From an uncultured Phycisphaerales bacterium (lineage in GTDB: Bacteria; Planctomycetota; Phycisphaerae; Tepidisphaerales; Tepidisphaeraceae): DNA of 64,000 nucleotides. Within the stretch, counting starts at the first letter, position 1; every line of letters begins with the position of its first letter. Where the stretch lies: the NCBI GenBank assembly GCA_963755915.1, contig CAVWLP010000002.1, positions 288,001 to 352,000 of the forward strand. The letters are read 5' to 3'. Shown piece after piece: positions 1 through 64,000 of the stretch. The notes below the pieces were generated by a model. The model ran no database searches and had not been told where the DNA came from. It was given only the letters and a program-made list of their open reading frames with translations. The position numbers and the translations under genes were made by a program.

Positions 1-1547
1 TTGGCGGGGCCGCGGCGTTGGGAGGCGATATAGCTGCGGATGCGGCCGTCGCGTGCGGTGTCAGCGGCGCTGGCGCAGAAGCCGCTGGGAACTTTGCCGC
101 CGCGCCAGGCGGGGACGTGAGAGCCGCTGAGCGTGCAGAAGGTTCCACCGCCGAGGATGGCAACTGTTCCCTTGGGTGGGAGGGAGACCAACTGGAAGGT
201 TGTGCCGGGGTCGGGGTTGGCGAAATTTGGGAGGAGTTTTTGGGAGGAGCCGTCGGCCTGGATGACGAGTGCGCCGCGGTCGCGCTTGGCGGGCCCGCTG
301 GGGCGGGAGACAACCACGAAGCCGGGGGAATCGGGAGTGCCGGGCTGGATCGCGGGGTAGCTGATCCAGTAATTGGGATATTGGTAGAAATCGGGGGAAT
401 CGGAGGGGGCGGCCAATTCGTGGTCCTGGGCGGACATGACTTTGACGGGGAAGCCGGGCAGCGGAGAGCCGTCGAGATTGAAGGCGGCGACGTAGGCGGC
501 GGCATCAGGGGTAAGCCCGGTGGTGGGGAGTGGATCGGGCTGGCGGGTTAGCAAGTTAACCATGCCCATGTAGGTGAGAACGATTTCGGTTTTACCGTCG
601 CCCCTGAGGTCGACGGGGACGGGAGAAGCGTTGATGCAACCGGGGAGGGTGAGGAAGGGAGTGGTTGAGTCGGGGAGAGTTTTGTTTTTGGCAACGACGG
701 GGGCGGGTGGCGGCGGAACGGGAATGACGGACTGAATGGTCGGAGTGGGTGAAGAGGGGGTGGCCTCATAGATCCAACCGCAAATGCCGGCGAGGAGGGA
801 TGAGCCGATGGCGATGGCGGCGATCGTGCGGAGCAGGGTCAGGCGGGTGAATTTTTCGGCGAGGAGCCAGGCGGTTTTGGAGGCGGCGGTGGATTGGCCG
901 GCGGCAATGGCGCCCAGCGACGCGTGAAGGGAGGGGGGCATCGCCTCGGCGGCGCGAGCGGAGAGGGCTGCGCCGAGGGCGACGGCGCTGAGGGTGGCGG
1001 CGCGGGATCCGAGAAGGTTTCGCAGGCGCTGGAGGCCGCGGGAGAGGCGCTTCTTGGTGGCTTCTTCGGAGACGGACATGGCGGCGGCGACTTCGGGGAG
1101 GCTGAGGCCCTGGAAATAGCGGAGGAGGATGGATTGGCGATCGTGCTCGGGGAGGCGGGCCATGGCGCGATCGAGGATGGGGGAGATTTCATCCCAATCG
1201 AGATCGTCGGACAGATCGCTGGTTTGCCGGGCGTTTTCGGCGGCGGCTTGGTGTTCGTGACGCTTGCGGCGGTTTTCGATTCTCATGGCGTTTCGCGCGG
1301 TGAAATAGGTTGTTTTAAAGAGCCATCCGGCGAGGGCGGCGGGATTGCGAATCGAGGAGGCTTTGGAAAAGAGCAGGAGAAAGACGGCCTGGGTTACGTC
1401 CTGGGCGAGATGCTCATCGCGCACCTGACGGCGGGCGGCGGAATAGACGAGGGTAGCGTGGCGCTGGGCGAGCTGGCCGAGGAGGTCGCGAGAAAGAGTC
1501 TGGCGGCCCGGCTCCAAAAGGGCGGCATGCTGGGGCGGTGGGGGCAT
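1..1547 (-). CDS. ECF sigma-70 factor with long C-terminal extension (frameshifted, runs off window)
   Basis: Manual translation from ATG 1547 gives RHATLVYSAARRQVRDEHLAQDVTQAVF (sigma region 2). A region-4-like segment and a hydrophobic stretch follow in other frames. Confidence 0.75.
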   Translation of the reverse strand, partial: MPPPPQHAALLEPGRQTLSRDLLGQLAQRHATLVYSAARRQVRDEHLAQDVTQAVFLLLFSKASSIRNPAALAGWLFKTTYFTARNAMRIENRRKRHEHQAAAENARQTSDLSDDLDWDEISPILDRAMARLPEHDRQSILLRYFQGLSLPEVAAAMSVSEEATKKRLSRGLQRLRNLLGSRAATLSAVALGAALSARAAEAMPPSLHASLGAIAAGQSTAASKTAWLLAEKFTRLTLLRTIAAIAIGSSLLAGICGWIYEATPSSPTPTIQSVIPVPPPPAPVVAKNKTLPDSTTPFLTLPGCINASPVPVDLRGDGKTEIVLTYMGMVNLLTRQPDPLPTTGLTPDAAAYVAAFNLDGSPLPGFPVKVMSAQDHELAAPSDSPDFYQYPNYWISYPAIQPGTPDSPGFVVVSRPSGPAKRDRGALVIQADGSSQKLLPNFANPDPGTTFQLVSLPPKGTVAILGGGTFCTLSGSHVPAWRGGKVPSGFCASAADTARDGRIRSYIASQRRGPA

Positions 1548-1613
1548 GGGATATAGTGTACGTTGGGATTTGGGTGGGGACAGGAAAAGTTGGGGGCTGG
1601 GGATATCCCACTA

Positions 1614-2639
1614 GAGCATTTCCTTTTCCAAACTAGCGCCAGGCATCGACCTGTGCTAACCTCCGAAACAACAAGGAGGTTTTCATGGCTTCCCAGATCA
1701 CCCTCACCCGTCGATGGATCATCTCGGCCTATCAAGCCGGCAAGGGCACCAAGGAAATCGCCGCGATCTTCGGCCGGTGCGAATCAGCCGTTCGCCGCGT
1801 GCGGCAGAATCATCGCGAGCGCGGAACCGCGGACCCGCTGCTCCACCTTCGCGGCCGCAAAGGAAAACTCACCGACCAGATCAAAACGCAGCTCGGGCAA
1901 TTCGTGGCGGATCATCCCGACGCCACGCTCGCTGAAATCAAGGAGCAATTGCAACTGGACGTGGCGCTCTCCACGGTGGACCGTTGGGTCGGGAAGCTGG
2001 ATTTGTCCTTTAAAAAAAGTCCCTCCACGCCGCCGAGCAGGAGCGGCCCGACGTCGCCGAGGCGCGTGCGCAATGGGAACAAAACGTAAAGCAGGTCGAT
2101 CCCAATCGCCTGGTTTTTCTGGATGAATCCGGGGCCAAAACCAACTTCACCCGCCTGCGTGGCCGCTGCGCCCGGGGTGAACGATTGGTGTGCAGGGTCC
2201 CGGCCGGACACTGGAGCACGACCACCATGATCGCCGCGGTGCGAGTCGGCGGCGCCATCGCCGGCGCGGTGGTGAAAGGACCGATGGACGGCGACGTTTT
2301 CGTCGTGTGGGTGCGTGAGGCGCTGCTTCCAGGACTGCGGCCCGGCGACATCGTGGTGATGGACAATCTGCCGGCTCACAAGCGGCCGGCGGTGCGGGCG
2401 ATGATCGAAGCGGCGGGCTGTGAATTACGGCTGCTGCCGCCTTATTCTCCGGATTGGAATCCGATCGAGATGATGTGGAGCAAGGTGAAGCAGTTGATCC
2501 GCGGCGCCGAGCCCAGAACATTCGAAGCGTTGGTGGAGGCGGTGTTCAAGGCGATGGATGCAATCACGGCCAGCGACGCCGAGGGATTCTTTGAGCACTG
2601 CGGCTATCACCTTCCGCTAGCTTAATTTGGGAAATGCTC
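1614..2639 (+). mobile_element. IS630-family insertion sequence
   Basis: TIRs GAGCATTTCC / GGAAATGCTC, flanked by TA at 1612-1613 and 2640-2641. Confidence 0.93.
1685..2625 (+). CDS. IS630 transposase (orfA 1685-2089 + orfB, joined by -1 frameshift)
   Basis: N-terminal HTH; slippery TAAAAAAAG at 2011-2019; LVFLDESG, VVMDN and PPYSPDWNPIE DDE motifs. Confidence 0.92.
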
Positions 2640-2848
2640 TAACTCTCAAAATATCTCACTTTTAGGGGAAAGTGGAGCGGGAGATGGCCCGACCCGAGAA
2701 TGGCCGATGTTCTGCAAATGTGCGCGCCCGCGGACGAAAGGGGGAATTGGATTCCCCACTTTTCCCCAATTTTCCCCAATTTTTCTCAACTCTTCACGGA
2801 GGGAGGTCTTCGGGTGAGGGATAGTGCTAAACTCGATGTCCCGGAATG

Positions 2849-4340
2849 TTAATCCCGTTCGGCACGCAGGCTTCATCGGAGCATTCCAAAGCTGTGGAGG
2901 ACGCGAAACAATTGAAGCTTAGATACTTTTACTTTCCCCTGCTGCACGCCGGCGTCCGCAAGAGCGCAGCATCAACCGCGAGGTCTCCGCGGCGACGGAT
3001 TCCCCTTCAGTTTACTCCCAGTTTTTTCAAGGCCTCCGCTCTTGCCCTCAGCTTAATCCCGGTGTTATCCGGCTTGTTCAGGAATCGAAGCACGTCCTGT
3101 TCCTCGGCCAGCCCCAGCAGATACCAGCCGATCATGTTCCGCATCGCCTTGTTCGGCTTCCTGCCGCTGATCAGCTGAATCAGCACGCAGACGATCAGCG
3201 CGCAGTGGATTTGGATGTCGATCCCCTCCTGGCGTTGGCTCAGCAGGTGACGCATGCCCAGCAGTTGCTTGAAGATCCGGAAGAACAACTCAACGGTGTA
3301 GCGGTACAGATAAATCAGGGCGATCAATTCCGCCGGCAGGTCCAGCAGGTTCGTGTACAGGATGATCAGGTCCGTCGGCTTGTTGCCGCTGCGCGTGCGG
3401 CGCGGATGGGGTTTCACCTGCACTTCCACCCGTCGCACCACCCTATCCGCCGCCGTCTCCAGGCCGTCGAGTTTCACCAGCGCGTCTCGCACCACGCCGC
3501 CGTCCAATGCTTCCTGTGAAAGCAATCGTTCTTCAAACAGCTCAAACACCGAGTTTTCCGCGGCCCGCATCACAAAGGAGCTTTGCGCCGCGGCGATGTC
3601 CGCAAAGAGGCTCCGGTCGGCGTAGCCGCCGTCTCCTACATAGCACCGTCCTGCTTCCAGGCTGCGCCGCAGGACGTTGTTTTCACGGTTGGCCCCCGCG
3701 TTGCGAGCGCCAGTGCGGTCGAGGCGATGGACTTTGAACGTCTCCAGATCGAATTGAACGTGCAAACGCCAGCCATAGACCGCTTTCCCGTCCCGGGAGG
3801 TGTTGTAGCGCGCATCGATGCCGCAAGCGGATTTGGCCAGCCGACTCAGCGCCGTCAGCACCGTCCCGTCGACCAGCGTGATCGCCTGCCCAAAGTCCGC
3901 AAGACGCGGATCGGGCGCCTGGGGCAGTTCCCCCGCCAATTCCTCAATCAGCGGCGTCAAACGCCCCGGCTCGAACACCCGAACCGATTCAGAGAAACTG
4001 CCCACGGAAAAACGCTTAATTCCCAGCGCCTTGGCCACCTTGGGCAGTTCAGCAACCTCCTGAAGATCCCGCAGGGATTGGATCAGCGGATTCCAGGTGT
4101 AAAGCAAAACCAGCTTGCAATAATCGTCGAAGTGAAGCTGGCGGTTCCCGGCTCGATCCCGCTCACAGCCCACATCCCGCAGCGTGGGCAGCAGCGCGAA
4201 GACGCGCCGCAGATGTCCGAGGCACAGGATCTCTTTTTCCTTCAGTCTTGCCTGCACGTCCGGCAGCATGCCATAAAAAGATCAAAGGCGCAATCTCAAT
4301 ATCTTGCTGCTTGCGCGAACCCCGTGCCGAACGGGATTAA
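2849..4340 (-). mobile_element. IS4-family insertion sequence
   Basis: Perfect 18-bp TIR TTAATCCCGTTCGGCACG (2849-2866 / 4323-4340). Direct repeat CGGAATG at 2842-2848 and 4341-4347. Confidence 0.92.
3007..4269 (-). CDS. IS4-family DDE transposase
   Basis: LVDGT and VGDGGY motifs; YLYRYTVELFFRIFKQ (Y-2-R-3-E-6-K signature). Confidence 0.92.
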   Translation of the reverse strand: MLPDVQARLKEKEILCLGHLRRVFALLPTLRDVGCERDRAGNRQLHFDDYCKLVLLYTWNPLIQSLRDLQEVAELPKVAKALGIKRFSVGSFSESVRVFEPGRLTPLIEELAGELPQAPDPRLADFGQAITLVDGTVLTALSRLAKSACGIDARYNTSRDGKAVYGWRLHVQFDLETFKVHRLDRTGARNAGANRENNVLRRSLEAGRCYVGDGGYADRSLFADIAAAQSSFVMRAAENSVFELFEERLLSQEALDGGVVRDALVKLDGLETAADRVVRRVEVQVKPHPRRTRSGNKPTDLIILYTNLLDLPAELIALIYLYRYTVELFFRIFKQLLGMRHLLSQRQEGIDIQIHCALIVCVLIQLISGRKPNKAMRNMIGWYLLGLAEEQDVLRFLNKPDNTGIKLRARAEALKKLGVN

Positions 4341-4592
4341 CGGAATGTCCCGTTTTGGCCCGAATCTACGGAATTTTCTTTCGGATAGTGCGCGCGTCGA
4401 AGGCAAATTTTGTCGACTGGAAACATCCGGCTCGTTCCCATCATAGAGATCGTGCATGGGAAATATCACGCCTCTATATACAGGTCCAAAGGGTGTACGT
4501 TTTGGACCTATTTTGGAAAAATCTCGCGGATTTTTTTGCGGGTGATGAGAATGCAAAGGATTTGATAAACGGGGTGGTGGTTATCGGAAGAC

Positions 4593-4626
4593 GCGCCCCG
4601 CAAGCGGGGGCGGCTACACGGGGGAG
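4593..4626. repeat. REP-like hairpin (GCAAG loop + CGGCTACACGGGG tail)
   Basis: A related copy with compensatory stem changes lies at 61982-62013. Confidence 0.6.
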
Positions 4627-4651
4627 AGGGGATGTGTTTGAGTGATACGAT

Positions 4652-4942
4652 TCAGTCGGGCTGGAGAAAACCGGGCGCGACGCGCCAGGGGATGCCGGCG
4701 TCGGTGATGATGGTGACGGATTTGCGGTTGTGGGATTTGATGAAGCCGCGGACAAGTTCGCCGGTGGAGGAGGTGAAGCGGACGCGCTGGCCGAGGCGGA
4801 AATTCATCATCTGGCCGTGACTGCGGATCTGCTGCATGAGGCGCAGGCGGGCGACGACGATCTGGTTTAGCTGGGCGAGCTCGTCTTCGGTGAGGAGATC
4901 GAGGACTGAGAGGACTGCAGGGAGATTTTGGGTTTCGGGCAT
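4652..4942 (-). CDS. Hypothetical protein, about 96 aa (helical N-terminus, SH3/KOW-like C-terminus)
   Basis: Protein-like ORF starting MPETQNLP; FRLGQRVRF...WRVAPGFL. Confidence 0.6.
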   Translation of the reverse strand: MPETQNLPAVLSVLDLLTEDELAQLNQIVVARLRLMQQIRSHGQMMNFRLGQRVRFTSSTGELVRGFIKSHNRKSVTIITDAGIPWRVAPGFLQPD

Positions 4943-5001
4943 GCGGGAGATCATCTGGAATTGGGGGGAGAGTGTCGAGGGATTTTCGCGGGCGACCAAA
5001 C

Positions 5002-5041
5002 CCCCTCCCCAACCCTCCCCCGGAGTACCGGGGGCGGGGGA
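5002..5041. repeat. Palindromic repeat family A (CCCTCACCCCAACCCTCTCCCGGAGTACCGGGAGAGGG-like)
   Basis: Related copies at about 6201, 8052, 13232, 18104, 26123, 54016 and 59012. Confidence 0.85.
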
Positions 5042-5162
5042 AGATACGGGAGATGGTCGCAAGGTTGTCCGCGCAATCCGTGGCATCTTGTCGCGGGCGT
5101 TGCGGTGGGGTTGCGTCGCGGAGGTAAATCGAGAGAGTGATACGCTTTTCCGGCCAAATTGC

Positions 5163-6269
5163 GTGCGAAGCGAAGGGTATAATCCGGCAGTTCACTGGAT
5201 GGCGCTGATTACGGCGGCGGCGACGTTTCCGCTGATTTTTATGGGGGGGCTGGTGACGAGCCATGGGGCCGGGATGTCGGTGCCGGACTGGCCGAACTCG
5301 TGGGGATATAACATGTTCACCTTTCCGCCCAGTAAATGGGTGGGGGGAATCCTTTTCGAGCATACGCATCGGCTGGCTGGGGCGTTTGTGGGGATGCTTT
5401 CGATTGCGCTAGCGGCTACCGCGTGGGCGAGCGATGGGCGAAGATGGGTGAGGTGGACGGCTACGGCCGTTCTGCTGGCGGTTTGTGTGCAGGGGACGAT
5501 CGGGGGGCTGCGAGTCGTGCTGAGCCAGAAAGATCTGGCGATCGTTCATGGGTGCGCGGCGCAGATTTTCTTCTGCTTTATCGCGTCGTTTTGCGTGATG
5601 ACCTCGAGGTTCTGGGCCGAGGAGAGGGAAACGGGCGATTTTCGCGGAGCGAGGCGCGTCATGGGGGCGGCGATGATTGCGACGGGGATTATTCTGGTAC
5701 AGCTTGTCGTCGGAGCGATCATGCGGCACAGCGACGCCGGGCTGGCGATTCCGGATTTTCCGACGAGCTATGGAAACTGGCTGCCGCCGACACGGATCGA
5801 TGCGGCGTTTCGGGAGCGGGCGATTCATCAGTTTGGGTATAACCTGGGGCTGAATCGGGTGACGCTGTTTCAGATCTGGATTCATTTTTCGCACCGGATT
5901 GGGGCGGTGCTGGTGAGTGCGGCGGTGATTTCGCTGGCGGGAGTTATTTTTGTCGGGGGGCCGCGGCGGAAGGCGTTTATGCGGCCGGGGGTGGGGGTGC
6001 TGATCCTGCTGGTGACGCAGGTAACGCTGGGAATCCTCACGGTTTTGCTGCGCAAGCCGGCGGATGTGGCTTCGGCGCATGTGGCGGTGGGGTCGCTACT
6101 GCTGGTGACGGTGTGGACGATCGCCATGCGGGCGATTGGGGTGGTAATGGCCCGCCGGGCTGCGCAAGGAGATCACAGGTCGTTCGAAACTTACTCGGGG
6201 CCCTCACCCCAACCCTCTCCCGGATTACCGGGAGAGGGGGATAAGAGCGGAATGCAGCTTCAATATTGA
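5163..6269 (+). CDS. ctaA: Heme A synthase (COX15/CtaA)
   Basis: GGLVTS..AGMSVPDWP, FEHTHRL, HFSHR and ASAH heme-ligand motifs; multiple TM helices; start approximate. Confidence 0.9.
   Translation: MRSEGYNPAVHWMALITAAATFPLIFMGGLVTSHGAGMSVPDWPNSWGYNMFTFPPSKWVGGILFEHTHRLAGAFVGMLSIALAATAWASDGRRWVRWTATAVLLAVCVQGTIGGLRVVLSQKDLAIVHGCAAQIFFCFIASFCVMTSRFWAEERETGDFRGARRVMGAAMIATGIILVQLVVGAIMRHSDAGLAIPDFPTSYGNWLPPTRIDAAFRERAIHQFGYNLGLNRVTLFQIWIHFSHRIGAVLVSAAVISLAGVIFVGGPRRKAFMRPGVGVLILLVTQVTLGILTVLLRKPADVASAHVAVGSLLLVTVWTIAMRAIGVVMARRAAQGDHRSFETYSGPSPQPSPGLPGEGDKSGMQLQY
6201..6240. repeat. Palindromic repeat family A, inside ctaA 3' end
   Basis: ccctcaccccaaccctctcccggattaccgggagagggg. Confidence 0.85.
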
Positions 6270-6303
6270 CAGCATGAAGCCTAAGATGGCGAGACCATAG
6301 AAC

Positions 6304-7203
6304 GTGAATACCGCGACGAACATTTACGATCTGACATCCGCAGAACCCGTAGCGGCGTGGCGGGATTTTTATGAGCTGACCAAGCCGCGGATGAATTTGT
6401 TGATTCTGGGGACGACGACGGTGGGGTTTTCGATCGCGGCGCGGACGATGGAGCAGTGGCGGCATCTGCCGGCGACGCTCATCGGCACGGCGCTGTGCGC
6501 CGCCAGCGCGGCGATTTTGAACCAGGTGCTGGAGCGCGAGCATGATGCCAAGATGCGGCGGACGGCGCAGCGGCCGCTGCCGACGGGGAGGATTCCGGTT
6601 CGGCAGGCGGTGGCGCTGGGAATTGCGGCGGGGATCGCGGGGAGCGTTTTTCTGTTGCTGTTCGTGAACTGGATGACGGCGCTGCTGGGGACGGTGACGC
6701 TGGCGAGTTACATCCTGGTTTATACGCCGCTGAAGCGGATTACCACGCTGAATACGATTGTGGGGGCGATTCCGGGGGCGATTCCGCCGGTGATGGGGTG
6801 GACGGCGGTGACGGGGTCGATGGCGCCGGCGGCGCTGACATTGTTCGGCATTCTGTTCGTCTGGCAGGTGCCGCATTTTCTGGCGATCGCGACGCTCTAT
6901 CGCGAGGATTACCGGCTGGGGGGGTTTAAGATGCTGCCCGTCGAGGATCCGGGGCTGGGGCGGACGGCGCGGCAGATGGTGCTTTATAGCGCGGCGCTGT
7001 TGCCTGTCAGCTTGATGCCGGTGATGGCGCATGTGGCGGGGCAGGTTTACGCGGTGTGTGCCGTGGGGCTGGGAGTGATGTTTTTTGGGTTTGCGGTTTT
7101 GTGTGCGACACATCGGACGAGAACCGCTGCGAGGAAATTGTTTTTTGCTTCGATTATTTATCTGCCGGTGCTGCTGGGGGTGCTGGTGTTGGACAGAATT
7201 TGA
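6304..7203 (+). CDS. ctaB: Protoheme IX farnesyltransferase (heme O synthase)
   Basis: LTKPR, NQVLEREHDAKMRRTAQRPLPTG, YTPLKR and WQVPHF motifs. Confidence 0.95.
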   Translation: MNTATNIYDLTSAEPVAAWRDFYELTKPRMNLLILGTTTVGFSIAARTMEQWRHLPATLIGTALCAASAAILNQVLEREHDAKMRRTAQRPLPTGRIPVRQAVALGIAAGIAGSVFLLLFVNWMTALLGTVTLASYILVYTPLKRITTLNTIVGAIPGAIPPVMGWTAVTGSMAPAALTLFGILFVWQVPHFLAIATLYREDYRLGGFKMLPVEDPGLGRTARQMVLYSAALLPVSLMPVMAHVAGQVYAVCAVGLGVMFFGFAVLCATHRTRTAARKLFFASIIYLPVLLGVLVLDRI

Positions 7204-7204
7204 A

Positions 7205-7287
7205 TTGCCTATTTCCTATTGCCTATTTCCTATTGAAGGGCGGGCACTTCTTTTTAAATAGGTAATGGGAAATGGGAAATAGGCAAT
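7205..7287. repeat. Inverted heptamer tandem repeats (hairpin, possible terminator)
   Basis: TTGCCTATTTCCTA repeats face AATAGGTAATGGGAAATGGGAAATAGGCAAT. Confidence 0.6.
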
Positions 7288-7298
7288 AAGATACTTCG

Positions 7299-8006
7299 AT
7301 GTGGTTCCGCATCCTGATTAATTCTGCGATTGCTCTGGCGTTATTGTCTATCGCCGGCTGCGGGCGGGATTCTTATGATAATTCCGCGCGGCCTGTGGCT
7401 TCGGGGGATGGGGTGATTGAGGGGAAGGTGACGATTTCGGGGTTTGTGCCGGCGATGAAGACGATTCCGGGGTCGCCAATGGCGCCGGATGAGTCGATTG
7501 TTGTGGGGACGGGACAAGGGCTCAAGAATGTGATTGTGTTTTTGAAGGATGCGCCGCGGGCGAATTTTGTTTTGGCGGAGCCGGCGGTGCTGGATCAGAT
7601 CAAGTGCATTTACGTGCCGCACGTGCTGGCGGTGCAGGTGGGGCAGACGCTGCGGATCAAGTCGAGCGATGCGTGCATGCATAACGTGCATTTCAAATCG
7701 GCGGTGAATCCGGATTCGAATTATGGGTTTCCCACCATGGGGCAGAAGGATATTACGCTGGCGTATGCGGAGGCGCCGTTTCCGGTAAGGTGCGATGTGC
7801 ATCCGTGGATGAATGCGTGGGTTGGGGTGTTCGATCATCCGTGGTTTGCGGTTACCGGGGAGGATGGGAGTTTCAGGATTGGGAAGGTGCCGGCGGGGAA
7901 ATATACGCTGGTGGCGTGGCAGGAGACGCTGCCGGAGCAGGAGGAGGAGATTACGGTGACTTCGCCGGGGAGTATTGAAGCGGATTTTACGTTTGAGGCG
8001 CCGTGA
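7299..8006 (+). CDS. Lipoprotein with cupredoxin-like and carboxypeptidase-regulatory-like domains
   Basis: Lipobox IAGC; LDQIKCIYVPHV, HNVH and CDVHPWM motifs. Confidence 0.8.
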   Translation: MWFRILINSAIALALLSIAGCGRDSYDNSARPVASGDGVIEGKVTISGFVPAMKTIPGSPMAPDESIVVGTGQGLKNVIVFLKDAPRANFVLAEPAVLDQIKCIYVPHVLAVQVGQTLRIKSSDACMHNVHFKSAVNPDSNYGFPTMGQKDITLAYAEAPFPVRCDVHPWMNAWVGVFDHPWFAVTGEDGSFRIGKVPAGKYTLVAWQETLPEQEEEITVTSPGSIEADFTFEAP

Positions 8007-8051
8007 TGGAGGCAAGGGGTGATCAAATTCTCGACCGGACTGCGCGGGGCT

Positions 8052-8089
8052 CTCACCCCTGCCCTCTCCCGGAGTACCGGGAGAGGGGG
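8052..8089. repeat. Palindromic repeat family A
   Basis: ctcacccctgccctctcccggagtaccgggagagggg. Confidence 0.85.
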
Positions 8090-8139
8090 AGAAGGGGGAA
8101 AATGCGCGGCAAAAGGAGGCGGTTGTTGAGATTGAGAGG

Positions 8140-9123
8140 TTGAGCCATCGGTATGGGGATCGGGCGGCGCTGAGCGATCTTTCGCTTCAGGTGTTTCGGG
8201 GGGAGATATTTGGATTTTTGGGGCCGAATGGGAGCGGGAAGACGACGCTGTTTCGGATTCTCTCTACGCTGATTCCGGCGGAGCCGGGGAAGGTGAAGAT
8301 TCTGGGGTATGGGTTGCCGGGGGAGCGCGATTCGGTGCGACGGCATATCGGGGTGGTGTTTCAGTCGCCTAGTCTCGATAAGCAGTTGTCGGCGGAAGAG
8401 AATCTTCGGCAGCAGGGGAGGCTTTATGGGTTGTATGGGAAGGAATTGACGGGGCGAATCGATCGGCTGCTGGAGCGGGTGAATCTGCTGGATCGAAAGA
8501 GGGAACGCGTGGATGGGTTTTCGGGGGGGATGCGGAGGCGGGTGGAGATCGCCAAGGGGCTGTTGCATGGGCCGAAGATTTTGCTGCTGGATGAGCCGAG
8601 TACCGGGCTGGATCCGGCGGCGCGGATCGACCTTTGGCGATTGCTTACCGAGATTCAGCGGAATGAGGGGGTGACGGTTTTGCTGACGACGCATTTGATG
8701 GATGAGGGGGACCGGTGCTCGCGGCTGGCGATCCTGGACCGGGGGAAGCTGGCGGCGTGCGATACGCCAATGGCGATGAAGGAGAAGATCGGGGGGGATG
8801 TGATCAGTCTGTCTACGCGGGAACCAGCGAGCGTGGCGAGGACGATTCGGGAGCGGTTTGGGTTGGAGACGGAGCCGGTGGAGAATGTGGTGAGGCTGGA
8901 GCGGCCGCGCGGGCATGAGTTTGTGCCGCAGCTCATCGAGGCGATGCCGGGGCTGATCGATTCGGTGTCGGTGGGGAAGCCGACGCTGGAGGATGTGTTT
9001 ATCCGGGTGACGGGGCGGTTTTTTCGGGATGATGAGCCTCAAGGCCGGGAGGGTGGGTCACGGGGGAGTGGCTCGCCGCGGGGTGGGTCAGGGGGGAATG
9101 GGTCATCGGAGAATGGGCGGTGA
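8140..9123 (+). CDS. ABC transporter ATP-binding protein (DrrA/CcmA-like)
   Basis: GPNGSGKT, FSGGMRRR, LLLDEP, TTH; C-terminal PTLEDVF. Confidence 0.92.
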   Translation: MSHRYGDRAALSDLSLQVFRGEIFGFLGPNGSGKTTLFRILSTLIPAEPGKVKILGYGLPGERDSVRRHIGVVFQSPSLDKQLSAEENLRQQGRLYGLYGKELTGRIDRLLERVNLLDRKRERVDGFSGGMRRRVEIAKGLLHGPKILLLDEPSTGLDPAARIDLWRLLTEIQRNEGVTVLLTTHLMDEGDRCSRLAILDRGKLAACDTPMAMKEKIGGDVISLSTREPASVARTIRERFGLETEPVENVVRLERPRGHEFVPQLIEAMPGLIDSVSVGKPTLEDVFIRVTGRFFRDDEPQGREGGSRGSGSPRGGSGGNGSSENGR

Positions 9124-9451
9124 GGGCGCGGCGGGCGATTTTGACGCTGAGGTTTTGGCCGCCGATCTCCAGCATGCCGTCTTCGCTGAGGGTGACGGCG
9201 CCGTGGAGGGAGTAGAAGACTTGCTTTCCCTTCCGGCGATTGGCGATCATGTTGTTGATTCGAAGCAGCCCCAGATGATGGCTTACCGTCGGTTGAGGGA
9301 GCTTCAATTCATCGCAAATGGATGTTACGTTTCGCTCCCCCTTGGCGAGGGAGAGAAGGATGTTTACGCGTGTTTTGTCGGAGAGGAGGCGGAAGAGGAA
9401 GACGAGACGATCGAGATCCTGGTCCAACGCCGAGACGTCCAGCAAAGACAT
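8999..9451 (-). CDS. ArsR/SmtB-family transcriptional regulator
   Basis: FRLLSDKTRVNIL...QPTVSHHLGLLR...RKGKQVFYSL. Confidence 0.9.
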   Translation of the reverse strand: MSLLDVSALDQDLDRLVFLFRLLSDKTRVNILLSLAKGERNVTSICDELKLPQPTVSHHLGLLRINNMIANRRKGKQVFYSLHGAVTLSEDGMLEIGGQNLSVKIARRALTAHSPMTHSPLTHPAASHSPVTHPPGLEAHHPEKTAPSPG

Positions 9452-9588
9452 ACAGACTCCTGCATTCGTTCTTGGGCATTCATGGAGGAGCTCGTGGTGA
9501 AGCTCATGGCGGTTGGAGAGATTATATTAACCTAAATTTGTCCTGAGGGAAGAGCAGCATATTTTGTTTCGACAAGGCGAGAGAACCA

Positions 9589-11178
9589 ATGCATTTTCAA
9601 TACTTAGGGCGGATTATTTGCGGGATGTTAATCATGGTGTTTGCAGCAGGGACAGTCGGGGCGGCGACGGGCGGGGCGGCGGGGGTGCCGCAGTGGGGGA
9701 TATTCGAATTGGCGCTGAAGGGTCCGGCGGAGGGGAATCCATTTGTTGATGTGAAGCTGGCCGGGAAGTTTAGCAGCGGGGGGCAAAGCCTGACCGTGGA
9801 CGGGTTTTATGATGGGGATGGTATCTACCGGATTCGATTTATGCCGACGGTGCAGGGGCATTGGGAATATGTCACCAGCAGCAATGGCAAGGGGCTGGAT
9901 GGGGTGAGCGGGTCGTTTGATTGTTCGGCGCCGGAGGCGGGGAACCATGGGCCGGTGCGGGTGGCGTATACGTATCACTTTGCCTATGCGGATGGGATGC
10001 CGTTCGTGCAGATCGGAACGACGGCTTATGGGTGGGCAAATGAGCCGGAGGATGTGGAGGAGCGAACGCTCCAGTCATTGCGGGCTTCGCCGTTTAACAA
10101 GGTGAGGATGATGCTTTTGCCGTCGAAGAATTCGCCGGTGGGGTATCCGTATAAGCGGGATTCATCCGGGAAGTGGGATCAGGATCGGTTCAACCCAGAG
10201 TTTTTTCAACATTTTGAGAAACGGATCGGGGAGCTTGGAGACCAGGGCGTTGAGGCGGATGTGATCCTTTTTAATCCGTACAAGAAGGGGGAGATGCAGT
10301 GGTTTGATGAGCTCGATGATGCGGCGGATGAACGGTATATCCGGTACGCGGTCGCGCGGCTGGGGGCGTATCACAATGTCTGGTGGTCGCTGGCAAATGA
10401 GTATGGGCAGGTGAAAAACAAAACCGATGCGGATTGGGATCAATTCTTTCAGTTGGTGCAGGCGTGCGATCCGTATGGGCATATGAGGTCGATTCACAAC
10501 GCGGCCAGGTTTTACGACGCGAATAAGCCGTGGGTGACGCACGCTTCGGTTCAGAATGGGTCGGCGGTGGCGGATTTTGGGAGGGCGGTGCTTTATCGGG
10601 AGCTGGTGCGCAAGCCGATCGTTTATGATGAGGTTTGTTATGAGGGGAATATCGATCGGCGCTGGGGGAGGCTTACGGGACAGGAGATGGTGAAGCGGTT
10701 TTGGCTGGGGACGATTGCGGGGACGTATGTGGGACATGGGGAAACTTTGTCGGCGCCGGAGGGGACTTCCTGGACGGGGAGCGGGGGAAGGTTGATGGGG
10801 CAGAGCCCGGCGCGGTTGGCGTTTTTGCGGAAGGTGCTGGAGGCGGGTCCGAAGGAGGGGATTGAGCCGATGGATGAGTATTTCGAAACGCACATTGGGG
10901 GGAAGGCGGGGGAATATTATCTGGTTTATTTCGGGGAGGAGTCGCCGGCGGCGTGGAAGTTTGCGCTGCCGCGCGATCCGCCGGAGAAGAATGCGCTGGA
11001 GGAGGGGATGAAATTTCGCATCGACGTTTTGGACACCTGGAACATGACGGTGACGCCGGTGGAGGGAACATTTACGACCGGGAAGCTGGATGTGGCGACT
11101 TTTCGGGATGTGAATGGGGGAAGCGTTGCGCTGCCGGGAAAGCCGTATATCGCGCTGCGGATTGAGCGGGTGAAGTGA
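9589..11178 (+). CDS. Secreted DUF5060-DUF4038-DUF5605 protein (GH140/apiosidase-like)
   Basis: Signal peptide; GFYDGDGIYRIRFMP, WWSLANEY, VYDEVCYEG and DTWNMT...LPGKPYIALRI motifs. Confidence 0.8.
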   Translation: MHFQYLGRIICGMLIMVFAAGTVGAATGGAAGVPQWGIFELALKGPAEGNPFVDVKLAGKFSSGGQSLTVDGFYDGDGIYRIRFMPTVQGHWEYVTSSNGKGLDGVSGSFDCSAPEAGNHGPVRVAYTYHFAYADGMPFVQIGTTAYGWANEPEDVEERTLQSLRASPFNKVRMMLLPSKNSPVGYPYKRDSSGKWDQDRFNPEFFQHFEKRIGELGDQGVEADVILFNPYKKGEMQWFDELDDAADERYIRYAVARLGAYHNVWWSLANEYGQVKNKTDADWDQFFQLVQACDPYGHMRSIHNAARFYDANKPWVTHASVQNGSAVADFGRAVLYRELVRKPIVYDEVCYEGNIDRRWGRLTGQEMVKRFWLGTIAGTYVGHGETLSAPEGTSWTGSGGRLMGQSPARLAFLRKVLEAGPKEGIEPMDEYFETHIGGKAGEYYLVYFGEESPAAWKFALPRDPPEKNALEEGMKFRIDVLDTWNMTVTPVEGTFTTGKLDVATFRDVNGGSVALPGKPYIALRIERVK

Positions 11179-12935
11179 TGGGAAGATTGCTCATCCTGTT
11201 GGTGGCGATGGTGGTTGCGGTGCCGGCGTTGGCGGAGGATCCGATCCGGATCGAGGGGTCGGAGCAGCAGAAGCTTACGGGTAAATTTCCGGACGGAGGA
11301 TTGCCGCCGGTGGTGGGGGTGGAGAATTTTGAGGTGTTCCGGGCCTGCCGCGATTTGGCTTATGCGACGGATGGGAAGGGGTGGACGTATAACCATCACG
11401 TCGACTTGGCGTGCTGGAAGGGGCGGCTTTACGTGGCCTGGGAGAACGGGCAGAAGGATGAGGATACGTATCCGGCGCATGAGGTGATTTCGTCTTCGGG
11501 GGATGGGGTTTCGTGGTCGGTGCCGCGGGAGATTTTTCCGGTGGGATTGTCGAACACGCTACGGATGGATTTTTACCTGGCGAAGAATGGAAGGATGCTG
11601 CTGATCGCGGCGCGGCGGGTGGTGTTTGAGAGGATCACGGATGTGACGGAAGGGGGCGTGGTGGTGAGGGAAATGCTGGGGGATGGATCGATGGGGCCGA
11701 TTTCCACGCTGATCAAATCGCCGGAGGCTTCCAAGGGGCCGGCTTACTTTGGGGAATCGACGGATGCGGGGTTTCGCAAGGCGTGCGAGCAGTTGCTGGC
11801 GGACCATACGTTTCTTGAAGAGCAGGATGGAGGAGCGCTGCTGGGGGATGGGCGGATGAAGCCGTACGAAGATGCGGCATCGGATTTCGGGAAGGCGTTT
11901 TGTTTTTTTCATCGGCCGGATGGGACGCTGGTGGGGATCTGCAAGAAGGGGTACGTGGTGACTTCCAAAGATGAGGGGATCACCTGGGACGGGCCGACGC
12001 AGCTTCAGGATTTTCAAGCGGGGACGGCGAAGGAATGGATCCAGCAGATTCCCGGCGGGAAATATACCAGAGGAGAATATATTTGGGCGCACGATCCGTT
12101 TCCGGCCGAGCGATTTCCTCTGGTGATGATGACCGGAACGGACGGCGTGGTTTTTCGAAACATGCGCGTCGTCCACGGCGAGGTTCCGCGGCAGCGATAT
12201 GAGGGGCTGAACAAGAATATCGGGCCGCAATACGTGCGCGGGCTTTCGGTGTGGAACGATGATGGCTCGCGAAGTGATAACGCGATCTGGCTTGGGTATA
12301 GCGTGAACAAGGAGGACATCTGGGTGAGCCGGATTCCGCTGCCGGTGCGGGCGGATGGGGCGGGGGCGGTGGATGATGAGTTTGGAAAATTCTCTGCCGG
12401 GCGGGTTGTTCCGGGATGGAATACCTATTGCCCGAAATGGGGGGATGTTTCGGTTCAGCAGGGCAGTTTGTCGCTGGAGGATCATGAGCCGTATGACTAC
12501 GCGCGGGCGGATCGGGTTTTTGCGGATAGTCCGGCGGTAAATGTGGAATTTGAGGTTAGCGCGGCACGCGTGGGGGATGGCGATTTGGAAATTGAGTTGT
12601 GGAATCGGTTTGGGGATGTGCGGCCGGTGCGCGTGGTGCTGAATCCCGATGGGAACATTTCGGCGGCGGGTAGAAATGTTGGCCGCTACTCGGTGGGCAA
12701 AGGGGTGAAATTCAAGATTGAGGCGAACGGGCCGGGTGGGGTGTTTTCGGTTTCGATCGAAGGGGGAGCGGCGATTTCGTTGAATGCGGAGGGGAAGACG
12801 GATTCGTTTGATCGGATCGTGTTTCGCACGGGTGGGTATCGGTTGCTGCCGGTGCGGGGGGATGAGGTTCCAGGGGGGACGGACAAGCCGGTGGAAACTT
12901 CGGCGTATCTGATTGGATATCTGCGATTGAAATAA
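11175..12935 (+). CDS. Secreted beta-propeller glycosidase, GH143 (BT1020)-like
   Basis: Signal peptide; WTYNH, GPQYVRG, YSVNKEDIWVSRIP and EPYDYARA motifs (recalled similarity); BNR-like boxes. Confidence 0.65.
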   Translation: MMGRLLILLVAMVVAVPALAEDPIRIEGSEQQKLTGKFPDGGLPPVVGVENFEVFRACRDLAYATDGKGWTYNHHVDLACWKGRLYVAWENGQKDEDTYPAHEVISSSGDGVSWSVPREIFPVGLSNTLRMDFYLAKNGRMLLIAARRVVFERITDVTEGGVVVREMLGDGSMGPISTLIKSPEASKGPAYFGESTDAGFRKACEQLLADHTFLEEQDGGALLGDGRMKPYEDAASDFGKAFCFFHRPDGTLVGICKKGYVVTSKDEGITWDGPTQLQDFQAGTAKEWIQQIPGGKYTRGEYIWAHDPFPAERFPLVMMTGTDGVVFRNMRVVHGEVPRQRYEGLNKNIGPQYVRGLSVWNDDGSRSDNAIWLGYSVNKEDIWVSRIPLPVRADGAGAVDDEFGKFSAGRVVPGWNTYCPKWGDVSVQQGSLSLEDHEPYDYARADRVFADSPAVNVEFEVSAARVGDGDLEIELWNRFGDVRPVRVVLNPDGNISAAGRNVGRYSVGKGVKFKIEANGPGGVFSVSIEGGAAISLNAEGKTDSFDRIVFRTGGYRLLPVRGDEVPGGTDKPVETSAYLIGYLRLK

Positions 12936-12947
12936 GCCGATTGACAA

Positions 12948-13151
12948 TCAGTCGCGAAACGCTGCCCTCAAAAAGAGCAACCCGAATACCACCGCGAGAA
13001 CAATCCAAAACGCATCATAGGCCAGATTCGCGGGGTCGTATTTGTGGGAGGGAATCACGGCGAAATCCCCGGCCCATAAAAAGAAGAGGCAAATCCAGAA
13101 CAGAAGTGCCCAGAAAAGACGCCTGACGATTGGACTTCTGCTCATGCGCAT
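12948..13151 (-). CDS. Small two-TM membrane protein
   Basis: Two hydrophobic helices in 67 aa. Confidence 0.5.
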   Translation of the reverse strand: MRMSRSPIVRRLFWALLFWICLFFLWAGDFAVIPSHKYDPANLAYDAFWIVLAVVFGLLFLRAAFRD

Positions 13152-13231
13152 GGGTGCGTCTTATTCTACGCAAAATTTGACCGCAGAGATTACCGGGGCA
13201 ATCGCGTGCAGTCCGAAAAAATGCCGAAGAC

Positions 13232-13306
13232 CCCCTCCCCTACTCCCGACAAGTCGGGACTTCGCTTCGCTCAGCCTCCAATCCCCTGGAGTACCGGGGG
13301 CGGGGG
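13232..13306. repeat. Family A repeat with nested insert (CCCGACAAGTCGGGACTTCGCTTCGCT)
   Basis: The insert is related to 60297-60328. Confidence 0.65.
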
Positions 13307-13312
13307 TAACTT

Positions 13313-14050
13313 CTAGAGATTGCGCTGGCCGAGGAAATGGTTGGCGAGAGAGGCGAGACCGGTGACGAGGTGGGCATGTTCATCGGCACTGAAGTTGTCG
13401 ATGGAGGCCATGCCGTAGCCTTCGATTTCGGGCTGGATCGACGACACTGCATCGGCTTCTCGCCGGGCGTCCTGGAGTTCCTGCAATTCGATATTGCGGG
13501 CTTTGTCGAGGCCTCCGCCGCGGATGAATTCGATGATCTGGCGGATTTCCTCGCGGTCGAGCCATATACCGTGGCGGCCGCAGACGTTGATGATGATGCC
13601 GGAGCGGCCGGCGTAGTTCATGCGGTTCATGATGTTGCCGCATTGCGGGCATTTGAGATAGCGGACGCTGGGATCGAAGGCAACGGGCGGCGGGACGCGT
13701 AAACCGGTCGCGGCCTGCTGGGCCTCGGCTGTGGAACAAATGTGCTCGAAGTTAGAGACGTCGATCCACAGGCCGCCGCAGCGCATGCACTCTTCCAGCG
13801 GCGTGGTCGCGACCTCGACGGCGGTGAGCTTTTCATTGCAGCGCGGGCAGGAGTGAGTGGTTGCCTGGCCTTGGGCGATGTTCTGAGCGACGGCGCCGCA
13901 GTGGGGGCAGAATTTTGAGCCGGCGAACATCATGCCCAGGCATTTCGGGCAGGCGACGGTTTGGAGCAGGGCGTGGCAGTATTGGCACTGAGTGGAATCG
14001 GAGGAGACGGCGGAGCCGCAGTTGGGGCAGTTGAGGGTGCCGGCTTGCAT
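13313..14050 (-). CDS. Multi zinc-ribbon (DZR + zf-TFIIB) protein
   Basis: Eight CxxC/CxxH knuckles; CGGLWID and HGIWLDREE motifs. Confidence 0.85.
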   Translation of the reverse strand: MQAGTLNCPNCGSAVSSDSTQCQYCHALLQTVACPKCLGMMFAGSKFCPHCGAVAQNIAQGQATTHSCPRCNEKLTAVEVATTPLEECMRCGGLWIDVSNFEHICSTAEAQQAATGLRVPPPVAFDPSVRYLKCPQCGNIMNRMNYAGRSGIIINVCGRHGIWLDREEIRQIIEFIRGGGLDKARNIELQELQDARREADAVSSIQPEIEGYGMASIDNFSADEHAHLVTGLASLANHFLGQRNL

Positions 14051-14103
14051 GGGTGCGAGTATAACCGCGGAGGTGGGTTCTTTAAATTTCTCTTGTCTTT
14101 GTC

Positions 14104-14155
14104 TTTCTTGGCGCTCTTGGCGTCTTGGCGGTTACAGGATTTTTAACCGCCAAGA
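14104..14155. repeat. Palindromic repeat (TCTTGGCG units) split by an IS1111; remainder at 15637-15657
   Basis: Left arm tttcttggcgctcttggcgtcttggcggtta. The rejoined right arm is taaccgccaagacgccaagagccaagaaa. Confidence 0.85.
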
Positions 14156-14266
14156 AACTATGAAGCCGAGCCTTTCTCGGGACGTGAACGGGGTCAAAAT
14201 GCCCCAAGTATGAACGAGCGTACCGCGTAGGTCGCTCAAACGTCTTTTTTGAGAAAGGACTCGGCA

Positions 14267-15310
14267 ATGCGAATTCTCGCTTTGGACCTGGGAAAGAACA
14301 AGAGCGTTTTTGTGGATTATGTCACCGGCGGTGGAGAAAGAACGTTCGGCAAGATCGGCACCAATGCCCACGAGGTGCAAAAACTACTCGAGCGGGTGCG
14401 TCCGGATCGACTGGTCATCGAGGCCGGTCCGGCGGCAGGATGGGTTTGTGATCTGGCGGAGCGGAACAATGTTCCCGTCCAGGTGGCCAATGGCAACGAT
14501 GAACGCTGGCGCTGGAAGACGGTGAAGGAGAAGAGTGATCGTAAAGACGCGCTGAAGATGGCGGCGATGTCGGAGATGGATTCGCTGCCGACGGTGCACG
14601 TGCCCAAGGCATCGGTTCGGCAGTGGCGTTCATTGATTGAATACAGACACGGCCTGGTGGATCGCCGCACGGCGCTCAAGAACTCGATCCGATCAATCTA
14701 CGAGCGGCAGGGTTTGTATTTGCCCTCGGCGACCAAGGCGTGGACGAAAGCGCGACTGGAGGAAATGAGGAAGGAAGCAGCGGCCGCATCGGCGGAAGAT
14801 CTGTGGCTGTTTCAGATCGGTTGTGAGGTGGCGCAACTGGAGCACCTGGAGAAGCAGATCGAAACTGTCGAAAGCAAGCTTCAGGAGTTGGGCCAGGCCA
14901 ACAAAGCGGTGAAACGATTGCAGGAGGTGCCCGGCGTTGGTCCGCGGCTGAGCGAGGCGGTGGCGGTGATCATTGATGATCCCAGGCGATTCAAGAATGC
15001 ACGTCAGGTGGGATGTTACGTGGGTCTGACGCCGCGGCGCTGGCAGAGCGGCGACAGCGATCGCCAGGGGCGGATCAGCAAGGCAGGCAACGCGCTGCTG
15101 CGGGAGTTGCTGGTGGAGGTGGCGTGGCTGGGGGTTCATCGCAATACGTGGATGAAGGACGTGTACGAGAGGGTTCTACGTGACAGCGAGAAGCGCAAGA
15201 AGATCGCGATTGTTGCGGTAGCCAGGAGATTACTGGTGAAGCTGTGGGCGATGCTGCGGGACGGAACCCGATGGAGAGAACCCCAGCGATCGCTGACGGC
15301 GGCCACTTGA
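14267..15310 (+). CDS. IS110 DEDD transposase/recombinase
   Basis: LALDLGK, VIEAG, KSDRKDA, VPGVG, QSG, GRISKAGN and AVARRL motifs; RBS AAGGA. Confidence 0.95.
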   Translation: MRILALDLGKNKSVFVDYVTGGGERTFGKIGTNAHEVQKLLERVRPDRLVIEAGPAAGWVCDLAERNNVPVQVANGNDERWRWKTVKEKSDRKDALKMAAMSEMDSLPTVHVPKASVRQWRSLIEYRHGLVDRRTALKNSIRSIYERQGLYLPSATKAWTKARLEEMRKEAAAASAEDLWLFQIGCEVAQLEHLEKQIETVESKLQELGQANKAVKRLQEVPGVGPRLSEAVAVIIDDPRRFKNARQVGCYVGLTPRRWQSGDSDRQGRISKAGNALLRELLVEVAWLGVHRNTWMKDVYERVLRDSEKRKKIAIVAVARRLLVKLWAMLRDGTRWREPQRSLTAAT

Positions 15311-15615
15311 AAATCGAAAAGGCGATGACTGTCCCGACAAGTCGGTACAGGCGATGGAGTATCTCCCCTCCGGAAGACACCGTGTCAGAAAGCCGTTGTC
15401 TTCTGTGCAGGGGATTGAGTAGAGTTGAAGTGAAGTGGAATTGACGCGTTCGTGCAGGTTGAATGAGCAAGGCCAGACCCCGGTTGGCGTCTTAAGCTTC
15501 AAAGCTTGCCGCTAAGAATAGGGCTGGCCATTTGTACAGTTGAATAGGCCCGCCGCCAGGCGAGAGCACTGAATAGAAGGCTCACCCAATCGACCGCATG
15601 AGCGATCAACGCCCC
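15311..15615 (+). ncRNA. Putative bridge/seek guide RNA of IS1111 #1 (ends uncertain)
   Basis: Stem 15471-15480 / 15521-15529 encloses TTGGCGTCTT and CCGCTAAGA, which match the two target halves. ATAGAAG (15573-15579) matches the element end. Confidence 0.78.
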
Positions 15616-15621
15616 TTGACA
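15616..15621 (+). promoter_or_regulatory. Outward -35 box for the circle-junction promoter
   Basis: TTGACA next to the right sub-terminal IR, as is typical of IS1111 elements. Confidence 0.6.
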
Positions 15622-15682
15622 AGGCTCGGCTCATAGAAGACGCCAAGAGCCAAGAAAATGCAGGAGGGTGAGATTTAACGCG

Positions 15683-17165
15683 CTAGCGTAATCCAAGTTC
15701 GTCGAGCGCGGCGCCTGCGCCGGAGAGATGGTCTGGATTCATTTCGGAATAGTTGCGGCAGAGGACTACGCCGTCGGCGCCGCCTTTGAAGGCGGCGATG
15801 GTGGCGGCTTTTACGCCTTCGGCGGTGGACTTGCTCGCGCCGGGGGGGACGGGGACGTCGATGTCGATTCCCGGCCAGACGGAGACACCCCGGCTCTTCA
15901 CGTCGTCCACCGCCCTGGCGGTTTCGCGCTGGACGTAATCGGGAGAGAGGCCGGTGGCCATGACCTTGTCGAAAGGGGCCTCGTTGTAATCGAGGAAGCG
16001 ATAGAGCGCGCCCAGCGCTTCGGGCTTGGAAAAATCTCCCAGGATATTTTGGGTGGCGCTTTCGGTGAAGCTGTGAATCCGCTCGCCGGCGGCGTTGTTG
16101 TAGAGGACGGGTTTAATAAAATCGGAGAATTCGGCGATCCGCGTATAATCCATCTCGGCGCGATGCAGGGGGCTGAAGGAGACGTTGTGCCAGATGTGCC
16201 AGCCGATGGGGATTTGGGGCTTGATCGACTTGACCAGCTTGTAGATCTGCTTCTGCAAGTCTTCGCGGCTGGTGATCCAGAGGTTTTCCCAGGCGAGGAG
16301 CTCGGGGTAGTTGAGGAGAAGGCGGAAGAACTGGACGAAATAGCCGTCGCGGGGGCGGGTGTTGGCGCGGCCCTGGCGGACGAATTTTTCGAGCTCGGCA
16401 AAGCCGCGGCGGGCGCGGTCGGGGTCGATGCCGGTGTCCTTGGCGCGCTTTACGCAGAATTCGCAGAAGCAGGTGGCTTTGCCGGGGTCGGCGGACTGGC
16501 CGTGGGCGTAGGCGCCGAGAGCGTTGAAGAAACCGCCCTGGCGTTCGGAGGACCACATGACGCCGTCGATGTCGTAGGAGCGAGTAAGGTCTTCGATGAG
16601 GCCTAGCACGAAGCCGAGATAGAGGGGGTTGTTGTAGCACGGGCCGGCGGGGTGGGAGAGGGCGCGGCGGCCGTGGAAGTCGATCTCGTAGAGTTTTTCC
16701 CAGGCGGCGGAGGGGGCGTGGTCGTGATCTTCGAGGACCCAGGCGAAGGTTTTCATGCCGTGCTTTTTGGCGACGGGGATGATGCGGGCCATCACGTCGG
16801 TCTCGCCGAAATCGGGGGCACGCATGTCGGCATAGGTGAGGGAGGTCTGCTGGTAATATTGCATGTGGGGGATGGCGAAGTTTCCGCCGTGGAATCCGGC
16901 GGCGGGCATGCCGGCAGTGATGTGGGCGTAGGTGTAAATGAAGGGGAAGAGGGTGTTGACGCCGCCGCGATGATTCAAGTCGTCGAAGAGGTGGTCGAGG
17001 TTGCCTGTGGCGAGGGGTGGGAGTCCCATTTGGATTCCGATGGTCGGGGGCTTGCGCGGGCGGGGTTGATTGGGCGTTGGTTTCTACGCCCGAGACCGCG
17101 GCGACGCCGATCGCGGCGGCGGCTTTCAATACATCGCGGCGCGTCCAGGGGGTAATAGGCGCCAT
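15683..17165 (-). CDS. Tat-exported putative glycoside-hydrolase-like protein (frameshift near 17040)
   Basis: TRRDVLKAAA Tat signal in a different frame from the 448-aa body (DIDGVMWSSERQG, CFCEFC). Confidence 0.7.
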
Positions 17166-17195
17166 GGTTTTCTCCTAATTCCCCACGGCGGCGCG

Positions 17196-17218
17196 GCTCG
17201 ACTGAGCTCGCCGAAGTC
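17196..17218. repeat. 23-bp small dispersed repeat
   Basis: 20/23 identical to 52509-52531; both copies are flanked by CG. Confidence 0.7.
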
Positions 17219-17254
17219 CGTGGGGGTTCCGGGATGAGAGTGACTGAGCGCCGT

Positions 17255-18009
17255 TCATTGGCCCGGCGATTCTTCCTGGTCGACTTCGCTGGCGTTGTAG
17301 TGGAGATAGCGTTCCTTCATCCATCTGACGCCAAAGAGATCGACGAGGCCGCGCCAGGCGCGGTTGCGGAAGCCGTATTTGGCGGTGCCGGCAAAGCGGC
17401 GGAATGCTTGACGGGGGTTTCGAGGACTTTATAGCCGCGCATTTTTACCAGCGTCGGCATGAAGCGGTGGGCGCCGGTGAAGAGGTGGATGCCGTCGAGG
17501 CAATGACGGCGATAGACCTTGAGGCTGCTGGCGGAGTCGTTGATGGTTTCCTTGCTGATCCAGTTTCGAATGCGGTTGGCCATGCGGGTTTGGAAAAGGC
17601 GGAAGGCGCTGTCCTGGCGGTGCTTGCGCCAGCCGGTGATCATGTCGTTGCCGTCGAGCATGGGGAGGAGGCGGCTGATTTCTTTGGGGTCGTTTTGCAG
17701 GTCGGCGTCGATGGTGGCGATGATCTGGCCCTTGGCGGCTTTGAAGCCGGCGTCGAAGGCGGCGCTTTGGCCGCAGTTCCTGGCCATGCGCACGACGCGG
17801 AGCCAGGGGCGGGTTTTCATCGCTTCGGATAAGAGGCGCGGGGTGTCGTCGGTGCTGCCGTCGTCGATGATGAGGACTTCGAAGGATTTGTTGGTGAGGC
17901 GCATGGCCGGCTCGATTCGGCGAAGAAGCTCGGGGACGACTTCCTGCTCGTTAAACGCCGGGATCACGAGGGATAGTTCGATTGGGGATAATTCGATTGG
18001 GTCGGTCAT
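17255..18009 (-). CDS. Glycosyltransferase family 2 (ArnC/Dpm1-like; frameshift near 17400)
   Basis: SLVIPAFNE, IDDGSTD, DADLQNDP and HRFMP motifs. Confidence 0.9.
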
Positions 18010-18034
18010 TTCCTGATTTGAGAATAACTCAGGC

Positions 18035-18820
18035 TTAAGTAAATGTCTCCGGAGGGGGGTTTTGTGACAGTTTACTTGTGAATGGCGATGGATTCGTGGA
18101 AAGGCCCTCACCCCTGCCCTCTCCCGGAGTACCGGGAGAGGGAGAAAGAGGAGTACCAGGGGAGGGGATAAAGAGGCAGAAGCGGACGATTTTTTCGGCG
18201 GCGAGGGCGACGGTGCAACCCAAAGCCGCGCCGGCCACCACGTCGCTGGGATAGTGGGCGTTTTCGCAGACTCTTTCCACGCCGACGATGATCGCCAGCG
18301 TCCACCAGAGGATGCGCTGGCGGGGGGCGACGATGGTGAGACTCATGGCCATGGCGAAGGCGAGGCTGGCGTCGCCCGAGGGGAAGGAGAAGCTGGCCTC
18401 GGCTTCGATCAGGCCTTTGCCGAAAGGATGGAGCTGGAAGGGAGGCACGCCGTGATATGGACGGATTCGGCCGATGGACCATTTCAGAAAAACGTTGGTG
18501 CCGGAAAGAATTCCGGCGAGGAGGACGATGGCGGGTTTTTCCCAGAGGTCGCGTCCGCGGCGGATTCCGGCTTTCCAGGGGAGCCAGAGGAGGACGGCGC
18601 AGGCGGCGATGGTGTAAAGAAAGTGGCCGGGCTTGCGGATGGTGAGGGAGATAAAGAGATGCTCCTTGAGCCAGGGGGCGATGCCGCTGGTGTGGGCGAG
18701 GGTGGAGAGGGGAATGTCGAGGAACAGAGCGGCCACGAATGCCACGGCAAATGCTGCCACGGCGATCCAAATGCGGCCTGCGCCTTTCTTTTCGGCCAGT
18801 AGATCGGGCTGAACAGACAC
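18035..18820 (-). CDS. PAP2-family phosphatase
   Basis: KWSIGRIRP, SFPSGD and ERVCENAHYPSDV motifs; the C-terminus is repeat-derived. Confidence 0.88.
   Translation of the reverse strand: MSVQPDLLAEKKGAGRIWIAVAAFAVAFVAALFLDIPLSTLAHTSGIAPWLKEHLFISLTIRKPGHFLYTIAACAVLLWLPWKAGIRRGRDLWEKPAIVLLAGILSGTNVFLKWSIGRIRPYHGVPPFQLHPFGKGLIEAEASFSFPSGDASLAFAMAMSLTIVAPRQRILWWTLAIIVGVERVCENAHYPSDVVAGAALGCTVALAAEKIVRFCLFIPSPGTPLSPSPGTPGEGRGEGLSTNPSPFTSKLSQNPPPETFT
18104..18168. repeat. Family A repeat (1.5 copies) in the PAP2 3' end
   Basis: ccctcacccctgccctctcccggagtaccgggagaggga...ggagtaccaggggagggga. Confidence 0.8.
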
Positions 18821-18925
18821 GATTCACCGATGATCGAAGGGGCTGGGCTAAAGTCAAGGTTTCGTCGCGGCGGGCGGTTCTGGAAAATGAGGCGAATCGG
18901 TGGTGGGGTTGTACTATTATTCCAC

Positions 18926-20286
18926 ATGCAATCTATGAATCCCGCGACCGGGCAGGTGATAGCGTCTTATCCGGATCACACGCCGGAGGAGATTGAGAAG
19001 CGGCTTGGGGTTGCTGAAGCGGCTTTTGCGGAGTGGCGGGAGACGCCGCTTGCGGCGCGATCGGAGCTTTTCCGTCGGCTGGCGGCGTGTTTGAGAAAAT
19101 CGAGGGATTCGCTTTCGCGGACGATGACCGCGGAGATGGGCAAGCCGATCACCGCGTCGGAAGGCGAGGTGGAAAAGTGCGCGGGGGCTTGCGAATATTT
19201 CGCCGATCATGCGGGGGAATTTCTGGCGCCCAAAACGATTTCGTCGGATGCGTCGGAAAGTTTCGTGCGGTTTGATCCGATCGGGCCAGTGCTGGCGATC
19301 ATGCCGTGGAATTTTCCGCTCTGGCAGGTGATTCGATTTGCGGCGCCGGCGCTGATGGCGGGAAATGTGGGGCTGCTCAAGCATGCGCCGAATGTGCCGG
19401 GGTGTGCGATTGCGCTTGAGATAGTTTTTGCCGAAGCGGGATTTCCGGCCGGGGTTTTTTCGGCGCTGCTTATCTCCGACAACGCGGCGGCGGAGAATCT
19501 GATTTCGCACAATGCGGTTCGCGCGGTGACGCTGACCGGCAGCGAGCGCGCGGGCCGGGCGGTTGCTTCGGCAGCGGGGCGCGCTTCAAAAAGACCGTCA
19601 TGGAGCTTGGGGGATCGGACCCGTTCATCGTTCTGGCGGATACGGATATTGCCACCGTCGCGGCGCGTGCTGCCGAATCGCGCTGCATCAACAACGGGCA
19701 GAGTTGTATCGCGGCCAAGCGGTTCATCGTTGAGCGGGCGATTCTGGGCGAATTCGAAGGGGCGTTCATCGCGGCGATGGCGGGGATGAAAATCGGCGAC
19801 CCGATGGATCGGGCGACGCAGATCGGCCCGCTTGCCCGGCTCGATCTTCTGGAAACCCTTCACGACCAGGTTCGGCGGAGCATCGCCAAGGGGGCGAAAT
19901 TGAAATTGGGGGGGAAGCGCTGGGGCGACAAAGGATATTTTTATGAGCCGACTGTGCTGAGCGACGTTGGGCCCGGCATGGCGGCTTTTGATGAGGAGAC
20001 GTTCGGGCCGGTCGGGGCTGTCGTGGCCGCCGAGGATGCGGATGAGGCGGTCGCTCTCGCGAACGCGTCGCGGTATGGGCTGGGGGCGAGCATCTGGTCC
20101 AATAATCTGCAAAAAGCCCAATCGCTTGCTGCCCGGATTGAATCGGGGTCCGTTTTCATCAACGGGATCGTGAAATCGGACGCGCGGCTGCCGTTTGGCG
20201 GCGTGAAAAACAGCGGGTGGGGAAGGGAGCTGGGGTGTTTTGGGATTCAGGAGTTTGTAAACATCAAAACGGTGTGGGTTAAATGA
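18926..20286 (+). CDS. NAD(P)-dependent succinate-semialdehyde dehydrogenase (frameshift near 19580)
   Basis: IMPWNFP, TLTGSERAG, ELGGSDP, NNGQSCIAAKR and EETFGP motifs. Confidence 0.92.
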
Positions 20287-20394
20287 CGTGAGTCGGTTCG
20301 CGCGGTGAGTTAGCTCTTTTAACTTAATGTGGAAATCCCTGACGCCACAGGGTCTAATATCCCGTCGATAGAGTCAGGGGCCAAAGGAATATCG

Positions 20395-21529
20395 ATGTTT
20401 CGTCAAATGATCGTTGGTCTGTTTGCGGCCGGTTTTGTGGGTATGGCGGTGGTTTCCGGGTGCAATCGCGCCAGCGCCTCGGGCGGGTTTCAGATGCCGC
20501 CGCCGCAGGTGACGACGGCGCCCGTTGTGTTTCAGGATGTGCCGTCTTATCTGGATGAGATTGGGCGGACGACCGCGACGGAGGCCGTGAACATCGTGCC
20601 GCAGGTTTCGGGGCAGATTATTGAGCGATATTTTGAGGATGGGGCCGATCTGAAAAAGGGGCAGAAACTTTTCCTGATTGCGCAGACTCCGTTCGAGGCG
20701 CTTTTGGATCAGGCCTTGGCCGCGCGAGCAGGCTCAGGCCCAGCTCGAAAATGCGAAGACGAATTTCGATCGTGTCGCCAGCGAGCTGCCGAGCAAGGCC
20801 GTCTCCCAGCAGGACTACGACAACGCGAAGAACACCGTCGATGTCGGCCAGGCGAATGTGAAGGCGGCGCAGGCGCAGATCGAAACCGCGAAGTGGAATC
20901 TGGACAACTGCTCGATCGTTTCCCCCACCGACGGGCGAGCGGGGCAGCGGCTGGTTGACGTGGGCAACGTGGTGATGGCCAACAATACGAACCTCTTGAG
21001 CGTTCAGAAGATCGTGCCGATTTATGTGGATTTCACGGTGCCGGAGGATCAGCTCGACAGCGTGCGCGAGAATCTGGCGAAGGGGCCGCTGAAGGTGATT
21101 GTCAGTACGCCGGACCTTCCGGATCGGCAGATCGAGGGGAGCGTGAATTTTCTGGACAACTCGGTTCAGGACGGCACGGGAACGATTCGGCTGCGGGCGA
21201 CGGTTGCGAATTCGAATCGGCAGCTCTGGCCCGGTCAGTTTGTGAATGTGCGTTTGATCCTTACGACGTTGAACCACGCGATGTTGATCCCCAATGAAGC
21301 CGTGCAGATCGGGCAGCAGGGGCCGTTTGTGTTCATCGTGGGAAGCGACAACAAGGCGGATCAGCGCGATGTGACGCCGGGGCAGAGGCAGGGGGATATG
21401 GTGGTGATTACCAAGGGGTTGAAGGGTGATGAAAGCATTGTGCGCACGGGGCAGTTCATGCTGAATCCGGGAATGCAGGTAATCATTGTGAATGCCGCGG
21501 CGCCTTCCGCGCCGGGAGCCGGTACATGA
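20395..21529 (+). CDS. RND efflux periplasmic adaptor (frameshift near 20720)
   Basis: Lipoprotein signal; PQVSGQI, IVSPTDGRAG and LWPGQFVNVRL motifs. Confidence 0.9.
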
Positions 21530-24500
21530 ATCTCTCCGAGCCGTTTATTCGTCGGCCGGCGATGACGACGCTGCTGACGGTCACGTGCATTTTGTTTGGG
21601 GTGATGGCGTATCGCGCGCTGCCGGTGAACGATCTGCCGGCGGTGGATTACCCGGTGATCCAGGCGACGGTGAGTTATCCGGGGGCGAGCCCGCAAACGA
21701 TGGCGGCGAACTGCGCCACGCCGCTGGAAAAGCAGTTCATGCAGATTCCGGGGCTGCAGGTTGTGACCAGCTCGAGCCAACAGGGGATTACGAATTTCGT
21801 TCTTCAGTTTGATCTGAGCAAGAGCATCGACGCGGCGGCGACGGATGTACAGGCGGCGATTACGCAGGCGCAGGGGAGCTTGCCGACGGATTTGCCATCG
21901 CCGCCGACGTTTACCAAGACGAACCCGAACGATCAGCCGATTCAGTACATCGCGCTGACGAGCAATTCGGTGACGGCGGGGCAGATTTACGATTATGCGA
22001 GCACGGAGGTTTCGCAGCGGATGAGCATTCTTCCGGGCGTTTCGCGGGTGGCGGTGTATGGGTCGAAGGCGGCGGTGCGGATCGACGCGAATCCATCGGC
22101 GCTGGCGATTCGCGGGATGACGATGAACGACCTCGCGACCGCCATTCGCGCGGGGACCAGTTACCAGGGCGCCGGGCAGTTTGACGGGCCGCACATGACC
22201 TTCCTGCTTCAGCCGCAGGGGCAACTGAATGACGCGGAAGACTATCGCAAGCTGGTGATCGCTTTCCGCGGTGGGAATCCGGTTTATCTGGGAGACGTGG
22301 CGCAGGTGAAGGACACCGTCGAAGACGAGCGGATGAACATGCACTTCTGGGTGCGCGATGTCACCGTTCCGACGGCCACGGTCGTCCTGGCGGTTTTTCG
22401 GCAGGCGGGGTCGAACGCGGTCGAGGTGGCCAAGAGCGTGCGCGATCTGATCCCGGTAATTCAGACCCAGCTTCCGCCATCGGTGAGACTGACGCTGATT
22501 TACGACCGGTCGGCATCGATCGTCAATTCGGCCAAGGACGTGCAGGAGACGCTGGTGATTGCGTTTGTCCTGGTCGTGTTGGTGATTTTCGCCTTCCTGG
22601 GGCGGGCGGCGGATACGCTGATTCCGGTCGTGGCGCTGCCGCTTTCGCTGCTGATCACGTTCATCGTGATGCAGATGCTGGGGTACAGCCTGGACAATCT
22701 TTCGCTTATGGCGCTCACGCTGGCGATTGGATTTCTGGTGGATGACGCCATTGTGTTTCTGGAAAACACGGTGAGCCGGATGGAGCATGGGGAGGGGCCA
22801 TTGGTGGCCTCGATCAACAGCGCCAAGCAGATCAGCTTTACGATTTTGTCGATGACGATTTCGCTGGCGGTGGTGTTTTTGCCGCTGGTGTTCATGCCGG
22901 GGCTGGTGGGGCGAATCTTCCGCGAGTTTGCGATTACGATCGTTGTTTCGATCTTCGCATCGGGCATCGTTTCGCTGACGCTGACGCCGATGATGTGCTC
23001 GCGCATGCTGGCGATGCGCGGCAAGGAGCATCACAAGACGCTCATGGAGCGGATCGGCAACTATGTCATCGACCGGGTGCTGACGGTCTATGGAGATTCG
23101 CTCACCTGGTTCCTGAACCACCGGCCGATCTCGCTGATCATCTGGATCGCGACGCTGGTGGGGACGGTCTGGCTGCTGATGAATATTCCCAAATCATTTT
23201 TGCCGATTGGGGACAGTAGTTTGGCGTTTGGAGTGATGATTGCCAAGCAGGGAGCGTCGCCCGAGCAGATGCATACGTACCAGGACCAGGCGGACAAGAT
23301 CATTCGGGCCGATCCGGCGGTGCATGTGAGCTTTACGCTGACGGGGCTGTCGCAGTTTCTGCCGCCGAACCAGGGATTTCTGATTGCGTTTTTATATCCC
23401 CCGACCCAGCGGCCGCCGATTGCAATGGTTACCGGCATGTTAATGGGGAAGCTGCATGCGGTGCTGAATACGCTTTCGGTGATGACGCCGCAGCCGGTGC
23501 TTCAGATCAGCACGGGGGCGACGGCAACGCAATTGGGCGACAATGCCTATGCCGTCTCCGGCATCGACAGGGATGAGGTCGATCTGACGGCGATGAAAAT
23601 GATGGGGGCGATGTCGAAGTTTACCTATAACGGGCACATGGGGTTCGCGAGCATTCAGCCGGACCTTTATAACGAGACTCCGTTCCTTCAGATCGACATT
23701 TTGCGCGATCAGGCGTCGACCTACGGCATCTCGGCGACGGCGATCGAAAACACGCTGAGCCAGGCTTATTCGCAGAACTATGTCTACCTGATCAAGAAAC
23801 CGGAGGATCAATTCCAGGTGATTCTTGAGACCAGCGCGAGTGATCGGTCGCTGCCGATGGATCTTTCGCTTCTGTACGTTCGCACGGACGACGGGCAGCG
23901 GATCGTGCCGCTGTCGGCGGTGGCGAAGTGGCATGAGATTCTTGGGCCGCAGTCGGTGAATCACATCAATCAATTTGCGTCAGTGACGATTTACTTTAAT
24001 CTCCCGCCCGATGTGCCACTGAGCGCGGCGACGGATTATATTAACAAGGCGGCGGCAACGATCGTTCCGGCGGGAATTCGCGGGAGCCTGCAGGGCAAGG
24101 CCAAGGACTTCGCCGATACGATTTCGTCGCTGGCGATTTTGATGCTACTGGCTGTATTCGTGATGTATGTCGTGCTGGGCATTCTTTACGAGAGCTACAT
24201 TCATCCGATCACGGTGCTGTCATCCCTGCCGGTCGCACTCGTTGGCGGTTTGCTCACCCTCTTCCTCTTCGGCGAAGAGGCGTCCCTCTACGCCTACATC
24301 GGCATGTTCATGCTCATGGGGATCGTCAAGAAAAACGGCATCATGATGATCGACTTCGCGCTTCAGCGCATGGCCCAGGGGCAGAACAGCGTGGACGCGA
24401 TCCACGACGCCAGCATGAACCGCTTCCGGCCGATCATGATGACGACGCTGGCGGCCCTAATGGGGGCGTTGCCGATTGCGCTGGGGTTTGGCGCGGATGG

Positions 24501-24756
24501 TGCTTCGCGCCGGCCGCTGGGGCTCGTGATCGTCGGCGGGTTGATCGTTTCGCAGTTCATTACGCTCTACATCACGCCGGTGATTTACCTTTACCTGGAG
24601 CAATTCCAGGAGCGGGTGCTGAATCGCACCAGCTTTTTCCATTCCGTTCGCCATGTCACGGCCGAAGGCGTCGCCGTCATGGGCCACGACGTGAATGGAA
24701 ATGGCAACGGTGCAGGCGCGGAATCTCCTGAAGCACAGATCACCTCTCATAAATGA
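21526..24756 (+). CDS. RND efflux permease (MdtB/C-like)
   Basis: FIRRP, GFLVDDAIVFLEN, GIVKKNGIMMIDFA and RFRPIMMTT motifs. Confidence 0.95.
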   Translation: MNLSEPFIRRPAMTTLLTVTCILFGVMAYRALPVNDLPAVDYPVIQATVSYPGASPQTMAANCATPLEKQFMQIPGLQVVTSSSQQGITNFVLQFDLSKSIDAAATDVQAAITQAQGSLPTDLPSPPTFTKTNPNDQPIQYIALTSNSVTAGQIYDYASTEVSQRMSILPGVSRVAVYGSKAAVRIDANPSALAIRGMTMNDLATAIRAGTSYQGAGQFDGPHMTFLLQPQGQLNDAEDYRKLVIAFRGGNPVYLGDVAQVKDTVEDERMNMHFWVRDVTVPTATVVLAVFRQAGSNAVEVAKSVRDLIPVIQTQLPPSVRLTLIYDRSASIVNSAKDVQETLVIAFVLVVLVIFAFLGRAADTLIPVVALPLSLLITFIVMQMLGYSLDNLSLMALTLAIGFLVDDAIVFLENTVSRMEHGEGPLVASINSAKQISFTILSMTISLAVVFLPLVFMPGLVGRIFREFAITIVVSIFASGIVSLTLTPMMCSRMLAMRGKEHHKTLMERIGNYVIDRVLTVYGDSLTWFLNHRPISLIIWIATLVGTVWLLMNIPKSFLPIGDSSLAFGVMIAKQGASPEQMHTYQDQADKIIRADPAVHVSFTLTGLSQFLPPNQGFLIAFLYPPTQRPPIAMVTGMLMGKLHAVLNTLSVMTPQPVLQISTGATATQLGDNAYAVSGIDRDEVDLTAMKMMGAMSKFTYNGHMGFASIQPDLYNETPFLQIDILRDQASTYGISATAIENTLSQAYSQNYVYLIKKPEDQFQVILETSASDRSLPMDLSLLYVRTDDGQRIVPLSAVAKWHEILGPQSVNHINQFASVTIYFNLPPDVPLSAATDYINKAAATIVPAGIRGSLQGKAKDFADTISSLAILMLLAVFVMYVVLGILYESYIHPITVLSSLPVALVGGLLTLFLFGEEASLYAYIGMFMLMGIVKKNGIMMIDFALQRMAQGQNSVDAIHDASMNRFRPIMMTTLAALMGALPIALGFGADGASRRPLGLVIVGGLIVSQFITLYITPVIYLYLEQFQERVLNRTSFFHSVRHVTAEGVAVMGHDVNGNGNGAGAESPEAQITSHK

Positions 24757-24896
24757 CGGATTGCCGAGTTTCGAATTTCACTTTAAAATTTCAGATTTGA
24801 GATTTCCCATTTTTTCTGAAACCCGCCGAGCCCGCCGCGCATATTGATTGCATCGGGAGCGCAAGGATCCTTCGAACCACCATCGGAGATCCCCCT

Positions 24897-26081
24897 ATGC
24901 CGGCCCAACCCACCGCCCGCTCGATTCTGCGGTCTTTCCTCGATTCCAACCCATTTTACCTGATCAGCGCCTGCTGCATGCTGGCAGGGTGTTTGGCGCT
25001 CACCAATTCGCTCTCCTGGCTGAGCATCTCCACCAATCGCCTTCTGGTGCTGATTACGACGCTTAACATTTATGAAGCGTCGGTCCTCGCGCTGGCCGCC
25101 TATCTGCTTCTTTATCGCGGGCTGCGCCACGACGGGATGATGCTGGTGATGGTCGAGGCGTTTTTCTTCATCGACATCACCTTCCTCAACGCGGAAATCT
25201 CCACGCAGAAATCGTGGATCGGGCCGCTGGTGGCGCTTTTGTGCTTCCTGGCGGCGATCGCGAAGCTGGCGGTCATCATGCGCATCCTCGGCGCCCGCCG
25301 GCGCTACGCGGAATTCGTCTTCATCCTGATCCAGATTGCCGGGATCCTTGCCCTGCCGATTCTTTTCGGGCGGACGCCGGACGGGCGGGTTTCGCCGATG
25401 GCGTTTTACGCGGGGTGGTGGATCGTGGGGCTCATGCCGGCGGTTTACAGGTTTCTCGCGCGATATCTGGCCTCGGATGGGGAGGCTTCGCCGCTGACGC
25501 CGTCCCTTATCGTCTTTACGGTTTTGCCGACGCTTTCGCTGGCGGCGCATCTTGGCATCCTGCACTACGTTTACGACGTGCCGTTTTACGGCGCGATGGC
25601 GGCGCCAGCGCTGCTCGCCCTGACGATGATTCTGAGCTTCGCGCAAAACTCGCTGCCGATGCCGCGCAAGGACATTGTGCTGCTGCAGATTCTTCTGCCG
25701 ATCGCGGCGATCATTGTCTCCGCGAGCTGTCCGGGCGAGCTGACGATTTACACCGGCCGCATCGGGCATGTCTTCGTCACGACGCTGCGGCTGACGACCA
25801 TCGCGGCTTATCTTGATCTGACGTACTGCTTCCTGCGGCCGTACTGGCTCTGGTCCCTAGCGGCCGGAGCGACGGCGATTCTCGCGATCGACTATGGCCC
25901 GACCGCCGATCAGATCGGCCACTGGTACGTTCGACTCTGGAACGCTTTTTTGAAAGAGGTGGTGGACCTGATTCCTACGACGCCGGAAAGCTGGGGGACG
26001 GTGCTGGTGGCCTTCGCGTTTATTTTTTTGGCGGTGGGGGCTATTGTCAGCCTCCGCAGATCACCCCCGCCCCCCGTGTAG
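24897..26081 (+). CDS. Polytopic membrane hypothetical protein
   Basis: 394 aa with many hydrophobic segments. Confidence 0.75.
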   Translation: MPAQPTARSILRSFLDSNPFYLISACCMLAGCLALTNSLSWLSISTNRLLVLITTLNIYEASVLALAAYLLLYRGLRHDGMMLVMVEAFFFIDITFLNAEISTQKSWIGPLVALLCFLAAIAKLAVIMRILGARRRYAEFVFILIQIAGILALPILFGRTPDGRVSPMAFYAGWWIVGLMPAVYRFLARYLASDGEASPLTPSLIVFTVLPTLSLAAHLGILHYVYDVPFYGAMAAPALLALTMILSFAQNSLPMPRKDIVLLQILLPIAAIIVSASCPGELTIYTGRIGHVFVTTLRLTTIAAYLDLTYCFLRPYWLWSLAAGATAILAIDYGPTADQIGHWYVRLWNAFLKEVVDLIPTTPESWGTVLVAFAFIFLAVGAIVSLRRSPPPPV

Positions 26082-26122
26082 GCGAGGGCAGTCGTGTGTA
26101 ATCAAGCACGTTTTTTCCAAGG

Positions 26123-26162
26123 CCCTCACCCCAACCCTCTCCCGGCGTACCGGGCGAGGGGG
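26123..26162. repeat. Palindromic repeat family A
   Basis: ccctcaccccaaccctctcccggcgtaccgggcgaggggg. Confidence 0.85.
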
Positions 26163-26217
26163 TAAGAGGGGGGCGAGACTTGCCCGACGAGCCTCCTGCA
26201 AATAGATTACTCTTTCC

Positions 26218-26637
26218 ATGACCCTCACCCTCCTCGCCCAGCAGCAACCCCTCTCCCCCGTCGGCTCCTGGATGCCGGTCGTTTTGCTGATCATCATCGG
26301 CGTCGGCTTTTCCGCCATGAATATCGCCCTTTCCATCTGGGTCGGCCCCAGTCGAACCGGGCCCGGCAAGGAAACGACGTACGAAAGCGGGATGGTGCCC
26401 ATCGGGGACGCGAGAAAGCGGTTCAACGTCCGGTTCTATATCGTGGCCATGATTTTCCTGGTGTTCGACGTGGAAATCGTCTTTTTCTACCCCTGGGCCA
26501 CGATTTTCGCCCAGCATGTGCGCAAGGACACCAGCTCCAACGGCTGGATTCTGCTGATGGAAATGATCACCTTCGTGGTGATCCTGCTTGTGGCTTATAT
26601 TTACGCCTGGGGTAAAGGCGTATTTCGTTGGGATTAA
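26218..26637 (+). CDS. nuoA: NADH-quinone oxidoreductase subunit A
   Basis: YESG, RFYIVAMIFLVFDVE and YAWGKGVFRW motifs. Confidence 0.95.
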   Translation: MTLTLLAQQQPLSPVGSWMPVVLLIIIGVGFSAMNIALSIWVGPSRTGPGKETTYESGMVPIGDARKRFNVRFYIVAMIFLVFDVEIVFFYPWATIFAQHVRKDTSSNGWILLMEMITFVVILLVAYIYAWGKGVFRWD

Positions 26638-26667
26638 TGCCGATATTTGTTCTATAATTGAGCACCC

Positions 26668-27237
26668 ATGGACACGCAGACGTTGCCCGACAATTTCCTG
26701 ACCACGCAGCTTAAGAAGGTCGTCAACTGGGCGCGGCGCAGCTCGCTTTGGCCGATGCCGTTCGCGACCGCCTGCTGCGGGATCGAGCTGATGGCGACTG
26801 CCTCGAGCCGGTATGACCTCGCCCGCTTCGGCGCCGAGGCGATGCGCTTCAGCCCCCGGCAGAGCGATCTGCTGATCGTCGCGGGGCGGGTGACCAGCAA
26901 GATGATGCCCGTGCTTCAGCATATTTATCAGCAGATGACCGAGCCCAAGTGGGTCATCAGCATGGGAGCTTGTGCGAGCACGGGCGGTGTGTTTGACGTT
27001 TATGCGACGATTCAGGGGATCGACCAGTTTATGCCGGTGGATGTTTACGTGCCTGGCTGCCCGCCGCGGCCGGAAACGTTGATCGAGGGGATCATGGCCA
27101 TCCAGCGGATCATCGACGAAGACGGGCTTCCGCCAGCGGGAAAGCGCCGGCCGCTGCAGTTGGCGATCGAGCCGAGCTATGCTCCGCACCCCCAGCCTGT
27201 GGGCATTCCTGTCACAATCGGCGGCAAGTCGCTCTGA
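26668..27237 (+). CDS. nuoB: NADH-quinone oxidoreductase subunit B
   Basis: TACCGIE, SPRQSD, SMGACA and PGCPPRPE motifs. Confidence 0.96.
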
Positions 27238-27252
27238 TCAATTCCAGCGCAT

Positions 27253-27301
27253 AAAAAAAGCGAGCTGCGAGAGATGGCTCCATCCGGCTCGCAAGCTCGC
27301 T
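27253..27301. terminator. Hairpin between convergent genes (U-tract on the minus strand)
   Basis: A7-gcgagctgcgag...ctcgcaagctcgct. Confidence 0.6.
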
Positions 27302-27325
27302 GCGTCATTAGCGATTCAAACACAA

Positions 27326-27550
27326 TTATCGATGCCAGTCGTTCGGATCGTCATGGAAGGTGTTGTGTTCGTCGGTCCACCCGCCGTGCCAGGCGTGGCT
27401 GTCGTCGTAGTATCCCTTGTGGTGATACCCCTGGGCATCCACGATATCGACCTGCTCGTGATCATGGCGATACATGCAGCCGCTGGAGAGGCTCATTAAA
27501 ACGCCGGCTGTCACGCTGGCCGCCACGACTCCTTGAAGAATGTTTCTCAT
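27326..27550 (-). CDS. Small His/Asp-rich lipoprotein
   Basis: RBS GAGGAG; lipobox LSSGC; paralog of the adjacent gene. Confidence 0.75.
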   Translation of the reverse strand: MRNILQGVVAASVTAGVLMSLSSGCMYRHDHEQVDIVDAQGYHHKGYYDDSHAWHGGWTDEHNTFHDDPNDWHR

Positions 27551-27573
27551 GTCGCTTCGCTCCTCGCCAACAA

Positions 27574-27613
27574 AGTTGCGAGTTGCAAGCGGATTTGCTT
27601 GCAACTCGCAACT
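27574..27613. repeat. Perfect 17-bp inverted repeat
   Basis: agttgcgagttgcaagc-ggattt-gcttgcaactcgcaact. Confidence 0.8.
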
Positions 27614-27629
27614 GGCAATTCACCCACAA

Positions 27630-27887
27630 TCAGCGGTGCCAATCGTTTCTATCCGCGTGATAGACGTGGCCGCTGTCGTAATATCCTCCGTGCCAATTAT
27701 GGTGATCGTCGTAATACCCATGATGGTGATATCCATAGGCATCGACGACGTCGACCTGGGCGCCGATAACGAAGCCGGGTGGCGGCGGCGGTCCTGGGGC
27801 CACGACGGTGGCCTCGCAGGCCCACAGCATCGACATCGCACCCACAGCCAGCATTGCCGTTGTCGCTTTGCGTAATGTGCTTCTCAT
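27630..27887 (-). CDS. Small His/Asp-rich lipoprotein
   Basis: RBS AAGGAG; lipobox LWAC; GYHHHGYYDDHHNWHGGYY. Confidence 0.75.
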   Translation of the reverse strand: MRSTLRKATTAMLAVGAMSMLWACEATVVAPGPPPPPGFVIGAQVDVVDAYGYHHHGYYDDHHNWHGGYYDSGHVYHADRNDWHR

Positions 27888-27986
27888 GTAAGCTCCTTTC
27901 TATGTAACAACGTACCTACAGAGTAAACCCCGGCGAGCTGAGCTGTGAACGGGCAAAATTAAGGTTTTTGGGCGGAGATTAAAGGA

Positions 27987-30436
27987 CTATTTTCTGGCCC
28001 GCGCCATTTTGCCGGGCTTAGCCGCGACATTTTTCCGCGTTACCGCCCCCAGGGCGATTTTCAGGACCTGGTCGATGTTTTCGACGAAATGGAACTTCAG
28101 CGTGTCGCGAACCTCGGGGGGAAGATCGGGCAAATCGCGCTCGTTGCGCTTGGGAACGATAACTTCTTTGATCCCCGCTCGCTTGGCCGCCAGCGTCTTT
28201 TCCTTCAACCCGCCGATGGGCAGAACCAATCCGCGCAGGGTGATCTCGCCGGTCATCGCGACGTCGTGCCGGACGGGCTTATTGAGCATCAGCGACGCCA
28301 GCGCCGTGAACATCGCCACGCCGGCGCTGGGGCCGTCTTTGGGGACGGCGCCCTGCGGCACGTGGATGTGAATGTCACTCTCGGCGACGAGTTTCGGATC
28401 GATCCCCAGGCTCTGCGACCGCGAGCGGATCAGGCTGTAGGCGGCCGTCGCGGATTCTTTCATCACCTCGCCAATCTGGCCCGTGAGAGTGATCGTTCCG
28501 CGCCCGGCATGCGGGTGGCTTCGATAAACAGGATTTCCCCGCCCACAGGCGTGTAGGCCAAACCCGTGGCCACGCCCGCCACGCTCGTGCGGCTGGCAAG
28601 CTCCGGGTCGAATTTTCGCGGGCCGAGGATTTCGCTCACCCGCTCCTTGGTGATGGTGGCTTTCTGTGCTTTGCCTTCGACGATGTCGGCGGCCACGGAG
28701 CGGGCGATCGCGCCGATCTGCCGCTCGAGATTTCGCACCCCCGCCTCGCGGGTGTAGCCTTCGATGATCCACATCAGCGCCTGGTCCTGGAATTTCACAT
28801 CCTTGATCGGGACGCCGTTGGCTTCCAGTTGGCGCGGGACGAGGTATCGGCGGGCGATGTCGAGCTTGTCGCTGTTGGTGTAGCCGGGGATTTCGATCAC
28901 TTCCATGCGGTCGCGCAGGGGACCGGGCACCGGGTCCATCGTGTTGGCGGTGGCGATGAACAGAACGTGGGATAGATCGAACGGCACGTCGAGGTAGTGA
29001 TCGGTGAAGGTGTGATTTTGTGCGGGGTCGAGGACTTCCAGCAGGGCGGCCGCGGGATCGCCGCGGAAATCGGCGCCGACTTTGTCGATTTCATCGAGCA
29101 TCATGACGGGGTTTCGCGTACCGGCCTTGCGAAGCTCGGCGATGATCCGCCCGGGCATGGAGCCGATGTAGGTGCGGCGATGGCCGCGGATATCGGCTTC
29201 ATCGCGCACACCGCCGAGGGCGACGCGGATGAATTTCCGTCCCATCGCCTCGGCAATGCTTTTGCCGAGCGAAGTTTTGCCGACGCCCGGCGGGCCGACG
29301 AAGCAGAGGATCGCCCCGCCGCCATCGGGCTTCAGTTTTCGCACGGCCAGGTATTCGAGGATTCGGCGTTTCACCTTTTCCAGGTCGTGATGATCGCGGT
29401 CCAGGATCTTGCGCGCCTCTTTGAGGTCGATCTTGTCGGTCGTCATGACCGACCAGGGCAACTCGCTGACGATCTGGAGATAGGTCCGGATCACGCCGTA
29501 TTCGGGACTGGCGCTGGGGATGGTGTCGAGCCGGTTCAGCTCGCGGGTCGCTTCCTTCATCACCGCTTCGGGAAGCTGCGCCGCCTCCAGCCGCTGACGC
29601 AGCGTATCAAGCTCGCTGCCGCCACCGGCGGATTCGCTGTCGCCCAGTTCCTTGCGGATGGCCTTGAGCTGCTCCTGCAGATAGTACCGCCGCTGGCTCT
29701 TGTCGATGTTTTCCTTCACCTGCGACTGGATTTTGTTCTGAAGCTCCAGCACGTCGAGCTGGGTCGCCAGGCGGGAGGCGATGATTTGCAGACGCTTCTC
29801 GACGTCGGTTTCATCGAGCATCCGCTGTTTTTCGGCGATGTCGTCTTTTTCGATCGGCAGGTTGGCGGCCAGAAAATCCGCCAGCGCCGAGGGCGTCGTG
29901 ATGCTGTTGAGCACCTGCGCCGCTTCGTCCGGCGTGTTGGGGGAAAGCTCGATCACTCGATTCGCCTGCTGGCGAACCGATGCCACGAGAGCGTCGAGCT
30001 GTGTGCCCGGCGAGAGAACGTCTTCGAGCACCTCGATCCGCCCCATCGCGAAAGGCTCGGTCTGTTCGATCCCCAGCAGCCGGAAGCGGACCAGGCCATG
30101 CACGATGATTGATTGGTTGCCGTCCGGCAGCTTGAAGAGCTTCAGGATCATGCACGCCGTGCCGACCGTGAACAGATCGCCGTTGCCGGGATCCTCCACC
30201 TCGGCGTTTTTCTGGGTCACCACGCCGATCAATTTTTCGGCGGGCATCACCTCATCGAGGAGGTTCTTGCTCTTCTGGCGTCCCACGTTCAGCGGCATAA
30301 CCGTGCCGGGGAAAACCACGATGTTCCGGATCGGCAGGATGGGAATCAGGCTGGGGATGGAGAGCGACTGCCCATTGCCGGCCGTGCGGATTACCGTCGC
30401 CGTCGGACTCCGTTCAATGACTTGTGATTCGGACAT
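27987..30436 (-). CDS. lon: Lon protease (frameshift near 28500)
   Basis: LON N-domain; [14 protein letters not shown] and PKDGPSAG motifs. Confidence 0.96.
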
Positions 30437-30439
30437 TTT

Positions 30440-30865
30440 TTAATGTTTCTTAGGCAGTTCGATCCAAAGCATGCCGTCGCGATACCGCGCGTTGATGCGC
30501 TCGTGATGCACGTCCTGCGGCAACTCAACGTCCCGCACAAAGGCCCCGTGATCGATTTCCATCAGGTGAACCCTCACCCGCTCGCCCGGCGCCGTCGTGC
30601 TGTCAGCCCTCATCGGCACAATTCGATTCCCCTGAAGCCGCAGCCGCCCGTCGGCGACTTCAATGTCGATCTTCTCCTTGTCCACGCCGGCGAGGTCCAC
30701 GCAAACCAGGTAGGCCGAATCGCTCTCGTAGAGATTCACGCTCGGCTGCCAGGTTTCGTTGGAAAAATAGCTGTAGTAACCCTTGTTCTGGACCTGCTCC
30801 AGAAGCTTGTTGGGGGTGTGCGAGGGATTCCTGCCGGGCTTCTCAGTGCATCGGATGGCTACCAT
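30440..30865 (-). CDS. Hsp20/alpha-crystallin protein
   Basis: WQPSVNLYE and ARYRDGMLWIELPK motifs; upstream of lon. Confidence 0.92.
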   Translation of the reverse strand: MVAIRCTEKPGRNPSHTPNKLLEQVQNKGYYSYFSNETWQPSVNLYESDSAYLVCVDLAGVDKEKIDIEVADGRLRLQGNRIVPMRADSTTAPGERVRVHLMEIDHGAFVRDVELPQDVHHERINARYRDGMLWIELPKKH

Positions 30866-30907
30866 AGTCGCACCTTCTGGTTGATTGTTTCGATTCTATG
30901 GTCGGTC

Positions 30908-31456
30908 TCACTCAATTTCACCAGCCCACATCGGACTTTTATTCGGCGACCGCGCGCCCGCGGTAATTTCCACACGGGTTTTAGCCGCTACCGATCCTCC
31001 GAGCAATCCGCTCGCCTCGAAAGAATAGATGCTGCTCCCCGCCTTGGCCTGGATACTGGCAAGCTTCACCGCGCCGTCGGCAGAACTGATCGCCCAGACT
31101 TCATATTCATCGCCCTGATCGAGCACCGGTAACTGGTCGCACATCAGATATCCGCGCTGCTCGCTGCTGTTCCACGCGATCACCGCCCCGGCAAACCCCG
31201 AATCGGCTGTTGAGGCAAGGTGAATCAGTTGGGTTTGCGGATTGGAGAGGAATTTTCCAAGATCCTCCATCCGCCCTTCCATCACCGAATCGACCGCCGC
31301 CAATACGTCCGCCCGGTCGCGCTGCGCTGTCGCGGTCACCCGTTCATATTCCACGGCGCTGGCCGCAAAACCGAGCCCCAGGCACGCGAAAAACAAAACC
31401 ATCGGCCAGGTTGTCCGCTCTTCCCCGCTCTCCTCATTGCGCTTCTCATCCGTCAT
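30908..31456 (-). CDS. RskA-like anti-sigma C-terminal domain protein
   Basis: TM helix, then LPVLDQGDEYEVWAI (RskA-like). Confidence 0.65.
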   Translation of the reverse strand: MTDEKRNEESGEERTTWPMVLFFACLGLGFAASAVEYERVTATAQRDRADVLAAVDSVMEGRMEDLGKFLSNPQTQLIHLASTADSGFAGAVIAWNSSEQRGYLMCDQLPVLDQGDEYEVWAISSADGAVKLASIQAKAGSSIYSFEASGLLGGSVAAKTRVEITAGARSPNKSPMWAGEIE

Positions 31457-31623
31457 ATCGACACTCCTGCAACTACCCTCACGATTTTCCCTCCAACCCC
31501 GTCACAAGGGAAGCCCCAGGCACCGCACAATTTATTCATCCGCCCCAATTTCTGTCTATCGGGAGGATAGCACTCTTGTTAGACTTTATCTCTTGAACAA
31601 CCGCGGGAAAGAACAGTCGTATT

Positions 31624-32499
31624 ATGCTAATCCGCATCGGTTTTGACGTTATATTCGATATCCCCGCTCCCACTCCCATGATCCTGATGCTCTATACGCA
31701 TCCCTCCAGGCTGGGGAGCCTCTCTGCGCCCGAAGTGATCCAATCCTCCCCTTCGGTACCGATTTCCACCTTCATCGACTCCTTCGGCAACCGCTGTGGC
31801 CGGTTGCTCGCCCCCATCGGACAGCTTCGGCTTACCCACGAGGCCATCGTCCGCGATACCGGCCTTCCCGATGCCATTCAGCCCGACGCCAGACAGTGGG
31901 ACGTCCATGCCCTGCCGCCCGAGGCGATCCAGTTCCTCTTCGCCAGCCGATATTGCGAAACCGATCATCTCAGCCAGATTGCCTGGGACCTGTTTGGAAA
32001 CACCGTTCCCGGCTGGACGCGCGTGCAGGCGGTTTGCGATTGGGTGCACAACCATGTGCAGTTTGGATATCAGTTCGCCCGGGTCAACAAGACGGCGTTT
32101 GATGTGTACAAGGAGCGACAGGGCGTCTGTCGCGATTTTTCCCACCTCCTGATCGCGCTTCTGCGCTGCCTGAACATTCCCGCCCGGTATGCAACGGGAT
32201 ACCTGGGCGACATCGGCGTGCCGATCAATCCCGACCCCATGGATTTCAGCGCCTGGACCGAAGTTTTCCTCGATGGCCGCTGGTACACCTTCGACGCCCG
32301 GCACAATATGCCGCGCGTCGGACGCGTCGTCATGGCCCGCGGCCGCGACGCCGTCGACGTGGCCATCACGACTTCATTTGGGCCGACGCAACTCAGCAGA
32401 TTCAATGTCATCACCGATGAGATTCCCATGGATGAAGATCACGTTCCTCATCCGATGACCGCTTCGGTGCCGCAGCAGGCGGTGCAGATCACCACCTGA
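31624..32499 (+). CDS. Transglutaminase-family protein
   Basis: GVCRDFSH, IPARYATGYLGD, MDFSAW and RGRDAVD motifs. Confidence 0.92.
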   Translation: MLIRIGFDVIFDIPAPTPMILMLYTHPSRLGSLSAPEVIQSSPSVPISTFIDSFGNRCGRLLAPIGQLRLTHEAIVRDTGLPDAIQPDARQWDVHALPPEAIQFLFASRYCETDHLSQIAWDLFGNTVPGWTRVQAVCDWVHNHVQFGYQFARVNKTAFDVYKERQGVCRDFSHLLIALLRCLNIPARYATGYLGDIGVPINPDPMDFSAWTEVFLDGRWYTFDARHNMPRVGRVVMARGRDAVDVAITTSFGPTQLSRFNVITDEIPMDEDHVPHPMTASVPQQAVQITT

Positions 32500-32512
32500 T
32501 ATACCCGCAAAT

Positions 32513-33183
32513 TTATCGCACGCTGATCTGCGGCAAGTGCTCCGGCACGCTATCAATCACCCCGCGTTCCTTCAGCAACTGTGCCATCTCCCCAATATGC
32601 GAATTCAGATACGGAATCAGCGCCGGGTTGCTATGCGAATCATGCCCGTTGCGCAGCATCTCCCGCGCCGCCTCGTCCGGATCCCCATGCTCCACCAGCA
32701 CCCGGTAGAAAAAGACCGCCCCGTTTGTCCGCTGCGCCCCGCTTGAGCAGTGAACCAGCACCACCCGCCCGGCCCTGCGCCCTCCACCATCTGCTGCACC
32801 GCGTTGGCATATTCGTGAATATCCCCCGTCCCGTCCCCCAGCAGCGGATCGACAAACCGCTCGATCCCCATGTCCTTAGCAGCCTGCAATTCCGCCTGCA
32901 CGTCGGGATCGGTCGGATCATCCGAAACCAGGGCCACGATCGTGTTGATGTGATTGTCCCCCAACACCCCGCGGATCAGATGCCGATCGATCTGTCCGCT
33001 GGCATACACCTGCCCCGCATCCACTACCCTGAACTTTCGCGGAACAAACCGGTCCTTCCACCGCCCAGCATTGGCGCTGACGTACCACCCCGCCAATCCA
33101 AGCAGTACCAGTGCCACTCCCCATTTCCACCACGCAATCCGCGCCCGCGGCTTGGTATGGGATATTTGCGCATCCTGCGACAT
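32513..33183 (-). CDS. Protein-tyrosine/dual-specificity phosphatase family (frameshift near 32770)
   Basis: N-terminal TM; VYASGQ; VLVHCSSGAQRT (CX5R). Confidence 0.8.
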
Positions 33184-33212
33184 CAAACTGCCTGCGATCC
33201 TATCACTTTTGC

Positions 33213-36200
33213 TTACGCGCCGCCCGCAACCCTTCCCCTGAATCTCCGCCAAATCCTCCACGCCAGCCACCCCAACGCGGCCCACGGCAGGATCAGGCAA
33301 AGGCCAATCGTCACCAATTCCAAACTGTACGCCAGCCCATGCACGCTAGCGCTGATCCCATTTTTCAAACCCTGCCAGAGCCCGGCATCCGGGCCAACGA
33401 TTCCGCTGCCGGCAGCCAGCGTGACATCCAGCTTCGCCTGGGCGAAATCAGCCGCGGGCACGCTTAAATCTTCGGTGCTCTCGACCGTTTGCACGGTGCC
33501 GCTGTCGCGAACCTGGTTTACATAGTCCGCCCCCTTGCTCAGCGGAACGACGACCACGAGATGCCCCTCATATTTGTCGTTCTTCACCAGGTGCTGCTCG
33601 ACGACGCGTCCCCCCGCCGCCAGGGCGGCCGCCTGCAAATCGCCCAAGGCACTCTCCGGGTCGGAAACCTGCACGTTCATGGTCGTCGTCTGCCGGGCGG
33701 GCAAATCGTTCAAATCCTGGATCGTCAATCGCAGCTCCGATTTTTCATCGGTCGTCGCGTTCATATCCGCCGAGCGGGCGACGCTTTTTGAAATCGTTCC
33801 GCCGCCGGAATCCTGGATTGCCGACTCGACTTTCTCCTTCGCCGCGGCCGTAACGACCAGGTCGAGCTGACCCGATGGGCTCGAAGGATTCGACTGATCG
33901 AGATTGGCCGCGGCGATTTTCGCGCCGGCCTGCTGCGCGACTGCCAGAATCCGCCCGTATGCGCCGCTCACATCGGCAACCGCGATCGTCCGCGCCGTCA
34001 CTTCCCGCGGCTGAAGCGCATCGGCACTGGCCAGCGTCAGGCAATACCCCACCTTGCTGTCGAGCGTGTGCTCCGTATCCGTCGACCGGCTGCTGGAGCG
34101 CGAAATCACCCGCCCATTGGTCCCCACCGCATCCACGATCGCCTGCTCGATTTCGCCCTGATGCTCCCGCCCCACATCAAACGCAAGCGTCGCCGAATCG
34201 GAACCCCCACTTTGCTCCTGGAGCTGGGCCGTCGTCACATTCCCCCCGTCCTTGCGCACGATCGCGAGCATCGCCTGATACGCCTTAGCCACCGATTGCC
34301 CCGGCATCAGCGTGATCTGCGCCGACTCCCGCGGCGCCACCGCCGCCGCCGATGCCAGCGTCAGGTCAAACGCCTGCTTGGCATCGGTGACATTTTCCGC
34401 GTCCGGATTCTCCGTCACCGTAAGCTGCATGACTTCACCCAGCTCCCTGATCTGCGCCAGCAGCGCCCCCGCCTTTTCGCGCGGAACGTCGAAATTCAGG
34501 GACGCATCCGCCTGCTCGGGCTTGATCCGGTTCAGGCTCGAATTCACCACCCGACCCCCCGCATCCGTCACGGCCGAAAGAATCGCGTGATACGCCGTCT
34601 CCACGTCCGGGCAAGCCATCGAAACGCTGCTCGTCTGCCGCGCCGCGACATTCGCCAGGTTGTAAATCGAAATCACCAGTTGCGTATCCAGCCGCTCGAC
34701 TTTCAGCCCCGGCACGGCTGTCGTTCCCTGAGGCAAAGTCTGCTGCCGATTGATATTCATCCGCGCCACTCGCCCCAATCCTCTGAGCTGATCGATGATC
34801 GGCCCCGCCGCATCCGGCGAAACATCCGCCATGATCGTCGCCTGAAATTGCCCGGCATCCAGCTTCTTCAATTCCGCCTGGATAATCCGCGCCTTTACCC
34901 CGTCCAGCGCGGCCATCGCCTGGTCGCGGGCTTTCTCCACATCCGCCGTCTCAATCCCCATGTCCACAACTTCCTGCTCGCTGGCCAGCGCCGCTTGGCG
35001 AAAATCGCGCTCCATCAGCGAAATCTGCAGCGTCGAGAGCGAAACCAGGTTGTTGTCATAGTTGATCTGCCCGGTCACCTGCTCAACTTTTTCCCGCCAG
35101 ACGCCGACCTGGTCTTCCGCGGCCAGCAGTTCCCTCACCGTCCCCTTGCTCGTCTTGATGATCTCCAGCAGCCGGTCCTCCATCGCCTGCGCGGCCCGAA
35201 GCTCGCTCTGAAGATCGGTGTACTGCCGTGCGATGTCTTCCGAGGTAATCTGTTGCGCCTTCAGATCTCCCAGCGCGAAGCTTCAAAACCAGAGTATCCA
35301 GATGCTCGGGCGGCACGCGAACGGTGACGGCGCCGCTCATCTTCCCGTTATCCAGCTTGTTCGAATCCGTGTCGGAAACAAACCCACCCTCCTCGGCGGC
35401 AATCTTGCTGATCTGCACGAAGGCTGAGTCGAAGCTGTCCACTTCGAAGGACATCACGCCATTGCGGATAATTTTTCGCCCGGATTCCGGTTGCCCGGTT
35501 TGATCGGCTTGGGGACTCTCGCTCCGTGACGACTCACCCCCAGCACGACCACCGGCGCCACCCCCCCACCGAATCCGCCGCCGCCAAAACGGCGTGCCTC
35601 GCCGGGCGCAGGCGGCGTTGTCTGGCCCGCGCTTGCCGACGACACCGCGGCCTCCGATTGCAGGTTCTCCACCGATTTTGCCGCATCCACACTCGCAGGC
35701 TCGTAGCTTTCCGCCTCGCCCGGTGCCGGGGCTTTTAGCTCGCTGTCATACGTATATGCCGCCGTCGGCGCCGGCTTGTTTGCGGCAGAGAGTTCATCCT
35801 TTGCACCGTCCTCGGAAAGCGCCTTTTGTGAAATGGTCGAACTCGAAGAGTTACCTGGATAGCCAGACCTGTCGTCCTGGGCACTTTGCTCTTGCGCCTG
35901 CTGTGCCGCGATATCCGCTGCCACCGCAAACGTCGGCTCTAGCCCTTTCCCCATCCGATATCCGCCGCCCAATTCTTTTGTGTCTGGATTCGGGTTTGCG
36001 TAAGAATAGCTCAGCGGCGTTGCCACGGGCTGCGTTGCCGCAAGAGGACCCAAGTTCGGCGTGAGAGTCGCCTGCCCCATCTGCCGCAGGTTGCTCAGAT
36101 CATTCGCTACATACTCTCCCGCCCCCACCCCCTGCTCACGTCTCCCCTGCATCGCCTGCACCGTCCAATACCCCAGCCCCCCCACCAACACAATCGCCGC

Positions 36201-36542
36201 CGCCGCGGTCGCGGCTCGCACGATCACGGGGCGCAGCCGGATCGGCCGCAGCCGGATGGGATTCATCAGCCCCGCCATTTTCCATCCCGATCTCCGCAGC
36301 CGCTGAATCACCCGATCTTCAAACCCCGGGCTCGGCGCGATTTCCGCAAACAAATCGCGCAGCGAATCATCCTCCCCCTTCGCCCACGCCAGCTTTCCGG
36401 CGCATTCCGCGCACCCGGCTGCGTGCGATTCAAACTCGCGGCGCTCTTCCCCGCTCATCCCATCCGTGAGATACGTCGCTATCCGCTCGGCAAACCAGTC
36501 GTGTTGTGATGTTTCAGATGTCATGATTCGATTCTCATTCAA
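33213..36542 (-). CDS. zf-HC2 anti-sigma factor fused to tandem DUF4349-like repeats (frameshifts near 35270 and 35500)
   Basis: HAAGCAEC motif and a TM helix; three ORF pieces form one protein; about six repeated units; C-terminal TM. Confidence 0.8.
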
Positions 36543-37095
36543 TGTTCAGCCGTTTCATTTCCGCCCGCAGCATCGCCATTCCGCGGCCCAGCAGGCCGCG
36601 CAGCGAGCCGTTGCTGATGGCCAGCTCCTTGCTTATCGCTTCGTAATCCGCCCCGGCAAGATACCGCATCGTCAGCGGCAATCGATATTCCCTCGGCATG
36701 GACCTCAGCAGCGAAAGCACCGCTTCCCGCCTCTCGCGCGAGGCAGCCGATTCGCGCGGATCGGGCCGAGAATCGGCGACCGCCGCTATCGCCGCATCCC
36801 CATTGCTCTGTTTCACCCGCGCTTCCCGCCGAACGCTTTGCAGCAGCGCGCTATGCCCGATCGAAAAAAGCCACCCGCGAAAGGCCTTCGGATCGCTCAG
36901 CGACCCGATCGACCTCCATGCCAGCAGATACGCTTCCTGGGCAATATCCTCCGCCCGGTGCGAGTCCCCCGTCTCCAGATAAATCTTCGCAAAAAGCCCC
37001 CGGCTCGTTCGGCGCACCAGCTCCTCAAACGCCTCCCGGTCTCCCCTCTTGCTGCACCGCGCCAGCTCCTCGTCTGCCTCGATCAGCGGTCCCAT
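36535..37095 (-). CDS. ECF RNA polymerase sigma factor
   Basis: GDREAFEELV, AEDIAQEAYL, FRGWLFSI and YEAISKEL motifs. Confidence 0.92.
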   Translation of the reverse strand: MGPLIEADEELARCSKRGDREAFEELVRRTSRGLFAKIYLETGDSHRAEDIAQEAYLLAWRSIGSLSDPKAFRGWLFSIGHSALLQSVRREARVKQSNGDAAIAAVADSRPDPRESAASRERREAVLSLLRSMPREYRLPLTMRYLAGADYEAISKELAISNGSLRGLLGRGMAMLRAEMKRLNIE

Positions 37096-37194
37096 CACCC
37101 TCCTTAGATGCACGAGAGGGGAATTCAGCGCGCAAAATCGCCATTTTTTCAGGAAGGGGCTGAAAATGCGGGAAATACGGCCTCTGGCAGGCGT

Positions 37195-39461
<2,267 letters not shown>

Positions 39462-39973
39462 TTACAGCGGATGGGGGGCCGTCCGGGGCGGTGTTCGTTC
39501 AGTCAATTTTCATCATTCGCGATGGGATGATATGGCGCAGGTGTTTGGGGCAAATATGCCGCGCGGTCTTTCGCGCAGGGCCGCCGCATACGGACCTCGG
39601 GGCATGATTTAATTTTGCGTGCGGTGATTTTTTTGGTTCGGGGGACTTCGAGACAAAATTGGACACTCCGCAATAAACTGGGGTGGATGGGTAAATTGGG
39701 TAAGGGGGAATGGGGCTTTGGACATTTTTTGACCACATAAGAGTCGAAATAATGCCGCGGTTTCTCTTCGCCCGCTTGGAAGTCTTTTCTACTTTTTGTT
39801 TCCGTCAGGTGGCTTCTGGCAGCCAGACATCCACTTTGGCCGTTTGAATGTTGTCACGGGGCGCGCCAAAACCAGCCAGGGCGGGGCGCTTCAAAACCGG
39901 CCAATGTGCTGACGTATTCTATACCGCATCCGTTCTATCCGACGCAACTGTTCCTTGAGTTATTGGTCCCCGT

Positions 39974-40864
39974 TCACGCCGTCTGGCCGGCGGATACCCC
40001 CACATCAGAAGACAACGGCGGCTCTGTCACGGTGTCTTCCGGGGGGGAGCACCCTTCATCGCCGGCGGTACTCCGCCGTCCTTTTGGATTTGTCTTTTCC
40101 GGTGTCCCGGATTGGCCTGCCGTGAGCGAAGTCGAATGGCCCCCATGCCGAAGGCGGTAGCTCTTGCCGGTGATGTTGATGATCGTGGCGTGCTGCAGGA
40201 ACCGATCCAGAATGGCCGTGGCCGCCGGCACGTCGCCGATCAGCTTGGCCCAGTCCTCCAGTGGACGGTTGCTGGTCATCATCGTCGAGCGGTTCTCGTG
40301 CCGGCGCATGACGATCTCCAGCAGGCATTCGCCGCTGCGCCGCGGAAGCTGCTTCATTCCCATGTCGTCGATGATAAGCAGATCAGGCTTGAGATACCGG
40401 GCCAGCGTCTTGTCCTGGGCTCCCAGATCCTCGTCGCCTAAAAAGTCGCGGGCCAGGTCGAAGATGGATCGGTACAGGACCACCAAGCCGCTCTTGATCG
40501 CCTGGTGTCCGATGGCCTGGGCCAAAAACGATTTGCCCACGCCGGGCGGACCCAGCAAGAGCACGTCACGTTTGTCACGAATGAACTGGCCGGCGGCCAG
40601 ATCGTGAATCTGTTTGCGTTTGATGGAGGTGTTGAAGGAGAAGTCGAACTCGTCGAGGTTTTTGGTGTCGCGGAACATCGCCGCCTTGACGCGCCGGCCG
40701 ATCTGCCGGCTGGATCGGACGTTCAGTTCATCCTGAAGGATCAGTTCCAAAAACTCACTGTGGTCGAGCCGATTGCCGGCCGCCTCGCTCAGGCGAACTT
40801 CAAGGCTGCTCGCCAGACCTGAAAGCCGAAGTTGCTTGAGCGTCTGCATCAACGAAGGTCTCAT
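39974..40864 (-). CDS. istB: IS21 helper ATPase
   Basis: GPPGVGKS, LLIIDDMG, TSNR and AILDRF motifs. Confidence 0.95.
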   Translation of the reverse strand: MRPSLMQTLKQLRLSGLASSLEVRLSEAAGNRLDHSEFLELILQDELNVRSSRQIGRRVKAAMFRDTKNLDEFDFSFNTSIKRKQIHDLAAGQFIRDKRDVLLLGPPGVGKSFLAQAIGHQAIKSGLVVLYRSIFDLARDFLGDEDLGAQDKTLARYLKPDLLIIDDMGMKQLPRRSGECLLEIVMRRHENRSTMMTSNRPLEDWAKLIGDVPAATAILDRFLQHATIINITGKSYRLRHGGHSTSLTAGQSGTPEKTNPKGRRSTAGDEGCSPPEDTVTEPPLSSDVGVSAGQTA

Positions 40865-42565
40865 GGGGTGGACTCCCTTCGGCTCTGCTCAGGGCAGGCC
40901 TGTAAAGGTTGTGCGGCAGGCAAAGCCTCCGCTTGGGTGATTGCGTCGCGTACGAACTGTCCGTAATCGGCCAGTCCGCGGATGATTGGATGTTCCTGAA
41001 CAAACTCGAAGTGTTGTTGAACCGGCGCACCGTTTTGGTGTTCGATGAGCTGCCGCAGGGAGCGCAGGTGATACGCGCCATGCCCCAGAGCAATCTCGCA
41101 GGCTCGTTCCACGGCCGGTCGCGGCTGCTGATTGGCCAGCGACAGCAGCCCCATCAACACGCGCACGCCTTCGATGCCGCGATGCTGAAGCATTGACTGC
41201 GCCCACTGCGTGGCGTGCGGCCCGATGCATTCGATCCGCTGGAGAAGCCAGGTCGTTCCACGCTCGATGCCGCTGATCTTCTCCGGCAGGATATGGGCGT
41301 CTTGCGTCGAGAACCTGCCCGGCGGACGCTGCGCGTGCAGAGCGATCGCACGCATCTTCTGATCGAACAGCCGGACCGTGCGCCGTCCCACCGCGCCCAG
41401 ACCCGCTGGCCCAAAAACTCCGGCGGGACCGAATAGTACGCCCCCTTGATCTCCACGTGCCCGTCGCGGTGAACACTGCGCAACGCCTCGGTGAAAAGAT
41501 CGAATCGCACCGGCGGCAGAGCCAACAGTGCCGGCTTCTCTACCTGCTCGAAGACTTCCTTCACCTGCCGCCGCGTCGTGCCGTGGATGCGCGTGTCGGC
41601 CACGCTCTTCTCCCACGTCAGCAGATGCGCGTTCTGATCCGAGAGCGAGGCGAATTGCCGGCCTTTGAGAGCATTGCTCTTCACATAGCCGATGCCCCGC
41701 TCGATCTTCCCCTTGTGCCGCGGCGTGTACGGCTTGGTGGGCAGAATGGCGATTCCATAATGTTCGGCGAACGACCGGACCTTGGGACACAACTCCGCCT
41801 CGAACCAGTCCGCCCGCGTCACCGCCGCGCGAAGATTGTCGATCACCAGCGCTGACGGCATCCCGCCGAAGTGCGTAAAGGCATTTTCCAGACAACGCAG
41901 AAAATCATCGGTCGTCTGCCGCTCCACCGCCTCGGCGTACCCCTTGCGGCTGTGGCTCAGCACAATGCGGAAGACCCAGGTTGCTTTGCGTTTGCCGTCA
42001 GGACCGACCAGGGCGCACCCCGGCCGAAGTCCACCTGCACTCGGCTCCCGGCTCGCATTCCATCCGGCGAAAGGGCGCCGGCGCGGCAGCCGAGAGCTTC
42101 TTGATGAACCGGCGCACGCTGTAATAGCTGCCGGCATAGCCGTGATCGCTGGAGATGTCTTGATAAATCCGCTGGGCCGTCAGCCCGGCTTCCAACTTCT
42201 GAACAATGACCTCACGCCAGGGCGATGCCGTACTGACCGACCCGATGGGCGCACCGGATAACCCGGTGGGCGCGCTCTCCGAGCCGCCTGCGGCGAGCAC
42301 CGTCGAGCCGCCTGCGGCGAGCACCGTCGAGCCGCCTGCGGCGAGCACCGTCGAGCCGCCTGCGGCGAGCACCGTCGAGCCGAGGGGCGCGCTGGCCGGT
42401 TTTGAATCCGATCCGGGCACCGCAGGATCGCCGCCCGACAACCGGATGTGGCGTCCAACGGTCTCCCGGTGAACGCCGAGTTGGCGGGCGATGTTCCGAT
42501 TGGACCAGCCGCTGCGCAAGTGCCAAAATTGCTTGTACTTCCGCCATCTTGAGTTGATTGGCCAT
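40861..42565 (-). CDS. istA: IS21 transposase (several frameshifts)
   Basis: HTH; VLSHSRK, VIDNLRAAV, PRHKGKIE and YSVP motifs spread across frames. Confidence 0.9.
42280..42382. repeat. 24-bp tandem repeat x4.3 (in frame, STVLAAGG)
   Basis: Exact cgagccgcctgcggcgagcaccgt units with no spacers. Confidence 0.9.
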
Positions 42566-42681
42566 CCCACCATTGGCTTGCGGCAACCGCCGAAAGCCAA
42601 GGTCGATAACCCAATCTCCTGTGCCTCAAAATGGCCGGTTTTGGCGCGCCCTCAATTGGCCGGTTTTGCGCCCCCATGACA

Positions 42682-43095
42682 GCCAGCCCCCACGCCTTGC
42701 TCTGGTCCGGCACGGCAGACAGTGCCGTAGATCTCAACCCCAGCGGGTTTGACGACTCAGTTGCCGCTTACACCAATGGCACACTGCAAGCCGGTTACGG
42801 TTATACCGATGGTCAAACGCACGCGCTACTCTGGTCCGGCACGGCCGCGTCAGCGCTCGATCTTCAGGGGCTGCTTCCCTTGGGCGTCCCGCCTTACGAC
42901 TGGCTCGGGTCCTTCGCCAACACGATTGACGCCGAGGGCAATATTTTCGGTTACGCCGACGGAACGTACAACGGGACCAGCGGTTTCTTCGCGGTCGAGT
43001 GGTCGCCGGTGCCGGAGCCTGCTTCGCTAAGCATCTTGACGGTGGGAGCGGTAGGTTTGATGGTCCGTCGCCGGCGCATGGGGGCTGCATTTTAA
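42682..43095 (+). pseudogene. 5'-truncated PEP-CTERM protein with HAF-like repeats
   Basis: HALLWSGT x2; VPEPASLSILTVGAVGLMVRRRR; begins exactly at the IS21 end. Confidence 0.85.
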
Positions 43096-43102
43096 CTGGG
43101 GA

Positions 43103-44293
43103 TCATCGCACGGCCTGGTATCCACCGCGGACGCCGTGTTTTGAGAGGACGATTTGCCAAAGCTGATATTTGCGCGATCGGAAGGCCCCGGCGCAGCTGA
43201 GCAGGTAATATTTCCACATTCGATAAAAACGTGAGCCGTATTGTTTTTCGATGGCGGGCCAGCCGCGCTCGAAATTGGCGAACCAGGCCATGAGGGTAGG
43301 ATCGTAATCGCTGCCGAAATTGTGGAGGTCTTCAATGACAAACAAGCCGTCGATGGCGGCGCCGATTTGTTTCAGGGAAGGGGGAACCAGGCCTGGGAAA
43401 ATGTGCTTGACGATCCAGAGGACTTCGGAGTCCTGGGTATTGGGAAGACTGTTGCGGGCGCTGATGAAGTGCAGCAGGCACAGGCCGTCATCGCGCAGGC
43501 AGCGATGGGCCGTTTGCATGAACTGACGATGGTTCTTGGGTCCCACGTGCTCCATACATCCCAGAGACACGACGTGGTCAAAGGGCTCGCTCAGGTCGCG
43601 ATAGTCCTGGAGGCGCACGTCGACCGGGAGTCCGCGGCAGCTTTCGGTCGCAAACTTCACCTGTTCGCTGGAAATGTTAATCGCTACGACGCTTGCGCCA
43701 TGGCGCTCGGCGGCATATTTGGCGAAGCCTCCCCAGCCACAGCCGATGTCCAGCACGCGCTGGCCCTGGCGCAGTCCGATCTTCCGGCAGGCCAACTCGA
43801 CCTTGGCCCCCTGGGCGTCATCCAGCGCGTGGGCGTTCTTCCAATACGCGCAGGTGTACAACATGCGGGGGTCGAGCATGATCTGAAAGAGGTCATTGCC
43901 CAGGTTGTAATGGGCCTCGGCGTTGCGCCGCGATCGGCCTGGGCGTTGAAAATTCCACAGTTTTTGGAGCAGAAATGAGGTTGCAGCGTGCACATCGAAA
44001 GGCAAGCGGCTTGCCAATCCGCTTTGCAGCGCGTGATCGAAGAACTGGTCAATCGCGCCGCAGTCCCACCACCCATCGACGTAGGCATCTCCGAGGGCCA
44101 GCAGGCCGCCCAACATCAGGCGGCGATAGAGCCGCGGATCGTTGACGCGAATATCCCAGGGCCGGTCGCCCCCAACGCGAATGTCGGCAGTAGCCAGCAG
44201 ATCGTTTACGCGACGGGCCAATCGGGGCGCCGATGTGGCAGGCAAGGCGTCGCATGGGGTGGGAATTTTGCTTAGGGCCGCGTCTTTTTGCAT
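43103..44293 (-). CDS. cfa: Cyclopropane-fatty-acyl-phospholipid synthase
   Basis: HYNLGNDLF, VLDIGCGWGG and RFYRMWKYYL motifs. Confidence 0.95.
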   Translation of the reverse strand: MQKDAALSKIPTPCDALPATSAPRLARRVNDLLATADIRVGGDRPWDIRVNDPRLYRRLMLGGLLALGDAYVDGWWDCGAIDQFFDHALQSGLASRLPFDVHAATSFLLQKLWNFQRPGRSRRNAEAHYNLGNDLFQIMLDPRMLYTCAYWKNAHALDDAQGAKVELACRKIGLRQGQRVLDIGCGWGGFAKYAAERHGASVVAINISSEQVKFATESCRGLPVDVRLQDYRDLSEPFDHVVSLGCMEHVGPKNHRQFMQTAHRCLRDDGLCLLHFISARNSLPNTQDSEVLWIVKHIFPGLVPPSLKQIGAAIDGLFVIEDLHNFGSDYDPTLMAWFANFERGWPAIEKQYGSRFYRMWKYYLLSCAGAFRSRKYQLWQIVLSKHGVRGGYQAVR

Positions 44294-44520
44294 TGGAATC
44301 CATCCGATTCAGATTTACCCGGGATGTGAGATCCGGATCTCCGCCGAGAACGTCGGCGACATTATTTCTAGGATACCCAGGGTTTGGAGTTTGTCGAAAT
44401 GTTTTTCTTGGCTCACGGCAGGCGGGGACGCGATCTCGGTTTGGGCAGGTCTGCGTGGCGAGAGCAGCCAGTTTGCGTGCCGGCGCAACTGCGCAAGTCA
44501 CAAATAGAGGATAGATCGCG

Positions 44521-44793
44521 GTAGAGTAGAGAACTGAACGACCCGATTGCCGCTCAGCTCTCCCTCTTCGAACCGGACGAGCGGGTTTCCCGCATCCGGC
44601 TCTCACGGTATTGTTCTTCTCAAGCATTCACGGTCGGAACAGGTCGCAGGCTGATGAGGCCCAGACGCTGCAACTGTTCGTACCAGCTCCTCGCTCCGCG
44701 CACACGGAACGGACGCTGGCTGCGACGTTTAAGGTGTCGTTCCAGTCGCTCCTGCACAAATCGGTTGATCTGACGGAACGCCTTGCGCGGATA
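44521..44793 (-). mobile_element. Group II intron 3' fragment (end of RT ORF, domains V-VI)
   Basis: Identical by eye to 56906-57178; retains the exact intron 3' end. Confidence 0.92.
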
Positions 44794-47144
44794 TTGACAA
44801 TTGCGTTCGTGGTTGCATTGATGGCGCCAGTAACGTCGCTTACGAGCATTGCTCGGAGATTACTTGCTCCCGTAACCACGGAAGTGCCTGCCAGTCTGAC
44901 AAGAGTGTTTCCATATTCTTTGTTGGCTACATCGAAGGATGAGTCACCGTTCAGCGGTAAAATAGGGTTGAGTTGAAGACCACTGTCCTGAGCGGTCTGC
45001 ACAAAGTTATAAGGATCGGTGCCAGCCACAGGCTCGCCGGTTAGGCCATTTGGTTGCGTTATATCGTAGCGAAAACCCATAACTGATTGGTCAGCTTGGG
45101 TGCCGATCGTGTTCTCGTACCAAGTCATCGGATAATCGTGGAAGGGTATGAGATTTATGGCTGTAGGCCCTTGAGTTAAAACCACGTTGACGGCGTTCGG
45201 ATATAAAAGTCCGAAGGCGGAAACGTAGTTTTCAATTGACGCAACGGGAGCAGTGGGAATTGCAGGTGCCCAGGTAGGTGGCGGTTCAACTATCAAGGCA
45301 GACTCCAGACTCGCGGCGTAATTAGCCGCCTCCGCTGCATCAAAAAGTGTATCTTGCACATGCGTTTCGGCGTGATCTTGCGAGTAAAACTCATTTATCG
45401 CTGTCGCATTTACCATCGTGCCGAGACTGTGCCCCAAATAATGGATAGGTAAGTCGTAGTTTGTCCCAAGGTACCCGAGCAATTGCGAGCCAAGCTCGGT
45501 TCCCTCGTTTGGAACATTATCCAAAGCTGTCGTAAGTCCAGGCAAAGATTCGCTAGTTCCCGCAACGGAACTCCAGTTCCAGGCGACGAGATTTACCGGA
45601 GTGCCAGCACCCGCGACATGTCCATTTATTGCCGAATTCATCAACGTCGCCATTTGGGAAGGCCATTGCGTTACGTCGTCTGAGTTCTCGCGCCAGCCAT
45701 GCGTTAGAACAATCGTCGGTTCATTGGGGTTGATATAGCCGGGATTAGTACTCGAAGTGCTTGCTGGATAATCAAAGGTACCGGTCTTCGGATCATATAC
45801 ATCGAGGCTCCCAAGGCTGGTAGCTGTCGGCGGTGGTGTGGTCAAAGAAGCGGGAGCACGCGCATTGGTCGTTTGTGTTGCTAAGCTGGGAATCAACTGA
45901 AATCCATTAATCGAGGCGGTATCATTGCTTCCGCCTTCAGAAGTGTTCGTGAGGCTGATTTCGCCTCCAACCGGACGAACGTTGTTGAATTCAACATAGT
46001 TACCGGTGACCCGAACGTTTGGATTGGTGTTGCTAGCGTTCGAAAAGGCTGGTGTGCCACCCGCGACCGCCTCGTCGGTTACATAGTAAGTGGTCGAACC
46101 GACTGTAATATTTGCATTCACCGATGCGGAAGCAGGGCTATCATTTTCAACATAGGCGACGAGAGTATAGTTCCCAGTTGGCACGTTGTTGAACGTATAC
46201 GTAGCAGTTTGACCGGGAACGGGTCCTTGATTCTGAGACGAATCAGGACCGGATTTGTCCTCACCGTGGAGCAGGATGCCATTGGGTGTCGAGCTGTCGG
46301 TATCGCTATTGTAGCCATCATTGGATATGTGCGTCAGAGTAATGCCAGTTGCCGCACCATCCGAATCAAAGAGGTCCTGCGTCGTTCCTGAGGTACCTGT
46401 GCTATTGTTCACGCTCACGGTATTGAAATCATCCTGGGGATCGACACCAGCAGTTTGGGTAAGACCCAGCTTTGGCCCTGCTTGAACGAACTGAACGCCG
46501 ATCGGTCCGGTCGGTGTAGAGACGGATGTTGAGCTGCCGACGTTCAACGTAAAGCTACCGACGTAATTAGTTATTCCGCTTGGCGTAGGGGTTGTGCTGC
46601 CAACCCGATCCAGGTTGTATACGGTTGGATCTGCCCAAGAGAAATCAGTGAGAGTAACCGGCGTACCATTTATGAGTGCCTTTAGGCTATTGGCACCGAG
46701 AACTGGATTAGGTGTATTTAATCCAAGCGTATTGTTGCTTCCATTCGGCCCGAAGGACGGCTCTGCACTCGAGGAAAGTTCCATGGGCGCAATGACTGAG
46801 ATATCGGGCGAAGTATCGCCATCAAAATATAGATTCATTGCCCAATCACTGTCATTGCCATTCGGTAAAGCGTACATCCAGAATTGATAAGAACCCGGTG
46901 CGAGAGATTCGTTGAGGGCTGTGGACGGGCTGGTTGCTGGGTTGATAAAGGGGGCATCCATCCCGGCATTTGGTGAGGTCAGATATAGATTCCAGGCGCC
47001 GCTGCCAAAATACTGGCTGTGGTCTGTGTCGAAGACATTTGTACCAGTCAATACAACCTGGCCAAGCATCGTTTCTGTGAGCGAAGGTAGCGTAAAAAGC
47101 AGGGCGACAGCAAGACCAATCAAACGGATCATTGAGCGACACAT
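44794..47144 (-). pseudogene. Large secreted protein with alpha/beta-hydrolase domain, 3'-truncated by the intron fragment
   Basis: Signal peptide; S/T/N-rich beta domains; IVLTHGW and YLGHSLG motifs; lower GC; last codons of the ORF are intron-derived. Confidence 0.75.
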
Positions 47145-47240
47145 CCCATCCTCCGATCTTCTTTGCCTTCCCAATAAGACGAGGGGAAATGCTAGATATA
47201 CCCTGTAGAGCTATATGCATCTTAACGGCATTTTGGGGCC

Positions 47241-47459
47241 GTGCAAGATAGATCAGTCAAGATTGTAGCGAGAATTGTCAGAAAGCTACGAAAAGAGCGC
47301 GGCTGGTCACAGGAGGAATTTGCGGCAAAATGCCATCTTCATCGCACGTACGTTGGAGCCATTGAGCGGGCAGAAGAAAATCTTACCCTTCGCACGTTGG
47401 ACAAGCTGGCAAAAGCTCTTAAGGTGCATCCGGCGGAACTTTTGCGAGAAACGAAGTGA
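47241..47459 (+). CDS. XRE-family HTH regulator
   Basis: VRKLRKERGWSQEEFA...HRTYVGAIERAEENLTL. Confidence 0.88.
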   Translation: MQDRSVKIVARIVRKLRKERGWSQEEFAAKCHLHRTYVGAIERAEENLTLRTLDKLAKALKVHPAELLRETK

Positions 47460-47517
47460 ACCGCTAGGCCGTCGCAAACCCTTCGCCCAAATTCGCAATT
47501 TAGCCGCCCCATTTGGG

Positions 47518-48260
47518 CTAAGCGAAAAGCGCATGATTACCGTCATGGACGACTGCACGTTTTGCCGGACCTATATGGTTTTGGTCAACGGTGCGACGTT
47601 CAGCATAGTCTATCGGGCGGGTCCAGATCGCGGCTAACGGATCAGCTTTAAGGGCTTCAAGTTGAGCGAGCCACACCTGCGTTGTAATGGGTGGCGTATT
47701 GTGAAGCAGCCGCAGCGCCAAGTTTCTCCGTCGATCGGCTGATTTACAGACCACGAGAACGCGAAACGGGAATTCTTTGTATTTATCCGGTGTGCCGCCG
47801 AAGCGGACCGCGAGTCCCCCGGTGCGGTAAAAGTCCATGTAGCAGTGAGCCCGTTGGGCGAGAACTTCCAGTGTCTCGGTGGAACGATCGACTTCCAGAA
47901 AAAACATATGTTCGGACAGTCCCCCATCAGGTTCAGTCTCATGAATGCGAATGAAGCCGTCTGGTCTTACGGTTACCCGTTCTCCTTTTGGCTGGCAGGC
48001 TCTGAAATGGTACAAGACGGGCCACGTTGAAAACTCCGCGACTCGAAATTGGGTCGTTCGATTCATCGCGTTGATGATGGCCGCTTTCACGTCCATCACC
48101 TCAAGTTCATGGCGGACGGTCAGATCGCCAACCTGGGCTCGCTTCTCAAAGTTGTTCGGGCCAATCGCTGGATAATCCGTAATGTGACCGTTCTCGCGCA
48201 AGAATCGAAACGCCTTGAGTGTCAGAAAGAGAACGGATGGATCGGATACTGAAGCGTCGG
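47518..48260 (-). pseudogene. Replication-relaxation (Replic_Relax) family protein, N-terminally truncated
   Basis: HELEVMDV, RPDGFIRI, FFLEVDRST and FRVLVVC motifs; no clear start. Confidence 0.7.
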
Positions 48261-49791
48261 TCCCTTTAGTGGCAGAGTTGGTGGCGCTTCGCCTGCCCAT
48301 TGCGGCGGGTTGAGCCCATCATCATCCCATACGTTCACGGCGTAGTCCGTGCTCCTCATATATTCCATCGATGGGAATGATCGCCCCCTATTGCGGTCGG
48401 GATCAGGAGAAGAAGGATGCGGTCTGCGGCGCGGAGGGATTGAATTTCTGTCGGACATGCCAACCTCCTATGTTGGAGGCCGTCACCCGAACTGAAAGGA
48501 AATGCTTGCGCCAACGTCCTGCGTATGGCAATATAACGCAAGTTCTTTGCCGGGCAGAGAGTTATGATCTCTATCCGGCAGGTTCGGGGATAGCCAGTTT
48601 ATCTACCGAATCAGCCCTCGCTCCACACCATTTCGGGAGCGGGGGCATTTTCGATTTCGAATGAGCTTAGGGTTGCCGTATATGGTGCATCAATGCAAAA
48701 GTTGTGCATCGGCGATGCATCGATGCACTCGACGGACTTCGAGGGAGTGAAGAGATGAAATCACGGGATAAGCTAGAATTTGTCAAAGCCGAGACGTTGG
48801 ACGAACAGATACGCGCAGCGATCCGCGAGCACGGCGGAAATTTGAAGACTTGGTCAAAAGCGGCGAGCAAAATACCGGATTTCCCGAAGTTGAGAACGCT
48901 CCATCTTTGGAGAGGAGCCGACGGCTACCGCGACTCACGCAACGTTTCAGCATTGAGATTGGCACTTCGGTTACGCCCGATTTAAAGTGGGTTCCCGTTA
49001 CCAACATTTGCTTCACAATCCCTTCTACTACGGGGTTTTCGTCTGGAAGGGGGAAATGTACGAAGGCACGCATCCTCCTCTCATCACCAAGGATCTCTTC
49101 GACAAGGTTCAAGAAGTAATGACTCGTCGCAGCAAACCCACGCCTATCCGCCTCAAAACCTACGTCTATCGCGGATTGTTCCACTGCGGCGAGTGCGGCT
49201 GCGCCATCACCATGGAGACGCAAAAGGGTCATAACTATCTGCGATGCACCAAAAAAGTGTCGCCTTGTTCACAGCCATACCTGCGGGAGGAAGCTATGAC
49301 GACGCAAATCATCACCGCCCTCACAACTGCATCACTCGCCGATGATCTCGCCGATTGGCTCATTCGCGAACTCAACGCCCGCCAAGAAGACGCCGCGAAG
49401 GCATGCGAAACGACAAAAGGAACGATCAAGCGCGAGATCGAGAACATTGACAAGAAACTAGATCGCCTCACGGCGGCATACCTCGATTCAGGAGCATTTA
49501 GCGCCGCCGAATTCCGCAAACGAAAGGACGAAGGCATCAATCGCAAGCGGAAACTCCTAGACGACCTGGCCACTCTTGACCGTCAACGCAATTTGCGGTT
49601 CGAACCGATCACTCGGTTCGTAAATGGCTCCAAACAAATGAAATACGTCGCCGCACGCGGTGATTCCACGGAACTACGGGCGGAAATGCAAAAAGTCGGC
49701 TCGAACCTCCAGGTTCGAGACAGAAAGCTGCACTGGACTCCCCGTGGTGCCTGGAAACTCGTTGTAGATAAAGGTTCCTTTGCCCACGTCA

Positions 49792-49821
49792 ACGCCGCGC
49801 GTGAAATTTCACGCGCGGCGT
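49792..49821. repeat. Perfect 30-bp palindrome downstream of the tRNA
   Basis: acgccgcgcgtgaaa|tttcacgcgcggcgt. Confidence 0.8.
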
Positions 49822-49853
49822 CTTGTGTTAAAACTCGCCTCTATCCCAACGAG

Positions 49854-49938
49854 TCCGGGCGGCGGGAGTCGAACCCGCACGGGCATTTCTGCCCAACGGA
49901 TTTTAAGTCCGTAGCGTCTGCCATTCCGCCACGCCCGG
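49854..49938 (-). tRNA. tRNA-Leu(UAA), CCA not encoded
   Basis: Acceptor CCGGGCG/CGCCCGG-A; D-loop TGGCGGAATGGCAGAC; anticodon loop CTTAAAA; long variable arm; GGTTCGACTC. Confidence 0.96.
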
Positions 49939-50099
49939 TTCGGGCGGGATTATCTTGATTTGTGCGAACTTTTGCCAATCGGCTGGCAGCGGCTTCCACG
50001 CCCCCGTATCCACAAAACTCCCGGGATCCGTGCATCACCACTCAAAAACGGCCCGATACGGCCAATCGCTTCGCGCACCGCGAATGAGCGGATGGGGCC

Positions 50100-51070
50100 C
50101 TATCGCCGCAGCATCACCAGGGCGAAGGTGCCGAATATGATGCAATACCACCCAAACGGCCCCAGCCGGTGGTGGCGGAAATAGCGCATCAGGAAGCGGG
50201 TGCTCAGATAGGCGCAAAGGCCGGCCACCAGCGCTGATACGATTGTCTCGGGGAGCATATGTCGGGCGGCGGGCTTCAGGAGGGACGGGACCTTGAGGAC
50301 GCCGCCAGGCCGATCACGGGCGTGGCGAGCATGAAGGAAAACCGGCAGGCCTGCTCGTAGCTGAGCCCCGCCAGCAGCCCGGCGGCGATCGTCACGCCGC
50401 TGCGGGAAATGCCTGGCACCAGCGCCAGCGTTTGGGTCGCGCCGATGGAGCCGCCTTCGATCAGGGTTAAATCTTCGGCGTTTCGGCGCTGGCTGGCGGG
50501 ATCTTCGGCCGGGTCGCGCTCGTCATCGGCTACGGCTTCGCCGGCGGCGGCGCCAGTGGCCATTTCTGTGGAATCGCCGGTCGGCTCCGGCGCGGCGAGG
50601 GGCGTCTTTTCCTGCTCGCTGGTGCGTCGCTTCAGGACGTCGGCCATCAGCATGACGAAACCGTTGAGAACGAGCACGGCCGCCACGATCCATGTCTTGC
50701 TGGGGTCTTCGAAGAGTTCTCTCAGTTTCTTTTCAAAAACCAGCCCCAGCGCGCCGACGATGACCGTTCCGGCGATCAGGAGCCAGGCGAATTTGCTGGC
50801 GGCGTCGTGGATGAGCTTTCCCTTTTGGAATCCGGCGAAGAGGCCGGCGAGCACATCTTTCCAGTCTTTCCAGAAATAGATGAAGAGCGCGATGGCGGTG
50901 GCGAGGTGAAGGGCGACGACAAAGGCGAGAAAATCCGGCCGCTCACGGCTGCCCAGGTCCCAGCCCAAGAGGGCCGGCAATAATATCGTCTGCGCCAGGC
51001 TGCTGACCGGAAACAGCTCGGATATTCCCTGCAATGCTCCTAAAAAGACCGCTTGCCCGAAAGTCATCAT
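50100..51070 (-). CDS. uppP: Undecaprenyl-diphosphate phosphatase (frameshift near 50300)
   Basis: QGISELFPVSS, PGISRSG and RFSFMLATP motifs. Confidence 0.93.
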
Positions 51071-51344
51071 GGAGGAAAGGGTAAGGGAGTGGGGGTGGGA
51101 ATGCCAAATTCGAAGTGGGGCATCCGGCCCCGCGGCATCCAGCCTTCGCGGGTACCGCTCGGAGGCTGGACGCTTCTGCGGCGTATTCGCCGACTACGGC
51201 CCGGAGCCGTCCGCGGCTCCGCCTCCGGCGGAACGGCCTCCGGCCTTAAAAATGCGGAGTACCGCTCCTCGCCTCCGGCTGCGGGGCATTTGGCAATCGG
51301 CGGTCGGCGTTTTATTATGGGATTGCCGGAAAGCAGGATCGCCC

Positions 51345-52398
51345 ATGGTCCTTCAAATACTACGAGCCCTGTTCGTGCTGCTGATGGCCGCCATCGGCTA
51401 TTACTTCCTACAGGAACAGGTCGATTTCCTCGGCATCAGCGCCGTGGCTGATGCTGATGATCACGCTATGCATCGGCGTGCTGGTGGTCTGCATCGACAT
51501 TCTTTCACCGCGAAGAAAACTGGCCATCTTTTCCGGGACGTTTCTGGGGCTGATCGTGGGGATGCTGATCAGCTATGGGTTCAGCTTTATCGTGGCGCTG
51601 CTGGTGGAGCGCTATCTGCCGGATGCGTCGAAGGACCAGGCGGCCGCGATCACCAATTATCTTAATATCGTCATCGCGGTCGTCTTTACCTACCTGGCGA
51701 TCAGCTTCATTCTTCAGACCAAGGACGATTTTCGGTTCATCATTCCCTACGTGGAGTTTTCGAAACAGACGAAGGGTTCGCGGCCAATCCTGCTGGATAC
51801 GAGCGTTTTGATCGATGGCCGCATCGCGGATATCGCCGAGACGGGGATCATGGAGAGCCGGCTGATTGTGCCGCGGTTTGTGCTGGCGGAGCTTCAGACA
51901 ATCGCAGACAGCCCCGACAAGCTCAAGCGCAACCGCGGCCGGCGGGGGTTGGATGTGCTTCAACGGCTCCAGAGCAACAAGCGCACGGAAGTGATTATGT
52001 ATGATTCCTCCGCTCGCGATGCGGGGCCGGAAGATGTGGATGCGAAGCTGATGAACCTCGCGGGGGAGCTGAATGCGCGGGTGCTGACCAATGATTTTAA
52101 TATGAACAAGGTCGCCAGTTTGCGGGGGGTGGACGTGGTGAACATCAACGACCTGGCGAATGCGCTCAAGCCGGTGGTGCTGCCTGGGGAGCGGATGACG
52201 GTGAGATTGCTGAAGCCGGGGGAATCGCCGGGGCAGGGAGTGGGGTATCTGGTGGATGGCACGATGGTGGTCGTCGAACAGGGTCGGCCGCATTTGAATG
52301 AAGAGATTGAGTTCACGGTGACGAGCGTTTTGCAGACGAGCGCGGGGAAAATGATTTTTGGACGGCTGCCGCATGAGGCGCCTTCGAAAGTTTCGTGA
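51345..52398 (+). CDS. Membrane PIN/TRAM protein, YacL-like (frameshift near 51445)
   Basis: LLDTSVLIDGRI, RGRRGLD, QGVGYLVDGTMVVVE and QTSAGKMIF motifs; upstream of ispD. Confidence 0.93.
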
Positions 52399-52508
52399 GA
52401 GCGGCGGGGAAAAAAAATTCTGGTGGGCAGGCCTTCGGTACAAAAGGTAACAGTCCGCAACAAGCTGGGGATTTTGGGGAAATTGGGCGGGGGGAATTGC
52501 CGATTTCG

Positions 52509-52531
52509 GTTCGACTGAGCTCACCAAAGTC
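52509..52531. repeat. 23-bp small dispersed repeat inside an ATTGCCG heptamer array
   Basis: gttcgactgagctcaccaaagtc. Confidence 0.7.
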
Positions 52532-52564
52532 CGATTGCCGATTGCCGATTGGGGGCGGGTGATT

Positions 52565-53251
52565 ATGCCTTTATTCAGCGTCATTCTTCCGGCTGCGGGG
52601 CGCTCGGTGCGTTATGGGGGCGCGACCAGCAAACTGCTCCAGGAGCTCGCGGGGCGGCCGGTGCTGGGGTGGACGCTGGGGGCGTTCGCGCAGCGCGAGG
52701 ATGTGGGGCAGATCGTCGTTGCCACCAGCGATCCGGCGGTGGCGGAGGCGTGCGAGAAAGCAGTCGAGGGAGCAGCGGCGAAAAAGCTGCTGATCGTCGC
52801 GGGCGGGACGTGCCGGGCGGATAGCGTGCGGCTCGCTGCACTGGCGAGCAGCGATTCGATTGAATGGCTGGCCGTCCATGACGCGGCCCGGCCGCTGGTT
52901 TCGCAAGGTTTGATCGACCGCGTTTTTCGCGGTGCCCTGGATCACGGCGCCGCCGCGGCGGCGATGGCGGTGGGGTTGACTGTGAAGCAGGCGACGGGGC
53001 CGCTGCCGGCGAAGGCGAGGCAGACGCTGCCCCGGCATGAGCTTTGGGCGATGCAGACGCCGCAGGTGATGAGAAGGGGGGAACTACTGGAGGCGTTTGA
53101 GAAATGTCCGCTGCCGCTCGATCAGGTGACGGATGATGTGCAGTTGCTGGAGTTGATGGGGAAAGATGTCTGGCTGGTGGAGGGGGAGGAGAGGAATTTG
53201 AAGATTACCACGCGGGTGGATATGCAGATTGCGGGGGCGATTTTGAAGTGA
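52565..53251 (+). CDS. ispD: 2-C-methyl-D-erythritol 4-phosphate cytidylyltransferase
   Basis: PAAGRSVR, VHDAARP, QTPQ, TDD and NLKITT motifs. Confidence 0.93.
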   Translation: MPLFSVILPAAGRSVRYGGATSKLLQELAGRPVLGWTLGAFAQREDVGQIVVATSDPAVAEACEKAVEGAAAKKLLIVAGGTCRADSVRLAALASSDSIEWLAVHDAARPLVSQGLIDRVFRGALDHGAAAAAMAVGLTVKQATGPLPAKARQTLPRHELWAMQTPQVMRRGELLEAFEKCPLPLDQVTDDVQLLELMGKDVWLVEGEERNLKITTRVDMQIAGAILK

Positions 53252-53485
53252 GCGGATACCCGGTACATCCTGGTGACCGGCCGAGCACTCTTAACTTCGA
53301 ACACAAATCGGGTGTCTTTTTTTTCAAAGGCAAATACAAATGCAATGCAGGAGGGGCGAGGGGACACCATATAAGGCCCCAAAAGTTTTCCCCTCGCCCC
53401 TCCCGCACCCTCCCCACTCCCCTTCCTTTTCCCCTCAACGCTGGCGGAAAATTCGGGCGGGCAAACCGGTCGGTGACGGTGTGAG

Positions 53486-53841
53486 TTAGCCAGGAACCGT
53501 GATTTTTTTGGCTGGGACGGTGCCGCATTCGGGACAGCGGTCTGGCGTGCGCGCAGGTCGTAGCCGCACTTGAGACAAATGTCCGAATTCTCCCGCAGTC
53601 TGAGGCGCCGGCGTTTGCGCCAGTCAATTGCCCAGATCGCCGGCAGAACCCCCGAACCGAGGGTCCACAAATCCAATCCCCTCAGGAACTGGTCCTGATC
53701 TGAACGTATGATCGGAAGTTGAAAGCTGCCCGTCCTTAGGAAGGAACTCCATCTGCAATAAAGTATCACTGACTGAAGGATTAGGAATATCAAGAAGAGG
53801 ATCAGTGAACATGCGCTAAGCGTGTGGAACGTCAACCGCAA
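53486..53841 (-). CDS. Membrane protein with C-terminal CxxCGYDLRA..RCPECG zinc ribbon (frameshift)
   Basis: Two TM segments; CLKCGYDLRA, then PDRCPECG in another frame. Confidence 0.65.
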
Positions 53842-54015
53842 CGGTGATGTTTGCGCCGGACGGGTGAGGGCGATTAGGCCGCATCAATTACATTTTATCG
53901 TGATGGCTTGAATAGCCGTAGCGAATTTTGAATCATTCTTGAAGGTAGTTCACGGCTGCGCCAGAGGATTTGGGAGTTATTTGCGGCCCTCACCCGCGCG
54001 GGCTTTCGCCCGCTT

Positions 54016-54044
54016 GCCCTCTCCCGGCGTACCGAGAGAGGGGG
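54016..54044. repeat. Palindromic repeat family A (partial)
   Basis: ccctctcccggcgtaccgagagagggg. Confidence 0.75.
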
Positions 54045-54179
54045 AAATGCGCGCCGCCGGCGTACGAATCTTGTCACCAATTTTGAATCCGCCTGGTCCA
54101 ATAACAGTATTAACGCAAATCGAATATGCCCGTTGGCGGCCATCTCCCGATGAACCCCGACACTCGCCAAAGGGATTTC

Positions 54180-54839
54180 ATGAAGCTCGCGAAGATCATG
54201 TGCGCCGTAATCGGTGTCGTTATTCCAGCCTTATCAGCTTCCGCCCAGTCAATTGATGTCACGGTGCCTGGCTTGTCTGGTCCGTGGTTATGGCAAAGTG
54301 GCGGTCAAAATTCGTCCTACTCATACAGCGTTGGCGACGAATCCGCTCCCACAGTGGTTACGGATGTCGGCAGCATTTCCATAGCGCCGGCGCAGCAATT
54401 GACGATTGCTTACCTGAGCGGCACAGAGTCGGCGGGACCGACGTGGCCGTTCGTTACGGCTCAGGGTGATACGAGCGTCGTCATCAATAACAATCCCGAT
54501 TACAACGGCACCGGCCCATTCCCCAGCTTCTACATGCCGACCGGAGACTACCCGGTTTACATATCCGAGCTTGTTGGGACATTCGCAGATTCAAGCGGCG
54601 ATATCGTGGGCCTTCCGTTCCCTATCGGCCTCTCGGCGGAGGTAACTGTGCCGAGCGGTGCTTCACAATTACAGCTTGGCGTGAACGATGGCTTATATAG
54701 CGACAACGTCGGTGGATTCAACGTGCAGGTTTCGGAATCGACAGTGCCGGAACCCGCGTCATTTGTGCTGGTCAGCGTTGCTGGGTTTGGGTTGATGGCA
54801 CGCAGGGAGATCGCGCCGCGCGAGAAAGTAGAGCAGTAG
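54180..54839 (+). CDS. PEP-CTERM protein
   Basis: Signal peptide; LQLGVNDGLYSDNVG; VPEPASFVLVSVAGFGLMARR. Confidence 0.88.
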   Translation: MKLAKIMCAVIGVVIPALSASAQSIDVTVPGLSGPWLWQSGGQNSSYSYSVGDESAPTVVTDVGSISIAPAQQLTIAYLSGTESAGPTWPFVTAQGDTSVVINNNPDYNGTGPFPSFYMPTGDYPVYISELVGTFADSSGDIVGLPFPIGLSAEVTVPSGASQLQLGVNDGLYSDNVGGFNVQVSESTVPEPASFVLVSVAGFGLMARREIAPREKVEQ

Positions 54840-54977
54840 AGAAAAGCATGTCGTCCCTGCCGCACCCTCCTCACTCCCCGCGCTGCGCGAGAGAGTTGAG
54901 CAGTGGACAGTAGAGCAGTAGAGAAATAGCAATGCGGGGGATAGATAATTGGGTGGGGAGAAGTCCAATTTTCAGTC

Positions 54978-56239
54978 TGACCTTCCCCACGTTCGGTGGG
55001 CGCGGCCAAATCGTCAGTTCAGGCTGGCCTCGAACGCTTCGGGGCTTTGGTAGCCTATCGCCGAGTGACGTCTCTGGCGATTGTAAAACACTTCAATGTA
55101 CTCAAAGATCGAACGCCGAGCCTCCGCTTGCGTTGCGTAGTGCTCGTGATAAATGAGCTCCGTCTTCAGCGTGCTGAAAAAGCTCTCCATCACCGCGTTG
55201 TCGTAGCAATTGCCGGTGCGGCTCATGCTCCGCTCCATCCCATGCTCCGCCAGCATCTGTCGATAAGTCTCGCAGGCGTATTGGACACCGCGATCGGAGT
55301 GGTGCAGCAAACCTCGCTCCGGTCGGCGATGTGTCAGCGCCATCGATATCGCTTCCAGACACAGCTCACTTCGCAGATGATCGGCCATCGACCAGCCGAC
55401 TATTTTCCGACTGCACAGGTCGATCACGGCCGCCAGGTATAGGAATCCTTCATCCGTCGGAACGTAGGTGATGTCGCAGCACCACTTGCGGTTGGGCGCC
55501 TCAGTTGCGAACTGGCGGTCCAGCACATTGGCCGCGACCGGCTCATCGTGATTCGAATCGGTGGTATGGACGACGAATCGCCGGCGAATCCGCGATTGCA
55601 ATCCGGCCTGTTTCATCAGACGCGCCACCGTGTTCACGCAGACGCTCACCTGCCGATCCGCCAGCTCCGCGTGCACCCGCGGGCTGCCGTAGGTATAGCG
55701 ACTCTCCTCATGAACCTCGCGGATCTTCTCAGTCAGCTCTTCCCGGCGCTTGTGCCGCGGGCTGGCTGGACGTTTCAGCCAGGCGTAATACCCGCTGCGG
55801 CTGACTTCCAGCGCATCGCACAATGCGGCCAGATCGAACGGGTCCCAATGTTCTTTGATCCAGGCGAATCTCATGGGTTCTGGCTGGCGAAGTAGGCCGT
55901 CGCTTTTTTTAAAATCTCCTTCTCGGTTTCGACCCGCCGCAATTGCTTTTGCAACTCGCGGATGCGGGCCTTGAGCAGCGTCGGATCGTTGGTGTCTGGA
56001 AACGCGGGCTCCTCAGCCGCGGGCTTGATCAGTCCACGTTTTTTCATCCAGTGATGCACGATGTGCACCGGAAGGCCCAGTTCCTGGGCCGCTTTCCTTT
56101 GTGTGTAGCCTTGATCGGTGACGAGTTTGCAGGCTTCGTCCTGAAACTCCCTGGAATAATGTTTGCGTCCCATGGCAATTCGCTCCTTCAGCCGGATTAT
56201 CCGGCTTCAGGCCGCGCCCACCAAACGTGGGGAAGGTCA
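54978..56239 (-). mobile_element. IS3-family insertion sequence
   Basis: About 30-bp TIRs TGACCTTCCCCACGTT...; 3-bp duplication GTC. Confidence 0.95.
55014..56173 (-). CDS. IS3 transposase orfA (55871-56173) / orfB (55014-55874)
   Basis: ILKKATAYFA with an A7 slippery site; WCCDITY, HSDRGVQY and DNAVMESFF motifs. Confidence 0.95.
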
Positions 56240-56320
56240 GTCTGGGAGTTTTGCGTTTGCGATTCCGCCGGTGAGGACACCGGCGGCACTTGATGGACGG
56301 AAAATAGGCGCACGCGTGCG

Positions 56321-56479
56321 GAGAAATGTTCGGTGCCGCTGGATCAGGTGATGGATGATGTGCAGTTGCCGGAGCTGATGGGGAAAGAGGTTTGGCTGGT
56401 GGAGGGGAAGGAGAGGAATTTGAAGATGACGACGCCGACGGACGTTCAAGTGGCGAACACGCTGCTGAGAAACGGGTGA
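56321..56479 (+). pseudogene. Diverged duplicate of the ispD 3' end
   Basis: EKCSVPLDQVMDDVQLPELMGKEVWLVEGKERNLKMTTPTD aligns to 53099-53251. Confidence 0.85.
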
Positions 56480-56486
56480 TTTCTGC

Positions 56487-56792
56487 TCAATTTATGTGAT
56501 CGGAAATATATTGCATTAAGACAATGATGGTGACTGCCCAACCTATGGAGGCCAGCATCCCTACCAAAGCCAGGCTGCGTCCGCGTCCGTTTTGCGGTTC
56601 GCCCAATCGAACATGTATGATTGCGCAATTTATAAAGGCAATTAAGCCGAGGATCACGGCCAGAAACTGTCCCATCATGAAGGCCCCGTAGCCAAAGTCC
56701 GGCATCAGACCGAAACGGGCGATCAATAGTGTGACTGGGCCGCTGCATAAGCCAACAGTGAGGGCGGCAATGGCGGAGCCACTGAAGGGCAC
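56487..56792 (-). CDS. DUF4190-like membrane protein
   Basis: LAVILGLIA...GRGRSLALVG; three TM segments. Confidence 0.6.
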   Translation of the reverse strand: MPFSGSAIAALTVGLCSGPVTLLIARFGLMPDFGYGAFMMGQFLAVILGLIAFINCAIIHVRLGEPQNGRGRSLALVGMLASIGWAVTIIVLMQYISDHIN

Positions 56793-56905
56793 ACGCTTTC
56801 CTTAATCGAGTTGAATTCGCTGCTTCACGGGGAGCATTGTATCACTCCTACCTAATCGACGGCCTTGAGGCGTTTGCAGGATAAAAGCGTTTTCGCGCCG
56901 AGGCG

Positions 56906-58878
56906 GTAGAGTAGAGAACTGAACGACCCGATTGCCGCTCAGCTCTCCCTCTTCGAACCGGACGAGCGGGTTTCCCGCATCCGGCTCTCACGGTATTGTT
57001 CTTCTCAAGCATTCACGGTCGGAACAGGTCGCAGGCTGATGAGGCCCAGACGCTGCAACTGTTCGTACCAGCTCCTCGCTCCGCGCACACGGAACGGACG
57101 CTGGCTGCGACGTTTAAGGTGTCGTTCCAGTCGCTCCTGCACAAATCGGTTGATCTGACGGAACGCCTTGCGCGGATAGCCTTTGCCGAAGTAGTTGGCC
57201 CATCCTCTCAGGTGCTCGTTGATCTGTACGATCAACGCCGGGATGGGCACAAAGCCTGCTTCGGGTCCGGTCATCTCCCGCAATTTGTCCCGCTCACGCT
57301 GCATCGACTTGCTCGAAGGACAGAGGTTCAGATAACGCCCCGGCCCGCCTTGCAGGCTCCGGTCGTACCGGAACCTGTACCCGAGAAAGTTCAGACTTTC
57401 GCCCGGCTCTTTCAACTTCACCGTGCGGGTCTTGTCGGTGTTGATCGTCAGATCAAACCGGCCTTGCAGCGTGCGTTCCACGAACTGCTTGATCTGAGGG
57501 CCTATATACCTTGCCATGATGACAAAGTCGTCGGCGTACCGGATCAGCCGGGCGTTCGCCCAGCGATGCGGGCCATCGGATCGGTGGAACAATTTATCAA
57601 ACCAGTGCAGATATAGGTTGGCCAGCAGCGGCGAGATCACTCCGCCCTGCGGCGTTCCCTGTTTGCTCCGGGTGACTTTCGGTGGATCGCCGGGCTTCTC
57701 GCCTTCTTCGACGATCACCGCCTTCAGCCACATCCGGATCAGCTTCAGCACGCTTCCGTCCGTGATCCGCTTCTGGACACACGCCATCAGTTTCTCATGG
57801 GGAATCGTGTCGAAGTACGACTGCAAATCCGCGTCATACACTTCCCTTCGGCCCTGCTGGAGGTTTTGCTTGATCGCCTCCAGCGCATCGTGAGCCGAGC
57901 GACCGGGACGGAATCCATACGAACAGTCCAGGAAATCCGCCTCGAAGATCGGCTCGATGAGCAGCAGCACCGCCATCTGCACCACGCGATCTCGGATCGT
58001 GGGGATGCCCAATGGACGCCGCTTGCCGTTGGCTTTGGGAATGTACACGCGCTTCACCGGCTGCGGGCGGTAGGTGCGGGTCTTGAGCGATTCTTCGATC
58101 TCGCTCAGGAATCCACTGACGCCGTGCTCGGAGTTTTGCACCTTCTCGATGCTCACCCCGTCCAAGCCGGGCGCCCCGCCGTTGGCGGACACCCGGTCCC
58201 ACGCCGCTTCCAGAACATCGCGCCGGCAGATCCGGTCGTACAAGGTGTAAAACCGAAACCCCGGTTCCCGCTTGGCTTTGAGGTATAGCTTCTGTCTCAG
58301 AAGAAAGACTTTCCCCGGCAGACCCCTGGAGTTCACCCTCAGGTGCTCCGGCAAGTCTGTCGGATCATCCGTACTGTCAGGTTGTCCCTGCAAGCGGGCC
58401 TCTCTTCTTCTTACTTCCGCTCGATACCGTCAGGGCTCCTTGGCTCGCGGCAGGCTTCGCCTCCGCTCACGGGCATTACCCCGCTTCTCAGCTACTATGA
58501 GCCCATCCGACTCCCCACGCTTCCCGTCCCTTGGTTATGTCTTTCCAACGAGCCGCACAACGATGCGTGGGGTCTCTCAGTTCCCGATCTTGTCTGTCGG
58601 CACGCGCCGTCCCCATCGACCCCGAGGAGCCGGACGATTGCTCGCACCCGCTGCTTCATCGTCCGCGCCGGCTTGGCCCTCTCTGACGGGTTGGCCACTC
58701 CCATTGGCGTAACGAGGCTGGTTTGGGTTCGCTTAACGCTACGGCTCGCGCCTTCGCCTTCCGGGGCTTCGCGCGACCGATTGCTCCGTCGTCACGCCCG
58801 GGCGGCTACACGGCTAACGGGTCATTCCATGGTGAACTCCTTTCAGTTCACAAGACAAAACCGGTTTCACTGACGCAC
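56906..58878 (-). mobile_element. Group II intron (full length, 1973 nt)
   Basis: 5' GTGCG at 58878; domain V GAGCCGGATGCGGGAAACCCGCTCGTCCGGTTC; 3' end CTCTAC; internal RT ORF. Confidence 0.95.
57005..58393 (-). CDS. ltrA: Group II intron reverse transcriptase/maturase, no endonuclease domain
   Basis: [33 protein letters not shown] and LRGWANYF motifs. Confidence 0.95.
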
Positions 58879-58943
58879 CAGAGGCGCAAGCGCGGAGGGA
58901 AACAGGGATTTGGATTCCCTCGCCTCTGCGCCTCTGCGTGAGA
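58879..58943. repeat. Palindromic repeat (CAGAGGCG units) split by the intron; remainder at 56891-56905
   Basis: Rejoined minus strand: cacgcagaggcgcagaggcg...cgcctctg|cgcctcggcgcg. Confidence 0.85.
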
Positions 58944-59011
58944 TTTTGATTCAGATGGTGGCAATTAGAGGGCGATCGCATATGGCCCGAAATTCTTTCA
59001 CGGCCCTCACG

Positions 59012-59081
59012 CCCTCACCCCAACCCTCTCCTATTCGAGCCTGAGCCTCAGAGCCGAAGGCCGGAGTACCGGGCGAGGGGG
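59012..59081. repeat. Family A repeat with a nested 30-bp insert (59031-59060)
   Basis: Removing ctattcgagcctgagcctcagagccgaagg restores the consensus. Confidence 0.8.
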
Positions 59082-59105
59082 CAAGATGCGATTGCCCTGT
59101 GGCAA

Positions 59106-60146
59106 TTAGAGGGCAAGCGAATCGCGGATCCGCTGGAAGCTTTCCATCCGCCAGGGCGGGGCGGTTCCCTGCTCTACATCGGGGAAGAATTCGGCAAGAG
59201 TGTCGGACGTCACGCCGTGGAGGCCGAACATTTTCACACCGGGGGTGTCGATCACGTAGCCGCCGATGGAGAGGGGATACCGGCGGGCGGAGGTTGTGGT
59301 GTGGCGGCCCTTTTCGTTGAAATTACTTACCGCGCCGATGCGGATATCGAGGCCGGGCTCGATGGCGGAGATGAGGGTGCTTTTGCCGACGCCGCTGTGG
59401 CCGGCCAGGACGGTTGTTTTGCCTTTGAGGGCCTCTTTGACGCCGAGCACACCGGGATTTTGCGGGTCGATGGCGATGACGCGGAAGGTGGCGATGCCCA
59501 TGGATTGGTAATGGTTCAAAATTTCTTCCGCTTCTTCCGCGGGACCCTCGACGAGATCGATCTTGGTGAGGCAGATGATCGGCGAGAGGCCGCCGGCTTT
59601 GGCGGCGACGAGCATGCGGTCTACGAGCCCCCACTTGACGCGCGGGCGGACGAGGCTGACCACGATCAGCATCTGCTGGGCGTTGGCGACAATCGGATGC
59701 TGGATCGTGCCATGAAAACTGTCGACCCGCGTCAGCACGGTTTGCCGGGGGAGGATCTGCTCGATGACGGCATCCATCCGGCCGGAATCGTCGCGCATCT
59801 GGGCGTCGCGGAAGCGGACTCGGTCGCCGACGACGATTGACGTTTCCTGCAGCTTGCCGAGGGTTTTGCGCGTGGAGCAAATGCGCGGGCCGGTGGGATG
59901 ATCGACTTCGCAAAAAAGGGAGAAGACCTGCACGACGGGGCCGATGGGCAGAGCCTCGCGATCCGCGGTTTGCTGCTCGTTGGATGAACGCAGATGGGCG
60001 GTTTTTTCCATCTTGTTCTGCTGCGCGTTTTTGGACCGGCGACTGAATTTCTGGCTTGATTCGAGGCTGTCGGCGTCCTCGTCGCCGTCGAGGAGGCGGC
60101 GAGTCAGATCTTTTTCACGGGGAGGCTTTCGGGAGCGTTTGTCCAT
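59106..60146 (-). CDS. rsgA: Ribosome small subunit-dependent GTPase A
   Basis: Circularly permuted order TKID...GHSGVGKST...KGRHTTT...DTPG; OB fold VVGDRV. Confidence 0.93.
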   Translation of the reverse strand: MDKRSRKPPREKDLTRRLLDGDEDADSLESSQKFSRRSKNAQQNKMEKTAHLRSSNEQQTADREALPIGPVVQVFSLFCEVDHPTGPRICSTRKTLGKLQETSIVVGDRVRFRDAQMRDDSGRMDAVIEQILPRQTVLTRVDSFHGTIQHPIVANAQQMLIVVSLVRPRVKWGLVDRMLVAAKAGGLSPIICLTKIDLVEGPAEEAEEILNHYQSMGIATFRVIAIDPQNPGVLGVKEALKGKTTVLAGHSGVGKSTLISAIEPGLDIRIGAVSNFNEKGRHTTTSARRYPLSIGGYVIDTPGVKMFGLHGVTSDTLAEFFPDVEQGTAPPWRMESFQRIRDSLAL

Positions 60147-60469
60147 CGTTTGCCGCAACAGCGGAGGGAAAATGGTGGCTTGGTTGCACGGGAATTGCAA
60201 ATTTTACGGGAAAGTTGCGAGTGGCGAGTGAAAGGCAATGTCGTTTACTCGCAGAGCAATCGCATATGGCCTGAGAAAACCGAAAGGCCCCCATTCTAAC
60301 TCCGGACAACTCGGGACTTCGCTTCGCTGTGCCTTGAATCCGCCGGGGAGGCCGGATTTACATTGAAAAAAGAAGGAAGAGTATTTTCGGTTACGGTCTG
60401 GGTGACGAGGAAATGCGGGGGCTCGAATATCCATGAAAGGCTTCCCCGATCAACAAAAAAATTCTCCTC

Positions 60470-60700
60470 GCGAAAAGCGGTTACTTCTTTTTCATTCCGA
60501 GACCTCTTCGTCCGTCTGCCGGCTGGTGACTGGCCTCTCGGCGGTCCATATATCCATTCGTGCTGGCCGGGCCCGATCAACAGCGTTTGGCCGAGCGGCA
60601 CATGATCTCATCCGGCGCGGGCGGCCCAATTATAACGTGGCCTCTCGAGCCTGAATTGCTTCGGGCTCATGGCCAATTCGAGCCAGGGCTGGCCCACTTC
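60470..60700 (-). ncRNA. Putative bridge/seek guide RNA of IS1111 #2 (ends uncertain; overlaps transposase 3' end)
   Basis: Stem-enclosed GGCTCGAAT (60676-60684) and TTATA (60631-60635) match the target. ATGGATA (60551-60557) matches the element end. Confidence 0.7.
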
Positions 60701-61829
60701 CGGACGAGATCAGTTCCTTATGTCTTTTGCTTCCCGGTCTTGGGGGCGGCACCTCCTGATAATCCTGGTTGTTGTTCCACATTGAATAGACGATCCGACA
60801 TATGCGGTTGGCGACGGTGATGTAGCCGCGACCGCGGTCCTGTTTGCCGTTGTTGGTACGGCGATTGAAAAGTTCTCGCAAAAAAGCGTCCCTTTGCACT
60901 GCCGAGTGGGCGGCCTGAATAAAGGCCCACTGAAGGGTAGTGCGACCGGCGTGACCAAGTCGGCGGCCGATGGGCTTGGCATCGCGATCTTCTCCGCTGT
61001 CGTCGGCCTGCGGCGCCAGCAGGCTGTATTGGAGCAGGCATCGACTGGAGGAGAAACGATCGATTCGGCCGATCTCGGCGACCAGCGTATATCCCAGCAC
61101 GGTGGAGATGCCCGGCACGGTCATCAGGCGCTGGCCGATCTCCGATCGTTTCATGGTCGCGCGGAACCGGCGGGTGGCCCGTGCGATCAGGCGACGCAGA
61201 GAATCCAGCAGCATGAGATCTTCCTTGAGCGTCTGGCGTCCTGAGAGGCTCAGGGTCTTGTCCTCGGTGAGCAGCGACAGGAAACGCCGGCCCTGCACAC
61301 CGAAGAGGTCGGTGAGCTCGCTGACGATTCCATGGCGGTGCAGCGTCGCGTGAATGCGATTTTTCAACTGCGTTTGAGCCTGAACGAGGGTCATCCGATG
61401 GCGCAGCAGCTCCCGCTGATCACGAATCTCGCGTGGGGCCAGCCAGACTTCCCACCAGCGCTTCATGATGCCTCGCTTAAATATCGGTTTTTCGTTCCAG
61501 AGTTCACTGAGCAGGTCGGCATCGACCTTGTTGCTCTTGGCGATCCCGCGTCCTTCCCGCCATGCCGCCACTTTGCGGCTCGAGGCCAGGTGGGGCTGCA
61601 TGTTCAAAATCTGCAACTCATCGCTGAGCCATCCCCAGCCAAATGTCGCTTCCAGGATCACCGGCGTGCCTCGCGGCCACTGAGCGATTCGCTCTCGAAG
61701 CTTTTGGCGATCCAGGTGATCCAGGCGTTCGCGAGCAATGACCTTCCCGGAAGCGTCGCGCAGACTGGCGGACGAGAACTTCCGATGGACGTCCAGCCCT
61801 ACCTGAACTACCTTGTCGTATAACTTCAT
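60630..61829 (-). CDS. IS110 transposase/recombinase
   Basis: VGLDVH, ILEAT, KSNKVDA, VPGIS and DDSGE motifs; RBS AGGAG. Confidence 0.92.
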   Translation of the reverse strand: MKLYDKVVQVGLDVHRKFSSASLRDASGKVIARERLDHLDRQKLRERIAQWPRGTPVILEATFGWGWLSDELQILNMQPHLASSRKVAAWREGRGIAKSNKVDADLLSELWNEKPIFKRGIMKRWWEVWLAPREIRDQRELLRHRMTLVQAQTQLKNRIHATLHRHGIVSELTDLFGVQGRRFLSLLTEDKTLSLSGRQTLKEDLMLLDSLRRLIARATRRFRATMKRSEIGQRLMTVPGISTVLGYTLVAEIGRIDRFSSSRCLLQYSLLAPQADDSGEDRDAKPIGRRLGHAGRTTLQWAFIQAAHSAVQRDAFLRELFNRRTNNGKQDRGRGYITVANRICRIVYSMWNNNQDYQEVPPPRPGSKRHKELISSGSGPALARIGHEPEAIQAREATL

Positions 61830-62422
61830 GGCTATCTCCTTGTGTGAATGACACCAAAACCGGAATGTTAACTTCCGGCAGGGAGATGGCCTTTCATGCG
61901 ATTATAAAACGCGGTTCCGCCGCGATAGCACGTGGCTGCCCCGGTGACGTTCGGTGCGACCTTGAGGTGTTGGGCGGGAAAGCGCCGTGCAAGCACGGCG
62001 GCTACACGGGGAGAAGCTGGGAACGGCCTCCGGCCTGAGTTTCGCGGAGTACTGCCCAAGCACCTCCGGTGCTTTCGGCGGCAGGGCGCGTAAGGAGTTT
62101 CGAGCACATGCTCGACCGAGCTCAATCGCCGCTGGGCTTCCGTCAGGAATCCGCCTTGTCCGACCTCCCCGGTGGATACTTTCAATTCGTGGCATTTGTG
62201 GCGAAACAGGGCCGGACGAGGGGGATGGCGCCGTTCGGCCTATATTGCAGGGCTCGGACGATTGGTCTGCGAGGAATATGTGGGTAATGGCAAGCGGAGT
62301 GCGAGGGGAGGGGAGAAAAGGGCACATGGGATTGCCCTGCATTTGCTGGCAGCACGCGACTCCCGGCAATTGAACAATGCCACGCCTACCATTACATTGC
62401 CGCTTTAACGGGAGACAGCGTT

Positions 62423-63874
62423 TTGTCCCTTTCACTTCCCCAGTTGGACCCCGAATACGAAAAGAAGGAGAAATGCGGCCTCTTCGGAATCTGGGGGACG
62501 GCGGATGCTTCCAAGATCACCTACCAGGCGCTGTTTGCGCAGCAGCATCGGGGTCAGGAATCGGCGGGGATGGCCGTCAGCGATGGGACCAACATCACCG
62601 GGCACACGGGAATGGGGCTGGTCAGCCAGGTGTTTACGCCGCGGATGCTGAATGAGGAACTGGCGGGGAAAGCGGCCATTGGACATATTCGATATTCGAC
62701 TACCGGCTCGAGCCAGCTTTGCAATGCGCAGCCGCTGCTTCGGCAATATCTCAATGGCCCCGTGGCGGTGGCGCATAACGGGAACCTTGTGAATGCCACT
62801 TTGCTCCGGCGGATGTATGAGGAGCACGGGCATATCTTCCAGAGCACGACGGACACGGAAATCATCGTGCATCTTCTGGCCAAGCCGACGCATGCGCAGA
62901 AACTCGATCCGCTTCCGCACGTGTTGAAGCATCTTCAGGGGGCGTACAGCCTGGTGTTTCTTTTTCCGGACCGGATCGAAGCGTGCCGCGACCCGTTTGG
63001 CGTGCGGCCGCTGGTGGTCGGGAAAATGCCGGGTGGGCAGTGGTGCGTGGCAAGCGAAACGTGCGCGTTTGACGCGCTGGGGGCGACGTTTGAGCGGGAA
63101 GTTCTGCCCGGCGAAATCGTGCGCATCGACGACGATGGAATCACCGCGCGAAAGTTTGACAACCCGGCGCCGCACGGCGCCAGGTGCGCGTTCGAGCACG
63201 TTTATTTTGCCAACCCCGGGAGCAAAGTCTTCGGACAGACGGTTCACGTGGTGCGGCAGCGCCTGGGCCGGCAGCTTGCCATCGAAGCGCCCGTGTCGGC
63301 GGATTCCATCATGCCGATGCCGGACAGCGGCCGATCGGCGGCGCTGGGATTTGCGCAGCAATCAAAGATTCCGTTTGAGGAGGGGATCGTCCCGAATCGA
63401 TTCGTGGGCCGGACGTTTATCCTGCCCAACCAGATCGCCCGCGACCGGGCGGTGGCGATGAAGCTGAACATCATCGCGGATGTGGTGGAGAACCGGCGGA
63501 TCGTGATCGTGGAGGATTCCGTCGTTCGCGGCACGACCACGCGATCGAAGATGCGGGCCATTCGAGCCGCGGGGGCGAAGGAAATTCATCTGCGCGTCTC
63601 CTGCCCGCCGATCCGGCATCCGTGCTTCTACGGCATCGACTTCCCCACCAGCGAAGAGCTGATCGCCCATAACCGCAGCGTGGATCAGATCCGCGATTTC
63701 CTGGAGGTTGACAGCCTGGCGTATCTTTCGCTGGAGGGCCTGCTCTCCTGCATGAAACCTCCCAAGGACGATTACTGCACCGCCTGCTGGAGCGGGCATT
63801 ACAAAATCCCCATCGACCATCCCCAGAGCAAATTCAGTTTTGAGCGCGACCAGTTGCAAATGTTCGACCCGTGA
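62423..63874 (+). CDS. purF: Amidophosphoribosyltransferase
   Basis: EKCGLFG, QHRGQE, HNGNL, VEDSVVRGTT, PCFYGIDF and CTAC motifs. Confidence 0.97.
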   Translation: MSLSLPQLDPEYEKKEKCGLFGIWGTADASKITYQALFAQQHRGQESAGMAVSDGTNITGHTGMGLVSQVFTPRMLNEELAGKAAIGHIRYSTTGSSQLCNAQPLLRQYLNGPVAVAHNGNLVNATLLRRMYEEHGHIFQSTTDTEIIVHLLAKPTHAQKLDPLPHVLKHLQGAYSLVFLFPDRIEACRDPFGVRPLVVGKMPGGQWCVASETCAFDALGATFEREVLPGEIVRIDDDGITARKFDNPAPHGARCAFEHVYFANPGSKVFGQTVHVVRQRLGRQLAIEAPVSADSIMPMPDSGRSAALGFAQQSKIPFEEGIVPNRFVGRTFILPNQIARDRAVAMKLNIIADVVENRRIVIVEDSVVRGTTTRSKMRAIRAAGAKEIHLRVSCPPIRHPCFYGIDFPTSEELIAHNRSVDQIRDFLEVDSLAYLSLEGLLSCMKPPKDDYCTACWSGHYKIPIDHPQSKFSFERDQLQMFDP

Positions 63875-63880
63875 GGAGAA

Positions 63881-64000
63881 ATGCTAAATCGAATTGCCCC
63901 CCGCTTGGCGACGGCATTCCTTTTCCTGACCTGCTTCAGTTGCGCGACCACGCCCCCTGAGGCGCCGCCGATTTCGACGACCGTTAGCAAGGCGGAGCAA
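63881..64000 (+). CDS. Putative lipoprotein (partial)
   Basis: RBS GAGGAG; signal peptide ending FSC. Confidence 0.5.
   Translation, partial: MLNRIAPRLATAFLFLTCFSCATTPPEAPPISTTVSKAEQ

Follow-up and report, generated by a model that had tools for sequence, protein, structure and literature searches.

The window, the whole 64,000-nt stretch of DNA that we analysed, carries a 1,485-bp insertion sequence on the forward strand (14155–15639), one of nine full-length copies in the genome. It interrupts a palindromic intergenic repeat built from TCTTGGCG units, which can be read in the sequence from 14104 to 14154 and resumes at 15640–15657 (unstranded, as are its parts). The left arm of the palindrome (14104–14133) and its loop (14134–14144) are followed by the first right-arm unit, AACCGCCAAG (14145–14154), which forms the left target flank and ends in the core AG. 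The rest of the right arm, ACGCCAAGAGCCAAGAAA (15640–15657), is the right target flank and is common to the copies. Excision of 14155–15639 gives back AACCGCCA-AG-ACGCCAAG; the first-pass annotation had seen this restored site correctly, but the interval it proposed to remove (14155–15637, 1,483 bp) leaves two extra bases, and 1,485 bp are needed. The element boundaries themselves are ambiguous within an AAG common to the left flank and the right end. Subterminal inverted repeats lie 3 nt inside each end, CTATGAAGCCGAGCC on the left (14158–14172, + strand) and GGCTCGGCTCATAG on the right (15623–15636, + strand, then A and the core AG at 15637–15639), with 14 matching positions and one indel between them. 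The left repeat is kept in every relative having a left end.

Between the left end and the gene lies a structured 5′ untranslated region (14165–14265, + strand), in which 14165–14179 pairs with 14250–14265 over a GAAAGGA ribosome-binding site. None of 200 shuffles was as stable as the fold of 14155–14290 (−56.2 kcal/mol, z = −5.19), and the modelled stem may have a regulatory role. The transposase gene (14267–15310, + strand) encodes 347 amino acids, with a DEDD/RuvC-like N-terminal domain and an IS110-type C-terminal domain. Pfam profile searches matched PF01548 at 40.6 bits (cut-off 29) and PF02371 at 86.2 bits (cut-off 21.3), and the NCBIfam model NF033542, ‘IS110 family RNA-guided transposase’, matched residues 4–334 at 216.6 bits (cut-off 140). 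Residues E52, D91, D94, S261 and G262 are invariant among seven relatives, down to 30% identity, and D7 is kept in the six alignment rows that reach the N terminus; we take D7/E52/D91/D94 to be the catalytic DEDD tetrad. Over its C-terminal half the protein can be aligned with the ISCro4 and IS621 transposase structures, GLTPRRWQSG falling over GLTPRRYESG of ISCro4 chain 9t56_A. The C-terminal motif G(L)-P----S/T-G is described for the IS110 family (PMC11187229), and its serine is conserved here. The best relative in the plasmid collection shares 40% amino acid identity, the nearest named relatives come from metagenome-assembled Phycisphaerales and Pirellulales genomes, and relatives at E ≤ 1e-40 are present in 16 of 141 genomes of the same order.

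The element has 329 nt of non-coding sequence downstream of the transposase gene versus 112 nt upstream. This longer downstream end, together with subterminal inverted repeats, distinguishes the IS1111 group from IS110 proper (PMC11187229; the part of PMC11208160 available to us likewise gives features that separate the two). The inverted repeats (7–17 bp in the group), the transposase length (~330–350 amino acids in the group) and the occupation of one target in one orientation, with the site restored on removal (9/9 copies, with empty sites present), all agree with the IS1111 group. The window element is thus an intact, recently expanded IS1111-group member of the IS110 family, and both the membership and the apparent intactness claimed at first pass are borne out, by profile matches above threshold and by an open reading frame in all nine copies. 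Seven of these copies have the same sequence and each of the other two has one C>T change in the open reading frame; such near-identity, with nine open frames, points to very recent movement.

Two further features lie in the downstream end. A strong hairpin module (15350–15415, + strand) follows the stop codon, ahead of the guide RNA described below; the genome holds 52 copies of it, nine inside window-type insertion sequences, and it also occurs in unrelated IS21-like elements. Near the right end, a TTGACA read in the sequence (15616–15621, + strand) is a candidate −35 box of a junction promoter. Its distance from the right end is 18 nt, and joining the ends computationally would put it 17 nt ahead of GAAACT. 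A TTGAC lies 18–19 nt from the right end in 18/18 relatives reaching that end, L126 carrying TTGACG in place of TTGACA. By analogy with Pjunc, the junction promoter described for the family (PMC11187229; a junction promoter also appears in the available part of PMC12288879), GAAACT may complete such a promoter across a circular joint.

All nine genomic copies sit between AACCGCCAAG on the left and ACGCCAAGAG on the right, in one orientation. Mapping the other copies and their flanks, a check proposed at first pass, therefore placed none at an unrelated site. The genome contains 14 occurrences of the uninterrupted site AACCGCCAAGACGCCAAGAG and 21 of the shorter empty site CCGCCAAGACGCCAAG, most of them in both arms of intact palindromes. 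With 13 full palindromes, and 22 free and nine occupied window-type sites, the description of the target as a multicopy repeat is true but modest. A neighbouring site type, at which CGCCAAG is followed by AGCGCCAA, is used by a relative in another genome (G124, below); the source genome (G000) has 22 such sites, which lie 8 bp from occupied window-type sites, yet none of the 22 is taken. In three of the nine copies the left arm of the palindrome is absent from the 70 nt examined upstream, so that recognition appears to depend on sequence and not on hairpin shape. At the orthologous locus in relatives, synteny stops before the palindrome, leaving no empty site there to compare. A REP-like repeat family of this bacterial genus serves as a landing pad on which close relatives tell apart positions only 8 bp from each other.

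The downstream end is predicted to encode a long seekRNA or bridge RNA of ~157 nt (15448–15604, + strand), in which a basal stem (15448–15462/15590–15603) encloses a target arm and a donor arm. The fold of this segment (−66.2 kcal/mol, z = −4.52) was equalled in stability by none of 200 shuffles, and the whole 3′ non-coding end is also more stable than its shuffles (z = −5.19). Folding and comparison with RNA models, as suggested at first pass, thus gave a stable structure but no Rfam counterpart: an Rfam 15 scan of 13900–15900 at E up to 10 returned seven weak matches, all below the gathering score and outside the RNA region. The source genome yielded no orphan RNA copies, four additional near-matches being attributable to chance.

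The target-binding arm (15471–15529, + strand) has an outer stem, GGCCAGACCC (15471–15480) with GGGCTGGCC (15521–15529), and an inner AAGCTT hairpin (15494–15507, + strand); between them lie two segments that read the target. The first, TTGGCGTCTT (15484–15493, + strand), consists of the T guide UUGGCGU (15484–15490), CU (15491–15492) and a constant U. Its strand is complementary to the top strand AAG-ACGCCAA, that is, core plus right flank, with the CU opposite the core AG. The second, CCGCTAAGA (15509–15517, + strand), matches the left flank and core. It belongs to a stretch (15509–15519, + strand) made up of the B guide CCGCUA (15509–15514), the core AG (15515–15516) and a constant AAU, and reproduces the top strand CCGCCA-AG save for one C>U. 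Since this segment pairs with the bottom strand, the C>U gives a U·G wobble, chemically sound and as first proposed. All the strings quoted in the first-pass annotation (the stem, both loop segments, the AAGCTT hairpin, the ATAGAAG pair and the palindrome) had been located correctly.

The pair of matches exceeds what chance would give. An exact antisense match of at least 10 nt to the site arose in 7 of 2,000 dinucleotide shuffles of the 329-nt non-coding end and a 9-mer with at most one mismatch in 143 of 2,000, whereas both together arose once in 2,000. As is characteristic of seekRNAs, the two loop segments (15484–15493 and 15509–15517) read both target strands; the match to the top strand comes first (5′), that to the bottom strand second, and both overlap at the insertion point, the same strand order and overlap as in the seekRNAs of ISEc11, ISPa11 and ISKpn4 (PMC11187229).

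The architecture of the target arm is conserved. RNAalifold on a MAFFT alignment of the complete RNA missed the arm, two clades being shifted by one column; we therefore used per-sequence folds and a right-anchored alignment (A3) in its place. Folded individually, the target arm is alike in 20/20 lineages, the metagenome members being those among the matches listed. In alignment A3, 91.7% of cells in the distal outer stem and inner hairpin are paired and both sides have changed in six of nine pairs (36 cells), with a covariation score of 0.526 against 0.252 in shuffles (0/500 reach it) and at most 0.18 in controls with slid partners. The basal duplex can form in 18/18 lineages, with a mean energy of −20.8 kcal/mol versus −12.3 kcal/mol when the 3′ strand is shuffled; 11 of 360 shuffles reach the mean energy.

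The second, putative donor arm (15530–15589, + strand; inner hairpin 15551–15562) has a 5′ strand, ACAGUUGAAUAGG (15536–15548, + strand), and a 3′ strand, CUGAAUAGAAG (15569–15579, + strand). The latter contains ATAGAAG (15573–15579), which recurs at 15633–15639 as the right end of the element including the core. Both strands are unchanged in the source genome and in three relatives found through their proteins (G124, G123 and G138), which have their ends in common and differ in their target loops. In the more distant L093 (51% identical), the right end is CATAGGAG and is accompanied by the loop strand GGAUAGGAG. By comparison, the 5′ strand could pair with the left end over 4–6 nt at most and holds no complement of the core. 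Given the identity of the 3′ strand with the right end and its parallel change in L093, donor binding is likely for the 3′ strand. The donor match noted at first pass thus has partial support, confined to the 3′ strand of the second loop. In relatives at 39–46% amino acid identity, the inverted-repeat search did not delimit the ends, and so L093 is the single case in which the donor loop is set against truly different ends. The metagenome loci discussed below were fetched by a donor-arm motif, so that conservation of that motif among them is partly by construction. The second arm probably holds the joined ends of the element itself.

The comparative evidence is in our view decisive, and supports loop sequence and insertion site changing together in relatives. 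The closest series comes from three genomes. In G124 (90% amino acid identity, same ends), 4/4 copies lie between GACGCCAAG and AGCGCCAA, displaced onward by one 8-bp unit within the same repeat; in G123 (73%), 14/14 copies lie between CAGGCCAG and CC(A/C); and in G138 (68%), 2/2 copies lie between GCTACAG and GG. Over the last 200 nt, the G124 element differs from the window element at nine positions, of which three are adjacent (15490–15492, at the 3′ end of the T guide). The resulting G124 guide is the reverse complement of AGAGCGCCAA, its new right flank, and the bases opposite the core change from CU to UC in this step. The loop strands of G123 and G138 likewise read their own flanks. The first-pass claim that the guide is aimed at its own site is thereby upheld, by nine of nine copies at that site and by the joint change of loops and sites among relatives.

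When metagenomes were scanned with a second-arm 16-mer, at least 118 stretches matched, of which 80 loci were listed. Among these 80 we recognized 20 true elements; the other 60 lacked any other feature of the element and were set aside as chance 16-mer matches. In the elements among the matches listed, a right end was found in 17 and a left end in 15, the same ends as those of the window element, and at every delimited left end the flank terminates in AG. Metagenome elements and genome relatives together occupy at least 13 site types.

We scored guides against flanks in fixed alignment columns (8 nt of T guide and 8 nt of B guide) in the 16 lineages with both flanks known. Outside the scoring were L106 and L126 (no flanks), L159 and L132 (one flank), L148 and L119 (duplicates), and L153 and G138 (not in the alignment). 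Guides matched their own flanks at a mean of 11.3/16 positions (n = 16), compared with 5.9/16 for the flanks of other elements (n = 236 pairs), and 14/16 lineages reached at least 10/16. Across lineages the T guide covaries with the right flank and the B guide with the left flank, down to a single base: the difference between CAGGCCAG and CAGGCAAG in the left flank is mirrored in the B strand. In many lineages only 5–6 of the eight B-guide positions match. Two of the 16 lineages, G124 and L163, are exceptions to the fixed register. The G124 T guide matches at 2/8 positions in that register and at 7/8 when the junction is read 1 nt rightward, a shift that is allowed because the donor junction and the target have AAGA in common. 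In L163 the left flank fits (7/7 by eye) and the right flank does not: the T guide matches at 2/8 in the fixed columns, 4/8 with wobble, and at 4/9 after re-registering by eye.

Sequencing runs bear on the element in two ways. In soil DNA contigs, the depth of the element is ~5 times that of its flanks; the sequencing contigs contain no joints, circles or empty sites, although rare circles would escape notice in contigs. Among metatranscriptome contigs, one (205 nt, 15270–15474) is identical to the window. We did not take it as evidence of expression, since such libraries can hold DNA and the contig ends before the guide arm. By analogy with characterized members of the family, the RNA would be transcribed, processed and bound by the transposase.

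From the specificity for one site, the family of the protein, the conservation of the RNA fold and the guide–flank covariation, we consider it very probable that this is an RNA-guided IS1111 element whose 3′ RNA carries two loop guide strands that place insertion at the AG. RNA from the 3′ non-coding end (~15448–15604) would guide the DEDD transposase, its 5′ guide strand UUGGCGU-CU pairing with the top strand (core AG and right target flank) and its 3′ guide strand CCGCUA-AG with the bottom strand (left flank and core). The pairing of both strands would place recombination at the AG where the first CGCCAAG unit of the palindromic intergenic repeat meets the second. A circular intermediate with a junction promoter, like strand exchange at the AG itself, would follow from the published mechanism of the family.

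A sceptical reader might see the target-like strings as a captured and decayed copy of the palindrome, with the site chosen by the protein or by a DNA hairpin; the left arm of the palindrome does contain an exact copy of TTGGCGTCTT, and the two strings are able to pair together as a mini-palindrome. We hold this to be highly improbable, because the targets of many relatives are not palindromes and their loop strings cannot then be captured repeat copies. The same loop positions, on one conserved scaffold, match the junctions of CCGGTGAG with GGAGTAG, of CATTCGAG with TAAACG and of CAGGCCAG with CCAAC, and the three copies in whose upstream 70 nt the left arm is missing also tell against a choice by hairpin. 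A correctly identified IS1111 member could, on the other hand, have lost its mobility or leave its RNA unexpressed, its copies being relics of one past burst. The sequencing contigs, with neither a circle junction nor an empty-site polymorphism, would agree with such a past burst, but rare circles are invisible in contigs, and the near-identity of the nine copies (seven identical, two one base off) and their open frames make this alternative improbable.

It is more readily conceivable, if still rather unlikely, that the functional RNA is the short target arm (~60–80 nt) and that the second arm is a processing or stability element. An 82-nt seekRNA is enough for transposition of ISEc11 (PMC11187229), and the 5′ strand of the second loop is without clear complementarity to the left end. 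Against this, the 3′ strand of that loop equals the right end with the core AG and tracks the changed right end of L093, and the strands of the second arm stay constant in G000, G124, G123 and G138 while the target loop varies. Bridge RNAs with a donor loop are, moreover, predicted for IS1111 elements in the available part of PMC11208160.

A more speculative idea concerns the clade as a whole: that it keeps its ends and donor arm and varies ~14 loop bases for at least 13 specificities, and that the crossover dinucleotide may slide from AG to GA within AAGA. We offer this as a doubtful proposal, prompted by the step between G000 and G124. If it were true, the guide of an IS1111 element would program even the core, and this planctomycete clade would amount to a natural rule set for retargeting. 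What the locus offers more directly is a natural retargeting series, well resolved and drawn from a phylum that has been little sampled, in an enzyme class that is under development for genome insertion, and an instance in which a sequence-only reading could recognize an RNA-guided recombinase together with its guide and its target.

The kind of element is not new, since RNA guidance, reprogramming and REP insertion have already been published. RNA guidance of IS1111 elements, the downstream position of the RNA, its reversed strand order, reprogramming both natural and experimental, and insertion into REP sequences are in print (PMC11187229), and the available part of PMC11208160 also treats RNA guidance, REP-type insertion and natural reprogramming in IS1111 elements. 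The window element belongs to this known RNA-guided IS1111 type and implies no new mechanism. Known REP-inserting examples are ISPa11, IS621 and ISPpu9, the last recombining at AG (PMC11187229; PMC12288879, the latter as far as its available part goes).

ISPa11 (IS1111 family, Pseudomonas aeruginosa) is like the window element in its IS1111-type transposase, its downstream region and its fixed position in a REP-type palindrome, and its downstream non-coding region gives a transposase-bound seekRNA (PMC11187229). The two differ in their target repeats (TCTTGGCG units here); the likeness is one of description, and the window element is known from its sequence alone. IS621 shares with the window element a two-loop RNA that reads both strands around a core dinucleotide, as well as a REP target, and the C-terminal domain of our transposase aligns to IS621 chain 8wt6_A. 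Members of the IS110 group, IS621 among them, however, usually encode the RNA ahead of the gene, in the left end, and have their strand matches in the opposite order (PMC11187229 and the available part of PMC11208160), and IS621 is without the long subterminal repeats of the window element. For ISPpu9 and ISPpu10 (Pseudomonas putida), the portion of PMC12288879 available describes REP insertion, recombination at AG, circular forms and a junction promoter. In the same portion, the transcript that starts at the native promoter of ISPpu9 has the bridge RNA first and the tnp mRNA after it, whereas the RNA of the window element is in the 3′ end, and ISPpu9 carries the extra small RNAs Asr9 and Ssr9, neither of which we saw in the window element.

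The closest precedent for the retargeting itself is the ISEc11/ISXne4 pair, a natural re-direction (PMC11187229) in which, as in G000, G124, G123 and G138, a conserved stem is accompanied by changed loop bases and a changed target. Unlike that pair, the series described here includes an 8-bp hop within one repeat, accompanied by only three adjacent base changes, and it spans at least 13 site types on one scaffold.

The palindrome of TCTTGGCG units that is interrupted by the main IS1111 element (14104–14154 and 15640–15657) is common to the genus. Besides the window's genome, it was present in G124 and G123, two same-order genomes with relatives of the main IS1111 transposase (90% and 73% at the amino acid level), and in G121. 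Of the matches listed, G124 had 69, G123 had 27 and G121 had 8; almost all were short and confined to the palindromic part of the query, whereas the 13 counted in the window's genome are complete TCTTGGCG-unit palindromes. The G123-type target, CAGGCCAG|CCAAC (L051, L066, L075 and L077–L087), lies ~35–40 nt upstream of a conserved ATTCGAG motif, and it is at this motif that L103- and L122-type elements insert. One further repeat family is therefore targeted at two positions by two related IS lineages.

Within the predicted guide RNA of the main element, UUGGCG of the T strand (15484–15489) can pair with CGCUAA of the B strand (15510–15515), because the target consists of CGCCAAG units in tandem. 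With its C>U change, the B strand pairs less strongly with the T strand yet keeps a wobble pair to the DNA; the B strand of a relative, L120, reads CGCCAA, without the change. Four more distant relatives (L055, L056, L058 and L071; 44–46% amino acid identity) have CG or UG rather than AG at the 'core' position, in both the B strand and the 3′ strand of the donor loop. These dinucleotides hint at a core other than AG; the ends of these elements could not be delimited.

The 5′ UTR of the IS1111 transposase gene (14165–14265, + strand) is structured, with a predicted long-range stem covering the ribosome-binding site (fold −56.2 kcal/mol, z −5.19). As modelled, this stem is likely to act as a translational brake against read-through from outside.

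The window's genome carries many insertion sequences. A second, distant IS110-family transposase (60756–61673, − strand; 22% identity to the main IS1111 transposase) has four genomic copies, and a third IS110-family group (30% identity) has six, none in the window. The window also contains an IS21-like element with IstA/IstB-type ORFs (39974–42600, − strand).

Directly 3′ of the IS1111 transposase stop codon is a hairpin module (15350–15415, + strand) of 60–65 nt, with a strong stem and the pattern CCCCUCCGGAAGACACCG...CGUUGUCUUCUG...GGGG. The same module, ~85% identical to the IS1111 version, follows the IstB-like ORF in two IS21-like variants (40006–40063, − strand, in the window's element). 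Nine of its 52 genomic copies lie within copies of the main IS1111 element; IS21-like copy numbers, which rest on counting this 3′ module, are ~31 for one variant and ~10 for the second. The hairpin is also present downstream of the ORF of L055, a relative from another genus (46% amino acid identity). It had no Rfam match, and one solo copy bears a terminator-like T-tract. The module may be a 3′ stabilizing, processing or terminator unit that has been swapped among IS families.

What the first reader, a model, noticed from the sequence alone, without database searches (positions are those of the whole stretch)
60420..61915. IS1111 #2: same guide architecture with different guides, and the target loop lies inside the CDS
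Seen: the empty site is ggggctcgaa-TA-taaaacg. On the transposase strand, a stem gggccagccc / gggccgccc (60686-60695 / 60618-60627) encloses GGCTCGAAT (9/9 match to one target half), a long hairpin, and TTATA (5-nt match to the other half). ATGGATA (60551-60557) matches the element end. The order of segments and the core-to-IR spacing are the same as in element #1 although the sequences differ, so guide and target covary within this window. The target loop overlaps the last ~22 codons of the transposase ORF. Inference: a dual-coding guide, so retargeting would change the protein tail.
Basis: partly seen in the sequence, partly recalled or inferred. Interest (0 to 1): 0.82.

Follow-up and report, generated by a model that had tools for sequence, protein, structure and literature searches.

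The report
Guide RNA loop inside transposase gene
This mobile element carries the known kind of guide ("bridge") RNA that picks its insertion site, but here the part that reads the target lies inside the end of the transposase gene, so changing the target also changes the protein's tail.

Summary
Window 60430-61902 (minus strand) is an IS1111-type insertion sequence, present in 4 identical copies, all in one repeat family. Unoccupied copies of that repeat show a TA core.

A 110-nt stem/internal-loop/hairpin structure (60603-60712) carries two guides. The 9-nt guide at 60676-60684 is identical to the plus strand of the low-coordinate flank. A shorter guide at 60629-60635 matches the junction at the other end.

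In relatives, the first guide tracks its own flank in 50 of 60 elements, against 22 of 2610 mismatched pairs. The second guide tracks more weakly. A downstream loop tracks the element's right end.

The transposase ORF (60630-61829) runs through the first guide. It stops at a UAA inside the second guide, at the bases that match the crossover core. This is a clade habit: 81 of 88 readable relatives run into the RNA, in all three reading frames. The conservation is therefore at the RNA level. The 33-residue tail is predicted to be disordered.

The mechanism (bridge/seek RNA) was published in 2024. I found no paper stating that the guide overlaps the coding sequence. Verdict: a real feature and a new variant of a known kind, of moderate interest.

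The parts
60430..61902 (-). Body of the IS1111-type element (1473 bp), flanked by the TA core at 60428-60429 and 61903-61904
   Evidence: 4 identical copies in the genome. Identity to the other copies ends in a shared repeat family. Empty sites exist in the same genome. The ends are defined by comparison with relatives.
60630..61829 (-). Transposase ORF, 399 aa (stop codon 60630-60632)
   Evidence: ORF list. PF01548 and PF02371. NF033542 'IS110 family RNA-guided transposase' covers residues 10-355. Residues 367-399 have pLDDT below 50.
61889..61898 (-). Left subterminal inverted repeat, 4 nt inside the core
   Evidence: Present in relatives at the same distance from the core; coordinates.
60432..60441 (-). 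Right subterminal inverted repeat, 2 nt inside the core
60603..60712 (-). Target-binding structure: outer stem, inner stems, a 10+10-nt internal loop and a central hairpin
   Evidence: Fold z = -6.84. Inner stems are 99.6% paired in 56 relatives, with swaps on both sides.
60676..60684 (-). Guide A (5' side of the loop). It is identical to the plus strand of flank 60420-60428, so it pairs with the other strand of that flank. It lies in codons 382-385 of the ORF.
60638..60675 (-). Central hairpin between the two guides
   Evidence: The base of the hairpin covaries: UA to CG in 16 of 56 relatives.
60628..60637 (-). Guide B loop (3' side). 60629-60635 matches 3 nt of the other flank, the TA core and the first 2 nt of the left end. 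The ORF's stop codon UAA (60630-60632) is the core UA plus the next A.
   Evidence: The core UA is invariant in 56 of 56 aligned relatives.
60550..60557 (-). Donor-loop guide, identical to the right end plus core (60427-60434)
   Evidence: It covaries with the right end in the 5 aligned relatives that have a different right end.
60528..60547 (-). Hairpin after the donor guide
   Evidence: Swaps on both sides: AU to GC in 24 of 56 and CG to AU/UA/GC in 20 of 56.
60444..60463 (-). Run of 7 U after a hairpin (likely transcript end), then a -35-like hexamer. Once the ends are joined, this hexamer would stand 16 nt before a -10-like hexamer that is formed across the junction.
   Evidence: Read directly from the sequence and conserved in relatives. 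The consensus scan did not list it. Inference only.
60420..60427 (.). Target half next to the right end of the element
61905..61924 (.). Target half next to the left end. A terminator-like hairpin of the host repeat ends here.

Best explanation
This is an IS1111-type insertion sequence guided by a bridge (seek) RNA made from the 3' part of its own transposase transcript.

The RNA's target-binding loop holds two short guides. One pairs with one strand of the flank on the right-end side of the insertion site. The other pairs with the opposite strand of the left-end flank plus the TA crossover core. A second loop downstream recognises the element's own right end.

In this clade the RNA gene abuts the transposase gene so closely that the ORF has no stop of its own. 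Translation runs on through the 5' stems and the main guide. It ends at the first stop the RNA offers, which here is the UAA that matches the crossover core.

The extra 27-33 residues are most likely a tolerated, disordered by-product whose sequence is dictated by the RNA.

Shown: the anatomy, the guide/flank covariation, the stem covariation, and the ORF overlap across the clade. Inferred: that the RNA is made, is processed and binds the transposase, and that the circle junction forms a promoter.
For: Family: PF01548 and PF02371. NF033542 covers residues 10-355.

Site specificity: 4 of 4 copies sit at the same point of one repeat, and 10 unoccupied repeat units are present in the genome.

Guide A against the right flank: 50 of 60 elements have at least 5 contiguous matching nt next to the core, against 22 of 2610 mismatched pairs. 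The set holds 45 distinct guides and 40 distinct flanks.

Guide B: 26 of 68 elements have at least 3 nt beyond the core, against 306 of 4328 mismatched pairs.

Donor loop: it changes together with the right end in the 5 aligned relatives (L108, L110-L113) whose right end differs.

Structure: z = -6.84. The inner stems are 99.6% paired with compensatory swaps, and no slid control exceeds 42% paired.

Overlap: of 74 elements with consensus stems, the ORF ends in the central hairpin in 49. It ends in the guide-B loop in 22 (17 of them at the conserved TAA), in the 5' stems in 2, in guide A in 1, and upstream in 0.

RNA-level conservation:
- The 5' stem is read in three frames, 57/13/4.
- By regular expressions on the tail motifs, 116 of 120 protein homologues carry one of three frame-specific tail motifs.
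- Third-position differences fall from 0.358 in the core to 0.156 in the overlap.

Tail: pLDDT is below 50 for residues 367-399.
Against: - There is no direct RNA evidence. The only RNA-library contigs come from a roughly 90%-similar relative and could be DNA.
- In the window's own copy, guide B matches only 3 flank nt plus the core.
- I found no second donor guide for the left end.
- The outer stem has a competing partner. Its 3' strand can also pair with a segment downstream of the donor loop (95.9% paired, AU to GC swap in 6 of 56). The mature fold is therefore not settled.
- Ten of 60 elements fall below the guide A threshold. Two are my own parsing errors, most of the others have one mismatch next to the core, and one (L058) does not match.
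- The whole 292-nt end folds only slightly better than shuffles (z = -1.91).
Confidence: 0.88

Rival explanations
1. Translation into the guide loop is itself selected. Keeping the frame open up to the RNA would couple or gate protein and guide production on one transcript. For example, a ribosome could unfold the loop, or could shield the transcript until the RNA is made. Cutting the guide out would leave an mRNA without a stop codon.
For: The linker between the conserved protein and the RNA has no in-frame stop in 74 of 74 elements. The two other frames have stops in 24 and 26 of the 74 (35 and 44 stops in 3620 nt). No ORF runs past the loop into the 3' strands (0 of 74). Linkers reach 183 nt and stay open.
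Against: When the 17 elements I had set aside are added, 7 of 88 stop upstream of the RNA. At least 5 of those 7 look intact, so reading into the loop is not required. Relatives are not independent, so the contrast is overstated. A harmless run-on with weak selection on a basic, proline-rich linker would look similar. No expression data exist.
Confidence: 0.22
2. The C-terminal tail is a functional protein segment, and the nucleotide conservation reflects protein constraint rather than an RNA.
For: The tail motif looks conserved in a protein alignment of 120 homologues.
Against: The same nucleotides are read in three different frames in different clades, which gives three different peptides. 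The variable part follows the flanking DNA. The tail is predicted to be disordered and lies beyond the family profile, which ends at residue 355.
Confidence: 0.03
3. The long ORF is an assembly or sequencing error, and the true stop lies upstream of 60700.
For: None found.
Against: The 4 copies are identical. Contigs from runs X3 and X4 match 60300-61261 and 60422-61664 with 0 differences, though these come from the same study as the likely source. And 81 of 88 relatives from other assemblies have the same arrangement.
Confidence: 0.02
4. The matches to the flanks are chance, or remnants of the target carried in a structured terminator, with no guiding role.
For: Short matches are common. The 9-mer also occurs at three unrelated places in the window.
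Against: Forty-five distinct guides follow 40 distinct flanks. The position in a symmetric internal loop is fixed across relatives.
Confidence: 0.02

Closest known systems
seekRNAs of the IS1111 members ISEc11, ISPa11 and ISKpn4 (Siddiquee et al. 2024, PMC11187229; I read the abstract, matched passages and section 8)
   Same: A DEDD transposase with subterminal inverted repeats. The guide RNA is encoded 3' of the catalytic part of tnp. Two short segments match opposite strands of the target around a hairpin. The short form is about 80-100 nt (the inner structure here is 82 nt, the full loop 110 nt). No promoter is apparent other than the one formed at the circle junction.
   Different: [quoted passage not shown] Here the 5' stems, the main guide and the hairpin are inside the ORF, and the stop codon lies in the second guide. 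The transposase has 399 aa against 339 for ISEc11.
Bridge RNAs predicted for IS1111-group elements (Durrant et al. 2024, PMC11208160; matched passages read, figures and supplements not seen)
   Same: The RNA lies in the right end. There is one loop for the target and one for the donor. [quoted passage not shown] The right non-coding end is longer than the left (200 nt against 73 nt here).
   Different: That work defines the ends as non-coding, between core and CDS. Its flank sets took in only 50 bp of the 3' CDS. Here the overlap is about 80 nt and would be cut. I could not see their Supplementary Table 5 or Extended Data Fig. 10c, which may hold overlapping cases.
IS621 bridge RNA (IS110 group)
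   Same: Each half-site is read by base pairing on opposite strands. Extra bases next to the core match the partner DNA, in the manner of the 'handshake' bases. That term and its role are recalled from the structural paper, not tested here.
   Different: In IS621 the RNA lies upstream of the gene in the left end and the guide order is reversed. No overlap with the ORF is described.
Element #1 of the same window (14157-15636, ORF 14249-15310)
   Same: The same order of guide, hairpin, guide. Its 10-nt guide (15484-15493) matches its own right junction 10 of 10, and its second guide (15509-15518) matches its left junction 9 of 10.
   Different: Its loop lies 174 nt downstream of the stop, in non-coding DNA. 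The transposase is only 24% identical. The repeat-to-core spacing differs.

Membership tests
IS110 family RNA-guided transposase | RuvC-like DEDD domain plus the C-terminal Tnp domain | tested here: met
   PF01548 (E = 7e-9) and PF02371 (E = 2e-13). NF033542 scores 161.5 bits against a cut-off of 140 and covers profile positions 2-342 of 343.
IS110 family RNA-guided transposase | Conserved acidic residues and the SG motif in the C-terminal domain | tested here: met
   D13, E60, D103, S278 and G279 are invariant and D105 is nearly invariant in 36 homologues. The SG motif is as described in PMC11187229. Equating these residues with the catalytic residues of IS621 rests on recall.
IS1111 group | Subterminal inverted repeats with short asymmetric extensions beyond them | tested here: met
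   A 10-bp repeat lies 4 nt (left) and 2 nt (right) inside the TA core.
IS1111 group | The longer non-coding region and the guide RNA lie downstream of tnp | tested here: inconclusive
   The right non-coding end (200 nt) is longer than the left (73 nt), and the RNA is at the 3' side. But it is not wholly downstream of tnp: about 80 nt lie inside the ORF.
IS1111 group | Insertion at one specific sequence, with only the core shared | tested here: met
   4 of 4 copies sit at the same point of one repeat, and empty sites are present.
Bridge / seek RNA | Guides in an internal loop that covary with the target flanks | tested here: met
Bridge / seek RNA | A second loop that recognises both donor ends | tested here: inconclusive
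   A guide for the right end was found and covaries. No guide for the left end was found by mutual information over the alignment.
Bridge / seek RNA | The RNA is expressed, is bound by the transposase and is needed for transposition | not testable with these tools
   Only Logan contigs of an RNA library from a relative were available.
Rfam families | Match to a curated covariance model | tested here: not met
   No hit at gathering score or at E up to 1. This shows only that nothing in that release of Rfam matched this RNA.

The most novel reading that the evidence does not exclude
In this clade the transposase gene has given up its own stop codon so that ribosomes must enter the guide RNA. Each transcript then yields either protein (the ribosome melts the target loop) or a guide (cutting it out leaves a stop-less message whose product is degraded). 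This would be a built-in switch that limits transposition. The stop codon doubles as the bases that read the crossover core.
Probability: 0.15. Interest if true: 0.75.

Novelty: new variant of a known kind. Interest (0 to 1): 0.55.

Why it matters
Bridge/seek RNAs are being mined and engineered on the assumption that they lie in the non-coding ends of IS110/IS1111 elements. Here a large soil and sediment clade keeps the main target guide inside the transposase ORF: at least 502 related stretches in one metagenome scan, of which I read 80.

- Searches limited to non-coding ends would truncate or miss these RNAs.
- ORF calls overstate the functional protein by about 30-45 residues.
- Any natural or engineered retargeting rewrites the protein tail unless the two are uncoupled.

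The clade also gives a clean natural data set of guide/target pairs, with 45 guides and 40 targets. It raises a testable question: does translation through a guide RNA regulate it?

Tried and rejected
- Rfam: no family matched, either at gathering score over the whole window or at E up to 1 on 60400-60760.
- Phylum-wide genome search at E up to 1e-40: only the window's own genome among 401. The order-level search at 1e-30 gave 12 of 141.
- Promoter scan of the linear element: 0 promoter-like sites. The U-run terminator I read by eye was not listed.
- Left-end donor guide: mutual information between alignment columns and left-end positions 4-6 gave nothing convincing.
- RNA evidence: one metatranscriptome run (X8) holds contigs about 90% like 60379-60822, and an empty-site contig. 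As contigs of a relative, possibly DNA, they show neither transcription nor RNA ends. Parts without cover are not evidence.
- Empty site for element #1: not found with two patterns (and the first pattern). One possible site was seen.
- Literature: searches, and passages of PMC11208160, PMC11187229, PMC13604230 and PMC12288879, gave no statement that a bridge/seek RNA overlaps the tnp ORF. Supplements and figures were not visible.
- My first count of '0 of 74 stop upstream' came from elements picked by consensus stem motifs. Reading the 17 set aside changed it to 7 of 88.

Full report
**What is there.** The minus strand of window 60430-61902 carries a 399-aa ORF (60630-61829). It has the two Pfam domains of IS110-family transposases. 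It matches the NCBIfam model 'IS110 family RNA-guided transposase' over residues 10-355.

The genome holds 4 copies that are identical over 1494-1496 nt. All four sit at the same point of a repeat of roughly 150 bp, and their flanks stay alike for tens of bases on both sides. A 19-nt motif of the flank finds 16 places in the genome: 4 occupied, 10 unoccupied repeat units and 2 unrelated. Two unoccupied units match both flanks exactly.

Occupied and empty sites share three bases. Relatives all have flank-TA-4 nt-repeat at the left end and repeat-2 nt-TA-flank at the right end, so the core is TA. The 10-bp subterminal inverted repeats lie at 61889-61898 and 60432-60441.

Every element it names is at the stated place.

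- The 110 nt at 60603-60712 fold into a 13-bp outer stem and two inner stems. These enclose a symmetric 10+10-nt internal loop that flanks a 38-nt hairpin. The fold has z = -6.84, and 0 of 200 shuffles fold as well. The whole 292-nt end is far less distinctive (z = -1.91).
- The 5' side of the loop holds the 9-mer that is identical to the plus strand of the flank at 60420-60428.
- The 3' side holds 7 nt identical to the left junction: 3 flank bases, the TA core and the first 2 bases of the element.
- The ORF's stop codon is the core UA plus the next A.

**Is it a guide?** I collected relatives: 2 loci from a genome scan, 10 usable loci from the same order and the best 80 of 502 confirmed stretches from metagenomes. 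With the window this makes 91 elements, 46-90% identical in protein.

*Guide A.* In the 60 elements where my parser found both the loop and the right junction, the guide's bases next to the core repeat the element's own flank. The match runs at least 5 contiguous nt in 50 of 60, with a median of 6. For pairs of elements with clearly different flanks it does so in 22 of 2610. The set holds 45 distinct guides and 40 distinct flank 8-mers. Of the 10 misses, 2 are parsing errors of mine, most of the rest have a single mismatch beside the core, and one (L058) does not match.

*Guide B.* It is shorter. At least 3 nt beyond the core match in 26 of 68 elements, against 306 of 4328 mismatched pairs.

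*Donor loop.* The 8-mer at 60550-60557 equals the right end plus core. In the five aligned relatives whose right end has A instead of G at one position, the loop has the same change.

*Stems.* They covary. The inner stems are 99.6% paired in 56 sequences, with GC/CG and GC/AU swaps. The hairpin after the donor guide shows AU/GC swaps in 24. Controls with the partner slid by 1-3 columns pair in at most 42% of cells.

This is the architecture published for bridge/seek RNAs of IS1111-type elements (PMC11208160 and PMC11187229, passages read).

**The overlap.** In the window the ORF covers the outer and inner 5' stems, guide A and the hairpin, and it stops in guide B. This is not an error. The four copies agree, and DNA contigs of two further runs match without any difference.

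It is also not peculiar to this copy. Among 74 elements with consensus stems, the ORF ends as follows:

| ORF ends in | elements |
|---|---|
| central hairpin | 49 |
| guide-B loop (17 at the conserved TAA) | 22 |
| 5' stems | 2 |
| guide A | 1 |
| upstream of the RNA | 0 |

That subset was chosen by motif, so I read the 17 elements I had left out. Seven also run into the RNA. Seven stop upstream: one is a degenerate copy, one is frameshifted and was judged by its kin, two stop 8 nt before the stem, and three others stop upstream. Three cannot be read. Overall, 81 of 88 run into the RNA.

Of the 120 best protein homologues, 116 carry a tail motif that is a translation of the 5' stem, and 3 of the other 4 have variants of it.

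**RNA or protein constraint?** The same conserved stem is read in all three frames in different clades, 57/13/4. This gives three unrelated peptides.

Among four close relatives, differences per site at codon positions 1/2/3 are 0.109/0.062/0.358 in the core. In the overlap they are 0.112/0.062/0.156, on about 97 sites per position.

AlphaFold2 with 36 homologues gives a confident fold up to a last helix at 332-353. pLDDT is below 50 for residues 367-399. The family profile ends at residue 355. The tail is therefore best read as a run-on dictated by the RNA.

Retargeting does change it. L034 is 90% identical in protein. It has a different guide A that matches its own flank, and a different residue at that place in the tail.

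**What remains open.**
1. The linker between the conserved protein and the RNA is 10-183 nt long. It has no in-frame stop in the 74 elements, while the other two frames have stops in 24 and 26 of them. With the exceptions the contrast is 7 of 88 against about a third. This hints at selection to keep ribosomes running into the RNA. But the sequences are related, and the exceptions show it is not required.
2. The 3' strand of the outer stem can also pair with a segment downstream of the donor loop (95.9% paired, AU/GC swap in 6). The 5' strand can pair with a second copy of its partner further down (81.5% paired, 4 compensatory cells at one pair). The short and long forms of the RNA may therefore fold differently.
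3. I found no guide for the left end.
4. Expression is untested.

**Comparison and novelty.** The mechanism is known. What differs from the published cases is the position. There the RNAs map downstream of the tnp stop, in a non-coding region (PMC11187229 section 8, PMC13604230 and PMC12288879, passages). Element #1 of this same window follows that rule, with its loop 174 nt after the stop.

Five literature searches gave no paper that states an overlap. Figures and supplements could not be seen, and the Durrant flank sets did include 50 bp of the CDS, so overlapping cases may be recorded there.

I rate this a new variant of a known kind, real and clade-wide, of moderate interest.

Noticed in passing
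window 44521-44604, 56906-56989, 58610-58840 (minus strand): Rfam finds two group II intron domain hits with identical scores, plus a D1-D4 hit. There seem to be two copies of a group II intron in the window.
   Followed up: no
window 60360-60427 and 61905-62000; 10 further units in the genome: The target is a repeat family of roughly 150 bp. The insertion point lies just after a terminator-like hairpin followed by a T-run (61910-61924). Unoccupied units vary at the guide-matching bases.
   Followed up: partly
L018 1388-1442 and 2890-2960 (same in L035): In this 83%-identical relative the left flank is an exact inverted copy of the right flank, and the left end carries the right end's 2-nt extension instead of the usual 4 nt. 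The cause could be a palindromic target or a rearrangement between ends.
   Followed up: no
window 14157-15636: Element #1 is a second IS1111-type element, with 9 copies in the genome and a transposase 24% identical to this one. Its guide loop (15484-15518) lies in non-coding DNA 174 nt after the stop.
   Followed up: partly
window 60508-60523 against 60604-60617 and 60700-60711: The 3' strand of the outer stem, and a near-repeat of it downstream of the donor loop, offer two mutually exclusive pairings. Both show some compensatory change. This is a possible switch between short and long forms of the RNA.
   Followed up: partly
run X8 laid on window 60364-60822 and 60410/61903: A metatranscriptome library holds contigs of a roughly 90%-similar relative. 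They differ at two guide A positions (60678, 60683). The library also holds a contig of an unoccupied repeat unit whose flank carries the change matching 60678.
   Followed up: no
protein P0097 (461 aa): One homologue has a linker of about 60 residues made almost only of Asn and Ser between the conserved domain and the stem-encoded tail. It is still in frame.
   Followed up: no
guide A loops in A4, columns 35-46: Two registers of guide A occur. In one, the flank complement is followed by UAU. In the other, a 1-nt longer flank complement is followed by UU, as in the window, so that only one core base is paired.
   Followed up: partly
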